64,000 nt of DNA from the IMG/VR virus record IMGVR_UViG_3300042196_000264. One strand, given 5' to 3'. Below are positions 1 to 64,000 of this stretch, piece after piece. Source of the DNA: an uncultured virus (IMG/VR IMGVR_UViG_3300042196_000264). Taxonomy: Duplodnaviria; Heunggongvirae; Uroviricota; Caudoviricetes. How positions within the stretch are numbered: the stretch's first letter is position 1; the number at the start of each line of letters is the position of its first letter. Position numbers and translations under genes: made by a program. The notes below the pieces were generated by a model. It was not told where the DNA came from. It saw only the letters and a program-made list of their open reading frames with translations, and searched no databases.

Positions 1-304
1 CCACTAGGGGGGGGTAAACGGGCTCCATTGCTCCACTAACGTTTTGGTAGCTTTCCGGATCTGAAGTAGATTTAGCAGAAGCGCGCGGTGTTAGCAGCAT
101 CCGTTTCTGTGAGCATCCGACACGCGGCGAAATCTGTGCCAGAAGTGGCTCGCGCGATCGCCGAAGTCGCATCTTTCTTCTTGGCACGGTTTGCGCATGG
201 GCATGGGCAGTGCGCGGTCGACGTGAAGGGCAACCAGGATGACCAGGATGGACGGCACGTTCACACGATCCTGGTTGCCCTGGTTGGCCACCTGGAGATC
301 GGGA

Positions 305-1921
305 TCACGCGTGTGCCGCACGCTGTTTTTTTCTTTTTTTCGGTGAGATCTCCCGCGTCAAAACCTCGGGCTCGTCGGCAGTCGCGCCGTCCGTGGCGGA
401 CGGTTCGCTGGACATCGAAGCCCCACATCGTCCGCAGAACCTCATGTCAGGGGCCGACGGGAAGGAGCACTTCGGGCAGGAGACCTTCTCTCGCTTCATC
501 TCGACGGACACGATCGAAGCGTCCATCGTGCATGGCGACCAGGCAAACGGCTCCTTCTCAGCGTAGCGCTTGCACTGAACCAGGATCTCTCCGAAGAGAG
601 CTCTGGAGCGAGGCGTGAGCGCAACCATGAATGCGCTCGTTCGTTCGTGCCCCACAGCGTTCACGAACCTCGTGATCGAAGCGACGATCGTCGCCTGGTC
701 TTGACTGTTGCTGCAGTCCCAGAGGATGTTCCACTCCTCGCCTTTCAGCGTGGCGCGGATGGCTTGCTGGTCAGGAAGCGTGAGGCTCTTGTGGAACAGC
801 TTGAGCAGCACCGTGAACGGACGCTCGAGGCGGTCTTCTTCCGTCGAGATGTCGAGGACGGTTGGCAGGGCTGCAGATGGGGAAGAACGAGGAGCGGCTG
901 TCGAAGCGCCATCGTCATCGTGACTGTGCGTGCGTATGGCATCGATCGGAGGCGGAGCTGGTGGCGGGGTGTCTGGCGAACCATCACCTCCGCCCATGAC
1001 GCTGCTGAGACCTCCTCCAGGTGAGAACTGCGTGGCCACGGCGTTGGTGATCTCCTTGTCGCTTCCTGGAGGAAGGGCCCCCATCTTCGTCAGGAACTGA
1101 GCTCCGGCGATCGTGAAGAGCGGAGCCATCATCTGGATCAGTCCCTGCGTCATGCCCCCCTTGCTGTTGTTCCTGCTGTTCTCGAGCTCAGCACGGAGGT
1201 CTCGGATCTGGACCTCGTACTCCCACTTCTGCTGCAGGCTCGCGCCTTGCATCTCCACGCCATGATGGAGCGCATCGAAACCTGTCTGGGCGATCTTGGA
1301 GTGGTTGTCGCGGTCCTGCACGAGCCCGTGGACGAGTCCCTCGTACCTGTCGAGCGACCTGTCGATCCGTTCGGACGTGTGCCTGTTCATCTCCATAGCC
1401 TGGCCAACGATCGCCGAGGCCTTGTCCAGCGCCATGCTTACAGCGCGCGTTGCACCATCAAGGAAGCTGTTCACAGCCTGCTTGGACTCGTTGTCGATCT
1501 CGGCCGACACGGACGCGGCGGACGGGAGGTCGACGGTTGGCTCTCCAGTGGGACTCTGACCGAAGTCGACGTTCCACTGCATGTATTTCTTGTCTGCGAC
1601 GCGCTGATGGATCCGGATCCGGTAGCGACACTTCCGTTCGCGCTTCTCCGTGTTCTGGAACGCGTAGGCCATGGCATACGATGCGATGGTCTCTTGGGAA
1701 CACTCTGGTTCTGACTCATGGTCCTTGACGGACGGGATCTCGATGGTCCCGATCGGCGTGTTCCCGGATCCAGTGGTCTCGTAGACCCTGATCGAGTACG
1801 TGCCCTGCCATCGACTCGCGAGCGTTCGCTCGAGAGTCGGGTAGATCGGGAGGGGCTCTTCCGGCAGGTCGATCTCGGGGTCCAGGGCGAACAGTTGCGG
1901 CGGTTTTTTCGACATCGCCAT
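305..1921 (-). CDS. Hypothetical protein with coiled coil, hydrophobic segment, Pro-rich linker and C-terminal zinc ribbon
   Basis: 538-aa ORF with CPKC...FCGRCG near the C-terminus; divergent from the main operon. Confidence 0.75.
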   Translation of the reverse strand: MAMSKKPPQLFALDPEIDLPEEPLPIYPTLERTLASRWQGTYSIRVYETTGSGNTPIGTIEIPSVKDHESEPECSQETIASYAMAYAFQNTEKRERKCRYRIRIHQRVADKKYMQWNVDFGQSPTGEPTVDLPSAASVSAEIDNESKQAVNSFLDGATRAVSMALDKASAIVGQAMEMNRHTSERIDRSLDRYEGLVHGLVQDRDNHSKIAQTGFDALHHGVEMQGASLQQKWEYEVQIRDLRAELENSRNNSKGGMTQGLIQMMAPLFTIAGAQFLTKMGALPPGSDKEITNAVATQFSPGGGLSSVMGGGDGSPDTPPPAPPPIDAIRTHSHDDDGASTAAPRSSPSAALPTVLDISTEEDRLERPFTVLLKLFHKSLTLPDQQAIRATLKGEEWNILWDCSNSQDQATIVASITRFVNAVGHERTSAFMVALTPRSRALFGEILVQCKRYAEKEPFAWSPCTMDASIVSVEMKREKVSCPKCSFPSAPDMRFCGRCGASMSSEPSATDGATADEPEVLTREISPKKRKKQRAAHA

Positions 1922-1969
1922 GACCGTAGAGCCTTCGACGTCGAAGTCAACTCCTAGGTAGACGATCCA

Positions 1970-2137
1970 CTACCTAACGGATACCTAGTGGCTACCTAAC
2001 TCTACCTAACCCACCCTGGATGCTAGTCTACCTAGAGGATGTAAACGTAAGGATCTCGCGTGGATGAAGGATCATCACCTGAAACCTGGAAGTTCCGGCT
2101 ACCTAACGCTACCTAACGCTACCTAGGGCTACCTAAC
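1970..2137. repeat. Helically phased (C)TACCTA(A/G) direct repeats in a divergent intergenic region
   Basis: Copies at about 1970, 1981, 1992, 2002, 2028, 2099, 2109, 2119 and 2129, in two clusters with 10-11 bp period. Confidence 0.85.
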
Positions 2138-2281
2138 TTTTCACAGCGATCTCGTTGTTTGCAAGGCCACGAAAGTTGTGGTTGGAAGGATGGAACACCG
2201 CAGCGCCGTGCAGGCGCAGCATCAACCCACACGGCGCCGCACAGAAAGCGCACCGACTCCCTTCGAGGAAGAACCAAAACC

Positions 2282-2902
2282 ATGTCTCGTTCCAGCAAGC
2301 AGATCGTGAGCCGCGAGTTCAACCCCGCCGAGTTTCGTGGACAGATGACTGAGCTCGCGTCGGGAGACCCACGTGGCGCAGCTGACGTCGCGACCGTCTG
2401 GCGCGAACGCTTCCACAACATCTCCACCGAGACGCAGCACATCACCGGGTTCCTGATCGACCTCGGTCTGACCAGCGTGTCTGCCGGCGTCATGGCCTAC
2501 ATGGACGGTCTGTGGGACGCAGAGCGTGCGGAGATCCAGAAGCAGTTCGACGCGCAGTCCTCCGACATCAACGGTGGCATCGATGTCGAGACCGGCCACG
2601 CGAAGTACACATTCGAGGATGCGGGCGTCGACGATCCGGCGAAGCTCTTCGGGATTGTGGACACGAACCTCCTGATCACGCTCGGTGCAGCCGGTGCGGC
2701 CATGTTCAAGCTCCTCGACTTCTCGAAGGGCGACAGCAAGAAGAACGACTACACGTTCCTAGCTCGCGACATCGCCGTCGGTGGTGCGTGTCGGATCATG
2801 GGAGAGATCTCCCACAACGCCGCGTTCGACTCCCGCCAGAAGGAACTCGCCAAGGTGGAGAACCACGTCGAGTACAAGTTCACTGCACCAGTCAAGCCGT
2901 GA
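2282..2902 (+). CDS. Hypothetical membrane-associated protein (putative virion)
   Basis: ATG at 2282 (MSRSSKQ); two hydrophobic helices; first gene of the + operon. Confidence 0.7.
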   Translation: MSRSSKQIVSREFNPAEFRGQMTELASGDPRGAADVATVWRERFHNISTETQHITGFLIDLGLTSVSAGVMAYMDGLWDAERAEIQKQFDAQSSDINGGIDVETGHAKYTFEDAGVDDPAKLFGIVDTNLLITLGAAGAAMFKLLDFSKGDSKKNDYTFLARDIAVGGACRIMGEISHNAAFDSRQKELAKVENHVEYKFTAPVKP

Positions 2903-3018
2903 ACCAGACCAACTGACTTCCGATCCGCCGGGAGTCCGGGGCCGACTAGTGCCCTAGAAGAACTCGGGCGTACGCACCCGGCGGACCAGAAAAGCAACCA
3001 ACCCAACAGGAAAACGTC

Positions 3019-3672
3019 ATGAACAACGCTCAGCAGAACCAACTCGCGTACGCCCGGAATCTTCAGCTTGCCCGGGCGCAGGCCTCTCGCTCCAACCCCT
3101 CTGTCGGCGCCTGCGCGCCCTCGCCCTGGGATGCGTCCCAGAGCTACGGCACGGGCCAGTTCGGCCTGCAGTACAGCCCGAACATGGGCTTCATGCCCAG
3201 CCTGCCTCAGAACGCGCCCAACGTGCAGAACCCTCTGCTCGTGAATCCGTTCCAGGTGATCCAGCAGAATTACTCGCCGCTCGGCACCCGCACTCCGATT
3301 GCGATCGGCGGCGTGGTCACGCAGATCGACATCGCTCCGAACACCGGACTCTTCTACATCGCCGGCGTCCGCAGCTGCAACGACTGCGACGAGGTCGACA
3401 TCATCCGAGTGATCTCGGGCGGTGCTGACGTGGCCCGCAACGCCGGTACGTTCGACGCGGCGGCCTACAACACCATCGAGTGCTTCTGTCCCGTCGACTG
3501 GGGTGTGATCACCCACAATCAGCCGCTGCAGATCCAGGCGATGCCCGTTGGGACCCAGAGCACTGCTCCGGTGCTCAACTGGACCCTGTTTGGTACGCAG
3601 CAGCAGTCCTGGAACAGCGCCTACCCGGGGATCATCCCCGCGACCATGGGCGGCTTCAACCAGGGGGTCTGA
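3019..3672 (+). CDS. Putative structural protein (N/Q-rich N-terminus, beta-rich core); capsid-protein candidate
   Basis: 217 aa with AGGA upstream and strongly biased codons. The fold is a guess. Confidence 0.5.
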   Translation: MNNAQQNQLAYARNLQLARAQASRSNPSVGACAPSPWDASQSYGTGQFGLQYSPNMGFMPSLPQNAPNVQNPLLVNPFQVIQQNYSPLGTRTPIAIGGVVTQIDIAPNTGLFYIAGVRSCNDCDEVDIIRVISGGADVARNAGTFDAAAYNTIECFCPVDWGVITHNQPLQIQAMPVGTQSTAPVLNWTLFGTQQQSWNSAYPGIIPATMGGFNQGV

Positions 3673-3744
3673 CCGACATCCTCGCAGCCGCGGGCGCAGC
3701 GACTGCGCCCGCGGTGAGCGGGGACCAAAGGAAACCCCTTGGCG

Positions 3745-5586
3745 ATGTTCGCAAGCAAGATCCGCAAGCTGTTCAGCCGGACTCCCCGTGTTGGGAAGAA
3801 GGCCGGGGCAGCTTGTCGGATCGAGGCAGGACAGGTGCGGTGTTCGTTCGACCGGACGCCCGCCGCACTCAGTCCTGGTTGCTACGTGAACACCGGACAA
3901 GGCCGATGGCACTGCCCCAACGTACCAGGTCTCCACGGACGACCGGTGAAGGCAGTTCGCACGCACCAGGATCGCGCCACGAACCAGTCGTGGGCCCATC
4001 TCGATGATGGAACGCCGGTGCCAGCTTTTTCAGTCACGGTCGGCAAGCGACAGGGCGACATGTTCCAGATCATCAACAAGCTTCGCAACGCGTTCAGTGT
4101 TGGTGCCAAGACGCGCCGCCGGAACGCTGCTCTCCCCCCCAGCACTCCTGGACCCATCGGACCTCTCCGTGTGACCGCCCGTGAATTCGGACCGAAGCCA
4201 AAGCCCGATCCGGTCTGCTGCGTCCGACTCACCGAGGACGGCCGCATGCTGCTCGAGTGCAACCCGGACCCGCACGGATGGGCTGGCGTGAAAACCGGCG
4301 GAACGGTCCGCGGCAACACCGTCGAGTTCAGCACGGGCGACGACATCCTCACCTTCCCGATCTGCGGTGGCGGACGCCCGAGAACTCCTCCGCCATGGTT
4401 CCGCGACCGACCTCCGACGATCAAGCCTCCGCTTCAGTGCTGCGTTCGCGTGAGCGAATCCGGCGCGACGCTCGTCAACTGCAGCGACCCGAATTTCGAG
4501 GGGGCGCCCGCGCAGATCGTCAATGTGAACGAAGCCGCAGGCACCGTGCTCGTGCGTCATCGTGGGATCGGGGACCAGGGCCAGTGGCTGCCACTCTGCC
4601 CCCCCGAGGAGATCGACTTTCCGCCTCCGCCCCCGTCCACGCCGCAGTGTTGCTTCGACCCGGTCACGAGCACGCTCCGCTGCGACGACCCGCGATGGAA
4701 CGGCCGCCCTGCTGAGCTCAAGCGCGTGGACCCTGACGGTGTGCTCGTCTACCCCGCAGGCCACCACGACAACATGAAGGTGCAGCTGTGCCCGGCCACC
4801 TCGTGCCCAACGCCACCACCGTGCCCCGAGTGCCCGGACTTCGACTGCCCGCCTCCTCGAGACTGCCCACCGTGTGAGCAGTTCGAGTGCCCGCCCCCGC
4901 AGGACTGCAAGCCCTGCCAGACCTGTCCACCGGGAATGCTCCTCAACACCCAAACCGGTGAGTGCGTACAGATCCCAAGTTGCCCGCCCGGGTACCTGCT
5001 CGACACGAGCACGGGCCAGTGCGTGCAGTGTCCGCCCTGCCTCCCGCCCCCGCCGTTCGACTTCGTTCCACCGCCCAACCAGCCTCCCGGTGACTGCGGA
5101 GACTGTCCTGGATGCGGATGCAGTCCGTGTGAAGCAAACGGAAACTGCGCCACCACCCAGCAGTGGTTCCCGATGCCGATCACCCAACCGTCGGCGGAAG
5201 CATGCTGCGAGTCCTGCGCCCTCGGGCAGGCCTGCGAGTGCGACTGTGACGGCCGCACCATGAATCCTAATAGGGACCCGAATTTACGGGAACTGGCTGC
5301 CGTGGCACCCACTACGGCGATGAGGGTCTACAAGGACGCACCTGCATACATCCAACCACCGCCTTTCCAGTCTGCCGGATCCGGATTCGTGTGGATCCGG
5401 TCAAAAAACGGGGCAGGGTTCATGGGCGCAGGCCACTGGACTTACAGACAGAACTACAAGGATGTCCTCGGATATAAGTTCAACGAGAGCATGTCGCTCA
5501 GACCGAACGAACTGGACCCCACGGTACTCGTACGCAAGTTCAGGACCGATCTCCCACGACCCAAGAAGACCTTCTTCGCACGCTGA
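3745..5586 (+). CDS. Cys/Pro-rich repetitive protein
   Basis: Three CC-x-C modules, a CPPP/CPPC tract and a CCESCALG motif. Confidence 0.75.
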   Translation: MFASKIRKLFSRTPRVGKKAGAACRIEAGQVRCSFDRTPAALSPGCYVNTGQGRWHCPNVPGLHGRPVKAVRTHQDRATNQSWAHLDDGTPVPAFSVTVGKRQGDMFQIINKLRNAFSVGAKTRRRNAALPPSTPGPIGPLRVTAREFGPKPKPDPVCCVRLTEDGRMLLECNPDPHGWAGVKTGGTVRGNTVEFSTGDDILTFPICGGGRPRTPPPWFRDRPPTIKPPLQCCVRVSESGATLVNCSDPNFEGAPAQIVNVNEAAGTVLVRHRGIGDQGQWLPLCPPEEIDFPPPPPSTPQCCFDPVTSTLRCDDPRWNGRPAELKRVDPDGVLVYPAGHHDNMKVQLCPATSCPTPPPCPECPDFDCPPPRDCPPCEQFECPPPQDCKPCQTCPPGMLLNTQTGECVQIPSCPPGYLLDTSTGQCVQCPPCLPPPPFDFVPPPNQPPGDCGDCPGCGCSPCEANGNCATTQQWFPMPITQPSAEACCESCALGQACECDCDGRTMNPNRDPNLRELAAVAPTTAMRVYKDAPAYIQPPPFQSAGSGFVWIRSKNGAGFMGAGHWTYRQNYKDVLGYKFNESMSLRPNELDPTVLVRKFRTDLPRPKKTFFAR

Positions 5587-5625
5587 AGTCCTTCAACCCC
5601 GGGGAGATGAGGCCCCAACACCGCC

Positions 5626-6783
5626 ATGCCTCCACCCAAACTCCCAACCGTACACATGATGCCCGTCTCCGTCTCGGGGACGGGCCAGGTGTACAACCGA
5701 CCCGAACTGATCCCGCGCACAGCACGTCAAGGGGTCGGTGTGGTCATGCCGTCGGGTCCGCTTCCGGGCCCGAGTGGAGCCTTCGGCATGCGCGCTCGGA
5801 ACCCCGCCGTCGGCGGATACCAGGTTCCACAGGCCGTGCCGATCGCGATGGCGGACTCGCCAGTCGCGGCCCCGAACACGCAGCGCCTTTGCGTTCAGGG
5901 GATCGCGGACCCGTTCGCGCTGCAGTGGGTTCCGATCGGACCCGGGTCCATCGCCAGTGATACAGCGCTAGGCGGGTCCGGAAACTTCTCGACAGCCATC
6001 GAGTTCGGGTCCATGGGCGGCACGGTCGACAAGTTCGGCCGCAACATCAACCACGGCGGACCTCTTCTCAAGATCGCGCCGATCCGCTCAGTCGAGTGGT
6101 ACCACGTGACGGTCTGGGCGAATGAGATCGTCCAGCTGCTCACGGCTGGAACTCCGACCTTTGGCGAAGTGATGGCCGCACCGCAGAACTCGATGCTTCG
6201 TGCACGGATCCGCTGGCATGCCCGCCAGGGATACGAGCGCGCCATCGACGTCGACATCGGAACAGGCGTGGACCTCTGGGTCCCTCCGACGCCGCAACTC
6301 GAGGTCGAGCTCCTGGTCCCGAACCCCGCCAGCGCACCTGTCGGCACGACCGGTAACAAGTACCCAATCCCCTGGTTCACGACCAACGGCTTGTCTGACG
6401 GGGACCCGGCCTACCAGTACATCAGCTGCGTGACCGCAACCGCTTACCCGGTCTGTAGCCCGGTGAGCCATCCCCCGAACCGGCTGACATTCAACGCGTT
6501 CTCGGAACAGATTGACGCCGGCATCGGCACGTTCCCTGTCATTCTTATCCCGCCGAATGCACGGTACTGCCAGGTGACATCAAGCGATATCACCTCAAAT
6601 CCGAATATGTTGTGGCTGTTCGATCAGAACGACGCTGCGTCCGTCATCGGAAGTTTCAACTTTCCAGTTGGAGCACTAACGACAGAAAATGTTCTCGTTC
6701 CACAGCACGCGAAGGCTCTACTGATCTTTCCGACAGCCAACGTCTCCCGAACCCTCACCGTCAGCTTCGAGCTCCAGCAGTAG
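5626..6783 (+). CDS. Putative structural beta-sandwich protein
   Basis: 385 aa, alternating hydrophobic pattern, RARNP after the N-terminal region. Confidence 0.6.
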   Translation: MPPPKLPTVHMMPVSVSGTGQVYNRPELIPRTARQGVGVVMPSGPLPGPSGAFGMRARNPAVGGYQVPQAVPIAMADSPVAAPNTQRLCVQGIADPFALQWVPIGPGSIASDTALGGSGNFSTAIEFGSMGGTVDKFGRNINHGGPLLKIAPIRSVEWYHVTVWANEIVQLLTAGTPTFGEVMAAPQNSMLRARIRWHARQGYERAIDVDIGTGVDLWVPPTPQLEVELLVPNPASAPVGTTGNKYPIPWFTTNGLSDGDPAYQYISCVTATAYPVCSPVSHPPNRLTFNAFSEQIDAGIGTFPVILIPPNARYCQVTSSDITSNPNMLWLFDQNDAASVIGSFNFPVGALTTENVLVPQHAKALLIFPTANVSRTLTVSFELQQ

Positions 6784-7278
6784 ATGCAACTCATGCTCCA
6801 CCTGTGCGGACCAGCCGGAGAGGCAATGAGGAGGGAGATCTCCCATGTGCTCGCCGTCCTGAAGGCCGACAACCGGTTCGTGATCAGCGCCCTCCTCGAG
6901 GGTGGAGACTACGTGCCTGAGACGATGTGGGAGCTCCACACGACGTCGCCGAAGGGCTGCGTCTACCGCCCGCCAGACGAGCACGAGTCCAAGACGCCTC
7001 GCCAGGACTTCTACTGCGTTGCAGACCTCGTCGAGCGAGGAGAGTTCAGCTGTGGTGACGCGGCGGCCTACGAAGCCGCCGTGCTCGAGGAGATCTATGG
7101 GATCCCAACCGAGATCATCGTCGTCGCCCAGGGCAGCACGGAGTACCACGCGCTCTACGTCACGCCAGACGGGCCCGTCGATCCGACAGAAAACTGGATC
7201 AAGGAATGGTCGGCTGAAAACCGAAAGCCCTACAAGCCTCCGGTGCGCGGTGCCAACCGCTGGAAGAGGGCCTCATGA
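6784..7278 (+). CDS. Transglutaminase-like cysteine protease (Cys-His-Asp)
   Basis: FSCGDAAAY...YHALY...VDPT, in the order and approximate spacing of a transglutaminase-fold triad. Confidence 0.55.
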   Translation: MQLMLHLCGPAGEAMRREISHVLAVLKADNRFVISALLEGGDYVPETMWELHTTSPKGCVYRPPDEHESKTPRQDFYCVADLVERGEFSCGDAAAYEAAVLEEIYGIPTEIIVVAQGSTEYHALYVTPDGPVDPTENWIKEWSAENRKPYKPPVRGANRWKRAS

Positions 7279-7775
7279 TCCAGCTGTTCGTAGGCGCGGT
7301 GCTTGGTGCGATTGCGGTGGTGTTCTACACCGCCCCGAAGCGCTCGAAGGCAAAGGGGATCCTTGGGACCGGCGTCCGACTGCCGCTCCCGAGCATCAGC
7401 GTGACGATGCCGAGGACTCTCGAGGACCTTCAGAGGGTCGACGACTCGATCTGCTTCTGCTTCTCGGAACTCGCGCCAGACCTCGTCGCGCTCGAGTTGT
7501 CCGGCGTCATCAAGCCCGGGCCACTCCCCGAAGACGCCCCTACGCTTGCGCTCCGTAAAGAACAGGCCAGGACCGACAGCATCACCTCATGGGTTCAACT
7601 CTGCGCAGCCGCAGACCTCTATCCAGAAACCGAAATCGCCTGGCCGCCACAAGTCGGTGACCATCCGACGATCCATGCCCTCTGGGGGATCCTGGACTTC
7701 CGGATCCGCCGTCTCCTTCTCCGCGGAGAAGTACTCGAATCCTGCCCCTCCGCCGGGCAAGAAAGCACGCCATGA
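7275..7775 (+). CDS. Membrane-anchored hypothetical protein
   Basis: N-terminal TM helix followed by basic residues; ATGA overlap with the previous gene. Confidence 0.7.
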   Translation: MIQLFVGAVLGAIAVVFYTAPKRSKAKGILGTGVRLPLPSISVTMPRTLEDLQRVDDSICFCFSELAPDLVALELSGVIKPGPLPEDAPTLALRKEQARTDSITSWVQLCAAADLYPETEIAWPPQVGDHPTIHALWGILDFRIRRLLLRGEVLESCPSAGQESTP

Positions 7776-8647
7776 CTCCAGCACAGAAAGCCCTCCTCAT
7801 CGCCGGCTCCGCCGCAGTCGCAGCGTTCGCGCTTCTCAACCGCAAGGCCAGCGCCGGCCAGCGCCGAACGGGTGGCGAGTGCTCGCCATACTCGTTCGAC
7901 GGTAACGCCGTGAAGGCAGCGATCGATGATGCGATCACGAACGGAGCAGCCACCGCCGAGCACGTCGCGATCACCGTCGCCACCAAGCTCTACTCCCACC
8001 ACCCGTCCGGAGTGACCGTGGCCTTCCCGCCCGCCGCCGATGCTCCTGCGGGTGCGCGCTGCGTTTACGAGCGGATCCTCGGACTCGCGAGGGAAATCGT
8101 GGTCGAATGGAAAGACCTCATCGACACGTGGACGGGGCTCCCAGGTTCTCCAGAACCGGGCAAGTTCTACAGGCAGAGCCAAGGAGAGATCTTCTTCGGC
8201 GGTGATGGCGAGATGTATCGAGTCCTGGATGTCGCTGGCGTCCCGAACACCGGTACCAACCGTGCGAACTATCTCACCGCGATGGAGTGCAGCCCCTTCA
8301 ACGACGCGGTCTACAACCAGGATCTCAGCGACAAGCAGCTGCGTAACCGTGCCCGTACCACGTGGCGCAGAGGGATCCTTCAGTACCCGCAGTACCCGGA
8401 GAACTACCTTCGCGCGATCCAGGGCAAGCCCTTCAAGCGCGGCAACGGCAACGACTTTGCCTTCGCATGGCTGCCTCTCATCGAGCCGACGCCCGACGGT
8501 GGCTTCGCGATCGTCATGTGGCCTGACGGCAGCTCGGGGATCAATCCTCCCGCAGATGTACTCGCGCTCGGTTTTGAAGGTGTTCCTCCGAAACAGTACG
8601 GATGCGGAAGCGATCGATACGCGGGCAGCAAGCAGCGGATCCCCTGA
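7772..8647 (+). CDS. Membrane-anchored hypothetical protein
   Basis: N-terminal TM helix (LLIAGSAAVAAFALL) then NRK; ATGA overlap. Confidence 0.7.
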   Translation: MTPAQKALLIAGSAAVAAFALLNRKASAGQRRTGGECSPYSFDGNAVKAAIDDAITNGAATAEHVAITVATKLYSHHPSGVTVAFPPAADAPAGARCVYERILGLAREIVVEWKDLIDTWTGLPGSPEPGKFYRQSQGEIFFGGDGEMYRVLDVAGVPNTGTNRANYLTAMECSPFNDAVYNQDLSDKQLRNRARTTWRRGILQYPQYPENYLRAIQGKPFKRGNGNDFAFAWLPLIEPTPDGGFAIVMWPDGSSGINPPADVLALGFEGVPPKQYGCGSDRYAGSKQRIP

Positions 8648-8656
8648 AGATGCACG

Positions 8657-9370
8657 ATGCCGACACAGCGACCGCTCGAGCCAGTCATCTGGTACAGGAT
8701 CGATCCGTCCACACCGGGATACCCCTGGCCGAAGGCATGCTTGCACAGGCAGGGGTTTCCGACGCCGGGAATGTTCGTGGACCTGAACGATCGGGGATGG
8801 TTCTTGGCGGAGGACGGCTTCGACGCACTCGTTCGGGCGCTGCTTTTCTCCGCGCTCACCATGTCCGACGCGGACACGGATCTCGCGAACTCCCGCACGT
8901 CGCAAGCGCGGCGCCTCAGGCAGGACGTGCGCACGCTGCTCTGGAATCCATGGAACATGGGTCTCTACGGCGTGAACAACGAGAACCTCTGCTGTGGCGT
9001 CCATCCGGAGAAGCCGGGGGGCGAAGGCCGAGCCTGCGTCGTCGCCCATGTGATGGACGAGGACGGAAGTGGGATCTGCTGGTCGCCGTTGCACGCATCG
9101 AACGTGTCTCTGCTCGCCTCAGGCAGGGCTCCTCGACGCGCGATCGACCGGAACGGAAACCAGCTTCCCGGGGCCGAGTCCCAGCTCTGGCCGCTCCTCT
9201 GGGCACCTGCGCTGGACCTCGAGGTGCTTGCACGACCTTCGCCCGAGGTCGCAGCCGCGACGTGGTCCGACGGGTCGTCATGCACGAAGCCGCCGGCCTG
9301 CGTGGCCGCATACGGAACCCAGGACCCCGTGGCGCTGCCCGGGATGCCGAGCCTCGTGGACCGGCGATGA
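8657..9370 (+). CDS. Hypothetical protein
   Basis: 237-aa ORF in the operon. Confidence 0.65.
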   Translation: MPTQRPLEPVIWYRIDPSTPGYPWPKACLHRQGFPTPGMFVDLNDRGWFLAEDGFDALVRALLFSALTMSDADTDLANSRTSQARRLRQDVRTLLWNPWNMGLYGVNNENLCCGVHPEKPGGEGRACVVAHVMDEDGSGICWSPLHASNVSLLASGRAPRRAIDRNGNQLPGAESQLWPLLWAPALDLEVLARPSPEVAAATWSDGSSCTKPPACVAAYGTQDPVALPGMPSLVDRR

Positions 9371-9479
9371 GCCTGGAAAGATGTCCTGTCCCCCCGCCCG
9401 GACGCTGGATTGGCGGTGTTTTCCCGGCCGGGCGGGGGTCAGGGCTCCTACGTGGAGCCTACCTGAGAGGGGAGCGCGG

Positions 9480-9935
9480 ATGATGCGCATGTTCAGCAGC
9501 CGCTGGGAGCTCGCCGCGGTGCGGGTGGCTGGCACCCGCGTCCCCGCGGGACTCGTTCGCGTGATCTCGGCCCTTCGGGCGGCCTCGGACACGTACCGGG
9601 ACGCCCACTGGAAGACCCGTGGGTACGGGAACCACCTCCTCTTCCAGCGGCTCTACGGAGAGTCCGACACGGCGGTTGACGGCGTGGCGGAGATGCTCGT
9701 GGGCACCTACGGCCCATCAGGACAGCCGTGGCTGCTCGTGCAGGACGCGTCCACGATCCAGAGGATCAGCGGCGCTGAGGACCCGTACTCGCGGGCGATT
9801 GCAGTGGCGCGTGAGGTGCTCGAGGCACTGTCGCGCGCGCCCAAGCCGTCGTCCGGATGGGACGACGTGATCATGAGGAATTCCGCGACCTTCGAGACTC
9901 ACCTCTACCTGCTGCAGCAAGGATCCACGCCATGA
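9480..9935 (+). CDS. Dps/ferritin-like protein
   Basis: AHWKTRG...HLLFQRLY...DGVAE resembles the Dps ferroxidase signature HW..G..H..F..LY..D..AE. Confidence 0.65.
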   Translation: MMRMFSSRWELAAVRVAGTRVPAGLVRVISALRAASDTYRDAHWKTRGYGNHLLFQRLYGESDTAVDGVAEMLVGTYGPSGQPWLLVQDASTIQRISGAEDPYSRAIAVAREVLEALSRAPKPSSGWDDVIMRNSATFETHLYLLQQGSTP

Positions 9936-10657
9936 GGACCGGACCACGACCACCCACGATCCGCCAACCGAATTTCGGGGCCTTCGGGACCATGCAGCAG
10001 AGCATCGGTTCCGCCTATCCGGCGATCGTTCCTCTCCTGATCCAGGGGCAGCAGGTGACTGGCTTGCCCGAGAGGTTTCCTGGGCAGACGAAGCGAACGT
10101 GTCCGACTGGCTTCGAACTCGGCCCCGATGGCCGATGCGTCAGAAAGTCCAACCCCTCGAACCAGATGTGGGCCGGCGGACCCAACTATGGGAAGTTCGA
10201 CTGGGGCATGAGGTACGGCGGGTCCTACACGTACGCGTGGCCGGCTTCGGAGAACGTGCGCCACACGAACCCCTGTTGTAGCGGCAACTGCGGTGACGAG
10301 ATGGGCCAGAACGTGATCGGCATGCCCGCCTACCAGGAGGAACGCATCGACCTGCGCAACGCCACGGACCGTTTCGGAGCTCCAACCTACGGTGGGCAGG
10401 ACCCATACTCGATCTGGGACTGGAACGTCCGGAACGCGACGCCGTATGGCAACGGCCAGTACGGACTGCAGTACTCGAACATGACCGTGAAGAGCCCCTC
10501 GCTGCCCGCTGCTCAGCCGGGGACCTGGCCGGTCCACGCACCGATGACGCAGACGCCCTGCGCAACCGCTCAGGCCTACGGCGTCACCATGATCGCCAAC
10601 CCGCTTCGCAGTGCTGCCCGCGGAGTTGCGATCCGTACCGCGAGGGCCGTCCGGTGA
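9932..10657 (+). CDS. Hypothetical protein with several RxxNP motifs
   Basis: ATG at 9932; RKSNP, RHTNP; YGxGQ(Y/F)GLQYS shared with ORF 3019. Confidence 0.65.
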   Translation: MRTGPRPPTIRQPNFGAFGTMQQSIGSAYPAIVPLLIQGQQVTGLPERFPGQTKRTCPTGFELGPDGRCVRKSNPSNQMWAGGPNYGKFDWGMRYGGSYTYAWPASENVRHTNPCCSGNCGDEMGQNVIGMPAYQEERIDLRNATDRFGAPTYGGQDPYSIWDWNVRNATPYGNGQYGLQYSNMTVKSPSLPAAQPGTWPVHAPMTQTPCATAQAYGVTMIANPLRSAARGVAIRTARAVR

Positions 10658-11130
10658 GACCTTGGCACCGCCCATGCGTCGTGCGCCAGGTGCACCCGTA
10701 CTACGGGTACATCCTTGGAGGCTGCCGCTACCTCCCAGGGTCTCCTCGCGAGGGCACGCAGGTCCTGGTCCTGGAAACCCGCCGTGAGCGAGGGGGGACC
10801 CTCATGCTCGTGCAATACGTGTCGCGCGGACTGCCCTTCCGTGCGATCCTTCCGAAGGAGGGCAGCATGTTTAGATCTCCAAAAGGACCTCGTCCGCCCT
10901 GGCGGCGCCACCACAACCCGCTCGTCGTCGGAGCGCTCCCGTTCCAGTTTCAGGCCCAGGCACAACGCCAGGCCGCGTGTCCGCCTGGTCAGTTCATGAG
11001 GCTCGGGAAGTGTCAGCCGCAGATGTGCGGACCGCGGCTTCCGTGCCCTCCGGGCACCACGTGTGTCGGAGGCCGGTGCCTTCCTTCGCGCCACATGAAC
11101 CCCGTGCCCGCGCTCTACTGGAGGTTTTGA
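10654..11130 (+). CDS. Hypothetical Cys-containing protein
   Basis: GTGA overlap; RHHNP and RHMNP. Confidence 0.55.
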   Translation: MRPWHRPCVVRQVHPYYGYILGGCRYLPGSPREGTQVLVLETRRERGGTLMLVQYVSRGLPFRAILPKEGSMFRSPKGPRPPWRRHHNPLVVGALPFQFQAQAQRQAACPPGQFMRLGKCQPQMCGPRLPCPPGTTCVGGRCLPSRHMNPVPALYWRF

Positions 11131-11133
11131 ACC

Positions 11134-11718
11134 ATGATGTCTCCGATCGGACAACTTCTGCTCCTCGGGATCACCGGAGGCTCGCTCTTCATGGCGGCCA
11201 ACCATTACCGAGCCAAACGCAAACCGAAGGCCGGAACGAACGGCAACGTGTCTGAAGACGACTACGACGAAGACGGCACGGCTCCGCCGTCCTCTTCGTC
11301 CCATCCAGCAGCGGAACACGGCTCAGTCTCGGTCCAGGTTCCACCGTGTCTCGCCGGCGTCTACGAGCCTGGAAGAACCCTCGGCGAGAGCGGCTACATG
11401 GCCAACCTCTCCGACGAGATCCGATCCGCACCGGCAACCGGAGGTCGCTACCCAACGACCATGGCTGACGCGATGAACTTCCGAACGGACATGAGCATCG
11501 ACGCCATGGCCGAGATCTTCAGTCAGTCGAGTTGGTACCACGAGGCCGGTAACAACCCACTCTACCCGCGTTCCTGGCTGGACAACCTCGTCGACAGTCT
11601 CGCGCCTGGGTGTGACTGGTCAGACCCGACCATGGAGCAGTTTCAACGCAAGCTCCGCGGAGCCTCCTTCGGGATCGCGACGCTCGCAAAAGCCAACTCT
11701 GAATCGAGAGGATACTGA
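11134..11718 (+). CDS. Membrane-anchored hypothetical protein
   Basis: MSPI...GGSLF N-terminus shared with ORF 14356. Confidence 0.7.
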   Translation: MMSPIGQLLLLGITGGSLFMAANHYRAKRKPKAGTNGNVSEDDYDEDGTAPPSSSSHPAAEHGSVSVQVPPCLAGVYEPGRTLGESGYMANLSDEIRSAPATGGRYPTTMADAMNFRTDMSIDAMAEIFSQSSWYHEAGNNPLYPRSWLDNLVDSLAPGCDWSDPTMEQFQRKLRGASFGIATLAKANSESRGY

Positions 11719-11720
11719 TC

Positions 11721-12203
11721 ATGTTCGCAGTAGCAGGAAGAATGAACCCCAACTGGGCGCTCGCCTCGGGCCAGCGGTTTCAGAACGGCGACCTGATCGA
11801 CCCGTTCAAGCCGCCGTCCTGCACCCAGCAGTGCATGCGTGGCGGGCTAATCGACCCGTTCTGCTACGCGAGGTGTGCGAAGATCGCCGCGAAGCCCAAG
11901 CCCAAGCCGCTCTCCGGAGTTACTCGGTTTTCGGTGGGCCATGGCTCCTGTTGTGGCTCCTGCGCGAGCGGTGGGCCATGCGAGGGCGAGCGCCACGCCA
12001 ACCCTCCGAAAGGCCAGTCGTGCTGTGAGTCCTGTGCTATGGGGATGCCGTGCGAAGGTGGCTGCGGTGCAGCGTGCACCTGCGGCAAGGAAGGCCCGTT
12101 GGCCAACCAGCGCAGGCCGAACGGTTTCGGTCTCATGCACGCCCAACAAACCATGGGAGCCCGTCGCTTCCACAACCCCCGCTGGGGACTCGCATCGAGG
12201 TAA
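11721..12203 (+). CDS. Cys-rich metallothionein-like protein
   Basis: Two CC-x-SCA-x-G-x-PCEG motifs; NP motifs. Confidence 0.65.
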   Translation: MFAVAGRMNPNWALASGQRFQNGDLIDPFKPPSCTQQCMRGGLIDPFCYARCAKIAAKPKPKPLSGVTRFSVGHGSCCGSCASGGPCEGERHANPPKGQSCCESCAMGMPCEGGCGAACTCGKEGPLANQRRPNGFGLMHAQQTMGARRFHNPRWGLASR

Positions 12204-12207
12204 GTCT

Positions 12208-12552
12208 ATGGCACCGCTCGCAATCATCGCGATCTCAGCCGCTGTCGCCGGGATGGCATACGTCGCAAATAAAAGGCGTAGGGGCAGGCTACTTCGCCGA
12301 GGATCTACGACGAGTATAGCCACGTGTGAAGGAGCGTGGACTCCCGCGCGCGTGTCGCAACGTGGCACGATGCACATCAGCCCAGAAGTAGAGGAGTCCT
12401 ACGCGATGGCCATGGCCGAAGGAAGACCGAAGGATGAGACATTCGCGAGGCATCCAAACCTTCGTTTTGTTCTCGACTGCAAGGGTAGGGAACTGAACGA
12501 AAAGGAATCGCAGGTCAGAGACTCGCTGCTCAACATCAGATTCGAGGAGTAA
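12208..12552 (+). CDS. Membrane-anchored hypothetical protein
   Basis: ATG at 12208; TM helix then KRRR. Confidence 0.65.
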   Translation: MAPLAIIAISAAVAGMAYVANKRRRGRLLRRGSTTSIATCEGAWTPARVSQRGTMHISPEVEESYAMAMAEGRPKDETFARHPNLRFVLDCKGRELNEKESQVRDSLLNIRFEE

Positions 12553-12866
12553 TGAAGACCTGCATCATCGCCGTGACTCGCCAGGACGACGGAACACTCG
12601 TGATCTGCGATGCTTCCGGCCGCCACCATCCCGTGCACTCCGGCATGGCGGACGATGTCCTGCGCGAGATCCTCGATGATGACTCGATCCCAAATCCGGA
12701 GAAGGTCAAGCCCGAGCGCTACCAGTTCGAGAACGCTGCCTCCAAGATCTGCGAAGGGATCGCACCCGCGCCCCTGCGACCCTTCGCCGGCCCGGTCGCG
12801 AAGCTCCTCGTCGACAGGCTGATCACGCTCAGCGACAAGCGCCACTCGAGGAGACGTGCAGGATGA
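12552..12866 (+). CDS. Hypothetical protein
   Basis: TAATG coupling to the previous gene. Confidence 0.6.
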   Translation: MKTCIIAVTRQDDGTLVICDASGRHHPVHSGMADDVLREILDDDSIPNPEKVKPERYQFENAASKICEGIAPAPLRPFAGPVAKLLVDRLITLSDKRHSRRRAG

Positions 12867-12953
12867 GCCCAGGGCTCCTTTTGCTCCTGTCGTTCGTGGA
12901 CGACATCGCGATCGGGGCACTCGTCCTCTGGAGACGCAGGAAGAAGCGACGTC

Positions 12954-13115
12954 ATGAAGCTCGGAACCAAGCTGCTCCTCGTCACCATGGTCGACCTGGC
13001 CTTCACCGCCTACGTCTTCCGGCCGCGCCGCCTCCGGCCCACCTCCGTCCCCAGCCGACCTCCGCCGGCCTGGCCCCCACCCCAACAAGGCCCCACCACG
13101 GACCTTCGAAGATGA
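12954..13115 (+). CDS. Small membrane peptide (MKLGTKLLLVT...)
   Basis: Read by eye, below the ORF-track cutoff; TKLLLVT shared with ORF 14871; overlaps another TM ORF at 12863-13126. Confidence 0.45.
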   Translation: MKLGTKLLLVTMVDLAFTAYVFRPRRLRPTSVPSRPPPAWPPPQQGPTTDLRR

Positions 13116-13122
13116 GGAACTC

Positions 13123-13548
13123 ATGAGTCTCAAACTCGCCAAGAACCCCGAAGCCCCCACCTCGAACCCCATGTCCATGCGCGCGATGGTGGGCACGACG
13201 ATCCTCGTGACCGTCGTCACCACGGTCGTCTCCCAGGTGATGATCGACGTCTACAAGGCGATCAAGAACCGCAAGGATGAGGAGCGGAAGAAGAACGCGG
13301 CGGCGGCCGCCGCCGGCCAGGGCCCGTTCGAGGGCTACGGCCAGTTCATGAACCCCGGGGCGCCCTCGAGCGTGCCGCCGAATTACCAGTACGCGGCCAC
13401 GGTCGCCAACGCCAACCAGAGCTACGGCTACAACTTCGGGTCTCCTGAACAGCCCCCGGTGGTGGACCTGTCCCGCCGGGCATCGGAACTCGACGCCCGG
13501 GAACGCCACCTCATCGCCCGGGAGCGGGAGATGCGGCTGGTTTCGTAG
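13123..13548 (+). CDS. Membrane-anchored hypothetical protein
   Basis: TM helix near the N-terminus and a C-terminal coiled coil. Confidence 0.7.
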   Translation: MSLKLAKNPEAPTSNPMSMRAMVGTTILVTVVTTVVSQVMIDVYKAIKNRKDEERKKNAAAAAAGQGPFEGYGQFMNPGAPSSVPPNYQYAATVANANQSYGYNFGSPEQPPVVDLSRRASELDARERHLIAREREMRLVS

Positions 13549-13570
13549 TCTGGTAGGCTCAGAACCGACG

Positions 13571-14335
13571 ATGCGGACCTGGAACAGACGGCGCGAACCG
13601 AATTACTCGGCGGACCACGGGTACTCACGCCCACCAGCGCAGGGCGAGCCACTACGCCCGCTGTGGGACGAGGCCTTCGTGGCCGCGAAGCAGTACTACA
13701 CGAAGGCGCGCGCACCAGATCCGGACGTGCTCTCGAGCAACACAGCCTGGAAGACGGTCGTCCTGGAGAGCAACCCCGAGGTCGCCGGGAAGCTCCGTGG
13801 AGCCAACGTCGGTTTCGGCATGCAGGAGCACCGGGTGGTGTTTCCGCCGAAGGCGACGTTGCTCGGGAAGGTGCTCGAGCTCTGTTTCGTGTCTCACGAC
13901 GGAGCGCTCGTCTGCCAGAAGTTTGAAGCTCCAGGACTACCAGACCTGATCTGGGACAACGCGCGCAAGGAACTCTTCGTGGTCCAAGTGAGTGCCCGCA
14001 AGACCTCGTGCCTACCTGGTACGAACGGGTTGGGCTCTCAGGCGAGCATGCTGAAGGTCTGGTCGAAGCGAGATGCAGAGTGCACGGTCGAGTACGACGA
14101 CCCCAGAGTACTTGTGGCACCCGTCGGAGTCGCAGATACGATCGCCTACAGGTCCGACAAGTGGAACAAGAAGAACGGAGAGCCCGACCTGATCGGGAGT
14201 CCGGAGTACGTACACCAGTTTGATGACGGGGTTTTCGTGGAGGAGCCCCGTCGCAGAAGCAGCAACAGCGCGCCCAAGTTGGCGCTGATCCATGGCGGCA
14301 AGCTCGACGTCGAGGCCGGCGGGATCGTCAACTGA
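13571..14335 (+). CDS. Virus-type hypothetical protein (Y-x-S-x-K...YxHxF...GG...GIVN)
   Basis: 254 aa; the motif pattern recalls uncharacterised viral proteins; TGGTAGGCT upstream. Confidence 0.6.
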   Translation: MRTWNRRREPNYSADHGYSRPPAQGEPLRPLWDEAFVAAKQYYTKARAPDPDVLSSNTAWKTVVLESNPEVAGKLRGANVGFGMQEHRVVFPPKATLLGKVLELCFVSHDGALVCQKFEAPGLPDLIWDNARKELFVVQVSARKTSCLPGTNGLGSQASMLKVWSKRDAECTVEYDDPRVLVAPVGVADTIAYRSDKWNKKNGEPDLIGSPEYVHQFDDGVFVEEPRRRSSNSAPKLALIHGGKLDVEAGGIVN

Positions 14336-14355
14336 CCGAAAAGGAAGCAAGCACC

Positions 14356-14874
14356 ATGAGTCCGATCCAAGCCATCCTTATGACCGCGACTGTCGCCGGA
14401 GGGTCGCTCTTCCTGGCCGCTCGAGCCCGCAAGGCGAAGCAGCGCGGTCCGAGCGCGTCGGGACCGTCCGCCGCAAACTGCACGTCCTACGTGACCGCAG
14501 ATGGCACGCGCGTCACCGTCTACAAGCAGGGCGAGCGGCTCGCTGCCTACATCGTCTCGGACATGATGGGTCCGGACGGCACCCCAGGCGTTGACCCTGG
14601 GCTCGTCGTCAACATCGACCCAGAGATGCAGGCGGTTGCCTACGAGAACATGCGTGCTGAGATCCGCGAGCGTGGTGTGTACAAGGGTGACGTCAACGTG
14701 ATCCTCGCAGGTCTGCAGTCGATCGCCTCGAGCTGCGACTGGTCGCCGTTCCTGGCGGGCCGGTTCGCCGGTTCGACCACGAGCTCGACCATAGGCGGAT
14801 CTCCCGCTGAGCAGGTGGTGGTCGGAGTCGTGGACATCGCGGCGATCGCCGCTGTGAAAGAAGGGATCGTGTGA
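14356..14874 (+). CDS. Membrane-anchored hypothetical protein
   Basis: N-terminal TM plus basic patch; CDWS motif shared with ORF 11134. Confidence 0.7.
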   Translation: MSPIQAILMTATVAGGSLFLAARARKAKQRGPSASGPSAANCTSYVTADGTRVTVYKQGERLAAYIVSDMMGPDGTPGVDPGLVVNIDPEMQAVAYENMRAEIRERGVYKGDVNVILAGLQSIASSCDWSPFLAGRFAGSTTSSTIGGSPAEQVVVGVVDIAAIAAVKEGIV

Positions 14875-15014
14875 GTTTTTCAACCAAGCTGCTCCTCGTC
14901 ACCCTGGCCACCGTCGGTGGTGCGATCGCGGTCGTGCGCATGCAGAAGAGGCACAAGCTGCGCCAGAACGCGAAAACCGACGAGCCTGAGCCCGAGGAAC
15001 GCACTGGAACCTGA
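14871..15014 (+). CDS. Small membrane peptide (MSFSTKLLLVT...)
   Basis: GTG start overlapping the upstream stop; 47 aa, TM plus basic; read by eye. Confidence 0.55.
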   Translation: MSFSTKLLLVTLATVGGAIAVVRMQKRHKLRQNAKTDEPEPEERTGT

Positions 15015-15016
15015 CC

Positions 15017-15673
15017 ATGGCCCTGCCCGACACGATACTGAGCAAGAAAAACCTCAAGCGGATCGCAATCGGAACCGTTGTTGGTGGAGTCGCACTCGCT
15101 GCCCTCACTCGCATGAAAAAAGCGCGTGGGGGCGTGCGGGCACCAACGGACACGGGTCTGAGCGTCTCGACGCTCTGCAACACCTACGAGGTCACCAACC
15201 GCTCGAAGCTCGAGCGCACGTTCTCGGACATCGTGAACAGCCGGGTCTCCGAGGGGGCTCACGACGCCCAGTCGATCTCCGTCTTGTTCCTCCGGGTGGT
15301 AGCTCCCGCATGTGTGTCCTCTACGAAGCCAGCCAACCCAGGACAGGCATTGCTGCGCTTTCTCACTTGGGTCGACACTGCCCAGGAGCTCGAGCGCCTC
15401 CGCGTGCTGACCCCTGACCAGATGACGGCGGAGGTCTTCAAGGCGAAGGCCTGGGCGGTGGAGAACGGCGTGAGCGCGACTCACCCAGCCCTGCGCGACC
15501 CAGACACAGCAGGACTCGTGGACACCGTCGTCCCGGGCGACATCCAGATCACCTGTGAACCGCCCCTCGTGGCCGTGCAGACGTACTCAGGCGACTGGGA
15601 GTGTGCGTGCCCACCAGGACGAAGCATGACCCTCATCGAGCGCGATGGCGTCATGCAACCGGAGTGTGTGTGA
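15017..15673 (+). CDS. Membrane-anchored hypothetical protein
   Basis: TM helix flanked by basic residues; C-terminal Cys module. Confidence 0.7.
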   Translation: MALPDTILSKKNLKRIAIGTVVGGVALAALTRMKKARGGVRAPTDTGLSVSTLCNTYEVTNRSKLERTFSDIVNSRVSEGAHDAQSISVLFLRVVAPACVSSTKPANPGQALLRFLTWVDTAQELERLRVLTPDQMTAEVFKAKAWAVENGVSATHPALRDPDTAGLVDTVVPGDIQITCEPPLVAVQTYSGDWECACPPGRSMTLIERDGVMQPECV

Positions 15674-16542
15674 TGTCAGCATCAGGACCAACCCAGACGC
15701 AGATCTACAGGCTTGCGGTAATTACCGGGCTTTTCCAAGAACACCTTCTGAATGAGTATGTCGGGAAAGTGGTCGGAAAACCGCAATGGGTGATCAAGAA
15801 GAGGGGCAGGAAGGTCTACCCAGAGCCGCTCACGTCCGGAGACTACAAACGGGCGATCGATCACGCGAAGAGCAGGAGCGGCAACCCTAAGCTCCCGGAC
15901 CTCTACAGCCTGATCCGACCCGGTGACCGCGTCACGGTTGTGGACTCCCGCGGTGGACGCCACGTCGGGAAGGCCGTGATGCGCGGTCCCGCCGGATGGG
16001 TCCTCAACATGGGAGGCCGCCATGGGAAGACGGCAATCGCCCACCGAGACAACGTCGTGGGCGTCAAGCCGAGTGTGACTCCAAGGGCAAGGAAGTCGAA
16101 AGGGAACCGTTTCAAGGTCCGCTTCTGGACTGGGCCGTCCTACGTGGAGCAGATCGCCGCCAAGGCCAGAGCGGCCGGATATCACCCGGTCGTGGGCACG
16201 GAGCACATCGTCGTGGAGTCCGAAGGCTCCGACAAGGGCGCGGCCGCTCACAATTTTCTCGTCGACATGCAGCGCAAGCACGGCACGGACTTTGGCCTCC
16301 GCGTTCATAATCCTGACGTGAGCAAGCCCGAGTTGCTAGCAGCGATCAGGCGCGACCAGTCCGATCTGGAGAAGTACCGTGGCTATGTCCGCAAGCTCAG
16401 AGCCGGAGGCAAGGTCAGCAACCTCACGCTCGAGAAAGCGGAGCACATTGTCTCTGGACTCGAGTCCACGATCGCCACCAAGAAGAAAACGGCTGCGGCA
16501 ACGTCCACGAAGCGGCTCGCCAACAAGCTCAAGAGGTCATGA
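15673..16542 (+). CDS. Basic multidomain protein ending KRLANKLKRS
   Basis: TGATG coupling; internal RSGNP and RVHNP. Confidence 0.75.
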   Translation: MSASGPTQTQIYRLAVITGLFQEHLLNEYVGKVVGKPQWVIKKRGRKVYPEPLTSGDYKRAIDHAKSRSGNPKLPDLYSLIRPGDRVTVVDSRGGRHVGKAVMRGPAGWVLNMGGRHGKTAIAHRDNVVGVKPSVTPRARKSKGNRFKVRFWTGPSYVEQIAAKARAAGYHPVVGTEHIVVESEGSDKGAAAHNFLVDMQRKHGTDFGLRVHNPDVSKPELLAAIRRDQSDLEKYRGYVRKLRAGGKVSNLTLEKAEHIVSGLESTIATKKKTAAATSTKRLANKLKRS

Positions 16543-17057
16543 TGGCTACCAAGATCAAGAAGTACTACGGGATCCTCGGCGACAACAACCCCATCGAGCA
16601 CTGGGGAGGTGTTGTCTACGAGGGGCAGTACGGTCCAGAAGTCACCTACTTCCAAAGCTACGAAGACAAGGTCTCCGTCTACAACTTCCAAGTGGCCGAG
16701 GACGTGACCAAGGACCTCGACTGGGTGAAGTGGGAGAACGTAGCTACGTACATCGGGATGCCCACCAGCGAGCTCAAGGCCCACGCGAAGTCCGACAACG
16801 TCATGGCCAGAGCCAGCGTGTACGAGTCCGTCGCTGGATACTACGGGTTCACAGAGATCGGGAGTTGGGAGCCCGTGGAGATGTCGCTCAAGGCAGCTGA
16901 GAAGAAGTACGGGCGCATGGTCGATGCTGCCCACAGGTCCAGCAGCGGCAGGTCATCCAACCGGCGCAGCGTGAGCCGCAGCAAACCCAGAAGTGGCGGA
17001 CGCTCATCCTCCGGAACGGTCACATCACGGCTCGCGAACAAGCTCAAGAGGGCATGA
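16539..17057 (+). CDS. Protein ending SRLANKLKRA
   Basis: Acidic globular domain followed by an RSKPRSGGRSSSG tail. Confidence 0.75.
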   Translation: MMATKIKKYYGILGDNNPIEHWGGVVYEGQYGPEVTYFQSYEDKVSVYNFQVAEDVTKDLDWVKWENVATYIGMPTSELKAHAKSDNVMARASVYESVAGYYGFTEIGSWEPVEMSLKAAEKKYGRMVDAAHRSSSGRSSNRRSVSRSKPRSGGRSSSGTVTSRLANKLKRA

Positions 17058-17629
17058 TGTCGAAGAAGCCGAACCCTGCGCACAGGGACATCTTCCACTC
17101 CGGAACCTACAAGGCCGTCGTCTCCGAGGGCTACCGGGTCACGGTGTGGAAGGGCAGGAAGAAGGTCGGGGCCTGGGTGATCGCTCCGCCCATGTACGAG
17201 TTGAAGCTCGGGACCTGGGGACCCTCGGATGTGGCCGCCGCAGGGATCAAGACAGCGAAGGAGCGCGAGCGGAACCAAGGCAAGAAGTCCGGCGCCGACC
17301 ATCAGGACCCGATCCTCGCCCTCTTCAACTACCACGGTGGCCAGGGAACGGCGCTCTATGGTGTCGCCTCGACGCTCAACGCCGGACGAACCCCGACGGA
17401 TGACGCCATCGACGAAGCGATCACTGACCTTGAGATCTACGCGCGCAAGACCAAGAGCCGTAAGGACAAGCTCGAGATCGCGGAACTGATCGATTACCTC
17501 GGGTCGATCAAGGGAGGCCGGTCATCGAACTCACGACGCGTGGGCCGCAGCAAGCCCAGGAGCGGCGGAAGATCTTCGTCTTCCGGCATGCAGACCTCCC
17601 GCCTCGCCAACAAGCTCAAGAGGGCCTGA
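17054..17629 (+). CDS. Protein ending SRLANKLKRA
   Basis: Same tail as ORF 16539 with an unrelated N-terminus. Confidence 0.75.
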   Translation: MMSKKPNPAHRDIFHSGTYKAVVSEGYRVTVWKGRKKVGAWVIAPPMYELKLGTWGPSDVAAAGIKTAKERERNQGKKSGADHQDPILALFNYHGGQGTALYGVASTLNAGRTPTDDAIDEAITDLEIYARKTKSRKDKLEIAELIDYLGSIKGGRSSNSRRVGRSKPRSGGRSSSSGMQTSRLANKLKRA

Positions 17630-17632
17630 GTC

Positions 17633-18829
17633 ATGCGAAAACGCAACACAACGTCAGCACGGGCCATGGAAGTTGCGAAGGAGATCCAGCGGCAGCTTGG
17701 GAGCAAGACTTTCTTCATGCTCGGCGCAAAACACCTCACGGCGATTGGCAGCGGAGTGGGAGCAGGTCATCCCGGGCTGATGTTCCAGATCCGCGGGTCG
17801 AAGGTCGCCAACCACATATCGATCGTCCTGGACCCGGATGACACGTACACGATAGCCTTCGCCAAGATCGGCCGTGACTACAAGGCCAAGGTGGTCAAGG
17901 AGTTCAGTGGCGTCCACTTCGACCAACTCCACGGCATCATCGAGAAGACCACTGGGCTCTACACTCGCATGAACCCTGGCAAGTCACGATCAACTAACCG
18001 TTCGTGCAGGAAGTGCGGCGGGAGGATCGGAACTCAGGATCCAGGAGATATCTGCAGTACCTGCAAGTGGAGAAAATCGCCCAAGGCGACCAAGCGAGTC
18101 AATCCGACAGAGCATTACGACAAAGATTTCGGCAACGCAGCATGGGATGATCTTCTACGCGGCATCGACGGCGGCAGCCTCAATGCGAGCGTAGAGTTCC
18201 TCGATCGTGTTGGCTCATGGCCATCCGAAGACCACGAGGTTCGGAAGTACCAGGCGAAGGCCAACAAGATCCTCCTCGGACGAAGAGGCATGTCGAACAA
18301 TCCGTCGTCCGCCAAGCACCTGTTCGTCGGGATCATGCCGGGAGGGATCTCCTACGCGGACAAGCGCTCCGAGGAGGATGGAGACTACAAAAAGGTAGCC
18401 TTCCTCCCGTACGACACGCTGGACCTCAGGGTCTACGACAGCAAGAACTCTCTCCTGCCGATCGTGAAGTCCCACGCGAAAACGATCATCGACCAGCGCG
18501 GCAAGACCTTCGAGATCAGCGCCTCAGGTCAGACCGTCACACTCGGACGCAAGTCGCGAAATCCCGGTGGCCGCAAGCCCCCGAGTGGCGGCACGCTTCC
18601 GCCCAAGGGCAAGTGCATGCTCGCTGCGGTGTACGAGTCCGCCGTAGCTGGAGGTCTGGGCAAGCGCAAGAAGAAAGCCGCCGCCAAGCAGGCATGGTGC
18701 GCTGTGAAGAGGCAGTACAAGAAAGTCGGAGCGACCTGGAAGAAGCGGAAGCGCACTCTGGGACCCGGCGAACAGCCACCCGGATGCACGCCGCTGAAGC
18801 GGCTCGCCAACAAGCTCAAGAGGTCATGA
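17633..18829 (+). CDS. Multidomain protein ending KRLANKLKRS
   Basis: Segments separated by RMNP, RVNP, NNP and KSRNP; includes a CxxC...CxxC module. Confidence 0.75.
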   Translation: MRKRNTTSARAMEVAKEIQRQLGSKTFFMLGAKHLTAIGSGVGAGHPGLMFQIRGSKVANHISIVLDPDDTYTIAFAKIGRDYKAKVVKEFSGVHFDQLHGIIEKTTGLYTRMNPGKSRSTNRSCRKCGGRIGTQDPGDICSTCKWRKSPKATKRVNPTEHYDKDFGNAAWDDLLRGIDGGSLNASVEFLDRVGSWPSEDHEVRKYQAKANKILLGRRGMSNNPSSAKHLFVGIMPGGISYADKRSEEDGDYKKVAFLPYDTLDLRVYDSKNSLLPIVKSHAKTIIDQRGKTFEISASGQTVTLGRKSRNPGGRKPPSGGTLPPKGKCMLAAVYESAVAGGLGKRKKKAAAKQAWCAVKRQYKKVGATWKKRKRTLGPGEQPPGCTPLKRLANKLKRS

Positions 18830-19068
18830 TGGCTCGCAGGAAAGGCGCGAAGAAGAAGAAGGCAGGCGTAACGGCGCCGGCGAGTGCCTCTCCGGAAGTG
18901 CTCGCATGGGCGGCAGGCAAGACGCGCCGCGAAAAGGTGGACGGGGTGTGGACGCTTGTGCCTGTCGACGATGGGCATCGCGCAAGTGCTAGCCGTAACG
19001 GCAACCCATGCTGCAGCCCATGCAGGCTCAAGAACCTCGCGAAGAACCTGAAGAAGGTGTCGTCATGA
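18826..19068 (+). CDS. Small basic protein ending KNLAKNLKK
   Basis: ATGA coupling; RNGNP. Confidence 0.65.
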   Translation: MMARRKGAKKKKAGVTAPASASPEVLAWAAGKTRREKVDGVWTLVPVDDGHRASASRNGNPCCSPCRLKNLAKNLKKVSS

Positions 19069-19493
19069 ATGAAAATCCACCGCCAGAGTTCCAGCAAGGC
19101 GACCTCGTGCGCCCGTCTCGCTCGTACCTCCGTGCCCTGGGGGGAACCGGGCCCAGGGACGGACTGGTCGCGGGATGGGCTGGTGACATGGTCGTCATCG
19201 CCTGGAACGACGACTCTGAGAACCCCAGGCTCGTCGCTCCGGCCAGTCTCGAGCACTTCGGTCACAAGGACTGGTTGATCCCAGAGGCGAGGAAGCTCCT
19301 GGCCAAGTTCAGAAAGCTCATGAAGGCCCGCGGCGCGACCCAGGCCGAGCTCGCCGGGATCCATTCCGGACGACACGGCAACCCTGATCCGATCGGAAAC
19401 AGACGATCCATGTCGAAACAGAAGCCGCGCAGTGGATCCCACGGACGCCCGCTCGCTCGACTCGCCAACAAGCTCAAGAGTACGCGATCATGA
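19065..19493 (+). CDS. Protein ending RLANKLKSTRS (SH3/KOW-like N-domain)
   Basis: FQQGDLVR...DGLV pattern; RHGNP. Confidence 0.7.
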   Translation: MNENPPPEFQQGDLVRPSRSYLRALGGTGPRDGLVAGWAGDMVVIAWNDDSENPRLVAPASLEHFGHKDWLIPEARKLLAKFRKLMKARGATQAELAGIHSGRHGNPDPIGNRRSMSKQKPRSGSHGRPLARLANKLKSTRS

Positions 19494-19966
19494 AGAAGCG
19501 CATGCGTGTCGTAGCCAATCCGAGGGCGGAAGACTGGGAAGACGTCTGGTACGCCACCGGGGTCGAAGACGCCAAGTATCACGGGCCCGAGTCATTCCTC
19601 TTTTCGGAGGGTGACATCTCGAGCATGTTCATGTATGCAGAACGATCTGCAGATCCAGAGTACAGGCCAGGATCGGAGAAGGATTACGTGCGAGGGTTCA
19701 AGAGCGTGATCAACTGGGCAGGTATTCCCAAGTCAAAAAACACATCCAAGCGAGGCTCGATCCACGAACGGATCGCTGAGGCTCTAGGGTGGTCAGTCGC
19801 GGACGTGCGGTCGTTCTCGCTGCCGTCTCTTCGCGATCTGGTCAGGCCAGATCATCCAAAGCTTGCGCACGAGATCGACGAGTCCATCCGTTCTGGCGGC
19901 ATCGTCAAGCAAACCAACCGCAAGCCAGCGCTGTCCCGCCTCGCCAACCGACTCAAGAACCCATGA
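19490..19966 (+). CDS. Protein ending RLANRLKNP
   Basis: Starts MKKRMRVVANP. Confidence 0.7.
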   Translation: MKKRMRVVANPRAEDWEDVWYATGVEDAKYHGPESFLFSEGDISSMFMYAERSADPEYRPGSEKDYVRGFKSVINWAGIPKSKNTSKRGSIHERIAEALGWSVADVRSFSLPSLRDLVRPDHPKLAHEIDESIRSGGIVKQTNRKPALSRLANRLKNP

Positions 19967-20589
19967 CCACGAAGAAGCGCATGCGCGTCGTCGCCAATCC
20001 CCAGGACCCCCGCGCGGAGGCACGCAAGGTCGTGCCCGCTCAACATGTCGCCCGGCTCGAGTCCTCGGGCGCCCGCTGGGTCTTCGGGCGGATGGACCCC
20101 TGGGCCTCTCGCGTCCTCAACAAGCAGGTCGGGCGCCCCGGAGCACTCGCGCTCAAGCGAGCGGGGATCTCGATCTTGCCCCCGCGGTCGAAGAACGCAT
20201 CTGGGGAAGAGATCGCTGCCGCTGCCCACGCGTACACGAGCGCGGAAGACGATCGCCTGAACGCGATCCGCAGTGGCAGTCGCCAAGGGGCCAAGGCCGC
20301 CACGAAACGCAGCAAGGCCGCCATGAAGGACCTCCAGCGAACAGCCGCAAGCGGCCCGACCGTTGGTGCGGCCGTTGGTGCGGCCCTCGGAGCTGCCGCC
20401 GGCGCTATGGGAGGCCCGCTCCTCGCAGCAGCTGGCGGAGTGGCAGGGGCCCTGGCCGGTAGCATGGTCGTGACCCCCAAGAACGGACGCGCCCAAGAAC
20501 CGCCCCCATCCAACCTCGAGACCGAGGAAACCTCGCTCGCCCCCTACCGCGGACGCTACCGAAACCTGGCCAAGAGTCTGAAGGAGTAA
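19963..20589 (+). CDS. Glycine-zipper protein ending RNLAKSLKE
   Basis: Starts MTTKKRMRVVANP; GxxxG tract. Confidence 0.7.
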   Translation: MTTKKRMRVVANPQDPRAEARKVVPAQHVARLESSGARWVFGRMDPWASRVLNKQVGRPGALALKRAGISILPPRSKNASGEEIAAAAHAYTSAEDDRLNAIRSGSRQGAKAATKRSKAAMKDLQRTAASGPTVGAAVGAALGAAAGAMGGPLLAAAGGVAGALAGSMVVTPKNGRAQEPPPSNLETEETSLAPYRGRYRNLAKSLKE

Positions 20590-20590
20590 C

Positions 20591-20926
20591 ATGGCACGCA
20601 AGAAGAACATTGCCCACTCGCGCAAACGAAAGAACGGCTCCAAGACGGATGCTGCTCTCGGCGCTGGAACAGGCTCGCTCATCGGCGGAACGATCGGAGG
20701 TCTCACTGCCGGACCCATCGCGGCCTACGGTGGCTCGATCGTCGGTGGCATGCTCGGCACAGGACTGTTCGGAAAGAAGCCGTCCGGAAAGGCTCGCGTG
20801 AGCGCGACCGTCGGCGCAGCCCTCCTCGGACCCATCGGGGCTGGTGTCGGGGCGGCACTCGGAACAGACTCGAGCCGCGGTAGCAACATGAAGCGTCTCG
20901 CCAACCATCTCAAGAGGTACACATGA
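20591..20926 (+). CDS. Glycine-zipper protein ending KRLANHLKRYT
   Basis: GxxxG repeats. Confidence 0.7.
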   Translation: MARKKNIAHSRKRKNGSKTDAALGAGTGSLIGGTIGGLTAGPIAAYGGSIVGGMLGTGLFGKKPSGKARVSATVGAALLGPIGAGVGAALGTDSSRGSNMKRLANHLKRYT

Positions 20927-21108
20927 GCAAGGAAGAACTCGAAGCACGCGCGCGCGGGATCTCGGAGCGTCATGCCCAGAGGGCAGCGGACATCCATGTG
21001 CTCGCCATCAACAGGCTCGCCACGAGGCAAGCCGCAGCGGAAGCCAGAGCCGCCAGAGAAGCCGCCATGGCAGACGACCTAGCGGACGAACCAGATTCCG
21101 TGGCATAG
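20923..21108 (+). CDS. Small hypothetical protein
   Basis: ATGA coupling; contains NRLATR. Confidence 0.5.
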   Translation: MSKEELEARARGISERHAQRAADIHVLAINRLATRQAAAEARAAREAAMADDLADEPDSVA

Positions 21109-21152
21109 TACGGGCAACCGTCGCCGCCACACAACCCCGGAAGGAGGCCGCC

Positions 21153-21572
21153 ATGGCCAAGAAGCGAAGTAAGAAACGAGCCAAGAAGGCGGGCTCCGCC
21201 CGCAAGACCCGCCGCAAGAAGAACAGCTACGGGGCGAAGCGCCGTGCGCATAGGATCGGCGCCGCACTCGCCCGCCGCAAGCCCAACAAGAAGAAGCGCC
21301 GCAAGAAGGCCGGCAAGAAGCGTGCGAAGAAATCGACCACGCCCGCTTGCTCAACCGCCGCGACCGAGCTCGTCGACTGCCGCTGGGGCAAGAAGACGAG
21401 CAAGAAGAAGCGCGCGAAGAAGGCCGGCAAGAAGGCCGGCAAGAAGCGCTCGCGCAAGCGCAACACCGGCGTCCGCGTCGAGAGCTTCGGGCCGATGCTC
21501 CCTGCGTCATCGCCACGCAGCGCCAATCCTCAGCACATGGCGCGTCTCGCCAACCGCCTGAAGCGGGCCTGA
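21153..21572 (+). CDS. Histone H1-like K/R/A-rich DNA-binding protein ending RLANRLKRA
   Basis: AGGAGG RBS; KKAGKKRAKK repeats; RSANP before the tail. Confidence 0.8.
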   Translation: MAKKRSKKRAKKAGSARKTRRKKNSYGAKRRAHRIGAALARRKPNKKKRRKKAGKKRAKKSTTPACSTAATELVDCRWGKKTSKKKRAKKAGKKAGKKRSRKRNTGVRVESFGPMLPASSPRSANPQHMARLANRLKRA

Positions 21573-21655
21573 TCCAAAAAAAGCGCACGTAGGCTGCTTG
21601 GTGGAGGATGGAGGGGGACCAGTCCGCCACCAAGCAGCCGACCTACTGAAACGCC

Positions 21656-22162
21656 ATGATCCGCAGGAACCCAGAAGCCTGGGGACACATCCGCGACGCC
21701 GGGACACGAGACCGTCTACAGGAAGTCCTCGAGCGTGCCCAACTCGCACACGTCCGGCTCCTCGAAGCGAGCATGCGAAGGGACGCCCGCGAGTCCCGCT
21801 CGTGGGAGAGCCGCCTCGAAGCCGCAGAGAAGGACCTCGGAGACGCCGAGCGCGAGCACGGTCCCGCCTGGAGAAGGCCGAACCCGCGGGCCGACCTGAA
21901 GTACGACGCCTTCCTCTCCTACGCGAAGAAGGACCTCCTCGAGGCCCGCCGCGTCTTCGACAGCCAGGCGATCCGGCTCCTGGCGGCCAAGAGCGCCCTG
22001 TACTGGGCCGAGAAGGCCTACAGGATCTCACGACGTAGGAAGGACCCCATGCGTGTGGCGACGGCTGACCAGCTTCGCTGGGAGGCCACGAAGGAGATCG
22101 CGGCGCTGAGCCCGAGGCGCCCGAACGCAGGCCTGCTCAGACGGGCCCTCCTCCGCGCCTGA
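21656..22162 (+). CDS. Helical hypothetical protein
   Basis: MIRRNP start; RRPNP; ends LLRRALLRA. Confidence 0.7.
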   Translation: MIRRNPEAWGHIRDAGTRDRLQEVLERAQLAHVRLLEASMRRDARESRSWESRLEAAEKDLGDAEREHGPAWRRPNPRADLKYDAFLSYAKKDLLEARRVFDSQAIRLLAAKSALYWAEKAYRISRRRKDPMRVATADQLRWEATKEIAALSPRRPNAGLLRRALLRA

Positions 22163-22236
22163 GCCTACCCAGGAGGGGCCCTGAGCAGGCTGGTTCAAAA
22201 CCGTGTAGGCTACGTAACAGAGCCCAGGAGACGCCC

Positions 22237-22671
22237 ATGGCCAGCCGCATGTACAACCGGGGGATGTTCGAGTTCATCGGTCAGACGACAAACTTCGACA
22301 CCGGAGCGATCGTCATGATGCTGATGACCTCGGCGTACTCGTTCAACCCCGACAGCAACTTCGTCTCCGATATTGTCGCCAACGAGATCTCGACGACCAA
22401 CTACGTACGCCAGTCCCTCGCAAACACGACGGTCACCGAGGACGACACGAACGATCGGGTGGTCCTCGACGCCGACGACGTGACGATCAACAACCTCGGG
22501 CCAGCATCCGGAGGTCCAACGGTTGGTGGCGCCGTCATCGAGAGGAACACGGGCTCGGACGCATCTTCCCCGCTCCTCTCCTTCAACGACTTCACCGACA
22601 CCCAGGTGAACGGTGGAAACTTCACGGTCCAGTGGGCCTCGGGTGGCCTGATCACTGCGACCTCTCCATGA
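22237..22671 (+). CDS. Phage fibre-module protein
   Basis: AGGAG RBS; LDADDVT...NGGNFTVQW pattern seen in proteins of phage fibre loci. Confidence 0.65.
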   Translation: MASRMYNRGMFEFIGQTTNFDTGAIVMMLMTSAYSFNPDSNFVSDIVANEISTTNYVRQSLANTTVTEDDTNDRVVLDADDVTINNLGPASGGPTVGGAVIERNTGSDASSPLLSFNDFTDTQVNGGNFTVQWASGGLITATSP

Positions 22672-22679
22672 GGTGAACC

Positions 22680-23222
22680 ATGACCGATGTACTCGTCAGC
22701 GTTGGAGTTCCGACTAGCGCGCTCCCAAAGCTGGAGTGGAGACCTGGAGATGGGAAGCTCGAGTCGAGCCACGGTCCCTACAGCGTTTCCATGGTCCAGG
22801 AAGGCGAACACTGGATCGCCGAGGTGAGGCGCGGCGATGCCAGGATGAGTCGTACGAAGGGACTCGATCAGTCCGGTGTCATGCGCTCGGTCGCGAAGGT
22901 GATCATGAATCTGATGTCCATCGAGAAGGACTTGGGTTCCTGCAAGTCGTGCGGCGGAGTCACACATCCACGGAAAATGATCGGTGATGAGATCGTACTC
23001 CTCGACAAATCCAAGGTTCCCCACGCGGAGAAGTACACCATGTGGGATGAGATCGTTGGAGATCGGACAGGAGACGATCATGTGACAAAATTTCGCGGTC
23101 GTGTCATCGAGATCCGCAAGGATCAACTCGTGGTGAGGTTGCTCACCGATAAGAGCGCTGTCGACTACCGTTGCCACAACCCGGAGTGCAAGGATCGCGG
23201 GAAGCGCGTCTCACACTCCTGA
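22680..23222 (+). CDS. Hypothetical protein (CxxC...CxxxxC)
   Basis: GAGGTG RBS; 180 aa. Confidence 0.65.
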   Translation: MTDVLVSVGVPTSALPKLEWRPGDGKLESSHGPYSVSMVQEGEHWIAEVRRGDARMSRTKGLDQSGVMRSVAKVIMNLMSIEKDLGSCKSCGGVTHPRKMIGDEIVLLDKSKVPHAEKYTMWDEIVGDRTGDDHVTKFRGRVIEIRKDQLVVRLLTDKSAVDYRCHNPECKDRGKRVSHS

Positions 23223-23234
23223 CCCTGAGGTAAC

Positions 23235-24050
23235 GTGGCTGGGTTCTCGAGCTACGACGACATCATCAATGAGGTGACGGTCAACGGCAAGGGCCTCGAC
23301 TGGAACTTCTTCAAGATCGGCCCGACGATGGAGGGCGCGGGAGTCTGGGGATCGCACTGGTACGCGTCCGGGTCTCCTGGTGCAGGTTCTAATCCTGCTG
23401 CAACTCCTGGAACAGCCTACGATGATGATGTCGGTTCGATCTACTTCGCAGACACGACCACGGATCAGAAACACATCCTCACCTTCGGAGCTGCAGCGTC
23501 TCAGAACTGCACGCTGATGCTCTACGACCGGCTCGTAGGCGTTTCGGGCCTGAGCGTCGCATCCACCGGGAACAAAACGGTCAGCAGCACGGGGCTCCCA
23601 CGCTACACGAGTTCAGCGGCCTCGGTGGTCGAGGCCTGGCTCGAGGTCACCACGGCCACGACCACCACGGCCGCGATCGTGTCGATGAACAGCTACACGA
23701 ACGAGGGTGGCACCACGGGCCGTGCCGGAGGCACCGTGACCTTCCCCGCGACGGCCACGGACGTCCGCACGATGATCAAGATGCCGCTCCAAGCCGGTGA
23801 CAAGGGCGTGCAGGCCTGCAGCACGATCAACGTCGCCACGGCCGCCTCCGCCGGTGTCGTCAACTTCCTCCTGATCCGCCCGCTCGTCTTCCTCCCGCTC
23901 ATCGCCAACATCTGGAATGAGCGCGACTGCGTGCTCCAGTTTACGTCTCTTCCGCGCGTGTTCGATGGGGCATCGCTTGCGATCGCTCAGCTTGCAACCG
24001 CAACGACCGCTACCAACGTGTGGGGTAGGATCAACCTTGCGTACGGCTGA
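23235..24050 (+). CDS. Structural/fibre-associated protein, paralogue 1
   Basis: LMLYDRL...LPRYT...WLEVTT domain present four times in the locus. Confidence 0.75.
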   Translation: MAGFSSYDDIINEVTVNGKGLDWNFFKIGPTMEGAGVWGSHWYASGSPGAGSNPAATPGTAYDDDVGSIYFADTTTDQKHILTFGAAASQNCTLMLYDRLVGVSGLSVASTGNKTVSSTGLPRYTSSAASVVEAWLEVTTATTTTAAIVSMNSYTNEGGTTGRAGGTVTFPATATDVRTMIKMPLQAGDKGVQACSTINVATAASAGVVNFLLIRPLVFLPLIANIWNERDCVLQFTSLPRVFDGASLAIAQLATATTATNVWGRINLAYG

Positions 24051-24055
24051 CCACC

Positions 24056-24871
24056 ATGCCCGGCTTCACCAGCTACGACGACATCATCAACGATGTGACA
24101 GTCTGGGGCCAGTGCTTCGAGTGGAACTTCTGGAAGCAGGGGCCCACGATGGAGGGCGCGGGCGTCTGGGCGTCACTCTGGTACGAGGAAGGATCTCCTC
24201 GCGGCGGCGGAAACCCAGCGACGACTCCAGGCGAGACCTACGCCAACCACGCCAACAGCCTGTGGTTTCCGCCCACGAGCGACGACAGGAAATTCTTGGT
24301 CACAGTAGGTGCAGTCGCGACGCAGAACTGCACGTTGATGGTCTACGACAGGCTCGTTGGGGTGGGTGGCCTGAGCGTCGCCTCCACCGGGAACAAGACG
24401 GTCAACGGCGTCGCGCTTCCACGGTATACTGGCGCTTCGGCCTCGGTCGTGGAGGCCTGGCTCGAGGTCACCACCGCCACCACCACGACAGCCGCGGTCG
24501 TCTCCATGAACAACTACACGAACCAGGGCGGCACAGGCGGCCGTTCCGGAGGTAACGTGACCTTCCCCGCGACCGCAACTGACGTTCGTACCATGATCAA
24601 GCTGCCACTCCAGGCCGGGGACAAAGGCGTGCAAGACTGCAGTTCGATCAACGTGGGCACGGCCGCCTCGGCAGGCGTCGTCAACTTCCTGCTGATCCGT
24701 CCTCTCGCGTTCATCCCCCTTCTCGCCAACATCTGGAACGAGAAGGACCTCGTCCTCCAGTTTCCGTCCATGGCACGGGTCTTCGACGGGGCTTCGCTGT
24801 CACTGGCTCTGCTCGCGACCGGAACCACAGCCACCAACGTCTACGGCACCATGAAAGCAGCGTACGGGTGA
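24056..24871 (+). CDS. Structural/fibre-associated protein, paralogue 2
   Basis: Full-length similarity to ORF 23235. Confidence 0.75.
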   Translation: MPGFTSYDDIINDVTVWGQCFEWNFWKQGPTMEGAGVWASLWYEEGSPRGGGNPATTPGETYANHANSLWFPPTSDDRKFLVTVGAVATQNCTLMVYDRLVGVGGLSVASTGNKTVNGVALPRYTGASASVVEAWLEVTTATTTTAAVVSMNNYTNQGGTGGRSGGNVTFPATATDVRTMIKLPLQAGDKGVQDCSSINVGTAASAGVVNFLLIRPLAFIPLLANIWNEKDLVLQFPSMARVFDGASLSLALLATGTTATNVYGTMKAAYG

Positions 24872-24875
24872 ATCA

Positions 24876-25133
24876 ATGGCCCTCATGAACGCATCCCAGA
24901 TCTCCAGGGTCCACGCGAAGCTCGTTCAACTCCTGAAGGAACGCGCATCTGACTTTGGAGGCAACTTTCAGGACCTCGACAACGCGATCTCCGACTGCGA
25001 TGCCTTCGCGGACGCCAACGGGACATCCATGCGGAACGCAATCCGCGCTGGGATCCGTCCTCTCTTCAACGCTCGCATGACCGCCGAGCTCTATCAGGAA
25101 GTCTTCCGACTCCGGATCCAGGACGGACTCTAA
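24876..25133 (+). CDS. Hypothetical protein
   Basis: 85 aa, in operon. Confidence 0.6.
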   Translation: MALMNASQISRVHAKLVQLLKERASDFGGNFQDLDNAISDCDAFADANGTSMRNAIRAGIRPLFNARMTAELYQEVFRLRIQDGL

Positions 25134-25633
25134 TGGCTTCTGGCGACCCCATGCTCCAGGTTTGCCGAGCGATCCCTCCGGGGTCCTCGGCTCCAGCAGG
25201 CATGTTCTACCCCGGCGGCAGCTCTCCTCCAGAGAGTTGGTTTGTGTGGGATTTCGACGACACAGCCGTCGAGGTCCTGGACTTTCACTGCGTGCTCGCG
25301 CCAACGTACTCGGGCGGTGGCGTGACTGGCGGGTTGATCTGGGGGAGGGCAGTCGGAACGAGTGCTGTGAACTGTATCTGGGAAATTGCCTTCCGAGCGA
25401 TCGTCGATGACGTGACAGACACGGACAACTCGTTCACCTACGACTTCAACCAGGTCACAGCGTCGGCTCCGGGCGCCGTAGGAAGGTTCGTGTACGATGC
25501 GATCCCGTTTACGAACGGGGCGGACATGGACTCAGTGGGAGCAGGCATGGCCTTCGTGGCAAGGATCCGTCGCAATGGCGGGACCCTTACGGGAGACGCT
25601 CGTCTCCGAGATTTCACCCTGAGAGAGACGTGA
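25133..25633 (+). CDS. Hypothetical beta-rich structural protein
   Basis: TAATG coupling; 166 aa. Confidence 0.65.
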   Translation: MASGDPMLQVCRAIPPGSSAPAGMFYPGGSSPPESWFVWDFDDTAVEVLDFHCVLAPTYSGGGVTGGLIWGRAVGTSAVNCIWEIAFRAIVDDVTDTDNSFTYDFNQVTASAPGAVGRFVYDAIPFTNGADMDSVGAGMAFVARIRRNGGTLTGDARLRDFTLRET

Positions 25634-25637
25634 GATC

Positions 25638-27164
25638 GTGGCTCGCCACATCGTCTATGGCGGTGCGGTCGCAGACCTGATCACCTGGCCAGACAGCACG
25701 CTGATCCGAACGCCATCCGCCGCGGTGACGCTGGGGTGCTGGGTCAACATCACGGGCTCTGGGCAGGGCAACACTGTTGTTCTAGGAAAGAGGCACGGCA
25801 CTACGTTCCACACGTGGAGCATTGCTAGCTTTTTCTCCGCCCCACTCGACCAGCTTGCATACATCAGCGTGAGCGGTACGCTTTACAGCACTGCAAATGC
25901 GACGCTGACCGCGAACACCTGGTATTTCGTCGTTGCCAAGTGGGCGAGCGGTGGACGACTCTTCTTCCAGGCCTATACGGCCGATGGCGTCAAGGCCTTC
26001 GAAACTGACAACGGTTCCAATATCTCCGGCACGATCGACTACGACACCGGAGTGCTCATGTGCGGTCAGTCCGATGACCTTTCCTCCAACCAGGGCGACT
26101 TCTACGTCGCCAATGGATTCGCCTCGAGCGTCGCCTTGGCGGACAACGAGATCTTCGGTTTCGCGAAAGCCTCCGGAGTGGTACCTCGCGGAGTCGTCTT
26201 CATGGCTCCGTTCACGGGTATCAGCGACCCCGAGCCAGACTTCGCTGGCGGAGCTCAGGGCACCGTCACGAGCGCGCCACCAAATGCCGAGGGCCCGCCT
26301 GTGCTCATGGCCCCCATGGCTGGCGACTGGCAACCGGAAATGACGATGGTCAAGTCTGGATGGCCGACCTACGCGGCATTCAAGTCGAACGTCGACGACA
26401 ACAAAATGTTCGAGGAGTTCTTCTACAAGACCGGACCTACGAACGAGGGCGCGGGCTTCTGGACGTCACTCTGGTACGCGGCGGGCAAGCCGGCGGCAGG
26501 AGCGGACCCTGCGGCGACTCCAGGAACCGCCTACAGCAGCGCAGCGGGATCTCTGTTTTTCCCGGCAACCTATCCGTACGGCCGTTTCCTCGTTCAGATC
26601 GGAGCAATCGCGACGCAGAACTGCGTGCTCATGCTCTATGACAGGCTCGTTGGGGTCTCCGGCCTGAGCGTCGCCTCCACGGGCGACAAGACGGTGAACA
26701 GCATCGCGCTTCCACGGTATTCCGGCCCGCCGGATGTCTACAACGTGGAGGCCTGGCTCGAGATCACCACCGTCACCGCGACCACCGCGCCCATCGTGAC
26801 CATGAACAGCTACACGAACGGAGCCGGGACAGCGGGTCAGGGTGGAGTTGCAACAGGCTTCCCCGCGGCTGTGACGGACGTGCGCACGATGGTACGGCTC
26901 AAGCTCGACACGGCCAGCCGCGGAGTCAAGGCGTGCGCCACGATCAACGTGGGCACGGCCGCATCCGCCGGCGTCGTCAACTTTCTGCTGATCCGTCCGC
27001 TCGCGTACATGAACCTCCGCGCCAACATGTGGACCGAGAAGGACCTGCTCGTTCAGATGTCTTCCTTCGTGGGCCTGCAGTCCGGGCACTCGCTCGCGCT
27101 CGCCATGCTCGCGACGGGCACGACTGCGGCCAACATCGAGGGCACGATCAAGGCGGCGTACTGA
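25638..27164 (+). CDS. LamG/concanavalin A-like domain fused to paralogue 3
   Basis: VTLGCWVN...NTWYFVVAKW pattern, followed by the YDRL domain. Confidence 0.7.
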   Translation: MARHIVYGGAVADLITWPDSTLIRTPSAAVTLGCWVNITGSGQGNTVVLGKRHGTTFHTWSIASFFSAPLDQLAYISVSGTLYSTANATLTANTWYFVVAKWASGGRLFFQAYTADGVKAFETDNGSNISGTIDYDTGVLMCGQSDDLSSNQGDFYVANGFASSVALADNEIFGFAKASGVVPRGVVFMAPFTGISDPEPDFAGGAQGTVTSAPPNAEGPPVLMAPMAGDWQPEMTMVKSGWPTYAAFKSNVDDNKMFEEFFYKTGPTNEGAGFWTSLWYAAGKPAAGADPAATPGTAYSSAAGSLFFPATYPYGRFLVQIGAIATQNCVLMLYDRLVGVSGLSVASTGDKTVNSIALPRYSGPPDVYNVEAWLEITTVTATTAPIVTMNSYTNGAGTAGQGGVATGFPAAVTDVRTMVRLKLDTASRGVKACATINVGTAASAGVVNFLLIRPLAYMNLRANMWTEKDLLVQMSSFVGLQSGHSLALAMLATGTTAANIEGTIKAAY

Positions 27165-27976
27165 TGGCTGGCTTCGGATCCTACTCGGCAGTGATCTCTG
27201 CGCTCAACGCAGGGGCAAGGCTCGAGTACCAGTTCTACAAGGTCGGCCCCACGAATGAGGGAGCCGGCGTGTGGACGTCACTTTGGTACGCCGGGAGCGC
27301 GCCAGCTGCAGGAACGGATCCTGCTGCTACCCCGGGCACCGCCTACACGAACGCTGCCGGATCGATCCAGTTTCCAAACACGTCCACCGCCACCAACTGG
27401 ATGCTGGACCTGAACGCTACAGCCACGCAGGACGGCACGCTGATGCTCTACGACCGGCTCGTGGGTGTGTCGGGCCTGAGCGTGGCCACCACGGGCAACA
27501 AGACGGTGAGCAGCACGGGACTCCCGCGCTACACGAGCTCGGCGGCCTCGGTGGTGGAAGCCTGGCTCGAGGTCACCACCGCCACGACCACGACGGCTGC
27601 GATCGTGTCGATGAACAGCTACACGAACGAGGGTGGCACCACGGGCCGTGCCGGAGGCACCGTGACCTTCCCCGCGACGGCCACGGACGTGCGGACGATG
27701 ATCAAGCTGCCGCTCCAGGCCGGGGACAAGGGCGTGCAGGCCTGCAGCACGATCAATGTCGCCACAGCAGCCGCCGCAGGTGTCGTCAATTTCGTCCTGC
27801 TCAGGCCGATCATGTACGTCCCACTTCTTGCGAACATCGACTCGCGCATGTCCTGCCTCTTCGATGCTTCCCGAACGATGAGGGTTTTCGACGGGGCCTC
27901 GCTCGCCTTCGCCTGGCTTGCCACAGGCACCACCGCAGCCACGGTCACAGGTGACCTCAGGATCTCCTACGCATGA
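27164..27976 (+). CDS. Structural/fibre-associated protein, paralogue 4
   Basis: ATG at 27164 (MAGFGSY); central region identical in protein to paralogue 1. Confidence 0.75.
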   Translation: MAGFGSYSAVISALNAGARLEYQFYKVGPTNEGAGVWTSLWYAGSAPAAGTDPAATPGTAYTNAAGSIQFPNTSTATNWMLDLNATATQDGTLMLYDRLVGVSGLSVATTGNKTVSSTGLPRYTSSAASVVEAWLEVTTATTTTAAIVSMNSYTNEGGTTGRAGGTVTFPATATDVRTMIKLPLQAGDKGVQACSTINVATAAAAGVVNFVLLRPIMYVPLLANIDSRMSCLFDASRTMRVFDGASLAFAWLATGTTAATVTGDLRISYA

Positions 27977-30297
27977 GCGGCAGAAGTCAGATGTTCGGAA
28001 GGTCAGTGAACTGGCCGGGGGCACTCAATTTCTACCCCTGGCGGAAGTTCTACTACTCGATCCCAGACAATTCGGAGTGGCGCGGTGCTCAGACTGGGTC
28101 GCCGATCCCGATCAAGGATCAGCTGCTCATGACGCCGGCAGCGGCGTCCTTTCTGTTCACGGTGAACGACGCGACCGCGAGCACGACGACCTCATCCCAG
28201 ACGGTCACGCCAGCAGCATCTTCGTTCCTGTTCACGTCGAACGACCCGACCGCCGTGGCAGGCACCGTGACAGTGTCCCCGACCGCATCGTCGTTCCTGT
28301 TCACCGCGAACAACCCGGCACTCTTGACGCCCGTGACGCTAGCGACCGCAGCTGCCTCATGGCTGTTCACCGCCAACGACCCGACGCCAGTCGCTGGTGG
28401 CGTCACGACTGCACCTGCCGCGGCTTCGTTCCTGTTCACAGCCAACGACCCATCTGCGGTAGCTGGTGGCGTTACCGTCGCACCGAACGCCAGTGCGTTT
28501 CAGTTCACAGCCAACGACGGATCCCTGTCAACTCCTGTCACGCTGTCACCTGCCGCGTCATCGTTCCTATTCACCGCCAACGATGGAACCGCGGCAGCGG
28601 GGTCCGTAACCGCGGCTCCTGCGGCAGCCGCCTTCCAGTTCTCGGTCAACGATCCGACTCCCATCGCTGGAGGCGTGACGGTCGCCCCGAATGCTTCTGC
28701 CTTCGTCTTCACCGCCAACGACCCTGCTCTCTCGACGCCCGTCACGCTCACCCCCGATGCCGCGCCATTCCTTTTTGCAGCGAACGACCCGACGCCAGTC
28801 GCCGGAGGTGTCACCACTGCACCTGCATCAGCAGGTTTCGTCTTCACGGCCAACGATCCATCGCTCTCAACTCCTGTCACGCTCACTCCTGATGCTGCCC
28901 CACTCCTCTTCACGTCCAACGATGCCACACCCGTCGTCGGAAGTGTGACGGTCGCCCCGAACGCATCTGCCTTCGTCTTCACAGCCAACGATCCAGCAGC
29001 GCTGCCGGGGCTCGTCACGCTCACACCGGACGCCGCCCCTTTCCTTTTCACGGCCAACGATCCATCTGCCAACGCAGGTGCAGTCACGTTGACGCCAGCT
29101 GCAGCGCCGCTGCAGTTCACAGCCAACGATCCCTCCGCGCTTACGGGCGCAGTCACACTCTCACCTGCGGCCGCACCCTTCCAGTTCACATCCAACGACC
29201 CGTCCGCAAGTACAGCCACGATCGTTTCTCCAGATGCTGCCTCGCTGCTGTTCACAGCGAACGATCCCGCATCCGCGGCAGGAGCCGTTACGGTCTCGCC
29301 TGCCTCGAGCGCCTTTCAGTTCGCGGCCAACGACCCCACGGTGCTCTCCACGGTCATTATCTCACCTGCCGCAGCGTCTTTTCTGTTTTCCGCGAACGAC
29401 CCAACCGCCGTGGCTGGAGGTGTCACGCTCACACCAGACGCAGCTCCGCTCGTCTTCTCAGCCAACGACGCCACACCCAACACGCCAGCCACCGTCTCAC
29501 CGGCCGCCGCTCCCCTCCTGTTCACCGCCAACGATCCTACCCCGATCACAGGCGCCGTCGTGGTCGTCGCGAGCGCATCTCCGCTCGAGTTCAATGTTCA
29601 GGACCCCACTGTCGCTGCGGTCATCGTTCTCGTTCCTGGGGCCGCCCCGTTCGAGTTCACCGCCAACGACACCACAGCCTCGAGCGTAACGACCGTTTTC
29701 CCGACAGCCTCCGACCTCATCTTCACCGCCAACGACCCCACCGTCTCCACCACCGCGGACACGACGGTCACCCCTGCAGCCGCCACCTGGCTCTTCACCG
29801 CCCAAGACGCCGAAGCGATCCCCGGACCCGTCAGCGTAGCCCCCGCCCCCGCCCCCTGGGAATTCTCCGCCAACGACCCCGTCGCCACAGGCACCGTCCT
29901 GGTGACCCCGGAGGCCGCCCCCTTCGTGTTCACGGCCTTGGACCCCTCCGTGGCCGCCGGGGCCATCCTCGTCGCCCCAGCGGCCGCTCCGTGGCTCTGG
30001 CTGGCCCACGACGCCACGGCCTTCTCGCCGCCTCCCACTCCGCCCGCCCCACCCGTCGTCAAGATCGGTGGTGGCGGAGGTGGCGGCTGGCTCCCCATCG
30101 GTCCGCCGCTGCGCGTAAACCCCGCATACGCGTACGGGCCGCCGCTCCGGGTCCCTCCGCCTGTCGCGGGATTTGGGGTCCGCTCGGAGGGCCCCCCCGT
30201 CGTCTTCGTGCAGGCCTTCCGTTACGACGGGTGGCCACTCCGGGTATCCTTGACGAGGACGCCGCCGCCTCCACCCATTCGACCGAAAAAGCGCTGA
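27973..30297 (+). CDS. Repetitive fibre/stalk-like protein
   Basis: About 28 repeats of 22-24 aa with consensus V-T-x-x-P-x-A-A-x-F-x-F-T-A-N-D-P; Pro-rich C-terminus. Confidence 0.8.
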   Translation: MSGRSQMFGRSVNWPGALNFYPWRKFYYSIPDNSEWRGAQTGSPIPIKDQLLMTPAAASFLFTVNDATASTTTSSQTVTPAASSFLFTSNDPTAVAGTVTVSPTASSFLFTANNPALLTPVTLATAAASWLFTANDPTPVAGGVTTAPAAASFLFTANDPSAVAGGVTVAPNASAFQFTANDGSLSTPVTLSPAASSFLFTANDGTAAAGSVTAAPAAAAFQFSVNDPTPIAGGVTVAPNASAFVFTANDPALSTPVTLTPDAAPFLFAANDPTPVAGGVTTAPASAGFVFTANDPSLSTPVTLTPDAAPLLFTSNDATPVVGSVTVAPNASAFVFTANDPAALPGLVTLTPDAAPFLFTANDPSANAGAVTLTPAAAPLQFTANDPSALTGAVTLSPAAAPFQFTSNDPSASTATIVSPDAASLLFTANDPASAAGAVTVSPASSAFQFAANDPTVLSTVIISPAAASFLFSANDPTAVAGGVTLTPDAAPLVFSANDATPNTPATVSPAAAPLLFTANDPTPITGAVVVVASASPLEFNVQDPTVAAVIVLVPGAAPFEFTANDTTASSVTTVFPTASDLIFTANDPTVSTTADTTVTPAAATWLFTAQDAEAIPGPVSVAPAPAPWEFSANDPVATGTVLVTPEAAPFVFTALDPSVAAGAILVAPAAAPWLWLAHDATAFSPPPTPPAPPVVKIGGGGGGGWLPIGPPLRVNPAYAYGPPLRVPPPVAGFGVRSEGPPVVFVQAFRYDGWPLRVSLTRTPPPPPIRPKKR

Positions 30298-30300
30298 GAC

Positions 30301-30774
30301 ATGTCGCACACCTTCACGTGGTCACCAGCTCCAGCGGAGGCAGGCGTCCTCTACTACCTCCTCGAACGCAGTTCGGACGGCGGCGCTACGTTCGAGGTCC
30401 TCGCTCAGATCCCGAACCGTCAGGATGGTGACGACTTCGACTTCGAGAACCAGCAGTTCCGCTACACGCTCGCGGGCGACGAGGTCCCCGGTGACGTGCT
30501 TCGGATCGCGTCGGTCTCAGACACGGTGGGGCCATACGCGTACTTCTACACGCCGAATCCCCCGCCTCCACCGCCGATCCCAGTACTCGAGCTTGGAGGT
30601 CCGAAGAGCCCGTACAAGGACAACCCGGTTCAGCGCCCCGTCCCAACGCGCCTTGCCAACCGGATCTCCGCGCCTACGCCAGCGACATCGAGCCCCCGGC
30701 GAAACCTTGGGACGCTAGCGATGGCCGCGGTGGCCGTGACGGTCGCGGTGATCGTGATCAAAGCGATCCGGTGA
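30301..30774 (+). CDS. FN3-like domain protein with C-terminal membrane anchor
   Basis: FTWSP...YYLLERSSDGG..F pattern; RLANR; terminal TM helix. Confidence 0.65.
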   Translation: MSHTFTWSPAPAEAGVLYYLLERSSDGGATFEVLAQIPNRQDGDDFDFENQQFRYTLAGDEVPGDVLRIASVSDTVGPYAYFYTPNPPPPPPIPVLELGGPKSPYKDNPVQRPVPTRLANRISAPTPATSSPRRNLGTLAMAAVAVTVAVIVIKAIR

Positions 30775-30950
30775 TGCTCGACGAGAAGAAGCTCCAGGAG
30801 GTCGCCGACAGCGCGGAGAAGGATCCCGACGCTCCGGAACTCTTCGTGCACGGTCGGCTCGAGAAGGAAGACCTCCACGAGGACGTGCTTGTGCTCGCCA
30901 CGGTGCTCTTCGTTTTCATCGTCATGGCATGGATTGCGTACACGTCATGA
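30774..30950 (+). CDS. Small C-terminally anchored membrane protein
   Basis: TGATG coupling; 58 aa, read by eye. Confidence 0.55.
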   Translation: MLDEKKLQEVADSAEKDPDAPELFVHGRLEKEDLHEDVLVLATVLFVFIVMAWIAYTS

Positions 30951-31004
30951 ATGTGGCACGCTCTCACCTAGCCTCACCGTCGGAGCCGGCCGGCTCTTCC
31001 GGGC

Positions 31005-31034
31005 AGCCCGCATCTGATCCATGCGGGCTTTTTT
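31005..31034 (+). terminator. Rho-independent terminator closing the structural operon
   Basis: AGCCCGCAT-ctgatcc-ATGCGGGCT followed by a T tract. Confidence 0.85.
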
Positions 31035-31057
31035 GTTTCCTGGTGTACACTCAGGTC

Positions 31058-31294
31058 ATGAAGCGCTTCGCACCATCCATCCTTCTGATCCCACTCCTGT
31101 TCTCCTGCGACCAGAAGGCAGCCAAGGCCGTCAGCTGCGCTGTCGCAGACGAGAAGCTCTCCGTCGCGTTCACGGATCCAGCGCGCGCGCGCGACTACCT
31201 GACAAGGCTTGCCGACCGTCTCGAGTCTGGTGAGCCCAAGGCAGCCGGGGAAGCGGCCGAGTTGGTGGCCACCATCGTCGAGTGCCTGCGCTGA
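31058..31294 (+). CDS. Small lipoprotein, copy 1
   Basis: MKRF...LLFSC lipobox-like; TACACT 6 nt upstream of ATG. Confidence 0.7.
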   Translation: MKRFAPSILLIPLLFSCDQKAAKAVSCAVADEKLSVAFTDPARARDYLTRLADRLESGEPKAAGEAAELVATIVECLR

Positions 31295-31376
31295 CCTTCG
31301 TCAAGCTGTTTGGCTCATGATCAGAAGACCAAGCTCCTCGGGGCATACCCCTCGGAGGACGAATCAGAGGATCGAA

Positions 31377-32162
31377 ATGAAGAAGATCATCCACCTGCTC
31401 ATCACCACCATCGTTGCCGCGTGCGGCGTCCCCTCCGACGACGTCGAGCAGCGGGGGTTCTCCCTGCCATCCTACGCCAACGGTCTCGCCTTCAGCCCAG
31501 CGTTTGCGCTGGGGAACGGGGAGTCCCTGGCCGACGGGGTCGGGGCTACGCACGGCGTCCGCACCACCAGCGGTCTCGCGACCGCCACGGGTCTCTTCTC
31601 GACGGGCAACTCCGCTGGCGTCCTCGACTCCCCCGAGGGTCGAGTCTTCGTGAAGGCTCTGGTGGAATGCGCCCTGCCTCCTGGCCAGTCGGTCAGCAAG
31701 ACCGTCGCCGGAACGAACTACGTCTTCGCGGGCAAGATCGGCGTTGCTCCCACGTGGAGGTTCGGGTCCTGCAATGCCACATGCCAGCAGTGGGTGACGG
31801 CCTGCGTGCTCGCTCAGAGCAACGCATCCGGAGCCGTTGACCCGATCGAGCTTCGCGCCAACAACTCGGCGATCAACTACTGGGCCAAGGACGTCGCGGC
31901 TATCGATCAGGAGCGCGCGTGGTTCGGGAACATGTTCTCGAACCCCCCGCTCCTCTACCAGTCGGCAGGTTCCGATCTCGCCTCCGTGGGCATCGACGTC
32001 GCCGTACGCGACTGCGATGGGGGTACGCCGTGCGCGATCTCTACCGTGGGATACATGATCTTGCGTTGTACGCCGATCGGTTCGGCGGAGAGCGCGAGCG
32101 CATGCACGGCCAGTGCAGGTGGACCGTCTTTCCTCCCGGTGACGACTCACCTGAGGAACTGA
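31377..32162 (+). CDS. Myxobacterial-type lipoprotein
   Basis: VAAC lipobox; LVECALP...GKIGVAPTW...CQQWVTACVLA..N resembles a family I associate with Myxococcota. Confidence 0.65.
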   Translation: MKKIIHLLITTIVAACGVPSDDVEQRGFSLPSYANGLAFSPAFALGNGESLADGVGATHGVRTTSGLATATGLFSTGNSAGVLDSPEGRVFVKALVECALPPGQSVSKTVAGTNYVFAGKIGVAPTWRFGSCNATCQQWVTACVLAQSNASGAVDPIELRANNSAINYWAKDVAAIDQERAWFGNMFSNPPLLYQSAGSDLASVGIDVAVRDCDGGTPCAISTVGYMILRCTPIGSAESASACTASAGGPSFLPVTTHLRN

Positions 32163-32222
32163 TGATCGATGCCGATCATGGGCCATATGGGTCAGGTCTT
32201 GCGTGCTAGTGTAGCCAACACC

Positions 32223-32666
32223 ATGAGCGACTGGACTCATCGTGGGTTGGAGATTCCGTTGCCAACCCGTGTGCTCGAGGAGGTGATCGAGGAGGAGGAC
32301 GGAGCCTTCGGATCACTCATCGTCACGTTTCTCGACCACAAGATGGCCCGCTTCGTCGGCGTGGCCATCGATCGTTCCGATGACCAGTGCACCCGTTGGC
32401 TCGAGGCGCCAGTGCAGGACGCAGAGTGGGAATCGGCACGTCGGGGGATGACGAGCCTCCGAGACCTATTCCGCAAGGCCGAGGTCCACGTCGTCAACCG
32501 CCGGCGGGACCTCACCCCGGTGCGGGCGTGGAAGATTGCCGCCGACATGCTGCGACCCGACCAACTTCCCGATGAAGATGCGACACTCGAAGTGGAGACA
32601 CCGAGTGACGAGCCCTCGGAGACCACGGTTTTGCCAAAAACCATGTGCCAGACTGGGATGGTGTAA
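32223..32666 (+). CDS. Hypothetical protein (DUF6575-like)
   Basis: RWLEAPV...G..SLRDLF pattern; family call tentative. Confidence 0.5.
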   Translation: MSDWTHRGLEIPLPTRVLEEVIEEEDGAFGSLIVTFLDHKMARFVGVAIDRSDDQCTRWLEAPVQDAEWESARRGMTSLRDLFRKAEVHVVNRRRDLTPVRAWKIAADMLRPDQLPDEDATLEVETPSDEPSETTVLPKTMCQTGMV

Positions 32667-32986
32667 GAGTGCAAACACTCACGTTGCCACCAAGGAAGAT
32701 CACCCACCTCCGATTTCCGCCGCCTGTAAATGGGAAGGCTACAGTCAGGGTCAGGGTGATGTCCGACCATCCGGTCCATGTGTTCGTCGTAGACGCAAAA
32801 AATCTCGAAAACCTTATCGCTCGCCAGCCGTTCCGTCCGTTTGGTCTGGGCGTCGCATATCCAAACAGGCCGATTGACGCGTTCGCATGTCTCCCCAACT
32901 GGGAGTTTTATGTAGCATTTTCAAACAGGAACAAGGTTGAGTGCACCGTACACTGCGAGGTTCGCTTGCCGATCAACGATCGCTGA
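32645..32986 (+). CDS. Small beta-sandwich hypothetical protein
   Basis: Lower GC; SDHPVHVFVV...FYVAFSN; start uncertain. Confidence 0.5.
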   Translation: MPDWDGVRVQTLTLPPRKITHLRFPPPVNGKATVRVRVMSDHPVHVFVVDAKNLENLIARQPFRPFGLGVAYPNRPIDAFACLPNWEFYVAFSNRNKVECTVHCEVRLPINDR

Positions 32987-32999
32987 CTGTTGGAGTGTT

Positions 33000-33326
33000 C
33001 TAGTGAGCCAGAATCCCGACATCATACTCGACGTGGACATGCTTCTCCGTACGATTCACAATTATGAGGACAATCGGATGACGCGCAGGCCAGGGCGTAA
33101 CGATCCTGTGGCTCTGGGAGCCGAGAGCCGTTCTCGGACCCGTGTCGAAGTTGGTTTCTCCGATATGCAAAAAACCATTCGACTCGGTTCGTGTGACAAC
33201 GTGAACGTCGACCTCTGACTTTGCCTTAACATATACGGCGATGAGTGTACTCCTGGGATTTGAAATATACCATGCCGTTATGTGAGAGTCCGGTGGGATC
33301 GTATCTTCCATCATCGCCGTAGCCAT
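33000..33326 (-). CDS. Small beta-sandwich hypothetical protein
   Basis: Lower GC; SEVDVHVV...LIIVN; convergent with and resembling the previous ORF. Confidence 0.5.
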   Translation of the reverse strand: MATAMMEDTIPPDSHITAWYISNPRSTLIAVYVKAKSEVDVHVVTRTESNGFLHIGETNFDTGPRTALGSQSHRIVTPWPARHPIVLIIVNRTEKHVHVEYDVGILAH

Positions 33327-33424
33327 CTGGGTTTAACTTCTCGTTTTAAGGCCACATCGACGACCATGCATCCTCTACGAGGCGAGAACTAAGCCGTGTT
33401 GAGGACGGGGCCGAGGTCGTCCTG

Positions 33425-33873
33425 CTTGGATCTTCGTGTGCGAGAGTCGGTATGCGTAGGGGTGGTTCCTTGGTTCTTCGTGTGCGAGAGAAGAGTGTTG
33501 CGGTGTCTCGAGCCACATCGACCGCCCATCCGCGCCAGCGACCGAGCAGCTTGGATCTTCGTGTGAGAGAGAAGAGCGTTGCGAGAGGTACGCCATGGGG
33601 TCCACGTCGTTGAGCGCGCATGCTTGGATCTTCGTGTGAGAGAGAAGAGCGTTGCGAGTAGGCAGAGCTTCCGTCGAGAGTGGGGCTCTGGAACTTGGAT
33701 CTTCGTGTGAGAGAGAAGAGCGTTGCGAGGCGAGAAATCGGGGATCCTCCGATGGGCCATGGAGGCTTGGATCTTCGTGTGAGAGAGAAGAGCGTTGCGA
33801 GGAGGAAGAGGCCATGAGACTGTTTTCGCAGCAAGTCCTTGGATCTTCGTGTGAGAGAGAAGAGCGTTGCGAG
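33425..33873 (-). CRISPR. CRISPR array 1: 5 intact repeats plus 1 degenerate and 1 truncated
   Basis: Repeat (minus sense) CTCGCAACGCTCTTCTCTCTCACACGAAGATCCAAG at 33550, 33623, 33694, 33766 and 33838; 35-37 nt spacers; decay at the left end. Confidence 0.95.
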
Positions 33874-33983
33874 TGGCCCCCTACTGGTGCACGTGCGAGG
33901 TGCTGGGGCCGTCGGCACCTGCGCATCATGGCACGCGGGGCCAGGGCGCGTCAACGCCCGGTCTTGCGTGCTAGTGCAAACCA
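33874..33983 (-). promoter_or_regulatory. Leader/promoter of array 1
   Basis: Minus strand TTTGCACTAGCACGCAAG box, then TTGACG-N18-CATGAT with a TG extension; homologous to the other two leaders. Confidence 0.8.
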
Positions 33984-34012
33984 TAGCCGGAGTTCATACA
34001 CTCCAACAACCC

Positions 34013-34246
34013 ATGAAGTCCCTCACGATCGTCCTCGCAGCGCTCCTCATCTCCTCTTGCGACCAGAAGGCAGCCAAGGCCGTCAGCTGCGCGATCGCGG
34101 ATGAGAAGCTCTCCGTCGCGTTTACGGATCCTGCACGAGCGCGCGACTATCTCACGAGACTCGCCGACCGACTGAAGACTGGCGAGCCCAAGGCCGCTGG
34201 AGAAGCAGCCGAGCTCGTGGCCACGAGCGTCGAGTGCCTACGATGA
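34013..34246 (+). CDS. Small lipoprotein, copy 2
   Basis: Mature part nearly identical to ORF 31058; LISSC; TACACT upstream. Confidence 0.7.
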   Translation: MKSLTIVLAALLISSCDQKAAKAVSCAIADEKLSVAFTDPARARDYLTRLADRLKTGEPKAAGEAAELVATSVECLR

Positions 34247-34565
34247 CACATGACGGCTAGATGACCCACGGACGATCGAGCAGCCAGACTTCCCAGGCCC
34301 ATGACGCGATCTGATTGCTGACCGATTTTGTTCCATCCAGCCGGCACCCGAACGCTCGCACGTGGCCTGCAGAGTACTTCCCGTGGGCCTCGCGGACCAG
34401 GAACGCCAACACATCCTGCCAACTTTTGCCATGGACCCTGGCGTAGTAGGTGGACGGTACGGACCCGTCCAGAACATCCGTACAGTCACGCAGTTCGACG
34501 CCATTGATGTGCGTGATTGTGACGTGCCTGCGCCCGCGCTTGCCAGATTTCTTCATCGAAGGTCC

Positions 34566-34760
34566 TCAAGTGGGAACGGTAGCTGAGGAAGGGTTTCGTC
34601 CGCGGATCTCGTTCGACATGGCGACCTCGGCCTCGAGCCTCGAGCCGAAGCCGCACTTGCACGACAGGGGTCCGTTCCTGTAGCGGCTCGTGACCGTCTC
34701 TCGCCAGCACCAATGCTGGCGGTGCCGATCGAAGTAAACCGTGAAGCCTGGAAACCTCAT
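34566..34760 (-). CDS. Small hypothetical protein
   Basis: Coupled to the stop of the Gp88-like gene. Confidence 0.45.
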   Translation of the reverse strand: MRFPGFTVYFDRHRQHWCWRETVTSRYRNGPLSCKCGFGSRLEAEVAMSNEIRGRNPSSATVPT

Positions 34761-35953
34761 CAGCGGAGCAGACTCCTGCGGATCGGGTTGGCGGCACGAG
34801 CCCCTTCGGACACATCGTTCTCCGCCACGCCAGGTTCGCTCCTCGGTGTCACAGCAGCGACGATCTGGCCATCGACGACGTGAACGGGCACCACGAAGAC
34901 CGTGTTGCGTTGGTCGATGCCAGCCCCCCTCGGTGGCTTGTACTTGAGGCCTACGATCACACCCTTCGGGTCCAGCGGACGAGCATCATGCGAGTCGCCG
35001 TCGATGACTTTCTTTCCGAGAAACATCGCCGGGAATCCGCCTGGCGTCCTCTTCCACTCGGTTGGACGTTCATGCTTGAAAAACACGACGGCGACGCGCT
35101 TGCCGATCTGGAGCTCGTGGCGGACCTCGTTGAGATTTCGGCCTGAGTACGAGAACGTCAGGTCGTAGTTGGACGGCACGCGTCGACCAGGGACCTTCGT
35201 GTAGTCGTAGAACTGCGCAGGCACACGCTCGAACAACTCCGGGAACACCATCTCCCACGGCACGTCTGAGAACACGTTCAGACGGATGAACGGTAGGATC
35301 CCAGATCTCTTCGGTCGTCCTGGGCCGGACGAGTCTCCGACATGTCGCTTGCAGGCCTCGTACAGGATCCTTCCGAAGGCGACAGGATCGCTCACGAAGG
35401 CTTCTGTCCTCGCCTTCTTCACGCGGGTGTTGTACGGGTCCGCTTCGTTTCTTCCCGAATACACGAGACAAGCCGATCGGCACTCGCGAGTCGCACCGAC
35501 GCAGGTGTTGATCCGCTGGGTGCCTCCAAGCTTGGTGTAGGCGACGTTCGGGAGCAGAGAGAGTCCCTGGACGTCGACGTAGTGAGACGGGTGCTCCTTG
35601 GAGGTCTTGTAGTTCTGACCGAGGAGACGATCGACCATGCCCGCTGGAGTCGAGTAGGAAGCCACTGCAGACCCATGCTTTCTGAGCTTCCCGAAGACCT
35701 TCATCATCCGCTCATGCGCGTCCACAAGGGATAGACGCTCGACGTCTCGCCACTCGATCCGGGTCTTCTTGACACCTCGCCATGCCAGCGCCGGACCCTG
35801 CGCGGCTGTAGGCGGATTCCCCTCGCGTTCGTCGAAGAGTGATGACCGGTCGACGAACACCTTCGGGGCGGCCCTTTTTCCCGTCTGGACAGCCTGGCCT
35901 TCCGTCTCTTCCGTGGTGAGGATCTCCCCGGAGGGACTGATGATCGCGAACAT
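34760..35953 (-). CDS. Phage Gp88-family (radical SAM-like) protein
   Basis: TCVGATRECRSAC, IRLNVFSD, FYDYTK, YDLTFSYS, IDGDSHDARPLD..GVIVGLKYK; likely start MFAII. Confidence 0.8.
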   Translation of the reverse strand: MFAIISPSGEILTTEETEGQAVQTGKRAAPKVFVDRSSLFDEREGNPPTAAQGPALAWRGVKKTRIEWRDVERLSLVDAHERMMKVFGKLRKHGSAVASYSTPAGMVDRLLGQNYKTSKEHPSHYVDVQGLSLLPNVAYTKLGGTQRINTCVGATRECRSACLVYSGRNEADPYNTRVKKARTEAFVSDPVAFGRILYEACKRHVGDSSGPGRPKRSGILPFIRLNVFSDVPWEMVFPELFERVPAQFYDYTKVPGRRVPSNYDLTFSYSGRNLNEVRHELQIGKRVAVVFFKHERPTEWKRTPGGFPAMFLGKKVIDGDSHDARPLDPKGVIVGLKYKPPRGAGIDQRNTVFVVPVHVVDGQIVAAVTPRSEPGVAENDVSEGARAANPIRRSLLR

Positions 35954-35992
35954 ACGTACAGGGTATCCTGGGGCTATGGTACCTTCAAGGAG

Positions 35993-36559
35993 GTGCCAGT
36001 CCTCGACCCCAGGCCATGGTTCTTCGACTACCAGCTGGCCCCCTGGCTCTCGGCCCTCCAACTCCGGGCCCACCTCGTCCACCACGCCGGGTACGTGAGC
36101 GAGGTGCGGGCCGCGGGGGACTTTGACGGGCTCGAGTCCGCCCTCGAGGAGGGGAGACGGGCGAACAACCTCAAGCTGATCCGTGCCGCCAACCAGGCAT
36201 GGAACCATCACATGCTCTGGCTCTCGCTCTCGCCGCGCGGCGGCGAGGTCCCGAAGCGCGGGCTCCTCGCCCAGACGAACGATATCTCGTCGAAGCTTCG
36301 CGCGGCGGCGATGGATGTCTGGGGCTCAGGCTGGGCATGGGTGACGCTCTACAAGAACAAGATCCGAGCGGTCTCGACACCGACGGATGAGAGGTGCCCT
36401 GGGTATCCTCTCCTATGCGTGGACATGTGGGAGCACGCCTACTACCTCGACTACATCGGAGATCGCGAACGGTACGTCGCAGAGATCATCATGAACCTCG
36501 TCAACTGGGAGTTCGCGGACATGCGGCTGAACGGGTTCGTCCCAGAGGAGTTGAGATGA
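35993..36559 (+). CDS. sod: Fe/Mn superoxide dismutase
   Basis: HHAGYV, WNH, GSGWAW and DMWEHAYY; all four metal ligands present; AAGGAG RBS. Confidence 0.9.
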   Translation: MPVLDPRPWFFDYQLAPWLSALQLRAHLVHHAGYVSEVRAAGDFDGLESALEEGRRANNLKLIRAANQAWNHHMLWLSLSPRGGEVPKRGLLAQTNDISSKLRAAAMDVWGSGWAWVTLYKNKIRAVSTPTDERCPGYPLLCVDMWEHAYYLDYIGDRERYVAEIIMNLVNWEFADMRLNGFVPEELR

Positions 36560-36757
36560 CGTACGACGACGGTGTTCTGCTCGAGCTCTACATCTCACTC
36601 GGGATCGAGATGGTCACGATCGACCGCTTGAGGCTGAGCGAGAAGACGAAGAATGCGATCGATTCTTGCCTCGGGACTCTCCTCGAAGGCATGACCAACG
36701 AAACGAAGTTACGGGCCGCCCATGCGGTCGTGAGTTTCAAGGAAAGGGATGGGAAAG

Positions 36758-36985
36758 ATGCCCCTGTTTGACTACGCGTGCAAGAAGTGCGGAGCAACGG
36801 AAGAGGTTCTGATGGGACGCGACGACGATGAGCCGTCCCACTGCGGGAAGACCATGGAGCGTCTCAAGTCGATCCCCCGTGGAATCGTCGTCAAGGGGTC
36901 TGACGGTCGTTCGGTGCGCCTTGGTGAAGAGACGGTGACGAAGGACGCCAACTTCACCTACACCGTCAAGAACGTGGAGGGGTGA
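36758..36985 (+). CDS. FmdB-family zinc ribbon protein
   Basis: MPLFDYACKKCG...HCG..MERL. Confidence 0.75.
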   Translation: MPLFDYACKKCGATEEVLMGRDDDEPSHCGKTMERLKSIPRGIVVKGSDGRSVRLGEETVTKDANFTYTVKNVEG

Positions 36986-37395
36986 TGCGGTGTCCGTACT
37001 GCGCCGGCAACCATCCGGCTGTCAGGCCTGTCAGCGCGTCGATCCTCAGCGCCGACCTCTCCAGGATGCTCGAGCAGGCCGGGTTCGTGCCTGAGGAGGC
37101 GACGGCGGTCCGGCACGCGCCGCTCGACCAGGAGCACGCTCGGAACCCAAGGCGGTACGCCCAGGTGGTACCGAACGATCTTCTGTTCGAGTTCTCGCAG
37201 GCGATCCTGTGGCTTCCTCGGGAGCATAGGATTGGACTGTTAGCGCACGAGGTCGGCCACTGCCTAGACCCCTTGGGCGGAGAAGACGGGGCGGACGAAG
37301 CAGCTCTCCGTGTCCTCGGCATCAAGATCGGCTACGATCCGCGTTGGCCTGGAAAGGGCCTTCAGACCGCAAGGAAGAAAAAATGGGCCTACTGA
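36985..37395 (+). CDS. HExxH metallopeptidase-like protein
   Basis: LLAHEVGH...E..AD. Confidence 0.6.
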   Translation: MRCPYCAGNHPAVRPVSASILSADLSRMLEQAGFVPEEATAVRHAPLDQEHARNPRRYAQVVPNDLLFEFSQAILWLPREHRIGLLAHEVGHCLDPLGGEDGADEAALRVLGIKIGYDPRWPGKGLQTARKKKWAY

Positions 37396-37922
37396 AGATC
37401 CCCTCCGCGCCACGCAAGTACCTCTACGAGGCCCCCGAGCTCGTGCCTGTTCCGTCAGGCAGGACTGCAGTAGAACTCGAGGGCATCGCAAGGAGCAGGA
37501 TCTCGCGAGCGGGCATGCGGATAGTGGTCTCCGAAACGCGGGACAACGCGGTCACCTGGCCCAATGGAGAAGTGGAACTCCCGCGCAACTGGAACTCACG
37601 AAGCGATGCTGACCAAGCGATCCTGCTCTGGCACGAGAGCGCGCATGCCTACCAGCGCAAGTCCATGGGTGCGTTCACCTATCGGTTTCGGTATGCGCTT
37701 GCCCAGGGGTGGTGGTTCGCGATGGAGGTCGAAGCCGAGCAACAGGAGATGTTGGCGATGCATCGGCTCGGCTTCACGTACTCGATCAAGTTGAACGAGG
37801 ACAGGCTTTGCGACGGAAAAACGTACAAGGCACTCTCCCGCTTCTACAACGAGAAGCATCTCCGTGAGATGTTCAGGGACGTGATGACCAAGAGGAAGAG
37901 GCTGATCGAGTCGACCCCGTGA
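37383..37922 (+). CDS. HExxH metallopeptidase-like protein
   Basis: LWHESAHAYQ...MEVEA. Confidence 0.65.
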   Translation: MGLLKIPSAPRKYLYEAPELVPVPSGRTAVELEGIARSRISRAGMRIVVSETRDNAVTWPNGEVELPRNWNSRSDADQAILLWHESAHAYQRKSMGAFTYRFRYALAQGWWFAMEVEAEQQEMLAMHRLGFTYSIKLNEDRLCDGKTYKALSRFYNEKHLREMFRDVMTKRKRLIESTP

Positions 37923-37926
37923 GCGG

Positions 37927-38280
37927 TCACGGAGCTCCGCGTCGTCTCATCTTGTGGCCTTCCCATAGTTCGCAAAGCATCGACTCAACCCGCGCACCGC
38001 ACCTCTTCCCGGACGGGTACTCGTGCCATACCGTCCCGCTCCCGACGTAGGTCTCCCCGTCCATCTCGATGACGTTGCCGCGGACGTCGTCCCAGAACTT
38101 CCAGCGCCTGGGAGGGTTCCCCTCCTCCTGGGCGGGCTGCGCATGGACCGCCATGGGGCGCCTGAACTGGATCGAGAGTCCGAAGAACGGCACTGGGAGA
38201 ACGTAGAGTGTCCGATCCTTGCGGCTCCAGTAGAAGCCGATCCAGAAGTCATACCAGGCGAAGATGAGGCGGACTTTCAT
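37927..38280 (-). CDS. Phage hypothetical protein
   Basis: FAWYDFWIGFYW motif; GAAGG RBS; directly downstream of the tRNA. Confidence 0.65.
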   Translation of the reverse strand: MKVRLIFAWYDFWIGFYWSRKDRTLYVLPVPFFGLSIQFRRPMAVHAQPAQEEGNPPRRWKFWDDVRGNVIEMDGETYVGSGTVWHEYPSGKRCGARVESMLCELWEGHKMRRRGAP

Positions 38281-38297
38281 GGTTCCTTCGCTTTCCG

Positions 38298-38373
38298 TGG
38301 TGCTCTCGGAAGGACTTGAACCTCCGACGCTCGGCACTTCAAGCCGACGCTCTACCAACTGAGCTACGAGAGC
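38298..38373 (-). tRNA. tRNA-Phe (GAA) with encoded CCA
   Basis: 76-nt cloverleaf: acceptor GCTCTCG/CGAGAGC-ACCA, anticodon arm TCGGC-TTGAAGT-GCCGA, T loop TTCAAGT. Confidence 0.93.
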
Positions 38374-38407
38374 TTTGCGATTGACGACGGGCCACCACGA
38401 GGAAGTA

Positions 38408-39385
38408 CTTGGATCTTCGTGTGAGGAAGATGTGTGTTGCGAGTGCGCACGAGGTCGACGTCCTGCCAACGGAGCGCCCTCCTGGATCTTCGTGTGAGGA
38501 AGAAGTGTGTTGCGAGATGGCGACCTCCGGTTGTCCCGTGAGGTACCGGGGGCTTGGATCTTCGTGTGAGGAAGAAGTGTGTTGCGAGTACCGCGCTACC
38601 GCCTCCTCCTTCCGCACCGCGTTCCTTGGATCTTCGTGTGAGGAAGAAGTGTGTTGCGAGTGGGGCGGGGCTATCATGCGGGTGCACGGCTGTGGATCTT
38701 GGATCTTCGTGTGAGGAAGATGTGTGTTGCGAGAGGGCGGTGGGTGCCTGCGGTACCTGGGACATGCCCACTTGGATCTTCGTGTGAGGAAGAAGTGCGT
38801 TGCGAGGTGACGCGAGCTTGCCGACGAAGCTCCGGTCCGAGACTTGGATCTTCGTGTGAGGAAGAAGTGCGTTGCGAGTGCAGACACCGGGTTGCCAGGT
38901 CGCGGTGTACGGACTTGGATCTTCGTGTGAGGAAGAAGTGTGTTGCGAGACCGGCGCTCTGGATAAGCGTATTCCAGCTTGACGTCTTGGATCTTCGTGT
39001 GAGGAAGAAGTGTGTTGCGAGGCTGGCTGGGCGAGCGCGCTCGCGGGCAGCGTCATCTTGGATCTTCGTGTGAGGAAGAAGTGTGTTGCGAGTTGTGCTC
39101 GCCCGCACTCGGCCTCCCAGCCATTCCTGCTTGGATCTTCGTGTGAGGAAGAAGTGTGTTGCGAGCTGCGTCGGGATGGCCTGGGACGGGGTGGCATGGC
39201 CGGCTTGGATCTTCGTGTGAGGAAGAAGTGTGTTGCGAGCTGACGACCACCGAGACCCACTCCCTGACGGGGGAGCTCTTGGATCTTCGTGTGAGGAAGA
39301 AGTGTGTTGCGAGTTCGAGCCTTTTCGCGTGAGCCTGGGAGTACTCGTCCTTGGATCTTCGTGTGAGGAAGAAGTGTGTTGCGAG
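38408..39385 (-). CRISPR. CRISPR array 2: 14 repeats, 13 spacers
   Basis: Repeat (minus sense) CTCGCAACACACTTCTTCCTCACACGAAGATCCAAG; 35-38 nt unique spacers. Confidence 0.97.
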
Positions 39386-39493
39386 AGCCACCCTGTTGCC
39401 ACGCTGGCGTGGTGATGAGGCAGTCGGCACATGCGCAGGATGGCACGCGACGTCTGAGTGCGTCAACCCCCGGCCTTGCGTGCTAGTGCAAAG
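39386..39493 (-). promoter_or_regulatory. Leader/promoter of array 2
   Basis: Same box, then TTGACG-N18-CATCCT. Confidence 0.8.
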
Positions 39494-39501
39494 TGAGGTG
39501 C

Positions 39502-40584
39502 TCACCGGGCCACCCACGTCAACTTCCGCGCCGCTCGTGTGGCCGCCGTGTACCGCCAGCGGCTGGCAGACCACATGTCCGCAACCTGGTCGAGCACGAG
39601 CACTCGATCCCACTCGCTGCCCTGCGCCTTGTGGGTCGTCAGGCAGTAGCCAAAATCGAAGAGACCGACGCTGCGTCTGTAGTCGTCGAGCTTCTTCGGC
39701 GCCCCGAATTGCTCCCAGTTCACGCGGACATCGGTGTAGGGCGTGCCATCGTCGGCAACGAAGTTGATCGTGTCGGCTCCGACGTCCGTCACGGAGCCCA
39801 TCATGCCGTTCCAGACGCCGAGTTCGTAGCTGTTCTGGAGACAGATCACCCGCTCTCCTAATCCTGGACGCGGGCCCGAGAACCCGAGTTGCCTCCTCAC
39901 CTTCGCGTTCACGGCGATGCGTGTGTTGTTGAAGCCGCACAGCACCACGTCGTAGTCGCAGACCCGTTCAGGGATCCTCCTCAGCACTTCCACGCTGGTA
40001 CCCGCGGACGCGTGGGAGGAAGACACCGGACTCACGTTGACACGCAGGTCATGGGCGAAGCGGATGATTGGGCTGCCGCTCGCTTGCCGATGGATCGTCT
40101 CGAGACGCGCGTCGAGGTGCCGCATGATCTCCGGGTCATCTCCGACTGGCTCGAGTTGGCCATGATCGCCGACGTACAGCACCTTCTTGCCGAAACTCTC
40201 GAGGTCGGACACGAGAGCGGAACTCAGCATCGAGGCCTCATCGACGACCACAAGATGGCATCCGATATGCCTGACCTTGCGGAAGCGAGGCGGATTCCCC
40301 TCCGCCTCGTAGATCAACCTGTGGACCGTCGTCGCAGGCACCCCCTTCGAGCGGAGCACGCTCGCCGCCTTGCCCGTCGGAGCACAGACGGCCACGCCCT
40401 CAGCGAGGTTCATGGTGTGGCTTCCCTCGTCCGTCCCACGTCCAAGGTTCAGGATCTCCTTGATGATGGTCGTCTTGCCCGTGCCGGCGTAGCCTCCGAG
40501 CACGAAGGTCTGCCGGAGCCCACTGGACAGCCACTCCGCGACGGAGTCCACCGCCGCGCGTTGTTCTTCGCTCAGGTCGATCAT
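39502..40584 (-). CDS. RecD/Dda-like SF1B DNA helicase
   Basis: GYAGTGKT, APTGKAA, TVHRL, VDEASM, GDHGQL, HRQ, TTHKAQGSEW, YTAATRA. Confidence 0.92.
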   Translation of the reverse strand: MIDLSEEQRAAVDSVAEWLSSGLRQTFVLGGYAGTGKTTIIKEILNLGRGTDEGSHTMNLAEGVAVCAPTGKAASVLRSKGVPATTVHRLIYEAEGNPPRFRKVRHIGCHLVVVDEASMLSSALVSDLESFGKKVLYVGDHGQLEPVGDDPEIMRHLDARLETIHRQASGSPIIRFAHDLRVNVSPVSSSHASAGTSVEVLRRIPERVCDYDVVLCGFNNTRIAVNAKVRRQLGFSGPRPGLGERVICLQNSYELGVWNGMMGSVTDVGADTINFVADDGTPYTDVRVNWEQFGAPKKLDDYRRSVGLFDFGYCLTTHKAQGSEWDRVLVLDQVADMWSASRWRYTAATRAARKLTWVAR

Positions 40585-40649
40585 CTTGCTCTAGGTGGCT
40601 TGGGGACGCCTTGACGTGTACCGTGCGTGACGGTAAGGTGCAAGTCCCC

Positions 40650-40946
40650 ATGCAACCACCTGGCCCTGACGACCCCATGAACCAAGACGCCCACGACCTC
40701 CACGAGAGGATCGAGGAGACCAAGTCCACCATCGTGACCATCCAGGACAGGATCAAGATCCTGCGCGAGATCGAGTCCGAAGTATTCGGCAAGATGGTCA
40801 CGCAGATCGACATCGCTCCGAAAACCAGGATCCTGGCGGACCTCGCGGTGGTCATCGCGGGCCAGCGAAGCTACCTTGAAGAGCTTCAGTCCAGCGTTGA
40901 GCCTGAACCCCTCAGAGCGTTCAGGTCACTCCTCAAGGGCCGATGA
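40650..40946 (+). CDS. Coiled-coil hypothetical protein
   Basis: First gene of a coupled + strand run; start uncertain. Confidence 0.55.
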   Translation: MQPPGPDDPMNQDAHDLHERIEETKSTIVTIQDRIKILREIESEVFGKMVTQIDIAPKTRILADLAVVIAGQRSYLEELQSSVEPEPLRAFRSLLKGR

Positions 40947-41350
40947 AGGTCTCCGCGGTCATCATCGCCGGCGGTCGAAACGTCCGGCTGAACGAACTCC
41001 AACGCAACGCCTTGGCGAGGCTGCTGATCCGGTTCCCTGAGTCCACCGTCATGAGCGGCGGTGCTTCTGGCGCGGATACCGACGGGGTTGAAGTTGCGAG
41101 CGGGCTCGGCCTCGAAATCCATGTCGAGCACGCTGACTGGACCACGTACGGCCGCTCCGCGGGGATCCGCAGGAACGCCGTGCTCGTGAAGCTCGCTCTG
41201 AACCGCGGGCGCGCCGTGCTGATCGCCTTCCCCGGAGGCCGAGGGACCGAGGATATGGTCACGAGATGCCGCCGTGCCGGGCTCATGGTGTTCCGTGTAG
41301 ACTCTTCCGGTGCGATCGGCGAACCTCAGGTTGAGGACTACGATGGCTGA
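40943..41350 (+). CDS. SLOG-superfamily (DUF2493/YspA-like) protein
   Basis: IIAGGR, SGGASGAD, ADW..YGRSAG.RRN, IAFPGGRGT. Confidence 0.85.
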   Translation: MKVSAVIIAGGRNVRLNELQRNALARLLIRFPESTVMSGGASGADTDGVEVASGLGLEIHVEHADWTTYGRSAGIRRNAVLVKLALNRGRAVLIAFPGGRGTEDMVTRCRRAGLMVFRVDSSGAIGEPQVEDYDG

Positions 41351-41660
41351 CATCCGAGAAGACATCCTTGTGCTCGCAGATAATCTCGACGATGTCTCAC
41401 CGGGCTTCTGGGTCTTGGCGCTCCGGGCGATCGTGAAGAAGCACGCTGCCGACCTGGACCGGATGCTTCGCGAGCGGAAGTGTCTCAACCTCCTGGCGGA
41501 CAACGGAGGCACCCTGGCATACGCGGACGGGGGGACCCGGTGCACGACGATGGGGCTCGACGGGGACCTCATCGAGACCCAATCTGAGGACACGTGCGAT
41601 GCAATCGAGAGGTGCTTCGCCAAGCTCGAAGAGACTCACCTCCGTAAGGACACGGCATGA
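41343..41660 (+). CDS. Hypothetical protein
   Basis: GAGG RBS; overlapping start. Confidence 0.55.
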   Translation: MADIREDILVLADNLDDVSPGFWVLALRAIVKKHAADLDRMLRERKCLNLLADNGGTLAYADGGTRCTTMGLDGDLIETQSEDTCDAIERCFAKLEETHLRKDTA

Positions 41661-41844
41661 CCCGTGCTGACTTCGAGCGGTGGTGCCTCATGGCGCCAGC
41701 ATGGTCACCGACGTGCGCGCGGACATCGGAAACCTCAGCTACACGCATCGTCGACCCAACGAAATTCGTTCCACCATGGCCCAAGATTCAACCGTACCGC
41801 GTGAGCCTGACCCTGCTTCCCGAACTTCCGGGGATCCCTGTGAG

Positions 41845-42129
41845 ATGACGGAGTGGTGGAAGACCCACCACCGAAGCCTGGGTTCGTCACCCACGTTCAC
41901 CGCCAAGATGGGGACACTGGAACTCGAGGTAGGCATCGAGTGCGATGGTTTTGCCTACTGGCAGGTGTCATGTTCCTCAGAGGACCAGCTCGCCGGTGGC
42001 AACGTCATCGATCCAGAGTTAGGGGACGGACCAAATGCACCGGACGGCTGGCAGAAACGAACGATCGCGATAGCGAAGGCGCGTTGCGAGAGGGTCGCTA
42101 GGACTCTCGCCGTGGAGGCCGCGGGATGA
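41845..42129 (+). CDS. Hypothetical protein
   Basis: ATGA coupling on both sides. Confidence 0.5.
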   Translation: MTEWWKTHHRSLGSSPTFTAKMGTLELEVGIECDGFAYWQVSCSSEDQLAGGNVIDPELGDGPNAPDGWQKRTIAIAKARCERVARTLAVEAAG

Positions 42130-42962
42130 CCGTCATCGAGTGGACGCACCCCCCGGGCTACAAAGGCGAAACCTGGAACCCGGCGACTGGATGCACGAAG
42201 GTCTCACAGGGATGCAAAAACTGTTTCGCAGAAGGTGTGGCTGAGAGGTTCTGGGGCGAGCGCAAGTTCACCGACGTTCGGATCCATCCCGAGCGCATCG
42301 GGAGTCCGCTGCGATGGAGGGATCCGCGGTTCGTCTTCGTCAACTCCATGTCGGATCTCTTTCACGAAGACATCGCCTTTAGCTTCGTGGCCTGCGTCGT
42401 CGACGTGATGCTGCAGACACCGCGGCACCGCTACATCGTGCTCACCAAGCGTCCACAACGCGCGAAGGATTTCTACCAATGGTGCGCGGACCAAGGCGGC
42501 GACGTGCCCAACAACCTGATCCTCGGCGTGTCTGCCGAGGATCAGAAGACCTTCGACGAGCGGGTCCCAGTGATCCTTGAGTGCCCAGCGGCTTGCTATG
42601 CCGTGAGCTACGAGCCGGCCCTCGACCAGGTGGACTTTTGTTTCGGCAGCTACCCGAGGAGCGGACCCCATGTGGAGTGGCTGATCGCCGGCGGTGAATC
42701 CGGACCGAACGCTAGGCCATGCGATGTCTCCTGGATACGTTCCGCGGTCTCCCAGGCACGGGACTCCGGATTCCCGGTGTTCGTCAAGCAACTCGGAACT
42801 CGGCCGCATCACGACTGCTCTCTTGGAGAGAAAAACTGGGACTGGTCTGAGTGTGAGACGCTCGCCAAGGTCCGTGATAGGAAGGGTGCGGACCCCAGCG
42901 AGTGGCCAGAGGACCTTCGTGTAAGGCAGTGGCCATCGATCCTCACGAAGGAAGACTCGTGA
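42126..42962 (+). CDS. Phage Gp37/Gp68 (DUF5131) radical SAM-like protein
   Basis: IEWT..TWNPATGCTKVSQGCKNCFAE, FVNSMSDLFH, LTKRP, WLIAGGESG, FVKQLG. Confidence 0.92.
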   Translation: MTVIEWTHPPGYKGETWNPATGCTKVSQGCKNCFAEGVAERFWGERKFTDVRIHPERIGSPLRWRDPRFVFVNSMSDLFHEDIAFSFVACVVDVMLQTPRHRYIVLTKRPQRAKDFYQWCADQGGDVPNNLILGVSAEDQKTFDERVPVILECPAACYAVSYEPALDQVDFCFGSYPRSGPHVEWLIAGGESGPNARPCDVSWIRSAVSQARDSGFPVFVKQLGTRPHHDCSLGEKNWDWSECETLAKVRDRKGADPSEWPEDLRVRQWPSILTKEDS

Positions 42963-43408
42963 TGGACATCGACCAGGTGATCGATCGCATCAGCGAAGGA
43001 CTGAAGCTTCCGCAGATCTCGTTCGCTTGGACGACGGAGGCGTTCTTGGCCGGTCACAAGACGGTGACGAGGCGCCAGGGGGCCAAGTGGATCCTCCTCA
43101 AGAAGGGAGACCTGCTCATGGCGATCGAGAAGGGGCAGGGACTGAAGCGCGGCGAGAAGGTCCGAAGGCTCGACGTCATCGAGGTCGTGAGCGCCATCCG
43201 AGTGGGAGTGTCATCGATCAACTACGAAGACCTATTTCGCGAGGGAGGGTCTTGGAAAAGCACCGAGGAGTTCGTCGAGATGTACTGCCGCGGGAACCGC
43301 TGCGAACCGGGTCACCTCTGCACACGCATCGAGTTCCGGAGACTCGGCGTTCCAGATGACGTGCTGAAGTCTGGGCAGATGGTTGCATCAAGGAGCGCTC
43401 GGCCATGA
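42961..43408 (+). CDS. ASCH/PUA-like protein
   Basis: ISF...GHKTVTRR...KKGDLL...REG...FVEM...RIEF; start approximate. Confidence 0.7.
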
Positions 43409-43623
43409 AGCCGAAGAAGACCACCGTCAAGCGAACGGGACCCATCACAAAACCGTGGCCCGTGTTCACGCGCGCGCTCGAAGAGGGGATCCGCGCCGGG
43501 CTCGTGCGCTCTCGCAAGCACACGGAAAGCCCAACCGATGAGGAGGTCTTCCAGAAGGTCTACGACTCCGTGCTCAACGAGGTACTCGAGGTCTTCGACT
43601 TTCCGGACGAGTGCGACTCTTGA
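43405..43623 (+). CDS. Phage hypothetical protein
   Basis: ALEEGI.AG..RSRKHTESP pattern. Confidence 0.6.
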   Translation: MKPKKTTVKRTGPITKPWPVFTRALEEGIRAGLVRSRKHTESPTDEEVFQKVYDSVLNEVLEVFDFPDECDS

Positions 43624-44654
43624 TCCGCGGCGGCTCCCTCTTCTCTGGGATCGGTGCGCTCGACCTCGCCATGGAACGCTGCGGCATCAGCGTTGCGTGG
43701 CAGTGCGAGAAGGACCCCTACTGCAGGACGCTCCTGGCCAAGCACTGGCCAGGAGTACGATGCTACGAGGACATCACACATGTCGACTTCGCATCAGCTG
43801 ACCCTGTGGACGCTCTCTTCGGAGGTTTCCCGTGCCAGGACGTCAGCGGAGCAGGGCTCCGTGCCGGTATGTCCGGCTCCCGTTCTGGACTCTGGCGGGA
43901 GTTTGCTCGAGCCGTTCGCGTGGTACGACCCAAGCTCGTCTACGTGGAAAACGTGGGCTCGGGACGGAGCCGGTATCTCGGAGACGTACTCGGGGACCTG
44001 GTCGAGCTCGGGTACAGTACAGGGTGGAATAGCCTGGAAGCGTGTGATGTCGGAGCCACGCAACTCCGGGATCGGTGCTTCATTCTGGGCTACACCGACC
44101 GCGACCAACTACGGCAGCTCGCAGAATGGCTTCAAGCGCAACCAGCCGAGCGGCGGGACACCCTCGCTCGAGAACATGGCGCGGGAGTTCCATCAGCGCG
44201 AGGACCTCTGGCCGACGTCATTAGCCGTGGATGCGAAGGATCTAGCCCAGTCGCAGGAGTATCAGGACGATCCGAAAAACGGAGCGAGCCTCCTCACGAT
44301 GGTGCGTGGGTTTCACCGGCGAGCGGACTTGTGGCCGACTGCAACGACAACGGATGCGAAGGACTCCGCCCGGCACACGACCACGTCGGAAGTCATGCAC
44401 CCGGGCACGATGCTGCTCGACGAGGTGAGGAACTTCCATTCCCGCCCGGACCTCGAGCCCCTACCGAAGAGTGGCGGGAGTGGTTCTCACGCGGTGGTCC
44501 TGCGCCCGGAGTTCGTCGAGACGCATATGGGGATCCCCGTGGGGTGGACGCACGACGACGGAAGTACCGACTTTACGTCCTTGGCAATGCCGTGGTCCCA
44601 GCGCAAGCGGAAGCCGCCTTCCGGTGGCTGATCGAGCGGCATGCTAGGATGTAG
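43611..44654 (+). CDS. dcm: C5 cytosine DNA methyltransferase, main polypeptide
   Basis: SLFSGIG (I), GGFPCQD (IV), VENV (VI), QLRDR (VIII), LGNAVVP (X). Confidence 0.88.
   Translation: MRLLIRGGSLFSGIGALDLAMERCGISVAWQCEKDPYCRTLLAKHWPGVRCYEDITHVDFASADPVDALFGGFPCQDVSGAGLRAGMSGSRSGLWREFARAVRVVRPKLVYVENVGSGRSRYLGDVLGDLVELGYSTGWNSLEACDVGATQLRDRCFILGYTDRDQLRQLAEWLQAQPAERRDTLAREHGAGVPSARGPLADVISRGCEGSSPVAGVSGRSEKRSEPPHDGAWVSPASGLVADCNDNGCEGLRPAHDHVGSHAPGHDAARRGEELPFPPGPRAPTEEWREWFSRGGPAPGVRRDAYGDPRGVDARRRKYRLYVLGNAVVPAQAEAAFRWLIERHARM
43780..44631 (+). CDS. Overlapping alternative-frame polypeptide of the methyltransferase (TRD/motif IX-like)
   Basis: Nested frame with repeated W(A/P)T..A.D.K units and LRPEFVETHMGIPVGWT. 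Confidence 0.7.
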   Translation: MSTSHQLTLWTLSSEVSRARTSAEQGSVPVCPAPVLDSGGSLLEPFAWYDPSSSTWKTWARDGAGISETYSGTWSSSGTVQGGIAWKRVMSEPRNSGIGASFWATPTATNYGSSQNGFKRNQPSGGTPSLENMAREFHQREDLWPTSLAVDAKDLAQSQEYQDDPKNGASLLTMVRGFHRRADLWPTATTTDAKDSARHTTTSEVMHPGTMLLDEVRNFHSRPDLEPLPKSGGSGSHAVVLRPEFVETHMGIPVGWTHDDGSTDFTSLAMPWSQRKRKPPSGG

Positions 44655-44658
44655 AGCA

Positions 44659-45465
44659 ATGCCAACGGTTCTGCCGAGCATCGATGTCACCATGCTGGCC
44701 TATAAGGAGCCAGCGATCGAGCACAACATCCGGAGTTGGCTTCCGCATGCAAGGAAGATTGTCGTGGTTGCAGGGGCAACCCTGGAAGCTCGAGGAGCCG
44801 GGTTCCCGGCCGTAGATGACGTGCTGGTGGAAAATCTCAGGATCATGGCGTTCCATGATTGCAGGATAGTCGTAGTGGACCGTGACACGTACTGGAAAGA
44901 CAAGAACGAGATGGCCGCGGCAGCTGCTGAACACCTGGGGGCAGACATCGTATGGCAGGTCGACGCAGACGAATTCTACTTCGCGGACGACATCGAACGA
45001 GCCAGGATGGAACTGGCTGACGATGGATGGGTCATCGCCAAGATGCCTCACATCATATTCTGGAAAGACAAGGAGCACGTGCTCCGTAGCCGTGCTGGCG
45101 ATGACTGGTTCGTACCTCAGCGCATCTGGAGGCGAGCGGACGGGGAAAGGTTCCTGCACCTTCCGTTCGGCACGATCCAGAAGTCAGATGGATCAGTGAC
45201 GACGTACGAGGGGAACGGCGTTCGAACTCTCGGATGGGGCCGCTGTTATCACAGTTGTTGGTGCCCACCTGCCGAGCGGATCGCATTCAAGTTTGCCTAT
45301 CACAAAGCAAGGGGAGACGGCGGATCCGAGCGATGGATCCATGATGTATGGGAAAACGGAGTGATCCCGCCAGAAGGTGTGCATCCCGGACAGACTGGGA
45401 TCTTTCCGACTCCGTTTTCCGGGCCGTGGCCACCAGCCTTTGTCGCGTCAGTTGAGTGCAAATGA
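44659..45465 (+). CDS. GT-A fold (GT2-like) glycosyltransferase
   Basis: WQVDADEFY DxD motif; lower GC than neighbours. Confidence 0.7.
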   Translation: MPTVLPSIDVTMLAYKEPAIEHNIRSWLPHARKIVVVAGATLEARGAGFPAVDDVLVENLRIMAFHDCRIVVVDRDTYWKDKNEMAAAAAEHLGADIVWQVDADEFYFADDIERARMELADDGWVIAKMPHIIFWKDKEHVLRSRAGDDWFVPQRIWRRADGERFLHLPFGTIQKSDGSVTTYEGNGVRTLGWGRCYHSCWCPPAERIAFKFAYHKARGDGGSERWIHDVWENGVIPPEGVHPGQTGIFPTPFSGPWPPAFVASVECK

Positions 45466-45491
45466 AAACACCACCGTTGCTGGCCATGCGG

Positions 45492-45516
45492 CTGCGTCGG
45501 GCTTCGCCCGACGCAG
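45492..45516. terminator. 11-bp perfect hairpin between the convergent GT gene and array 3
   Basis: CTGCGTCGGGC-TTC-GCCCGACGCAG; no clear U tract. Confidence 0.55.
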
Positions 45517-45539
45517 GTGTTGGAGTACCTAGGGATCCG

Positions 45540-46597
45540 CTTGGATCTTAGTGTGAGAAAGAAGTGTGTTGCGAGCGCAGCGACGGAGCGTCTGCCGCTG
45601 CTTCATCAGGTCCTGGATCTTCGTGTGAGGAAGAAGTGTGTTGCGAGGCGAACTCTACGGCCGCCCCCAGAGGTCTCGTCTGGCCTGGATCTTCGTGTGA
45701 GGAAGAAGTGCGTTGCGAGTCGGCGCCACGTCGGTGATCGTGAGTAGTGGATCGGTGTCCCTGGATCTTCGTGTGAGGAAGAAGTGTGTTGCGAGGCACC
45801 ATCCTGGGTCCGCTGGTGAAATATCACCGTCCTGGATCTTCGTGTGAGGAAGAAGTGTGTTGCGAGCCGAGACGATCCAGGCGGGGCTCCTGGACATCCT
45901 GCTCCTGGATCTTCGTGTGAGGAAGAAGTGTGTTGCGAGAAGGCATGATCAGCTTTGAGGCCACAGCGAACGCCATCCCTGGATCTTCGTGTGAGGAAGA
46001 AGTGTGTTGCGAGTACTCGCTCGCGCAGGTCGTGGAGGCCCTTGGGTCCCCTGGATCTTCGTGTGAGGAAGAAGTTGTGCTGCAAAGCCGTGCCCGTGAG
46101 CCCCCAGAGGAAGAGCGTACAGCGGCCTGGATCTTCGTGTGAGGAAGAAGTGTGCTGCAAGTCCAAGCCCGCCACGGTGCAGCTTGTCCTGTTTGGGCCT
46201 GGATCTTCGTGTGAGGAAGATGTGCGTTGCGAGTTCGCCCTGACGTTCGGCACCCTGCCCACGATGCGATACCTGGATCTTCGTGTGAGGAAGAAGTGTG
46301 TTGCGAGCGGGCAGGCCTGGATCGCGGTCGAGGGGGCAGGACGGGCCCTGGATCTTCGTGTGAGGAAGAAGTGTGTTGCGAGACTGCGCCCCCTGCGCCG
46401 GGCGCAGAAACGGTGGCACCTGGATCTTCGTGTGAGGAAGAAGTGTGTTGCGAGACGATCGTGGTGAACGGCCGGGAGATGCAGGTCGACCTGGATCTTC
46501 GTGTGAGGAAGAAGTGTGTTGCGAGGAGGATACGGGCGTGCGGTTGGCCGCGGACTGCATTCCTGGATCTTCGTGTGAGGAAGAAGTGTGTTGCGAG
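45540..46597 (-). CRISPR. CRISPR array 3: 15 repeats, 14 spacers
   Basis: Repeat (minus sense) CTCGCAACACACTTCTTCCTCACACGAAGATCCAGG; 35-40 nt spacers; degenerate leftmost repeat. Confidence 0.97.
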
Positions 46598-46707
46598 GGC
46601 CCCACTGTTGCCACGCTAGCATGGTACTGGGACCGTCGGCACTTGCGCAGGATGGCACGCGACGTCTGAGCGCGTCAAGGGCCGGTCTTGCGTGCTAGTG
46701 CAAAACC
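46598..46707 (-). promoter_or_regulatory. Leader/promoter of array 3, divergent from the effector gene
   Basis: Same box, then TTGACG-N18-CATCCT. Confidence 0.8.
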
Positions 46708-46783
46708 ATTCGCTAGAGCAAAGATCATGGGCGTGTCGATTTTCGCTTGTAGCTTTCCGTTCGGGACGGTAAGAAGCCCTCAC

Positions 46784-48586
46784 GTGGTCGACGCGAAACC
46801 AGACGCCAAGAAGGGCGTGCGCAGCAGGCTCCTCGAAGAGAAGAAGTCTCGGCGGGAGGCAGCGCTGCAGGACGGGCTCATGTGCGTGTACCAAGCGTAC
46901 AAGTACGAGATCCGTGAACGCTCGCCAGGACAGTTCCAGTTGCTGGCCAGGCACGCTGGCCTGAGCAGGTTCGCGAAAAACTGGTCGCTCCGGTTCTGGG
47001 TCAAGGAGCGAGAGGAGTTCGAGCGCGCGCGCGAACACATCAAGCTGCTGAAACTCGATGGATCCGCGGAAGCGGGCATCGCAGAGATCCAGAAGGTGCT
47101 TGACGAAGCCGTGAGGTCCTACTGGAGCTCGGCCATCCATGAGTCGTGGACGAAGGAAGCCCGCGATGTCGTGGACGAGATCGTGGCGTCCGCTCCGTTC
47201 GCCATCGTTCTGAACCTCGAACAGCAGCAGGAGAAGAGGGAGAAGATCGCGAAGGCGAAGGCAAAGGAAGCGGCGAAAAAGGCGAAGGAGGCGGCGAAGA
47301 GGTCTGCTTCCTCCCGCCGCAGCGTGGGCAGGCTCCGATCTGCAGCTCTTCCAGAAAAGGAAAAGGAAGAGGACAAGCCGCTGGAGATCGTAGAGCATCG
47401 GCGCACCCCTCTTGGGCTGCTGTCGAGGCTGTGGACGCAAACCGTCAAGCAGGTCTGCGTGAGCAGGGAGGATGGAAGCTTCTGGGCTGCGGGCCTGACC
47501 AGATGGGCCGCACAGGGTGCCCTCATCGCCACGGACGGAGCCTATTTCACGCACTTCAAAGCCCGTGCCAAGGCCAATCGTGGAGAGCTCTCTCGCGACG
47601 CAGTCCCAGGGCTCCCGACCTTCAAGAAGCGTAACGGGAAGAAGTCGTTCGCGGTCCAGTACTCGGGCGTCAAGTTGCCGCACGACGATGCGTCCCTTCG
47701 ACCCGATGAGGTGAAGGTCCAGGGCGTTGGAGTCGTAAGGCTCTACGAAGGACTGCAGAAGTTCCAGGGGACGATCAAGGCTGTCTCGGTCTCGAGCGAG
47801 GTTCGCGGCCGCTGGTGGATCTCGTTCACCGTCGAACGGACGCGACCGATCCCACGGCGTCGGCCGCAACCACGGGTAGGCGTCGACCTCGGAGCCAGGG
47901 ACACGATCACGCTCTCCGACGGCGTGGCGCACGAGCGCTCCTGGGAGGCTCCGAAACCGCTCGCCAACTCGCTCAAGAGGTTGCGTCGTCTCAGCAGGGC
48001 CCAGAGTCGTCGGAGAAAACCGTCGTGGGATAAGGAGACGCATGAGACCCTCGTCGAGGGGAGCAGCGGTTGGTACAAGGCTCGCCTCGAGGTCGCCAAG
48101 CTCAATTTCAAGATCGCGTGCCAGCGGCGGAACTGGCTCCACAACGTCACCACCGAGATCGCGAAGACGTACACCGACATCGTCATCGAGGGGTACAACG
48201 CCCGCGAGCTCGTGAAGAAGTCTCGCAAGGTCGTGAAGACGAAGGAGGGCCGTCGTAACATGGCCGACTCCGCAGTGGGGATGGCGCGATGGATGCTCAA
48301 GTACAAAGGTGACTGGTACGGGTGCCACGTCACCGTCGCCGACTCCAAGCTCCCCGCGAACAAGACCTGCTCCGTGTGCGGATGGGTGTCCCAACGCACG
48401 CAGTCCAAGAGGATCTACAAGTGTGATGCCTGCGGACAGCAGTGCATCAGGCCGATCAACACGGCAAGGTTTCTCGCTCGGTTTCGGCCAGGTGAGGAAG
48501 GACCGGCTATGGAATCCGGTCCCAAACTGGGTGGAGAGGACAAGCTAGCCCCGTCGGAAACGGCGGACGTGATGCCTCCTCCGTGA
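46784..48586 (+). CDS. tnpB: CRISPR-associated TnpB/Cas12-like RNA-guided protein, probably nuclease-dead
   Basis: AYKYEI...LLARHAG.SRF..NW, PTFKKR, GVDLG (RuvC-I), IVIEG (RuvC-II), CSVCG...CDACG zinc finger; RuvC-III reads IRPINTA in place of DRDxNAA; likely GTG start, about 600 aa. Confidence 0.88.
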   Translation: MVDAKPDAKKGVRSRLLEEKKSRREAALQDGLMCVYQAYKYEIRERSPGQFQLLARHAGLSRFAKNWSLRFWVKEREEFERAREHIKLLKLDGSAEAGIAEIQKVLDEAVRSYWSSAIHESWTKEARDVVDEIVASAPFAIVLNLEQQQEKREKIAKAKAKEAAKKAKEAAKRSASSRRSVGRLRSAALPEKEKEEDKPLEIVEHRRTPLGLLSRLWTQTVKQVCVSREDGSFWAAGLTRWAAQGALIATDGAYFTHFKARAKANRGELSRDAVPGLPTFKKRNGKKSFAVQYSGVKLPHDDASLRPDEVKVQGVGVVRLYEGLQKFQGTIKAVSVSSEVRGRWWISFTVERTRPIPRRRPQPRVGVDLGARDTITLSDGVAHERSWEAPKPLANSLKRLRRLSRAQSRRRKPSWDKETHETLVEGSSGWYKARLEVAKLNFKIACQRRNWLHNVTTEIAKTYTDIVIEGYNARELVKKSRKVVKTKEGRRNMADSAVGMARWMLKYKGDWYGCHVTVADSKLPANKTCSVCGWVSQRTQSKRIYKCDACGQQCIRPINTARFLARFRPGEEGPAMESGPKLGGEDKLAPSETADVMPPP

Positions 48587-48646
48587 AGCCCGGACTTCGT
48601 GTGAACTGCTTCGCCTCCCGGCAGGTAAATCTCGGGAGGCACTTTT
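48500..48646 (+). ncRNA. Putative tracrRNA derived from an omega-RNA scaffold
   Basis: Nested hairpins overlapping the gene end; CTTCGTGTGA at 48595-48604 is complementary to the crRNA repeat; 5' end uncertain. Confidence 0.75.
48613..48646 (+). terminator. Terminator after the putative tracrRNA
   Basis: GCCTCCCG...CGGGAGGC followed by ACTTTT. Confidence 0.7.
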
Positions 48647-49698
48647 CACGCTCGACGCTTGCGTAGGCGCGAGACTTGAGCACCGCTTCCGCGGGAATGC
48701 TTTCCAGATCCCTTCTTGCTCGGAGAACCGTGGATCAGGATCTCCTCCAACTCGTCGACCAACTTGCGAGGGGAACTCGTCCTGGCGTCGTCGTAGCGCT
48801 GCAGCATCGCTACTCCTGCGTGGCGTGTGAGCCTGGAAACGTCGCGGAGGTTTCCGTCCGTCATGTCCAGAGCGGTCGTCGCCCCGGTGTGACGCAACCC
48901 GTGTGGACGGATCCGCTTTCCATGCGAAGCGCTGATCCTGTCGAAGAGCCGCCTGACCGCAGCGATCGTCAACCTCTTCCCGCTGGACCTGTTTCCGAGC
49001 GTGATGAAGAGCGGGCCTTTCTCCTTCCCGCGGATCGCGAGCCATGCACGGATCGCATCCGCCGTCATCGCGCCGATCGGAAACCAAGATTTCTCACGCT
49101 TGCCCTTCCCGCGGAAGCGGATCTGCGGTTCCTTGCCGAGGTCCAGGTCTTCCGGGAAGTCGATGGCGAGCGGCTCCATCCGGCGCAGCAGGCAGGTCGA
49201 GTAGATCCTGACGAGCGCGAGGTCCCGGGTCGCCAGTGGGTCCCCCGCCGTCGCCAGTCTCGCGAGCTCGGCGTCGATTTCCCGGACGGACGTCGCCCCG
49301 GGGCCCGAGGGGTCACGCTTGGCCTCGTGGCGGACGCTGTCCACCTCGAGGGTCCAGGAGCAGAGGCCCAGGAGCCTGGCGACCCGCAGGAACGCATTCA
49401 GGCTGGCCAGCCTGCGGTTCACCGTGGAGCTGGCCAGGCCCGCCTCGCGGGCCTCGTCCCGCCACTCCAGCACGAGGGCGTTGGCCTCGGGTCCGGGGCG
49501 GCTGAGCAGGTCTGCGAGGGCGGACCTGGCGTCCGGGGTGCCCATGAACGCCGCCAGCGAGCGGAAGTCCCGTTCGTACTCGGCCGCCGAGGCCTTGGAG
49601 AGGCTGGCCAGGAGCCGTTCGTAGGCCCCGCTGCTGGGGCGCCTTGCGGCCTGGCGGGGGACTACGGCGGCGACGGGGGGCAGCTTGGCTGGGAGCAC
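48646..49698 (-). CDS. Tyrosine recombinase/integrase
   Basis: STVNRRLASL, RDLAL, LRRME, GKG, HGLRH, TRH, QRYDD; catalytic set intact; likely GTG start at 49698. Confidence 0.92.
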   Translation of the reverse strand: MLPAKLPPVAAVVPRQAARRPSSGAYERLLASLSKASAAEYERDFRSLAAFMGTPDARSALADLLSRPGPEANALVLEWRDEAREAGLASSTVNRRLASLNAFLRVARLLGLCSWTLEVDSVRHEAKRDPSGPGATSVREIDAELARLATAGDPLATRDLALVRIYSTCLLRRMEPLAIDFPEDLDLGKEPQIRFRGKGKREKSWFPIGAMTADAIRAWLAIRGKEKGPLFITLGNRSSGKRLTIAAVRRLFDRISASHGKRIRPHGLRHTGATTALDMTDGNLRDVSRLTRHAGVAMLQRYDDARTSSPRKLVDELEEILIHGSPSKKGSGKHSRGSGAQVSRLRKRRA

Positions 49699-49825
49699 CC
49701 GGAAAGTCCTAGCACACAAAATGGAAGCCTTTGTGACCTAGGAACAGGGGTTTCCACCCCCTCAAACACGCGTAAACAGCGCGCTATCTTAGGATTCCTA
49801 TAAGAGTTATAAGGGGCCGGACATC

Positions 49826-50131
49826 ATGCCCAAACCTCCCCAACGCCCCCAGGCCGCTCCGGCCCCCATGACTCTGGGGCTCGACCTCCCCGGCACATCG
49901 GGGGGGCCGGCAGCCTCTGAGGACAAGCGGAGTCCCGGCGGGGCTGGTGACCCCCTGGCCGGCGCCTACATCCACGCCCACCGGCGGGGCAGCATCGAGA
50001 CCTGGGTCTCGGCCGTCCGCCTGGTGGAACTCGCCCACCCCGCGGCAGCCCTGGTGCTGCAGGCCGAGGGGCTGAGGCGCTACCGGGACGACTTCGAGAA
50101 TGAATTGGCCCTCACGCAGGAGAAACCATGA
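49826..50131 (+). CDS. Hypothetical protein
   Basis: AGGGG RBS; coupled to the next gene. Confidence 0.5.
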   Translation: MPKPPQRPQAAPAPMTLGLDLPGTSGGPAASEDKRSPGGAGDPLAGAYIHAHRRGSIETWVSAVRLVELAHPAAALVLQAEGLRRYRDDFENELALTQEKP

Positions 50132-50490
50132 GCGAACGCAAGAAGCGTGTGCGGAAGCGCGTGCGAAATCGCGTGCGAACGCAAGACAAGCGAAAAGAGC
50201 GAAAACGTCCCGGGTGGATCCAGACGCGAAGGTCCGTTTCCCTTTCGGCATCCGTGTACATGTTGCTCGAGGAGGAAGCGCGGTGTGCAGCGATACCGGT
50301 GGCAGCTCTCCTGGCCAAACTGATATTGGATCACGCATCCGCGAACGGACGAACGCCGATCCCTGCGCAGGAGGCCTCGCGTATCATGCGGGAAGCTGCC
50401 ATGCGACGTCGCAGGGAACGCGAGAAGCGTCGGGCTGAGGCGCTGCAGGATCCGGATCTTCCGGATGGCGGCGGTGTGTTCACGTTCTGA
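50128..50490 (+). CDS. Ribbon-helix-helix-like DNA-binding protein
   Basis: RRSVSLSASVY..LEEEAR...PVAALL..LI pattern; AGGAG RBS. Confidence 0.55.
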   Translation: MSERKKRVRKRVRNRVRTQDKRKERKRPGWIQTRRSVSLSASVYMLLEEEARCAAIPVAALLAKLILDHASANGRTPIPAQEASRIMREAAMRRRREREKRRAEALQDPDLPDGGGVFTF

Positions 50491-50504
50491 GAAGGAGTGA
50501 AACC

Positions 50505-50792
50505 ATGAGACCCAAGCCACGCGGAAGCCATCTCATCAATCTCAGAGAAGAAGAGTTCGATGCGATCCTCGATGGAAGGACCAGATGCATCACAGGCCTC
50601 GATCTCATTCAGGTTGGAGACCTGGTCCAGGTCCGCCGGGTTGGCTCCACTGACAGGGAGACGTTCGTGGCTACATACGTCATGCACGGGCCACGTTACG
50701 GACTCCGTGAAAACTGGTCAGTGGTTTCGCTGGCCAGGGAGATCGAGATCGAGATCGAGAACCATTCCACGTCGTCGGTAACGGGCCCATGA
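50505..50792 (+). CDS. ASCH/DUF3850-like protein
   Basis: EEFDAILDG...QVGDLV...TYV...YGL.ENW.V.SL. Confidence 0.6.
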   Translation: MRPKPRGSHLINLREEEFDAILDGRTRCITGLDLIQVGDLVQVRRVGSTDRETFVATYVMHGPRYGLRENWSVVSLAREIEIEIENHSTSSVTGP

Positions 50793-51043
50793 CCGACGAG
50801 GGCAAGGAGAATCTGACGATGAGCAAGACAGAAAAAAACTCAGAAGATGAGATCGAGAAGACGACCAAGGCCTGCCTTGGCGTGCTCGAGGGGATGCCTG
50901 ACAACGAGTCCAGGACCCGCGTCATGGCCATGGTGGCCATACACTTTGGGGAGTACGACGTCGCCATGGTACTCATCGAGAGCGGGAAGAGGTTTGCGGC
51001 CATGCGCAAGGAACTCTTCGAGATGAGGCCAGGGGATGACTGA
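50789..51043 (+). CDS. Hypothetical protein
   Basis: Coupled ORF. Confidence 0.55.
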   Translation: MTDEGKENLTMSKTEKNSEDEIEKTTKACLGVLEGMPDNESRTRVMAMVAIHFGEYDVAMVLIESGKRFAAMRKELFEMRPGDD

Positions 51044-51386
51044 TGCAGCATTGCCGATATTCATGGTCACGCCCATCGAGAGTTTCGACCTCGATCCGAA
51101 CACCGGATGCTACGTCAGATCTCTTCCAGCCATGTTCGCCGCAAGGTCCCACCGTGAAGCCGCGCTGATGTTCGCGGAGATGCGTTTGTCTGGACGCACT
51201 CCCATGGGCATGTTCGCGGTACGCGAACATGGGGAGAGGGCCTCTGTCGTCAGGATCTCAGATGGGATATCCGAGACGCCCGGGGACGTCAGTGGCGTCG
51301 CGGTGGAGTTTCGGATCGGCAAGGTCCACATTTCACCGTACGTCGCAGTGAACATGTCCGAGCCTGGCGACACAGAGAACGCCTGA
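51036..51386 (+). CDS. Hypothetical protein
   Basis: Coupled ORF. Confidence 0.55.
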   Translation: MTDAALPIFMVTPIESFDLDPNTGCYVRSLPAMFAARSHREAALMFAEMRLSGRTPMGMFAVREHGERASVVRISDGISETPGDVSGVAVEFRIGKVHISPYVAVNMSEPGDTENA

Positions 51387-51396
51387 AGGTACACCC

Positions 51397-51660
51397 ATGG
51401 ACGCACACTTCAAGGAGAAGTTCGCCGCGCTCGAGGAGAGGGTTGCTGCGATTGAAAAAACACTCCGATCCCTCATGAAGGCGAGCCCACGGCTGCGCTT
51501 GCCGGACCTCTTGCGCAAGATGAAGCTCCGGATGAACGCCGCTAAGGCACGCGCTTCCAAGACCGTCGGAGACGGGCCTCACGGGGTCTCATCGAAACAG
51601 GTTCAGCGCCAACTCCAGAAGGAGTATCTGGCCATCACTCAGGAGAAGAAGAAACCATGA
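51397..51660 (+). CDS. Hypothetical protein
   Basis: GAAGGT RBS. Confidence 0.55.
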   Translation: MDAHFKEKFAALEERVAAIEKTLRSLMKASPRLRLPDLLRKMKLRMNAAKARASKTVGDGPHGVSSKQVQRQLQKEYLAITQEKKKP

Positions 51661-52178
51661 CCCAAAGGTTGAAGAATAAGGTCTACCTCGCGGCTCGCTA
51701 CAGCAGACGCGAGGAGCTCTGCGAGCACAGAAGCATCCTGGAGAGTGCCGACTGGTTCGTGACCAGTCGGTGGCTGAACGGGAACCACCAGGTCACCGAC
51801 GACGGTCTGTCCGCAGAAGGTACTCGCGAGCCGAGGACACGGTTCGCTCAGGAAGACTACGAAGACGTGTGCGCGTCAGACATCCTGATCTCGTTCACAG
51901 AACCCCCAAGGTCCACATCGAGCCGAGGTGGACGACACGTGGAATTCGGGCTGGCACTGGGACTTGGGATCCGCTGCATCGTCGTGGGTCCGCGCGAGAA
52001 CGTGTTCCACTGTCTTCCACGGGTGGAGGTGTACGATTCCTTCGGCGACGCGCTCCGACGCATGGAGATCTACTGTTCCGCGGACCCCTTCGAGACGCTT
52101 CGCATGGCGGCCGTTGGACTCGTGAGGGCCGTGGAAGGTCTCCTCGGAGACTCTGGGAAAGACAAGCCCAAGCGGTGA
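51657..52178 (+). CDS. Nucleoside 2-deoxyribosyltransferase-like protein
   Basis: KVYLAARY...VTSRWL...D..DV..SD...RGGRHVEFGLA...VVGPRENVFH. Confidence 0.75.
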   Translation: MTQRLKNKVYLAARYSRREELCEHRSILESADWFVTSRWLNGNHQVTDDGLSAEGTREPRTRFAQEDYEDVCASDILISFTEPPRSTSSRGGRHVEFGLALGLGIRCIVVGPRENVFHCLPRVEVYDSFGDALRRMEIYCSADPFETLRMAAVGLVRAVEGLLGDSGKDKPKR

Positions 52179-52220
52179 GGCTCCCCGTCGCGCGCGCTCA
52201 GAAGGAGAAGAAAGGACTAC

Positions 52221-52661
52221 ATGAACAACCTCACCGCAAAAGAACGTCGAGACGGATGGCCCGAGTGGATCAGACTCCCGTCGCCGAATCACTTCGTCAG
52301 AGGAGTGTGGACCCATGACAGGGAATGCGGGTCCGTCGGATGCCTCGTCGGGAACGTGATGATCTCATTCATGGGCAAGAAAGCCCTCGATTACTCATGG
52401 GGAGGCTGCTGGAACACTCCTATTCCCAGGGCAGCGAAAGAGTTTCTCCGAACGATCTGCCGACTGGAAGGTCACCCTGTTCCGCCTTACGTGGATGAGG
52501 TGTTGCACGCGTCATACCTGTTCGAGGACGTATCAGGTTCCGGTCGGACCGTCCGCGGGATGACCTTCGAACGGGCTACGGAGTTGTTTCGTATGGCCGC
52601 GTCCGAGCACGGCTATGACGTCGACCATGCTGTTCCAATGAAGAAGGATGAGATCATCTGA
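52221..52661 (+). CDS. Hypothetical protein
   Basis: AAGGA RBS; CGSVGCLVG motif. Confidence 0.6.
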   Translation: MNNLTAKERRDGWPEWIRLPSPNHFVRGVWTHDRECGSVGCLVGNVMISFMGKKALDYSWGGCWNTPIPRAAKEFLRTICRLEGHPVPPYVDEVLHASYLFEDVSGSGRTVRGMTFERATELFRMAASEHGYDVDHAVPMKKDEII

Positions 52662-52692
52662 AGGTGGTCGTAACAACCAGGAGAAGAGCGCC

Positions 52693-53037
52693 ATGAAGAA
52701 GCAAGCCAAAAAAACCACCACGCGCAAAGCTGCCAGCCAGAAGTCGGCAGCACCACTCCTCACAGTCGGCAACATCGTGCTGATCCGGACCGCCGTGTAC
52801 CACGCGCTTGGACGTGTCCAAGCCCTGTTCACGGTCGAAGGCGTGGGATTCGTCCAGATCGCGGAGGCAAGCTATATCGGCGACACAGGCCGGTACCACG
52901 AGGCGACGTCGCGGCGTCTGGCGGAGATCGCCAATGCGGAGATCGAGCCAGTCGGTGGCGCCGGACTGATGGATATCCAGGTCGCAGCGATCTGCGACGT
53001 CGCCATCACCGTCGCGACGGAGAAAACGGTAAAATGA
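52693..53037 (+). CDS. Phage hypothetical protein with Sm/SH3-like beta pattern
   Basis: VGNIVLIRT..YH..GRV...ASYIGDTGRY...EIEP; directly precedes the Ser-X mini-genes. Confidence 0.7.
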   Translation: MKKQAKKTTTRKAASQKSAAPLLTVGNIVLIRTAVYHALGRVQALFTVEGVGFVQIAEASYIGDTGRYHEATSRRLAEIANAEIEPVGGAGLMDIQVAAICDVAITVATEKTVK

Positions 53038-54157
53038 GCCCGATCATGCACATGGCACGGACGCGGACGCGGTCGGGGTCGGGGTCACGGACGCGGTCGG
53101 GGCCGGTGTCGCGGTCGCGGTCGCGGTCGGTGTCGCGGTCGGGGTCGCGGTCGGTGCCGCGGTCGGGGTCGTGGTCGTGGTCGCGGTCGCGGTCGTGGTC
53201 GCGGGCGCGGTCGCGGGTGCGGTCGTGGTCGGGGGGGTCGTGGTCGTGGTCGGGGTCGTCAGGAGGTGCCAGATGAGTCCGGTGATCCGCATGGCGTGTT
53301 CGCGAGTGTCGTGGGGAATGGGGTCGGTGTCGCGGTCGCTGTCGCTGTCGGTGTCGCGGTCGCGGTCGCGGGTGCGGTCGTGGTCGGGGTCGGGGTCGGG
53401 GTCGCGGTCGCGGTCGTGGTCGCGGGCGCGGTCGCGGGTGCGGTCGTGGTCGGGGGGGTCGTGGTCGTGGTCGCGGTCGTCAGGAGGTGCCAGATGAGCC
53501 CGGTGATCCGCATGGCGTGTTCGCGAGCGTTGTGGGGACTGGGGTCGCGGTCGGGGTCGTGGTGGTGGTCGCGGTCGCGGTCGCGGTCGCGGATGCGGTC
53601 GGGGTCGGGGTCGGGGTCGCGGTCGTGGTCGCGGTCGTGGTCGCGGATGCGGTCGTGGTCGTGGTCGTGGTCGTGGTCGCGGTCGCGGACGCGTTCGTCA
53701 GGAGGTGCCAGATGAGCCCGGTGATCCGCATGGCGTGTTCGCGAGTGTTGTGGGGACTGGCGTCGGTGTCGCGGTCGGCGTCGCGGTCGCGGTCGCGGTC
53801 GCGGTCGGGGTCGCGGTCGTGGTCGGGGACTCGGACGCGGACGGGGTCGTGGTCGTGCTCGCGGTCGGGGTCGCGGTCGCGGTCGCGGGTGCGGTCGTGG
53901 TCGGGGTCGCGGTCTCGGGCACGTTCGTCAGGAGGTGCCAGATGAGTCCGGTGATCCGCATGGCGTGTTCGCGAGCGTTGTGGGGACTGGGGTCGGGGTC
54001 GGGGTCGCGGTCGGGGTCGCGGTCGGGGTCGGGGTCGCGGTCGCGGTCGCGGTCGGGGTCGGGGTCGCGGTCGCGGTCGCGGTCGTGGATGCGGATGTGG
54101 TCGTGGTCGTGGTCGTGGTCGCGGTCGCGGTCGCGGTCGTCAGGAGGTGCCAGGTGA
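53034..54157 (+). repeat. Five tandem mini-genes encoding (Ser-Arg/Gly/Trp)n peptides
   Basis: ORFs 53034-53276, 53273-53497, 53494-53715, 53712-53945 and 53942-54157; junctions TCAGGAGGTGCCAGATGAG; body is (TCG-NGG)n. Confidence 0.85.
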
Positions 54158-54402
54158 CCGCACCCGACTACCACGTCGGTCTCGAGGGGTGGGCGGTGTT
54201 CGCTGATGACACCGGTTCGGAACTCGTGGGATTTTTTGCCCGCAAGGAAAACGCCGAGTTGTTCGCCGCTGTTACCTTCGATGACGGATGGGTCGTAGCA
54301 CCCGCCGTAGTAACTGAGGGTGGGATCGTGGTGGTAGACGACGATACGGTCGAGACCCACGAGCATGTCTGGGCCTGCGTCCGGGAAAGACGTGCTCCTT
54401 GA
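54154..54402 (+). CDS. Small acidic hypothetical protein
   Basis: GTG start served by the same AGGAGGT junction. Confidence 0.55.
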   Translation: MTAPDYHVGLEGWAVFADDTGSELVGFFARKENAELFAAVTFDDGWVVAPAVVTEGGIVVVDDDTVETHEHVWACVRERRAP

Positions 54403-55231
54403 AGATTTCGCACACGAGGATGGTTACCTGATGAGTGTGATCCTGAAGGCGCTGAACGTTCGGTACTCGCCGCCTGAGTGGTCGACGTACACCGAGGTGG
54501 ACCTGAGGGGCCGGCGAGCGGATTTCGTCGCCGTCAACCTCTGGGAGAGTCGCGGTGGCCATGTCGTCGGCGTGGAGATCAAGGCCTCACGCTCGGACTG
54601 GCTCCGTGAACTTGCGGATCCTTCCAAGATGGACAGGCTGTTCCGGGAGTGCAATCTGGTCTACCTCGCCGTGGATGACCCAAAGATCGTGAAGGATGAC
54701 CTTCCGCCCAGGTGGGGTCTCCTCGTGCTTCAGGGCAGCCGCATGGTCCAGAAGGTGAAGCCTGACACCACCAAGCCCGAGCATACGCCAATCTTTTGGC
54801 GAAGGCTGATCCAGCACGAGCTCAACCACCGTACGGCCATGGTTCACCATGCCGTGAGTCTGGAGAGGGAGAGGATGAGGGCTGCGATCGAGGGCGAGGA
54901 GATCGAGCGCCTGCAAAAGGAAGTCGAACGTCTCAAGGGAGCCGTTGGCGTGCATGCCGAGGCGCGAGACAAGGCCGAAGAGAGGTTCAATGACATGGAG
55001 TCAACCTTGGAGTGGTTGGCTGGGTTGGGGCACTTCGAGAGGGAACGCGCCCGCGCAGCCATGCACGTCCTGAGAAAGAGTTGGTGGTGGTGTCAGGCGT
55101 GGACAGGTGACCGTTTCCAGAAGGACTGCGCAGACGTAGCCGAGAGAGCGGCCGCCGTCGGCAAGGATATCAACAACCTCGCACGGGTGATCCGCGGCGA
55201 GCCAACAGAGACCCCAGAGGAAAGCCCATGA
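54365..55231 (+). CDS. MmcB-like PD-(D/E)xK nuclease with coiled coil
   Basis: RRADFVAV...GVEIKASRSDWLREL.DPSK...LP..WGL. Confidence 0.75.
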   Translation: MSGPASGKDVLLEDFAHEDGYLMSVILKALNVRYSPPEWSTYTEVDLRGRRADFVAVNLWESRGGHVVGVEIKASRSDWLRELADPSKMDRLFRECNLVYLAVDDPKIVKDDLPPRWGLLVLQGSRMVQKVKPDTTKPEHTPIFWRRLIQHELNHRTAMVHHAVSLERERMRAAIEGEEIERLQKEVERLKGAVGVHAEARDKAEERFNDMESTLEWLAGLGHFERERARAAMHVLRKSWWWCQAWTGDRFQKDCADVAERAAAVGKDINNLARVIRGEPTETPEESP

Positions 55232-56382
55232 AGTTCGAGATCAGCAAGTCAGACCTGTCACGCATGCTCTCGGAGGCAAGCTCGGTCGCAGCCAAGAAGA
55301 AGGCCGCGCCTGCGTCCACGATCCTGTCAAACGTGAAGATCGCGTCTGGGGATGGATTCGCACAGGTGTCGAGCACGAACCAGATCATCGCGTACACATC
55401 GCAATGCAACGTCGAGAACACTGGGGAGCAGGAGTCCTACATCGTCGATGCCCACAGCGCAAACAAGCTCGTCAGCCTCCTGCCCGAGAGCAAGCTCGGC
55501 GTCGAGACCAACCCAGCGCGCACGCACCTATGCATCAGGGTCCTGGACGAGAAGCTCGATCCAGTCGAGATCCGTCTCCAGTGTTGGGGTGCCAGGGACT
55601 TTCCCGACTTCCCCGCACAGCATGACGAGCTCGGCTACGAAGTCGATGGCGCCTCGCTCACCAAGCTGATCACATCGACGAAGGCGTCCATGAGCCACAA
55701 CGTGGCGGCCGAGCACATGAACGGGGTGTTCCTGTCCTGCAAGGACGGCACCGCCGTCGCGGCTGCAACGGATGGCGTGCGGCTGCTCAGGTACACCAAG
55801 CCCATCCCCGACCTCGTCATCGACCCCCCTGTTTTCCTTCCAGAAGACGGAGTGAGCGCTGCGGCGCGGTTCATCGACGAGTCCGAGAAGGTAAGGGTGT
55901 ACGTGGGCAATGACCACGTATTTTTCGCAAGAGGTGGCGCCTGCATCGCGATGCGTTACCTGTCAGGCATGTCATTCTCGAAGTACGAGAGGGTGATCCC
56001 GAAGGATCTAGCGTCGTCCATACGCATGAAGACTTCCGCATTCTTGGTGGCAGTTGAGCAGCTGATGACGATGACGTCAGGACGCGACGAGGTCGTAGCC
56101 ATCGAGATCGGGCCGGAGGTTACACGCGACACGGTCATGTTCGAGACCTCCAACCCGGACATCGGCGTGGCCCGGGTACGTATCGGGTACTCGGAACCAC
56201 GTGGTCCAGGTAAGCACCTGCGGATGGGGTGCAACATCAGGTCCATGAGCGAGATGGTGGGGGCGATGGCTGACTGCGAGAGCGTCGAGTTCTCATTTGC
56301 GGGGCCCCTCGACGCCTTCACGATCCGCCCGACGTGCTCGGATGACCTGCTCGCCGTGATGGCGCCGATGCGGCTACAGTAG
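55228..56382 (+). CDS. dnaN: DNA polymerase III beta sliding clamp (divergent)
   Basis: ILSNVKI, DFPDFP, MNGVFL, AATDGVRL, YERVIP, AVMAPMRL; 384 aa. Confidence 0.88.
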   Translation: MKFEISKSDLSRMLSEASSVAAKKKAAPASTILSNVKIASGDGFAQVSSTNQIIAYTSQCNVENTGEQESYIVDAHSANKLVSLLPESKLGVETNPARTHLCIRVLDEKLDPVEIRLQCWGARDFPDFPAQHDELGYEVDGASLTKLITSTKASMSHNVAAEHMNGVFLSCKDGTAVAAATDGVRLLRYTKPIPDLVIDPPVFLPEDGVSAAARFIDESEKVRVYVGNDHVFFARGGACIAMRYLSGMSFSKYERVIPKDLASSIRMKTSAFLVAVEQLMTMTSGRDEVVAIEIGPEVTRDTVMFETSNPDIGVARVRIGYSEPRGPGKHLRMGCNIRSMSEMVGAMADCESVEFSFAGPLDAFTIRPTCSDDLLAVMAPMRLQ

Positions 56383-56387
56383 GGACC

Positions 56388-56711
56388 ATGAAGATCGAGA
56401 GCCCCACGGTCGGTGACGTGGTCAACCGCCTGAGAGCGAGGTTCCCCGGGAAGAGCGTCGAGGAGATCTTCGGACTCATCGAGTTCGAGTACGATGAAGA
56501 CGCGTGGGAGCTCGGTGTAGCATGCGGCTTGCAGTACGCACTGCTCACGATACAGATGGGTATCCACCAGGAACTCGTCGAGGAAGGACTATCAGCGCTC
56601 ATCGCGTCCACCGCCAGTGGCAGGATGAACGAGCATAGGGGGACAATGGAGCTCTGCATGGCGATGGCCGCCAGGTGGAGGGGCCTCCTCAAGACAAGCG
56701 AGTCCGACTGA
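56388..56711 (+). CDS. Hypothetical protein
   Basis: In operon. Confidence 0.55.
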   Translation: MKIESPTVGDVVNRLRARFPGKSVEEIFGLIEFEYDEDAWELGVACGLQYALLTIQMGIHQELVEEGLSALIASTASGRMNEHRGTMELCMAMAARWRGLLKTSESD

Positions 56712-57184
56712 TGACTCGAGCAGAATGGATCGAAGATGGCTACGTCTACTCCACGGACCCGTCACTCGACCTCGCCGAGGCCAAGATGAGGAGCGGTCCT
56801 CCTCAGGCCCACCCGTTCCGACGCCGGGTTCTTTGGCTCATCGCACAGGACGACGTCTTCGCGGAGGCGGAACTATCACCTAGCACCTCGGACATCTACG
56901 GTGTGTACGTGAGGGTTGCGGACCGTAGGGCCTTTGCCTGCGCCATGGTCTTCCGGTCCGGGTTCGCGAGCCTGCTCACGGAGTCCGGACTCCTCATGGA
57001 CAACGCTGTCGTTCAGCACATGCCGGACCGCGAAGCCAACGCGCTTTCGGTGAGCGACGGTCTGGTCCGCTGGTCGGACAGGAACAAGTTCACCCCGGTA
57101 CACAAGCACCTGCGCTTCCAAGTGCGGTTCGTTGACACCCGATCTGCTCCAGAGCACCTACCAGAAAGGACCTCCGATGCCTAG
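56711..57184 (+). CDS. Hypothetical protein
   Basis: TGATG coupling. Confidence 0.55.
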   Translation: MTRAEWIEDGYVYSTDPSLDLAEAKMRSGPPQAHPFRRRVLWLIAQDDVFAEAELSPSTSDIYGVYVRVADRRAFACAMVFRSGFASLLTESGLLMDNAVVQHMPDREANALSVSDGLVRWSDRNKFTPVHKHLRFQVRFVDTRSAPEHLPERTSDA

Positions 57185-58328
57185 GAAACGCCGCCAAGTG
57201 ATCGAGACTAGACCAAGGATCTGCCTCTCCATGATCGTCAAGGACGAGTCGAAGTGCATCGTGAGATGCCTCGACGCCATGATCCCCTGGATCGACACAT
57301 GGTGCATCGTCGACACGGGCTCCACGGATGGCACGCCGGACATCGTCATCGCCCACATGGCGAAATCCGGACGCAACGGCAACCTCTATCGCAGGGACTG
57401 GGTCGACTTCGCCGCCAACCGAACGGAGTGCCTCGAGCTCGCGCGAGCGGACCAAGGGAAACCTGACTACCTGCTCGTGATGGACGCCGACGACACGCTC
57501 ATGTTCCCAGACGGTTTCAAGTGGCCAGAACTTACAGAGTCGGCCTACGAGCTCGAGCTCAGAGGTGGGAATGTCTCCTGGTGGAGAGCACAGATCTTCC
57601 GCGCGGCGGACCCTTGGCGCTACGAGTCCGAGATCCACGAATACGCGATCGGCGGAGGACCGATCGCCCAACTTCATGGACCATGGGTCCGCATCGGGAG
57701 TGACGGCGGGAGGAAATCTGCCGGGGAGTCAGCCGTGTACGCCGCGGACGCCGAGCTCCTCAGGGGCATCGTCAAGAAGCGTCCGCGTGACCCTCGAGCA
57801 TGGTTCTACCTGGCCGAGAGCTACAGGTTCTCGGGGCAGCCCGAAGCCGCGATCAGTGCGTATGGTCATCGGCTCGAGCTCGAAGGCTGGGACGAAGAGC
57901 GATGGTGGTCGCAGTACCAGATTGGAGTCTTGTGGGAGCAGATCCTGGAGGGGTGGAATGACGCCTCCTTCGACCTGGCCACCGAGGCCTACGACGCGGC
58001 CTACAGGATCCGTCCGACCCGCGCCGAGTCACTCGTCAAGTGCGCATCGTTGCTACGCCGCAAGGGTCGTCATGCAGAGGCCTTCCTGCGTGCTTGTGCG
58101 GCGATCCAGATCCCCAGGCCACCCGACCGTTGGCTCATCGAGGAATCCTGTTACGTGTGGATGGCCGCCGACGAGTACTCGCTCGCGTGTCACAACCTCG
58201 GTTTTCACGCCAGGGCCGCGGAGGCCACCATGAGGCTTCTCGCCAATCCCAAGGTTCCACACGAGCAACTCGAGCGCCTCACCAACAACCTCAGCTTCTA
58301 CAGGAAGGGGCTCGCTCATGCCGGATGA
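57177..58328 (+). CDS. GT2 glycosyltransferase with TPR repeats
   Basis: ICLSMIVKDE, IVDTGSTDGT, DFAANR, MDADD, IHE, RAWFYLAESY. Confidence 0.9.
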   Translation: MPRKRRQVIETRPRICLSMIVKDESKCIVRCLDAMIPWIDTWCIVDTGSTDGTPDIVIAHMAKSGRNGNLYRRDWVDFAANRTECLELARADQGKPDYLLVMDADDTLMFPDGFKWPELTESAYELELRGGNVSWWRAQIFRAADPWRYESEIHEYAIGGGPIAQLHGPWVRIGSDGGRKSAGESAVYAADAELLRGIVKKRPRDPRAWFYLAESYRFSGQPEAAISAYGHRLELEGWDEERWWSQYQIGVLWEQILEGWNDASFDLATEAYDAAYRIRPTRAESLVKCASLLRRKGRHAEAFLRACAAIQIPRPPDRWLIEESCYVWMAADEYSLACHNLGFHARAAEATMRLLANPKVPHEQLERLTNNLSFYRKGLAHAG

Positions 58329-58542
58329 TGAAGTGGATCCTGAATCAACTGGGATCGGGCGATTCAGTGACGGGCTAGTCCACGTGTACTCCATGATGAA
58401 GAACCCGATGTCGCCTCACAAGTCCACTCCGATGTGTGGGGCTGATGCCTCTTACGCCGACACGGGGCACGCGTACGATCTGCTTTGCAAGTCCTGCATA
58501 ACGAGGCTTGCGCTCCTCTGGGCAATCGACATGCTCAACTGA

Positions 58543-61487
<2,945 letters not shown>

Positions 61488-61501
61488 GTTTCAGTTCTCC
61501 T

Positions 61502-63763
61502 TCACCACGAGATCACGTAGATCGCTCCGTGTCCACCTGTGCCACCTGCACCGGATGTGCCCGGAGATGTGGCTGCACCGCCACCGCCACCGCCACCGCC
61601 AGGCTGCCCGCCGTTTCCGCCTGCTCCGCCCGCCCCCGCGAGCGCGCCACCACCACCACCGCCGCCACTTCCGGCTTCGTAGCCATTTCCCGCGTCGCCG
61701 GCACCACCCGCTCCGCCCGCGGCTGCCCCGGCCGTACCTCCACCGCCTGTCGTAGCCGTGCGCGAACTCGCCTCGGATCCGCCGAGTCCCCCCGCTCCGC
61801 CAGCGGTGGTTCCACCTCCACCATTGACACCACCACCGCCGCCACCGCCGCCGGGACCGGCAGCACGGCTGCCGGCGGCTCCGGCCGCCGTGTCGTCTCC
61901 TGCTCCGCCGGATCCACCGTTGTCGGAGGCATTGTTGGTCCCCGCTCCTGCCGTCCCTGACGCAGTGCCTCCACCTCCTCCGGCAGTGGCGCCCGCCGCG
62001 AACACAACACTGCCGAACGTGGATTCTGTGCCGTTGGTGCCGCCATTTCCAGCACCATCGACTGCGACGCCCGCTCCGCCTGCGCCTCCAGTACCCACGC
62101 TCGTGGCCTCCGTGGCGCCGAGGGATGCAACGGTGAAGAACGCCTCGACGCGGGCGCCACCGCCAGCGCCGCCGCCGCCGCTGTCGTTCGTACTTCCACG
62201 GCCACCACCACCACCACCACCGCCACCGCCGAAGGCGATCACCTGTGCGTAGGTCGTTCCCGAGGCCTTCGTCCACGTACCGGCACCCGTCGCGGTGAAC
62301 GTCTGGACGTTGATCGCAGATCCAGTAGGTCCAGTTGCACCGGTGGCCCCCGTGGTTCCGCTGGCTCCCGTAGCGCCTGTTGCCCCCGTTGGTCCTGTCG
62401 CTCCCGTCGCGCCTGTTGCCCCGGTCGCACCGGTGGCCCCGGTGGCGCCTGTGGGCCCGGTGGCGCCCGTGGGTCCAGTCGCCCCCGTGGGCCCGGTGGC
62501 GCCCGTGGGCCCTGTCGCTCCGGTCGCCCCGGTGGCGCCCGTGGGCCCTGTCGCTCCGGTGGCTCCGGTGGCGCCCGTGGGCCCGGTCGCTCCCGTGGGT
62601 CCAGTAGCCCCCGTGGTCCCGGTGGCGCCCGTGGGCCCAGTAGCCCCCGTGGCGCCAGTCGCCCCTGTGGGGCCTGTCGCTCCGGTGGCTCCGGTGGCGC
62701 CCGTGGGTCCAGTGGCGCCCGTAGGACCCGTGCTCCCGGTCGCCCCGGTCGCTCCCGTCGCTCCCGTGGCGCCCGTGGGTCCTGTCGCGCCAGTCGGACC
62801 CGTGCTCCCGGTCGCACCCGTCGCACCCGTGGGTCCGGTGGCCCCGGTGGCGCCAGTCGGACCTGTTGCGCCGGTGGATCCTGTGGGCCCGGTGGCGCCG
62901 GTGGGTCCTGTCGCACCGGTGGCCCCGGTTGCGCCGGTGGATCCTGTGGGTCCCGTCGCACCAGTTGCGCCTGTGGGACCGGTGGCGCCTGTGGGACCCG
63001 TCGCTCCGGTTGGCCCGGTCGCGCCTGTGGGACCCGTGGCACCGGTCGCTCCGGTGGCTCCTTGTGCCCCTGCGACACCAGTTGGACCCGTGGCACCCGT
63101 GGCACCCGTGGGTCCAGTTGCGCCAAACGTACCTGTGGGCCCTGTGGGGCCTGCTGGCCCGGTTGGACCTGTTGGGCCTGTGGGTCCTGTGGAGCCGGTC
63201 CCGGGGCCTGCAGGTCCGGTTGAGCCGGTAGGGCCTGTCGCCCCTGTCGGCCCCATGGGACCTTCTTGATCGCAGCACTCGAGAGATTGGATCGCGAGGA
63301 TCTCTGCAAGGTCGTCGGGGACCTCGAAGTTGATGCGAACGAGGATCGGATCTCCAGGGTTCGCGGATAGCCCGACGACCTGGAGGTCGGAGCCCTGGGG
63401 TACGAAGATCCCCTGGATCTCTTCGAAGTAGTCCGTGAGCCCGACGAGGCTGACGACTTCCTTCTGGAAGGAGACCGCTCCGGAGGTTCGGTCGACGATG
63501 TTGATGGCAGCGCCAGCGACTCCGGCGTTGGGTCCAGCGATCCAGATCGAGACGATGTAGCGGTTGCCGTAGGCGCTATCACCGGCGCCGAAGTTCGCAA
63601 CGTTCCCGAAGTCCGGCGTGAGCAGGCCTAGGTTCGCGACGGGTACGCGGTAGACCTGGTCGAGCTCGGGTGGCGCCCGGCTCGTGTCGATGACAGGGGC
63701 AGGCGTCGTGCCGTCCAGGGTCCCGCTGACGATGTACAGGACCGTGATCGTCTTGCTGCTCAC
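61502..63763 (-). CDS. Collagen-like and glycine-rich fibre protein, paralogue B
   Basis: GTG start (VSSKTIT); same three-part architecture as paralogue A. Confidence 0.85.
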
Positions 63764-64000
63764 AGGTACCTGATCTCGACGCTGAGACGGTAATCGATCT
63801 CCGGAACGTGGTCGTTGGCGACTCCGAGCGACACGAGGTCGCCGACGTTCCACGAGAACGTTCCTGTTGGGTCGAACGAGATGTTGGTGCTGCCGGCTGG
63901 GAGCGGAGAGAGCGTGAGGCTGTTCACGACTACGCCGTTGACCGCGAGACTGAGCTCGAAGTCTCCGCTGTCACTCGACCAGACCTCCACCGTCGGGATG
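63760..64000 (-). CDS. Partial hypothetical protein (5' end outside the window)
   Basis: Frame runs to the window edge; stop overlaps the start of paralogue B. Confidence 0.55.

Follow-up and report, generated by a model that had tools for sequence, protein, structure and literature searches.

A candidate split omega-RNA, divided between the 3' end of a TnpB-derived effector gene and the CRISPR repeats of a phage-like element

In this study, we analysed a 64-kb stretch of DNA (the window), a phage-like mobile element with three CRISPR arrays, all on the minus strand and each with a conserved leader. We propose, with a probability of about 0.7, that the last 90 bases of its TnpB-derived effector gene and the next 60 bases encode a functional split omega-RNA, that is, a tracrRNA. 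Judged from sequence, ~48496-48646 on the + strand would correspond to the first four-fifths, counted from the 5' end, of an ancestral TnpB omega-RNA, and the last 17 nt of the CRISPR repeat would supply the missing 3' part in trans.

The candidate scaffold (48500-48604) runs across the 3' end of the effector ORF, both being on the + strand, and its elements are listed in Table 1. The 7-bp hairpin, the 6-bp GAAA-loop hairpin and the perfect 10-nt complement of the repeat described in the original prediction are all present, while the pairing that it had claimed between 48527-48539 and 48575-48593 resolves into an outer and an inner stem, in which 10 of 10 pairs form. The 9-nt loop of stem 1, CTATGGAAT (48507-48515), contains the TGGA that had been claimed to match TCCA near the end of the repeat, and this complementarity is borne out by the sequence. 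Minimum free energy (MFE) folding of the region and co-folding with the repeat, a check proposed with the prediction, both give the listed helices. The anti-repeat lies 8 nt past the effector stop codon on the strand of the effector; 34 matches to this 10-mer were found where 0.20 would be expected, 33 of them within the arrays, and 48595-48604 is the sole copy outside. The repeats and spacers begin 1.9 kb away on the opposite strand, in line with the ~2 kb that had been stated. A repeat:anti-repeat duplex of 10 bp is short for its kind. The claimed terminator stood in part: a G+C hairpin of 8-9 bp (48613-48640) is followed by TTTT at 48643-48646, a U-run found on the + strand only, but a terminator consensus scan did not call it, and the terminator is non-canonical. 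The integrase gene beyond it is convergent (tail-to-tail) with the effector gene.

Table 1. Location of the CRISPR arrays, the effector gene and the candidate tracrRNA elements in the window
Feature	Position	Strand	Remarks
CRISPR array 1	33425-33873	-	5 repeats; 5' half unlike other arrays
CRISPR array 2	38408-39385	-	14 repeats; 13/14 end ...TCCAAG, 1/14 ...TCCAGG
CRISPR array 3	45540-46597	-	14 repeats of 36 nt; spacers 35-40 nt
Degenerate terminal repeat of array 3	45575-45540	-	
Leader of array 3	46598-46705	-	~108 nt; conserved upstream of all three arrays
Effector gene	46880-48586	+	568 aa, TnpB-derived; start set by homologue P0003
Stem 1	48500-48522	+	GGACCGG 48500-48506 / CCGGTCC 48516-48522, 7 bp; MFE fold; aligned to stem 1 of model R3
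TGGA in stem-1 loop	48510-48513	+	putative pseudoknot strand; complements TCCA, repeat positions -6 to -3
Omega-RNA core module	48527-48593	+	sequence, MFE fold, motif of relatives, model R3
Outer stem	48527-48531 with 48589-48593	+	
UGGAG	48532-48536	+	
Inner stem	48536-48540 with 48577-48581	+	
GAAA-loop hairpin	48551-48566	+	6 bp
UGAAG	48584-48588	+	includes effector stop codon TGA (48584-48586)
Anti-repeat CTTCGTGTGA	48595-48604	+	10/10 complementary to repeat positions 20-29
Terminator-like hairpin and U-run	48613-48646	+	between convergent effector and integrase genes

Since the conserved leaders and the decayed repeats at the trailer ends (two in the case of array 1) fix the orientation of the arrays, these are taken to be transcribed from the minus strand; related leader copies are also present in run X1. 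Positions 19-34 of the repeat are invariant in all 33 repeats of the three array variants, and the 5' half and position 35 vary. In the window the repeat ends in TCACACGAAG-A-TCCA-GG. Folded alone it is weak (-3.2 kcal/mol), with a possible 5-bp hairpin just 5' of the spacer. No spacer targets were found in the window, and the spacers of arrays 2 and 3 gave no protospacer in GenBank phages. An extended anti-repeat pairing, CCCGGA with UCCAGG, was also considered; it competes with the outer stem and the pseudoknot and is weakened in arrays 1 and 2, which have repeats ending in AAG, and the pseudoknot model was preferred.

The layout of the region matches that of the omega-RNAs at 44 of 55 related TnpB loci, the common order being stem 1, outer stem, UGGAG, inner stem, hairpin, UGAAG and outer-stem closure, and GGAG...GAA[G/C/A] between four complementary bases likewise occurs in the 3' regions of 44 of the 55 relatives. 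Eight compensatory pair types make up the outer stem in the relatives, to which the window adds a ninth, TGGG/CCCG. For 16 actinobacterial relatives, a 17-pair structure has 94% of its cells paired, with double changes at 11 pairs, and its covariation score of 0.454 compares with 0.118 after shuffling (0 of 500 shuffles reach 0.454) and at most 0.063 in slid controls. Contigs from four DNA runs are identical across 48421-48760, and there is therefore no natural variation for covariation testing at the locus itself; the sole variant inside the effector gene among these runs is at position 48403, in run X2. The relatives have their stem 1 at the same place, with 5 bp and a 5-nt loop. Ahead of the guide, their omega-RNA closes with a last stem, then the 4-nt strand of the pseudoknot and two further nucleotides; the repeat in the window ends likewise, and the scaffold in the window ends where the last stem-loop of the relatives starts. 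The 3' strand, the 4-nt pseudoknot strand and the 2-nt linker together are the last 17 nt of the repeat. Past 48604 the + strand carries a terminator-like hairpin, and neither the closing half of a last stem nor a pseudoknot strand, guide or conserved element end was found there; because this strand does not carry one continuous RNA ending in a guide, the region is best regarded as a putative split form of an omega-RNA.

The pseudoknot could be compared in 40 relatives, for which the tail motifs were picked by eye. In 15 of them, the stem-1 loop is complementary at 4 of 4 positions to 4 nt placed 2 nt before the element end; three covarying types of this pseudoknot occur among the relatives (GAAC/GGAC:GTTC, GACA/GGCA:TGTC and GTTC:GAAC). 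A group with an AGTGG loop (13 of 40) forms only three of the four pairs, and another 12 fail or are unscorable. The TGGA:TCCA of the window keeps the 2-nt offset of the relatives, but its TCCA lies in the repeat. The C-terminal tail of the homologue P0003 retains A-M-(D/E), G-P, L-G-G-E-D and a P-P-L-stop ending, motifs that would be able to encode AUGGA, the 3' arm of stem 1, CUGGGUGGAG and CUGUGA(AG), and under the split model the P0003 gene would be expected to finish in CUGUGAAG.

Statistical tests gave a mixed picture. Of 20,000 shuffles, 227 (0.011) produced a perfect + strand anti-repeat of at least 10 nt no more than 200 nt from the stop codon, and 2,108 of 100,000 random 9-nt loops (0.021) held the pseudoknot complement. 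As chance alone should give about three 10-mers in the window that match the repeat somewhere along its length (one other lies at 63402-63411), the significance of the anti-repeat rests on its position and strand. The fold energy is no better than that of shuffles (z = -0.26), and scanning the window for duplex energy with the repeat was undiscriminating because long interior loops dominate. Comparison with Rfam returned no family for the region at gathering or permissive thresholds. A covariance model, also suggested with the original prediction, was built on the relatives in three versions. Model R3 (34 relatives, window excluded) ranked 48502-48594 (+) first in the 128 kb searched, at full length, with a weak score of 15.7 bits and, by a rough calibration, an E value of 0.048, or 0.0003 when restricted to 200 nt on either side of the stop codon. 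In the cruder models R1 and R2 the region was non-significant, ranking second in R1 (10.7 bits, E 0.45) after the G+C-rich 61669-61761 (-), and 22nd in R2 (6.9 bits, E 9.1). Since R2 scores distant relatives at 21-46 bits, the element is far diverged from the omega-RNA consensus. A strict descriptor, with loop and gap ranges set after viewing the window, found 26 of 51 relatives and gave one match on the + strand of the window, which is the target, and three on the other strand; the average for shuffled windows was 0.92 matches. Taken together, the split omega-RNA reading put forward in the prediction is supported feature by feature through the related TnpB loci and by the top rank in R3, at a weak score.

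The effector is the single TnpB-derived gene product of the window and comprises WED, enlarged helical REC, RuvC and zinc finger domains, with Pfam matches to OrfB_IS605 and Cas12f1-like_TNB. It scores 145.6 bits against NCBIfam guided_TnpB (cutoff 100), and its top NCBIfam match is IS607_TnpB with 169.9 bits, far under the 350-bit cutoff of that family. The top Foldseek matches of its AF2 model (pLDDT 85.7) are the TnpBs of ISDra2 and ISFba1. In a PADLOC run on 63 ORFs, the effector was the sole Cas-profile match; the label 'Cas12u4' was dropped, as the effector reached 170 bits against this profile and ordinary TnpBs, used as a control, 293-310. The same run covered 64 kb of a 119.9-kb contig and found no adaptation protein (cas1, cas2 or cas4) among the 63 ORFs, which had been picked by third-codon G+C and are mostly at least 100 aa, so that a small cas2 might escape. 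No promoter was called in a scan of 45400-49000. The G+C content of the window is 63%, and a 7-bp hairpin is not rare at such a composition.

According to PDB alignments, RuvC-I Asp336 and RuvC-II Glu437 are present in the effector, and the RuvC-III aspartate is replaced by Pro525 (codon 48452-48454), giving the triad D336-E437-P525; P0003 has the same proline and also retains D and E. A 52-row alignment has D at this position in 38 rows, Q in 7, P in 3, E in 2, G in 1 and R in 1, and the nearest TnpBs bear RQxNTA. Because proline stands in place of a catalytic aspartate, it is possible that the effector binds or silences DNA without cleaving it, and possible too that its active site is rearranged, with a relocated catalytic residue. 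P0003, a protein from a single 11.9-kb contig, is the one close homologue among 1.8 billion representatives, which makes this a near-orphan lineage. Searches with the effector gave two loci in genome contigs (36% identity) and 24 in metagenome contigs, the best segment being 21-38% identical in 23 of these and 42% identical in the remaining one, where it is only a 64-residue fragment. Viral contigs held no homologous locus with either the effector protein or the two-protein alignment as query, and GenBank phages held only TnpBs with ~30% identity. In viral contigs the 15-nt repeat core was matched 52 times, each time singly and by chance, and never in an array. Beyond the one close relative, no further effector copies were found in the searched collections.

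Should the effector work with a crRNA alone, the region at the gene end would be a decaying omega-RNA relic with no function, and the 10-nt complement a leftover or fortuitous. The low covariance-model scores, set beside 21-96 bits for true omega-RNAs, are compatible with such decay, the repeat can fold by itself into a 5-bp hairpin directly 5' of the spacer, an arrangement seen in crRNA-only type V systems, and a table in a review lists several small Cas12 types that have no need of a tracrRNA. However, that hairpin is weak (-3.2 kcal/mol), and a 36-nt repeat is no substitute for the ~100-nt scaffold bound by TnpB-sized proteins. It would also be unexpected for a relic to have preserved 10 of 10 outer and inner stem pairs together with the 7-bp stem 1, the full complementarity of the anti-repeat and the pseudoknot complement, and the invariant portion of the repeat is the one that faces the putative tracrRNA elements. 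We consider a relic rather unlikely.

It seems less probable still that these features arose by chance in G+C-rich coding sequence, with no RNA element at all. The unremarkable fold energy (z = -0.26), the frequency of 7-bp hairpins at 63% G+C, the three or so random repeat 10-mers per window and the three other descriptor matches would all fit with this, but several improbable features coincide within 150 nt on the right strand and at the site predicted for them (anti-repeat 0.011, pseudoknot 0.021, E in the zone 0.0003). Least credible is the proposal that a mobile TnpB element has here kept its omega-RNA in one piece, complete with a guide downstream and unconnected with the arrays. An omega-RNA-like 5' scaffold does overlap the gene end, as in IS605/IS607 elements, and IS607_TnpB is the best NCBIfam match, though at 169.9 of the required 350 bits; yet the + strand runs at once into the terminator and offers neither a 3' strand to complete a last stem nor a pseudoknot strand or element end, the complementary strand copies are confined to the arrays, there is no adjacent transposase, and the searched collections hold one close relative and no further copies of the effector.

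In the split omega-RNA model that we favour, the tracrRNA would be made as the 3'-terminal part of the effector transcript or come from an internal promoter, and would stop at 48613-48646. Sequence and comparative structure show a fold of stem 1 followed by the conserved module of outer stem, UGGAG, inner stem, hairpin and UGAAG. Pre-crRNAs would be made from the minus strand, driven from the conserved leaders. The anti-repeat, taking the part of the 5' strand in the last stem of the omega-RNA, would form 10 bp with UCACACGAAG of the repeat and so restore this stem with its loop cut open, while UCCA of the repeat and UGGA of the stem-1 loop would form a 4-bp pseudoknot. GG (or AG) would then join the repeat to the spacer, which would serve as the guide, and the two-piece scaffold bound by the TnpB-like effector would be aimed at spacer-matching DNA. 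What a phage-borne, adaptation-less CRISPR system with a RuvC-III-altered effector, a two-piece omega-RNA and 30 spacers might be used for is a more speculative matter; we tentatively suggest a DNA binder or silencer, or a guide for a partner such as the integrase, and regard this as doubtful. If this were true, the system would provide a naturally occurring 'dead' TnpB with CRISPR arrays still in use, and an independent, very early-stage TnpB-to-Cas12 transition on a virus.

The system in the window would be a rare new example of an omega-RNA split, the principle of which has already been published. As the idea is in print for Cas12n, for TranC and in the ISDra2 structure paper, the novelty is modest, and the value of the system is that of a specimen and not of the discovery of a kind. 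What is unusual here is the near-orphan lineage together with the proline in place of the RuvC-III aspartate. The locus would be a very compact natural case of the split of an omega-RNA into tracrRNA and crRNA from which type V CRISPR systems are thought to have arisen, with a break point that can be read directly by setting the anti-repeat against the end of the repeat (3' strand, pseudoknot strand and linker), and with the effector stop codon inside a conserved RNA motif, in such a lineage on a phage-like element. With its altered RuvC-III, the effector could reveal the natural role of such intermediates and might give a small programmable DNA binder.

The original paper on Cas12n (type V-N, formerly V-U4/C2c9) is that of Chen et al. 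(2023, Mol Cell). Like the system in the window, Cas12n has a miniature TnpB-like effector and is found in Actinobacteria-type DNA. However, the effector studied here is no nearer to Cas12n than to TnpB (RdCas12n 73 bits, Foldseek rank 35; ISDra2 TnpB 79.5 bits). The Cas12n tracrRNA has 170 nt, compared with a scaffold of ~105 nt before the terminator in the window; RuvC-III of Cas12n is DRD where the window effector has proline, so that the D-E-D triad which goes with an A-rich PAM and dsDNA cleavage in Cas12n is not intact here; and the element in the window, unlike Cas12n, looks phage-like. A review places the Cas12n tracrRNA inside the cas12n mRNA. In the RdCas12n structure a pseudoknot joins positions -4 to -2, the last before the guide, to the region of the stem-1 loop, and a repeat:anti-repeat stem comes next. 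In the ISDra2 structure the corresponding pseudoknot involves -5 to -3, with non-canonical contacts at -6 and -2, and in both structures the pseudoknot stacks on stem 1.

With the omega-RNA (reRNA) of IS200/IS605-IS607 TnpBs such as ISDra2, the candidate RNA in the window shares the overlap with the 3' end of the nuclease gene and the order of stem 1, conserved internal-loop module, last stem and, as proposed here, a pseudoknot just 5' of the guide. It differs in that it breaks off within the last-stem loop, so that the final 17 nt and the guide would come from the arrays, in the lack of a transposase or element ends in the window, and in a strongly diverged primary sequence. The ISDra2 structure paper describes the omega-RNA as a 'natural sgRNA', tetraloop-joined in the last stem, and proposes the split. 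The same concept, there called 'functional RNA splitting', applies to TranC (transposon-CRISPR intermediates), for which a review (citing Jin et al. 2025, Cell) has the omega-RNA becoming tracrRNA and crRNA many independent times as TnpB became Cas12; similarity of our effector to the solved LaTranC is weak (39 bits) and restricted to the C-terminal part.

Cas12f (type V-F) has a comparable guide-pseudoknot-stem architecture, repeat:anti-repeat 1 being the pseudoknot and repeat:anti-repeat 2 the stem, and Cas12f structures are among the Foldseek matches of the effector. Cas12f is a dimer with a separately encoded tracrRNA, whereas in the window the end of the gene and the candidate tracrRNA overlap, and the REC of the effector is enlarged. 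Replacement of a catalytic residue is shared with Cas12m, Cas12c, Cas12k, TldR and other TnpBs with altered RuvC-III, a survey in PNAS having described six large TnpB branches of the latter kind as well as many TnpBs that were inactivated and exapted, some with links to phage integrases. In contrast to these nuclease-impaired relatives, the window effector is changed at one of the three catalytic residues and, unlike TldR, it keeps its CRISPR arrays.

The 3′ end of the gene for the effector, a TnpB-derived protein, had been predicted to carry an omega-RNA converted into a tracrRNA, and all elements of the original prediction were found in the sequence as stated (see the table). We consider it probable (about 0.7) that the element at 48500-48604 (+) is a functional split omega-RNA, with the CRISPR repeat as its back part, which is supported by the layout of related TnpB loci and by the best covariance model.

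Features of the effector locus and of other parts of the window
Feature	Position	Strand	Remarks
Array 1	33425-33873	-	5 repeats and two decayed
Array 2	38408-39385	-	14 repeats
Array 3	45540-46597	-	14 repeats and one degenerate terminal repeat
Leaders	46598-46705, 39386-39495, 33874-33985	-	contain TTGACG box
tRNA-Phe (GAA) gene	38298-38373	-	directly downstream of last repeat of array 2
Effector gene	46880-48586	+	568 aa
Short tandem repeats	47249-47377		21-nt and 6-nt units
Pro525 codon	48452-48454	+	motif IRPINTA versus DRDxNAA; identical motif in P0003
Second repeat complement	48492-48500	+	9 nt, perfect, GTGAGGAAG; repeat positions 15-23
Stem 1	48500-48522	+	7 bp, 9-nt loop
Outer stem	48527-48531 with 48589-48593	+	
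UGGAG	48532-48536	+	
Inner stem	48536-48540 with 48577-48581	+	
GAAA-loop hairpin	48551-48566	+	
UGAAG	48584-48588	+	includes effector stop codon
Anti-repeat	48595-48604	+	10 nt
G+C hairpin, then UUUU	48613-48640 (hairpin)	+	
Tyrosine integrase gene	48646-49737	-	convergent with effector gene
6-nt-period stretch	53058-54139		1.08 kb; consensus CGGTCG, 180 copies, 67% matches (Tandem Repeats Finder)
Best match of model R1	61669-61761	-	74% G+C
Small palindrome	63402-63420	+	contains 10-nt repeat match ACGAAGATCC

For comparison, 55 related TnpB loci were gathered from GTDB genomes and from metagenomes, and their 3′ ends were examined. In 44 of these, fully complementary four-base flanks enclose a GGAG...GAA[G/C/A] motif pair, and eight compensatory flank types occur (GACG/CGTC, CCCG/CGGG, CCTG/CAGG, CTTG/CAAG, CTGG/CCAG, CTCG/CGAG, CGCG/CGTG and CTCA/TGAG), to which the window adds TGGG/CCCG. 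RNAalifold, applied to 36 of the 38 distinct sequences (L086 and L100, which have long inserts, were excluded), recovered the outer and inner stems, with double changes in eight of the nine predicted pairs. When a 17-pair structure (stem 1, outer stem, inner stem and hairpin base) was laid on 16 actinobacterial sequences, 94% of the cells were paired, 11 pairs showed double changes and the covariation score was 0.454, as against 0.118 in shuffles (none of 500 reached it) and at most 0.063 in slid controls. All ten outer and inner pairs form in the window, and a hairpin stands at the expected place of stem 1. Further downstream, the omega-RNAs of the relatives have a last stem-loop, a strand of 4 nt able to pair with the stem-1 loop, 2 nt and then the guide; with tail motifs picked by eye, this pseudoknot has four of four pairs in 15 of 40 relatives (three covarying types) and three of four in 13, while 12 fail or are unscorable. 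The window RNA ends after the 5′ strand of the last stem, which is the anti-repeat, and the missing 3′ strand, pseudoknot strand and 2-nt linker are the 17 nt with which the CRISPR repeat ends, TCACACGAAG-A-TCCA-GG (ending in -AG instead in arrays 1 and 2). From P0003, the single close homologue of the effector, we infer indirect support for the RNA motifs, in that its disordered C-terminal tail retains residues able to encode them (A-M-D/E for AUGGA, G-P for the 3′ arm of stem 1, L-G-G-E-D for CUGGGUGGAG and P-P-L-stop for CUGUGA).

Covariance modelling across related TnpB loci gave a divided answer. Three models were trained on relatives only, all with rough calibration. R3 (34 relatives aligned by structure) ranked the target first of 24 (15.7 bits; E 0.048 window-wide, 0.0003 in the zone of 200 nt on either side of the stop codon), and its match at 48502-48594 (+) spans the full model length; but R1 (36 sequences, no stem 1) placed it second (10.7 bits, E 0.45), and R2 (16 actinobacterial sequences), which recovers distant relatives at 21-46 bits, only 22nd (6.9 bits, E 9.1). 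The best match of R1, the first and crude model (17.4 bits, E 0.011, with 8.2 bits of bias), lies inside an ORF without a Pfam match, has an E of 0.31 under a better model and is probably a compositional false positive. A strict descriptor, whose ranges were set after the window had been seen, found 26 of 51 distinct relatives and four places in the window, where shuffled windows averaged 0.92; the target is its only plus-strand match. Layout and best model thus support homology to omega-RNA, though with modest statistics and for a strongly diverged element.

Co-folding with the repeat, a check put forward in the original prediction, reproduced the helices, as did the MFE fold, and the fold energy was no better than that of shuffles (z = -0.26). 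The G+C hairpin and UUUU are present, but a consensus terminator scan makes no call. The anti-repeat is a perfect complement of repeat positions 20-29. Since chance alone should yield a few 10-mers in the window that match the repeat somewhere, its significance rests on place and strand; when the 400 nt around the stop codon were shuffled, such a match arose in 227 of 20,000 trials, and the 10-mer has no other copy in the window outside the arrays. Only one further 10-nt repeat match occurs outside the arrays, in a small palindrome whose opposite strand holds a 9-nt match; this palindrome is 15 kb away from the effector and probably fortuitous. The second complement, immediately 5′ of stem 1, shares 4 nt of its repeat target with the main anti-repeat; a complement of 9 nt or longer occurred in 804 of 20,000 shuffles. 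The array 1 repeat, which differs at these positions, interrupts the match.

The window contains three CRISPR arrays, all on the minus strand, with a 36-nt repeat and 30 distinct spacers of 35-40 nt. At their high-coordinate end all three share a conserved leader of about 108 nt, and decayed repeats mark the low-coordinate end. This orients the arrays: they are read on the minus strand, and every spacer is preceded by its repeat, the same order as in type V systems. Repeat positions 19-34 do not vary among the 33 repeats, and the 5′ half differs between arrays. In X1, one of the DNA sequencing runs compared, related leader copies lie beside repeat variants on other contigs.

We propose that the tracrRNA would form the 3′ end of the effector mRNA, or start at an internal promoter, and stop at the terminator-like hairpin, and that leader promoters would yield the pre-crRNA. 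The last 17 nt of each repeat, whose complementarity is evident, would then pair with the anti-repeat over 10 bp and with the stem-1 loop in a 4-bp pseudoknot. The scaffold rebuilt in this way would measure about 122 nt, close to the 116 nt of ISDra2. The effector would bind this scaffold and be directed to DNA by the spacer.

The effector is a TnpB derivative. It matches OrfB_IS605 and Cas12f1-like_TNB in Pfam and scores 145.6 bits with NCBIfam guided_TnpB (cutoff 100 bits), and its AF2 model (pLDDT 85.7), closest to the ISDra2 and ISFba1 TnpB structures, shows an enlarged helical REC with a disordered Lys/Glu-rich insert. The start was placed at 46880 because P0003 (556 aa, 65-66% identical) begins at the equivalent methionine; a longer call of 619 aa would extend into an array leader and was rejected. 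Short tandem repeats encode the Lys/Glu/Ala-rich, low-confidence REC insert (residues ~115-177), which is shorter in P0003. Among 1.84 billion cluster representatives P0003 is the only full-length relative, and the remaining matches are TnpBs with ~31-41% identity over the C-terminal 300 residues; the lineage is nearly an orphan. A Cas12n identity is not demonstrable, given that RdCas12n scores 73 bits with the effector and ISDra2 TnpB 79.5 bits, and that ordinary transposon TnpBs (293-310 bits) outscore the effector (170 bits) on the PADLOC 'Cas12u4' profile, so that this label has no discriminating value.

Pro525 of the effector, and a proline in P0003, stand in place of the RuvC-III aspartate (D361 of ISDra2), with D336 and E437 retained. 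The catalytic Asp, mostly as DRD, is kept in every relative locus with a tblastn match reaching the motif; a few matches end before it. In a 52-row protein alignment this position is D in 38, Q in 7, P in 3, E in 2, G in 1 and R in 1, and the nearest TnpBs have EG[F/Y] and RQxNTA motifs, which places the lineage within or beside a TnpB subgroup with altered RuvC-III. Such branches exist according to a PNAS survey, which leaves their activity open where it describes them. DNA cutting is thus uncertain, and the effector may be non-cutting or have a rearranged active site.

Most ORFs of the window (63% G+C) are without known family. Those recognisable (a Gp88-family protein, a Dda-like helicase, DUF5131, a C5 cytosine methyltransferase, a tyrosine integrase, a sliding clamp and a few PHROGs of unknown function) indicate a phage or similar mobile element; no virion genes were recognised within the 64 kb. 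PADLOC matched no adaptation protein among 63 ORFs (picked by third-codon G+C, mostly at least 100 aa, in 64 kb of the 119.9-kb contig). The terminator-like hairpin stands in the 60 nt that separate the stop codons of the integrase and effector genes. In the PNAS survey, the partners named for inactivated TnpBs include phage integrases. The 6-nt-period stretch may encode a highly repetitive protein.

The proposed pseudoknot placing agrees with two solved structures, that of ISDra2, with pairing at -5 to -3 and non-canonical -6 and -2, stacked on stem 1, and that of RdCas12n, with -4 to -2 paired with the stem-1 loop region. The ISDra2 authors regard omega-RNA as a natural sgRNA, with crRNA-like and tracrRNA-like parts joined by a tetraloop, and proposed that tracrRNA-crRNA pairs came from a split omega-RNA. 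A review places the Cas12n tracrRNA inside the cas12n mRNA and likens Cas12n to TnpB in guide RNA source. For TranC intermediates and 'functional RNA splitting', Jin et al. 2025 (Cell) is the source given in a review. The PNAS survey reports ~50 independent TnpB-to-type-V transitions, many small and without adaptation genes, and our lineage might already be among V-U6 to V-U45 of its supplements. The split principle is therefore already published, and the present case is a new, rare example, unusual in its phage-like host element and its altered RuvC-III.
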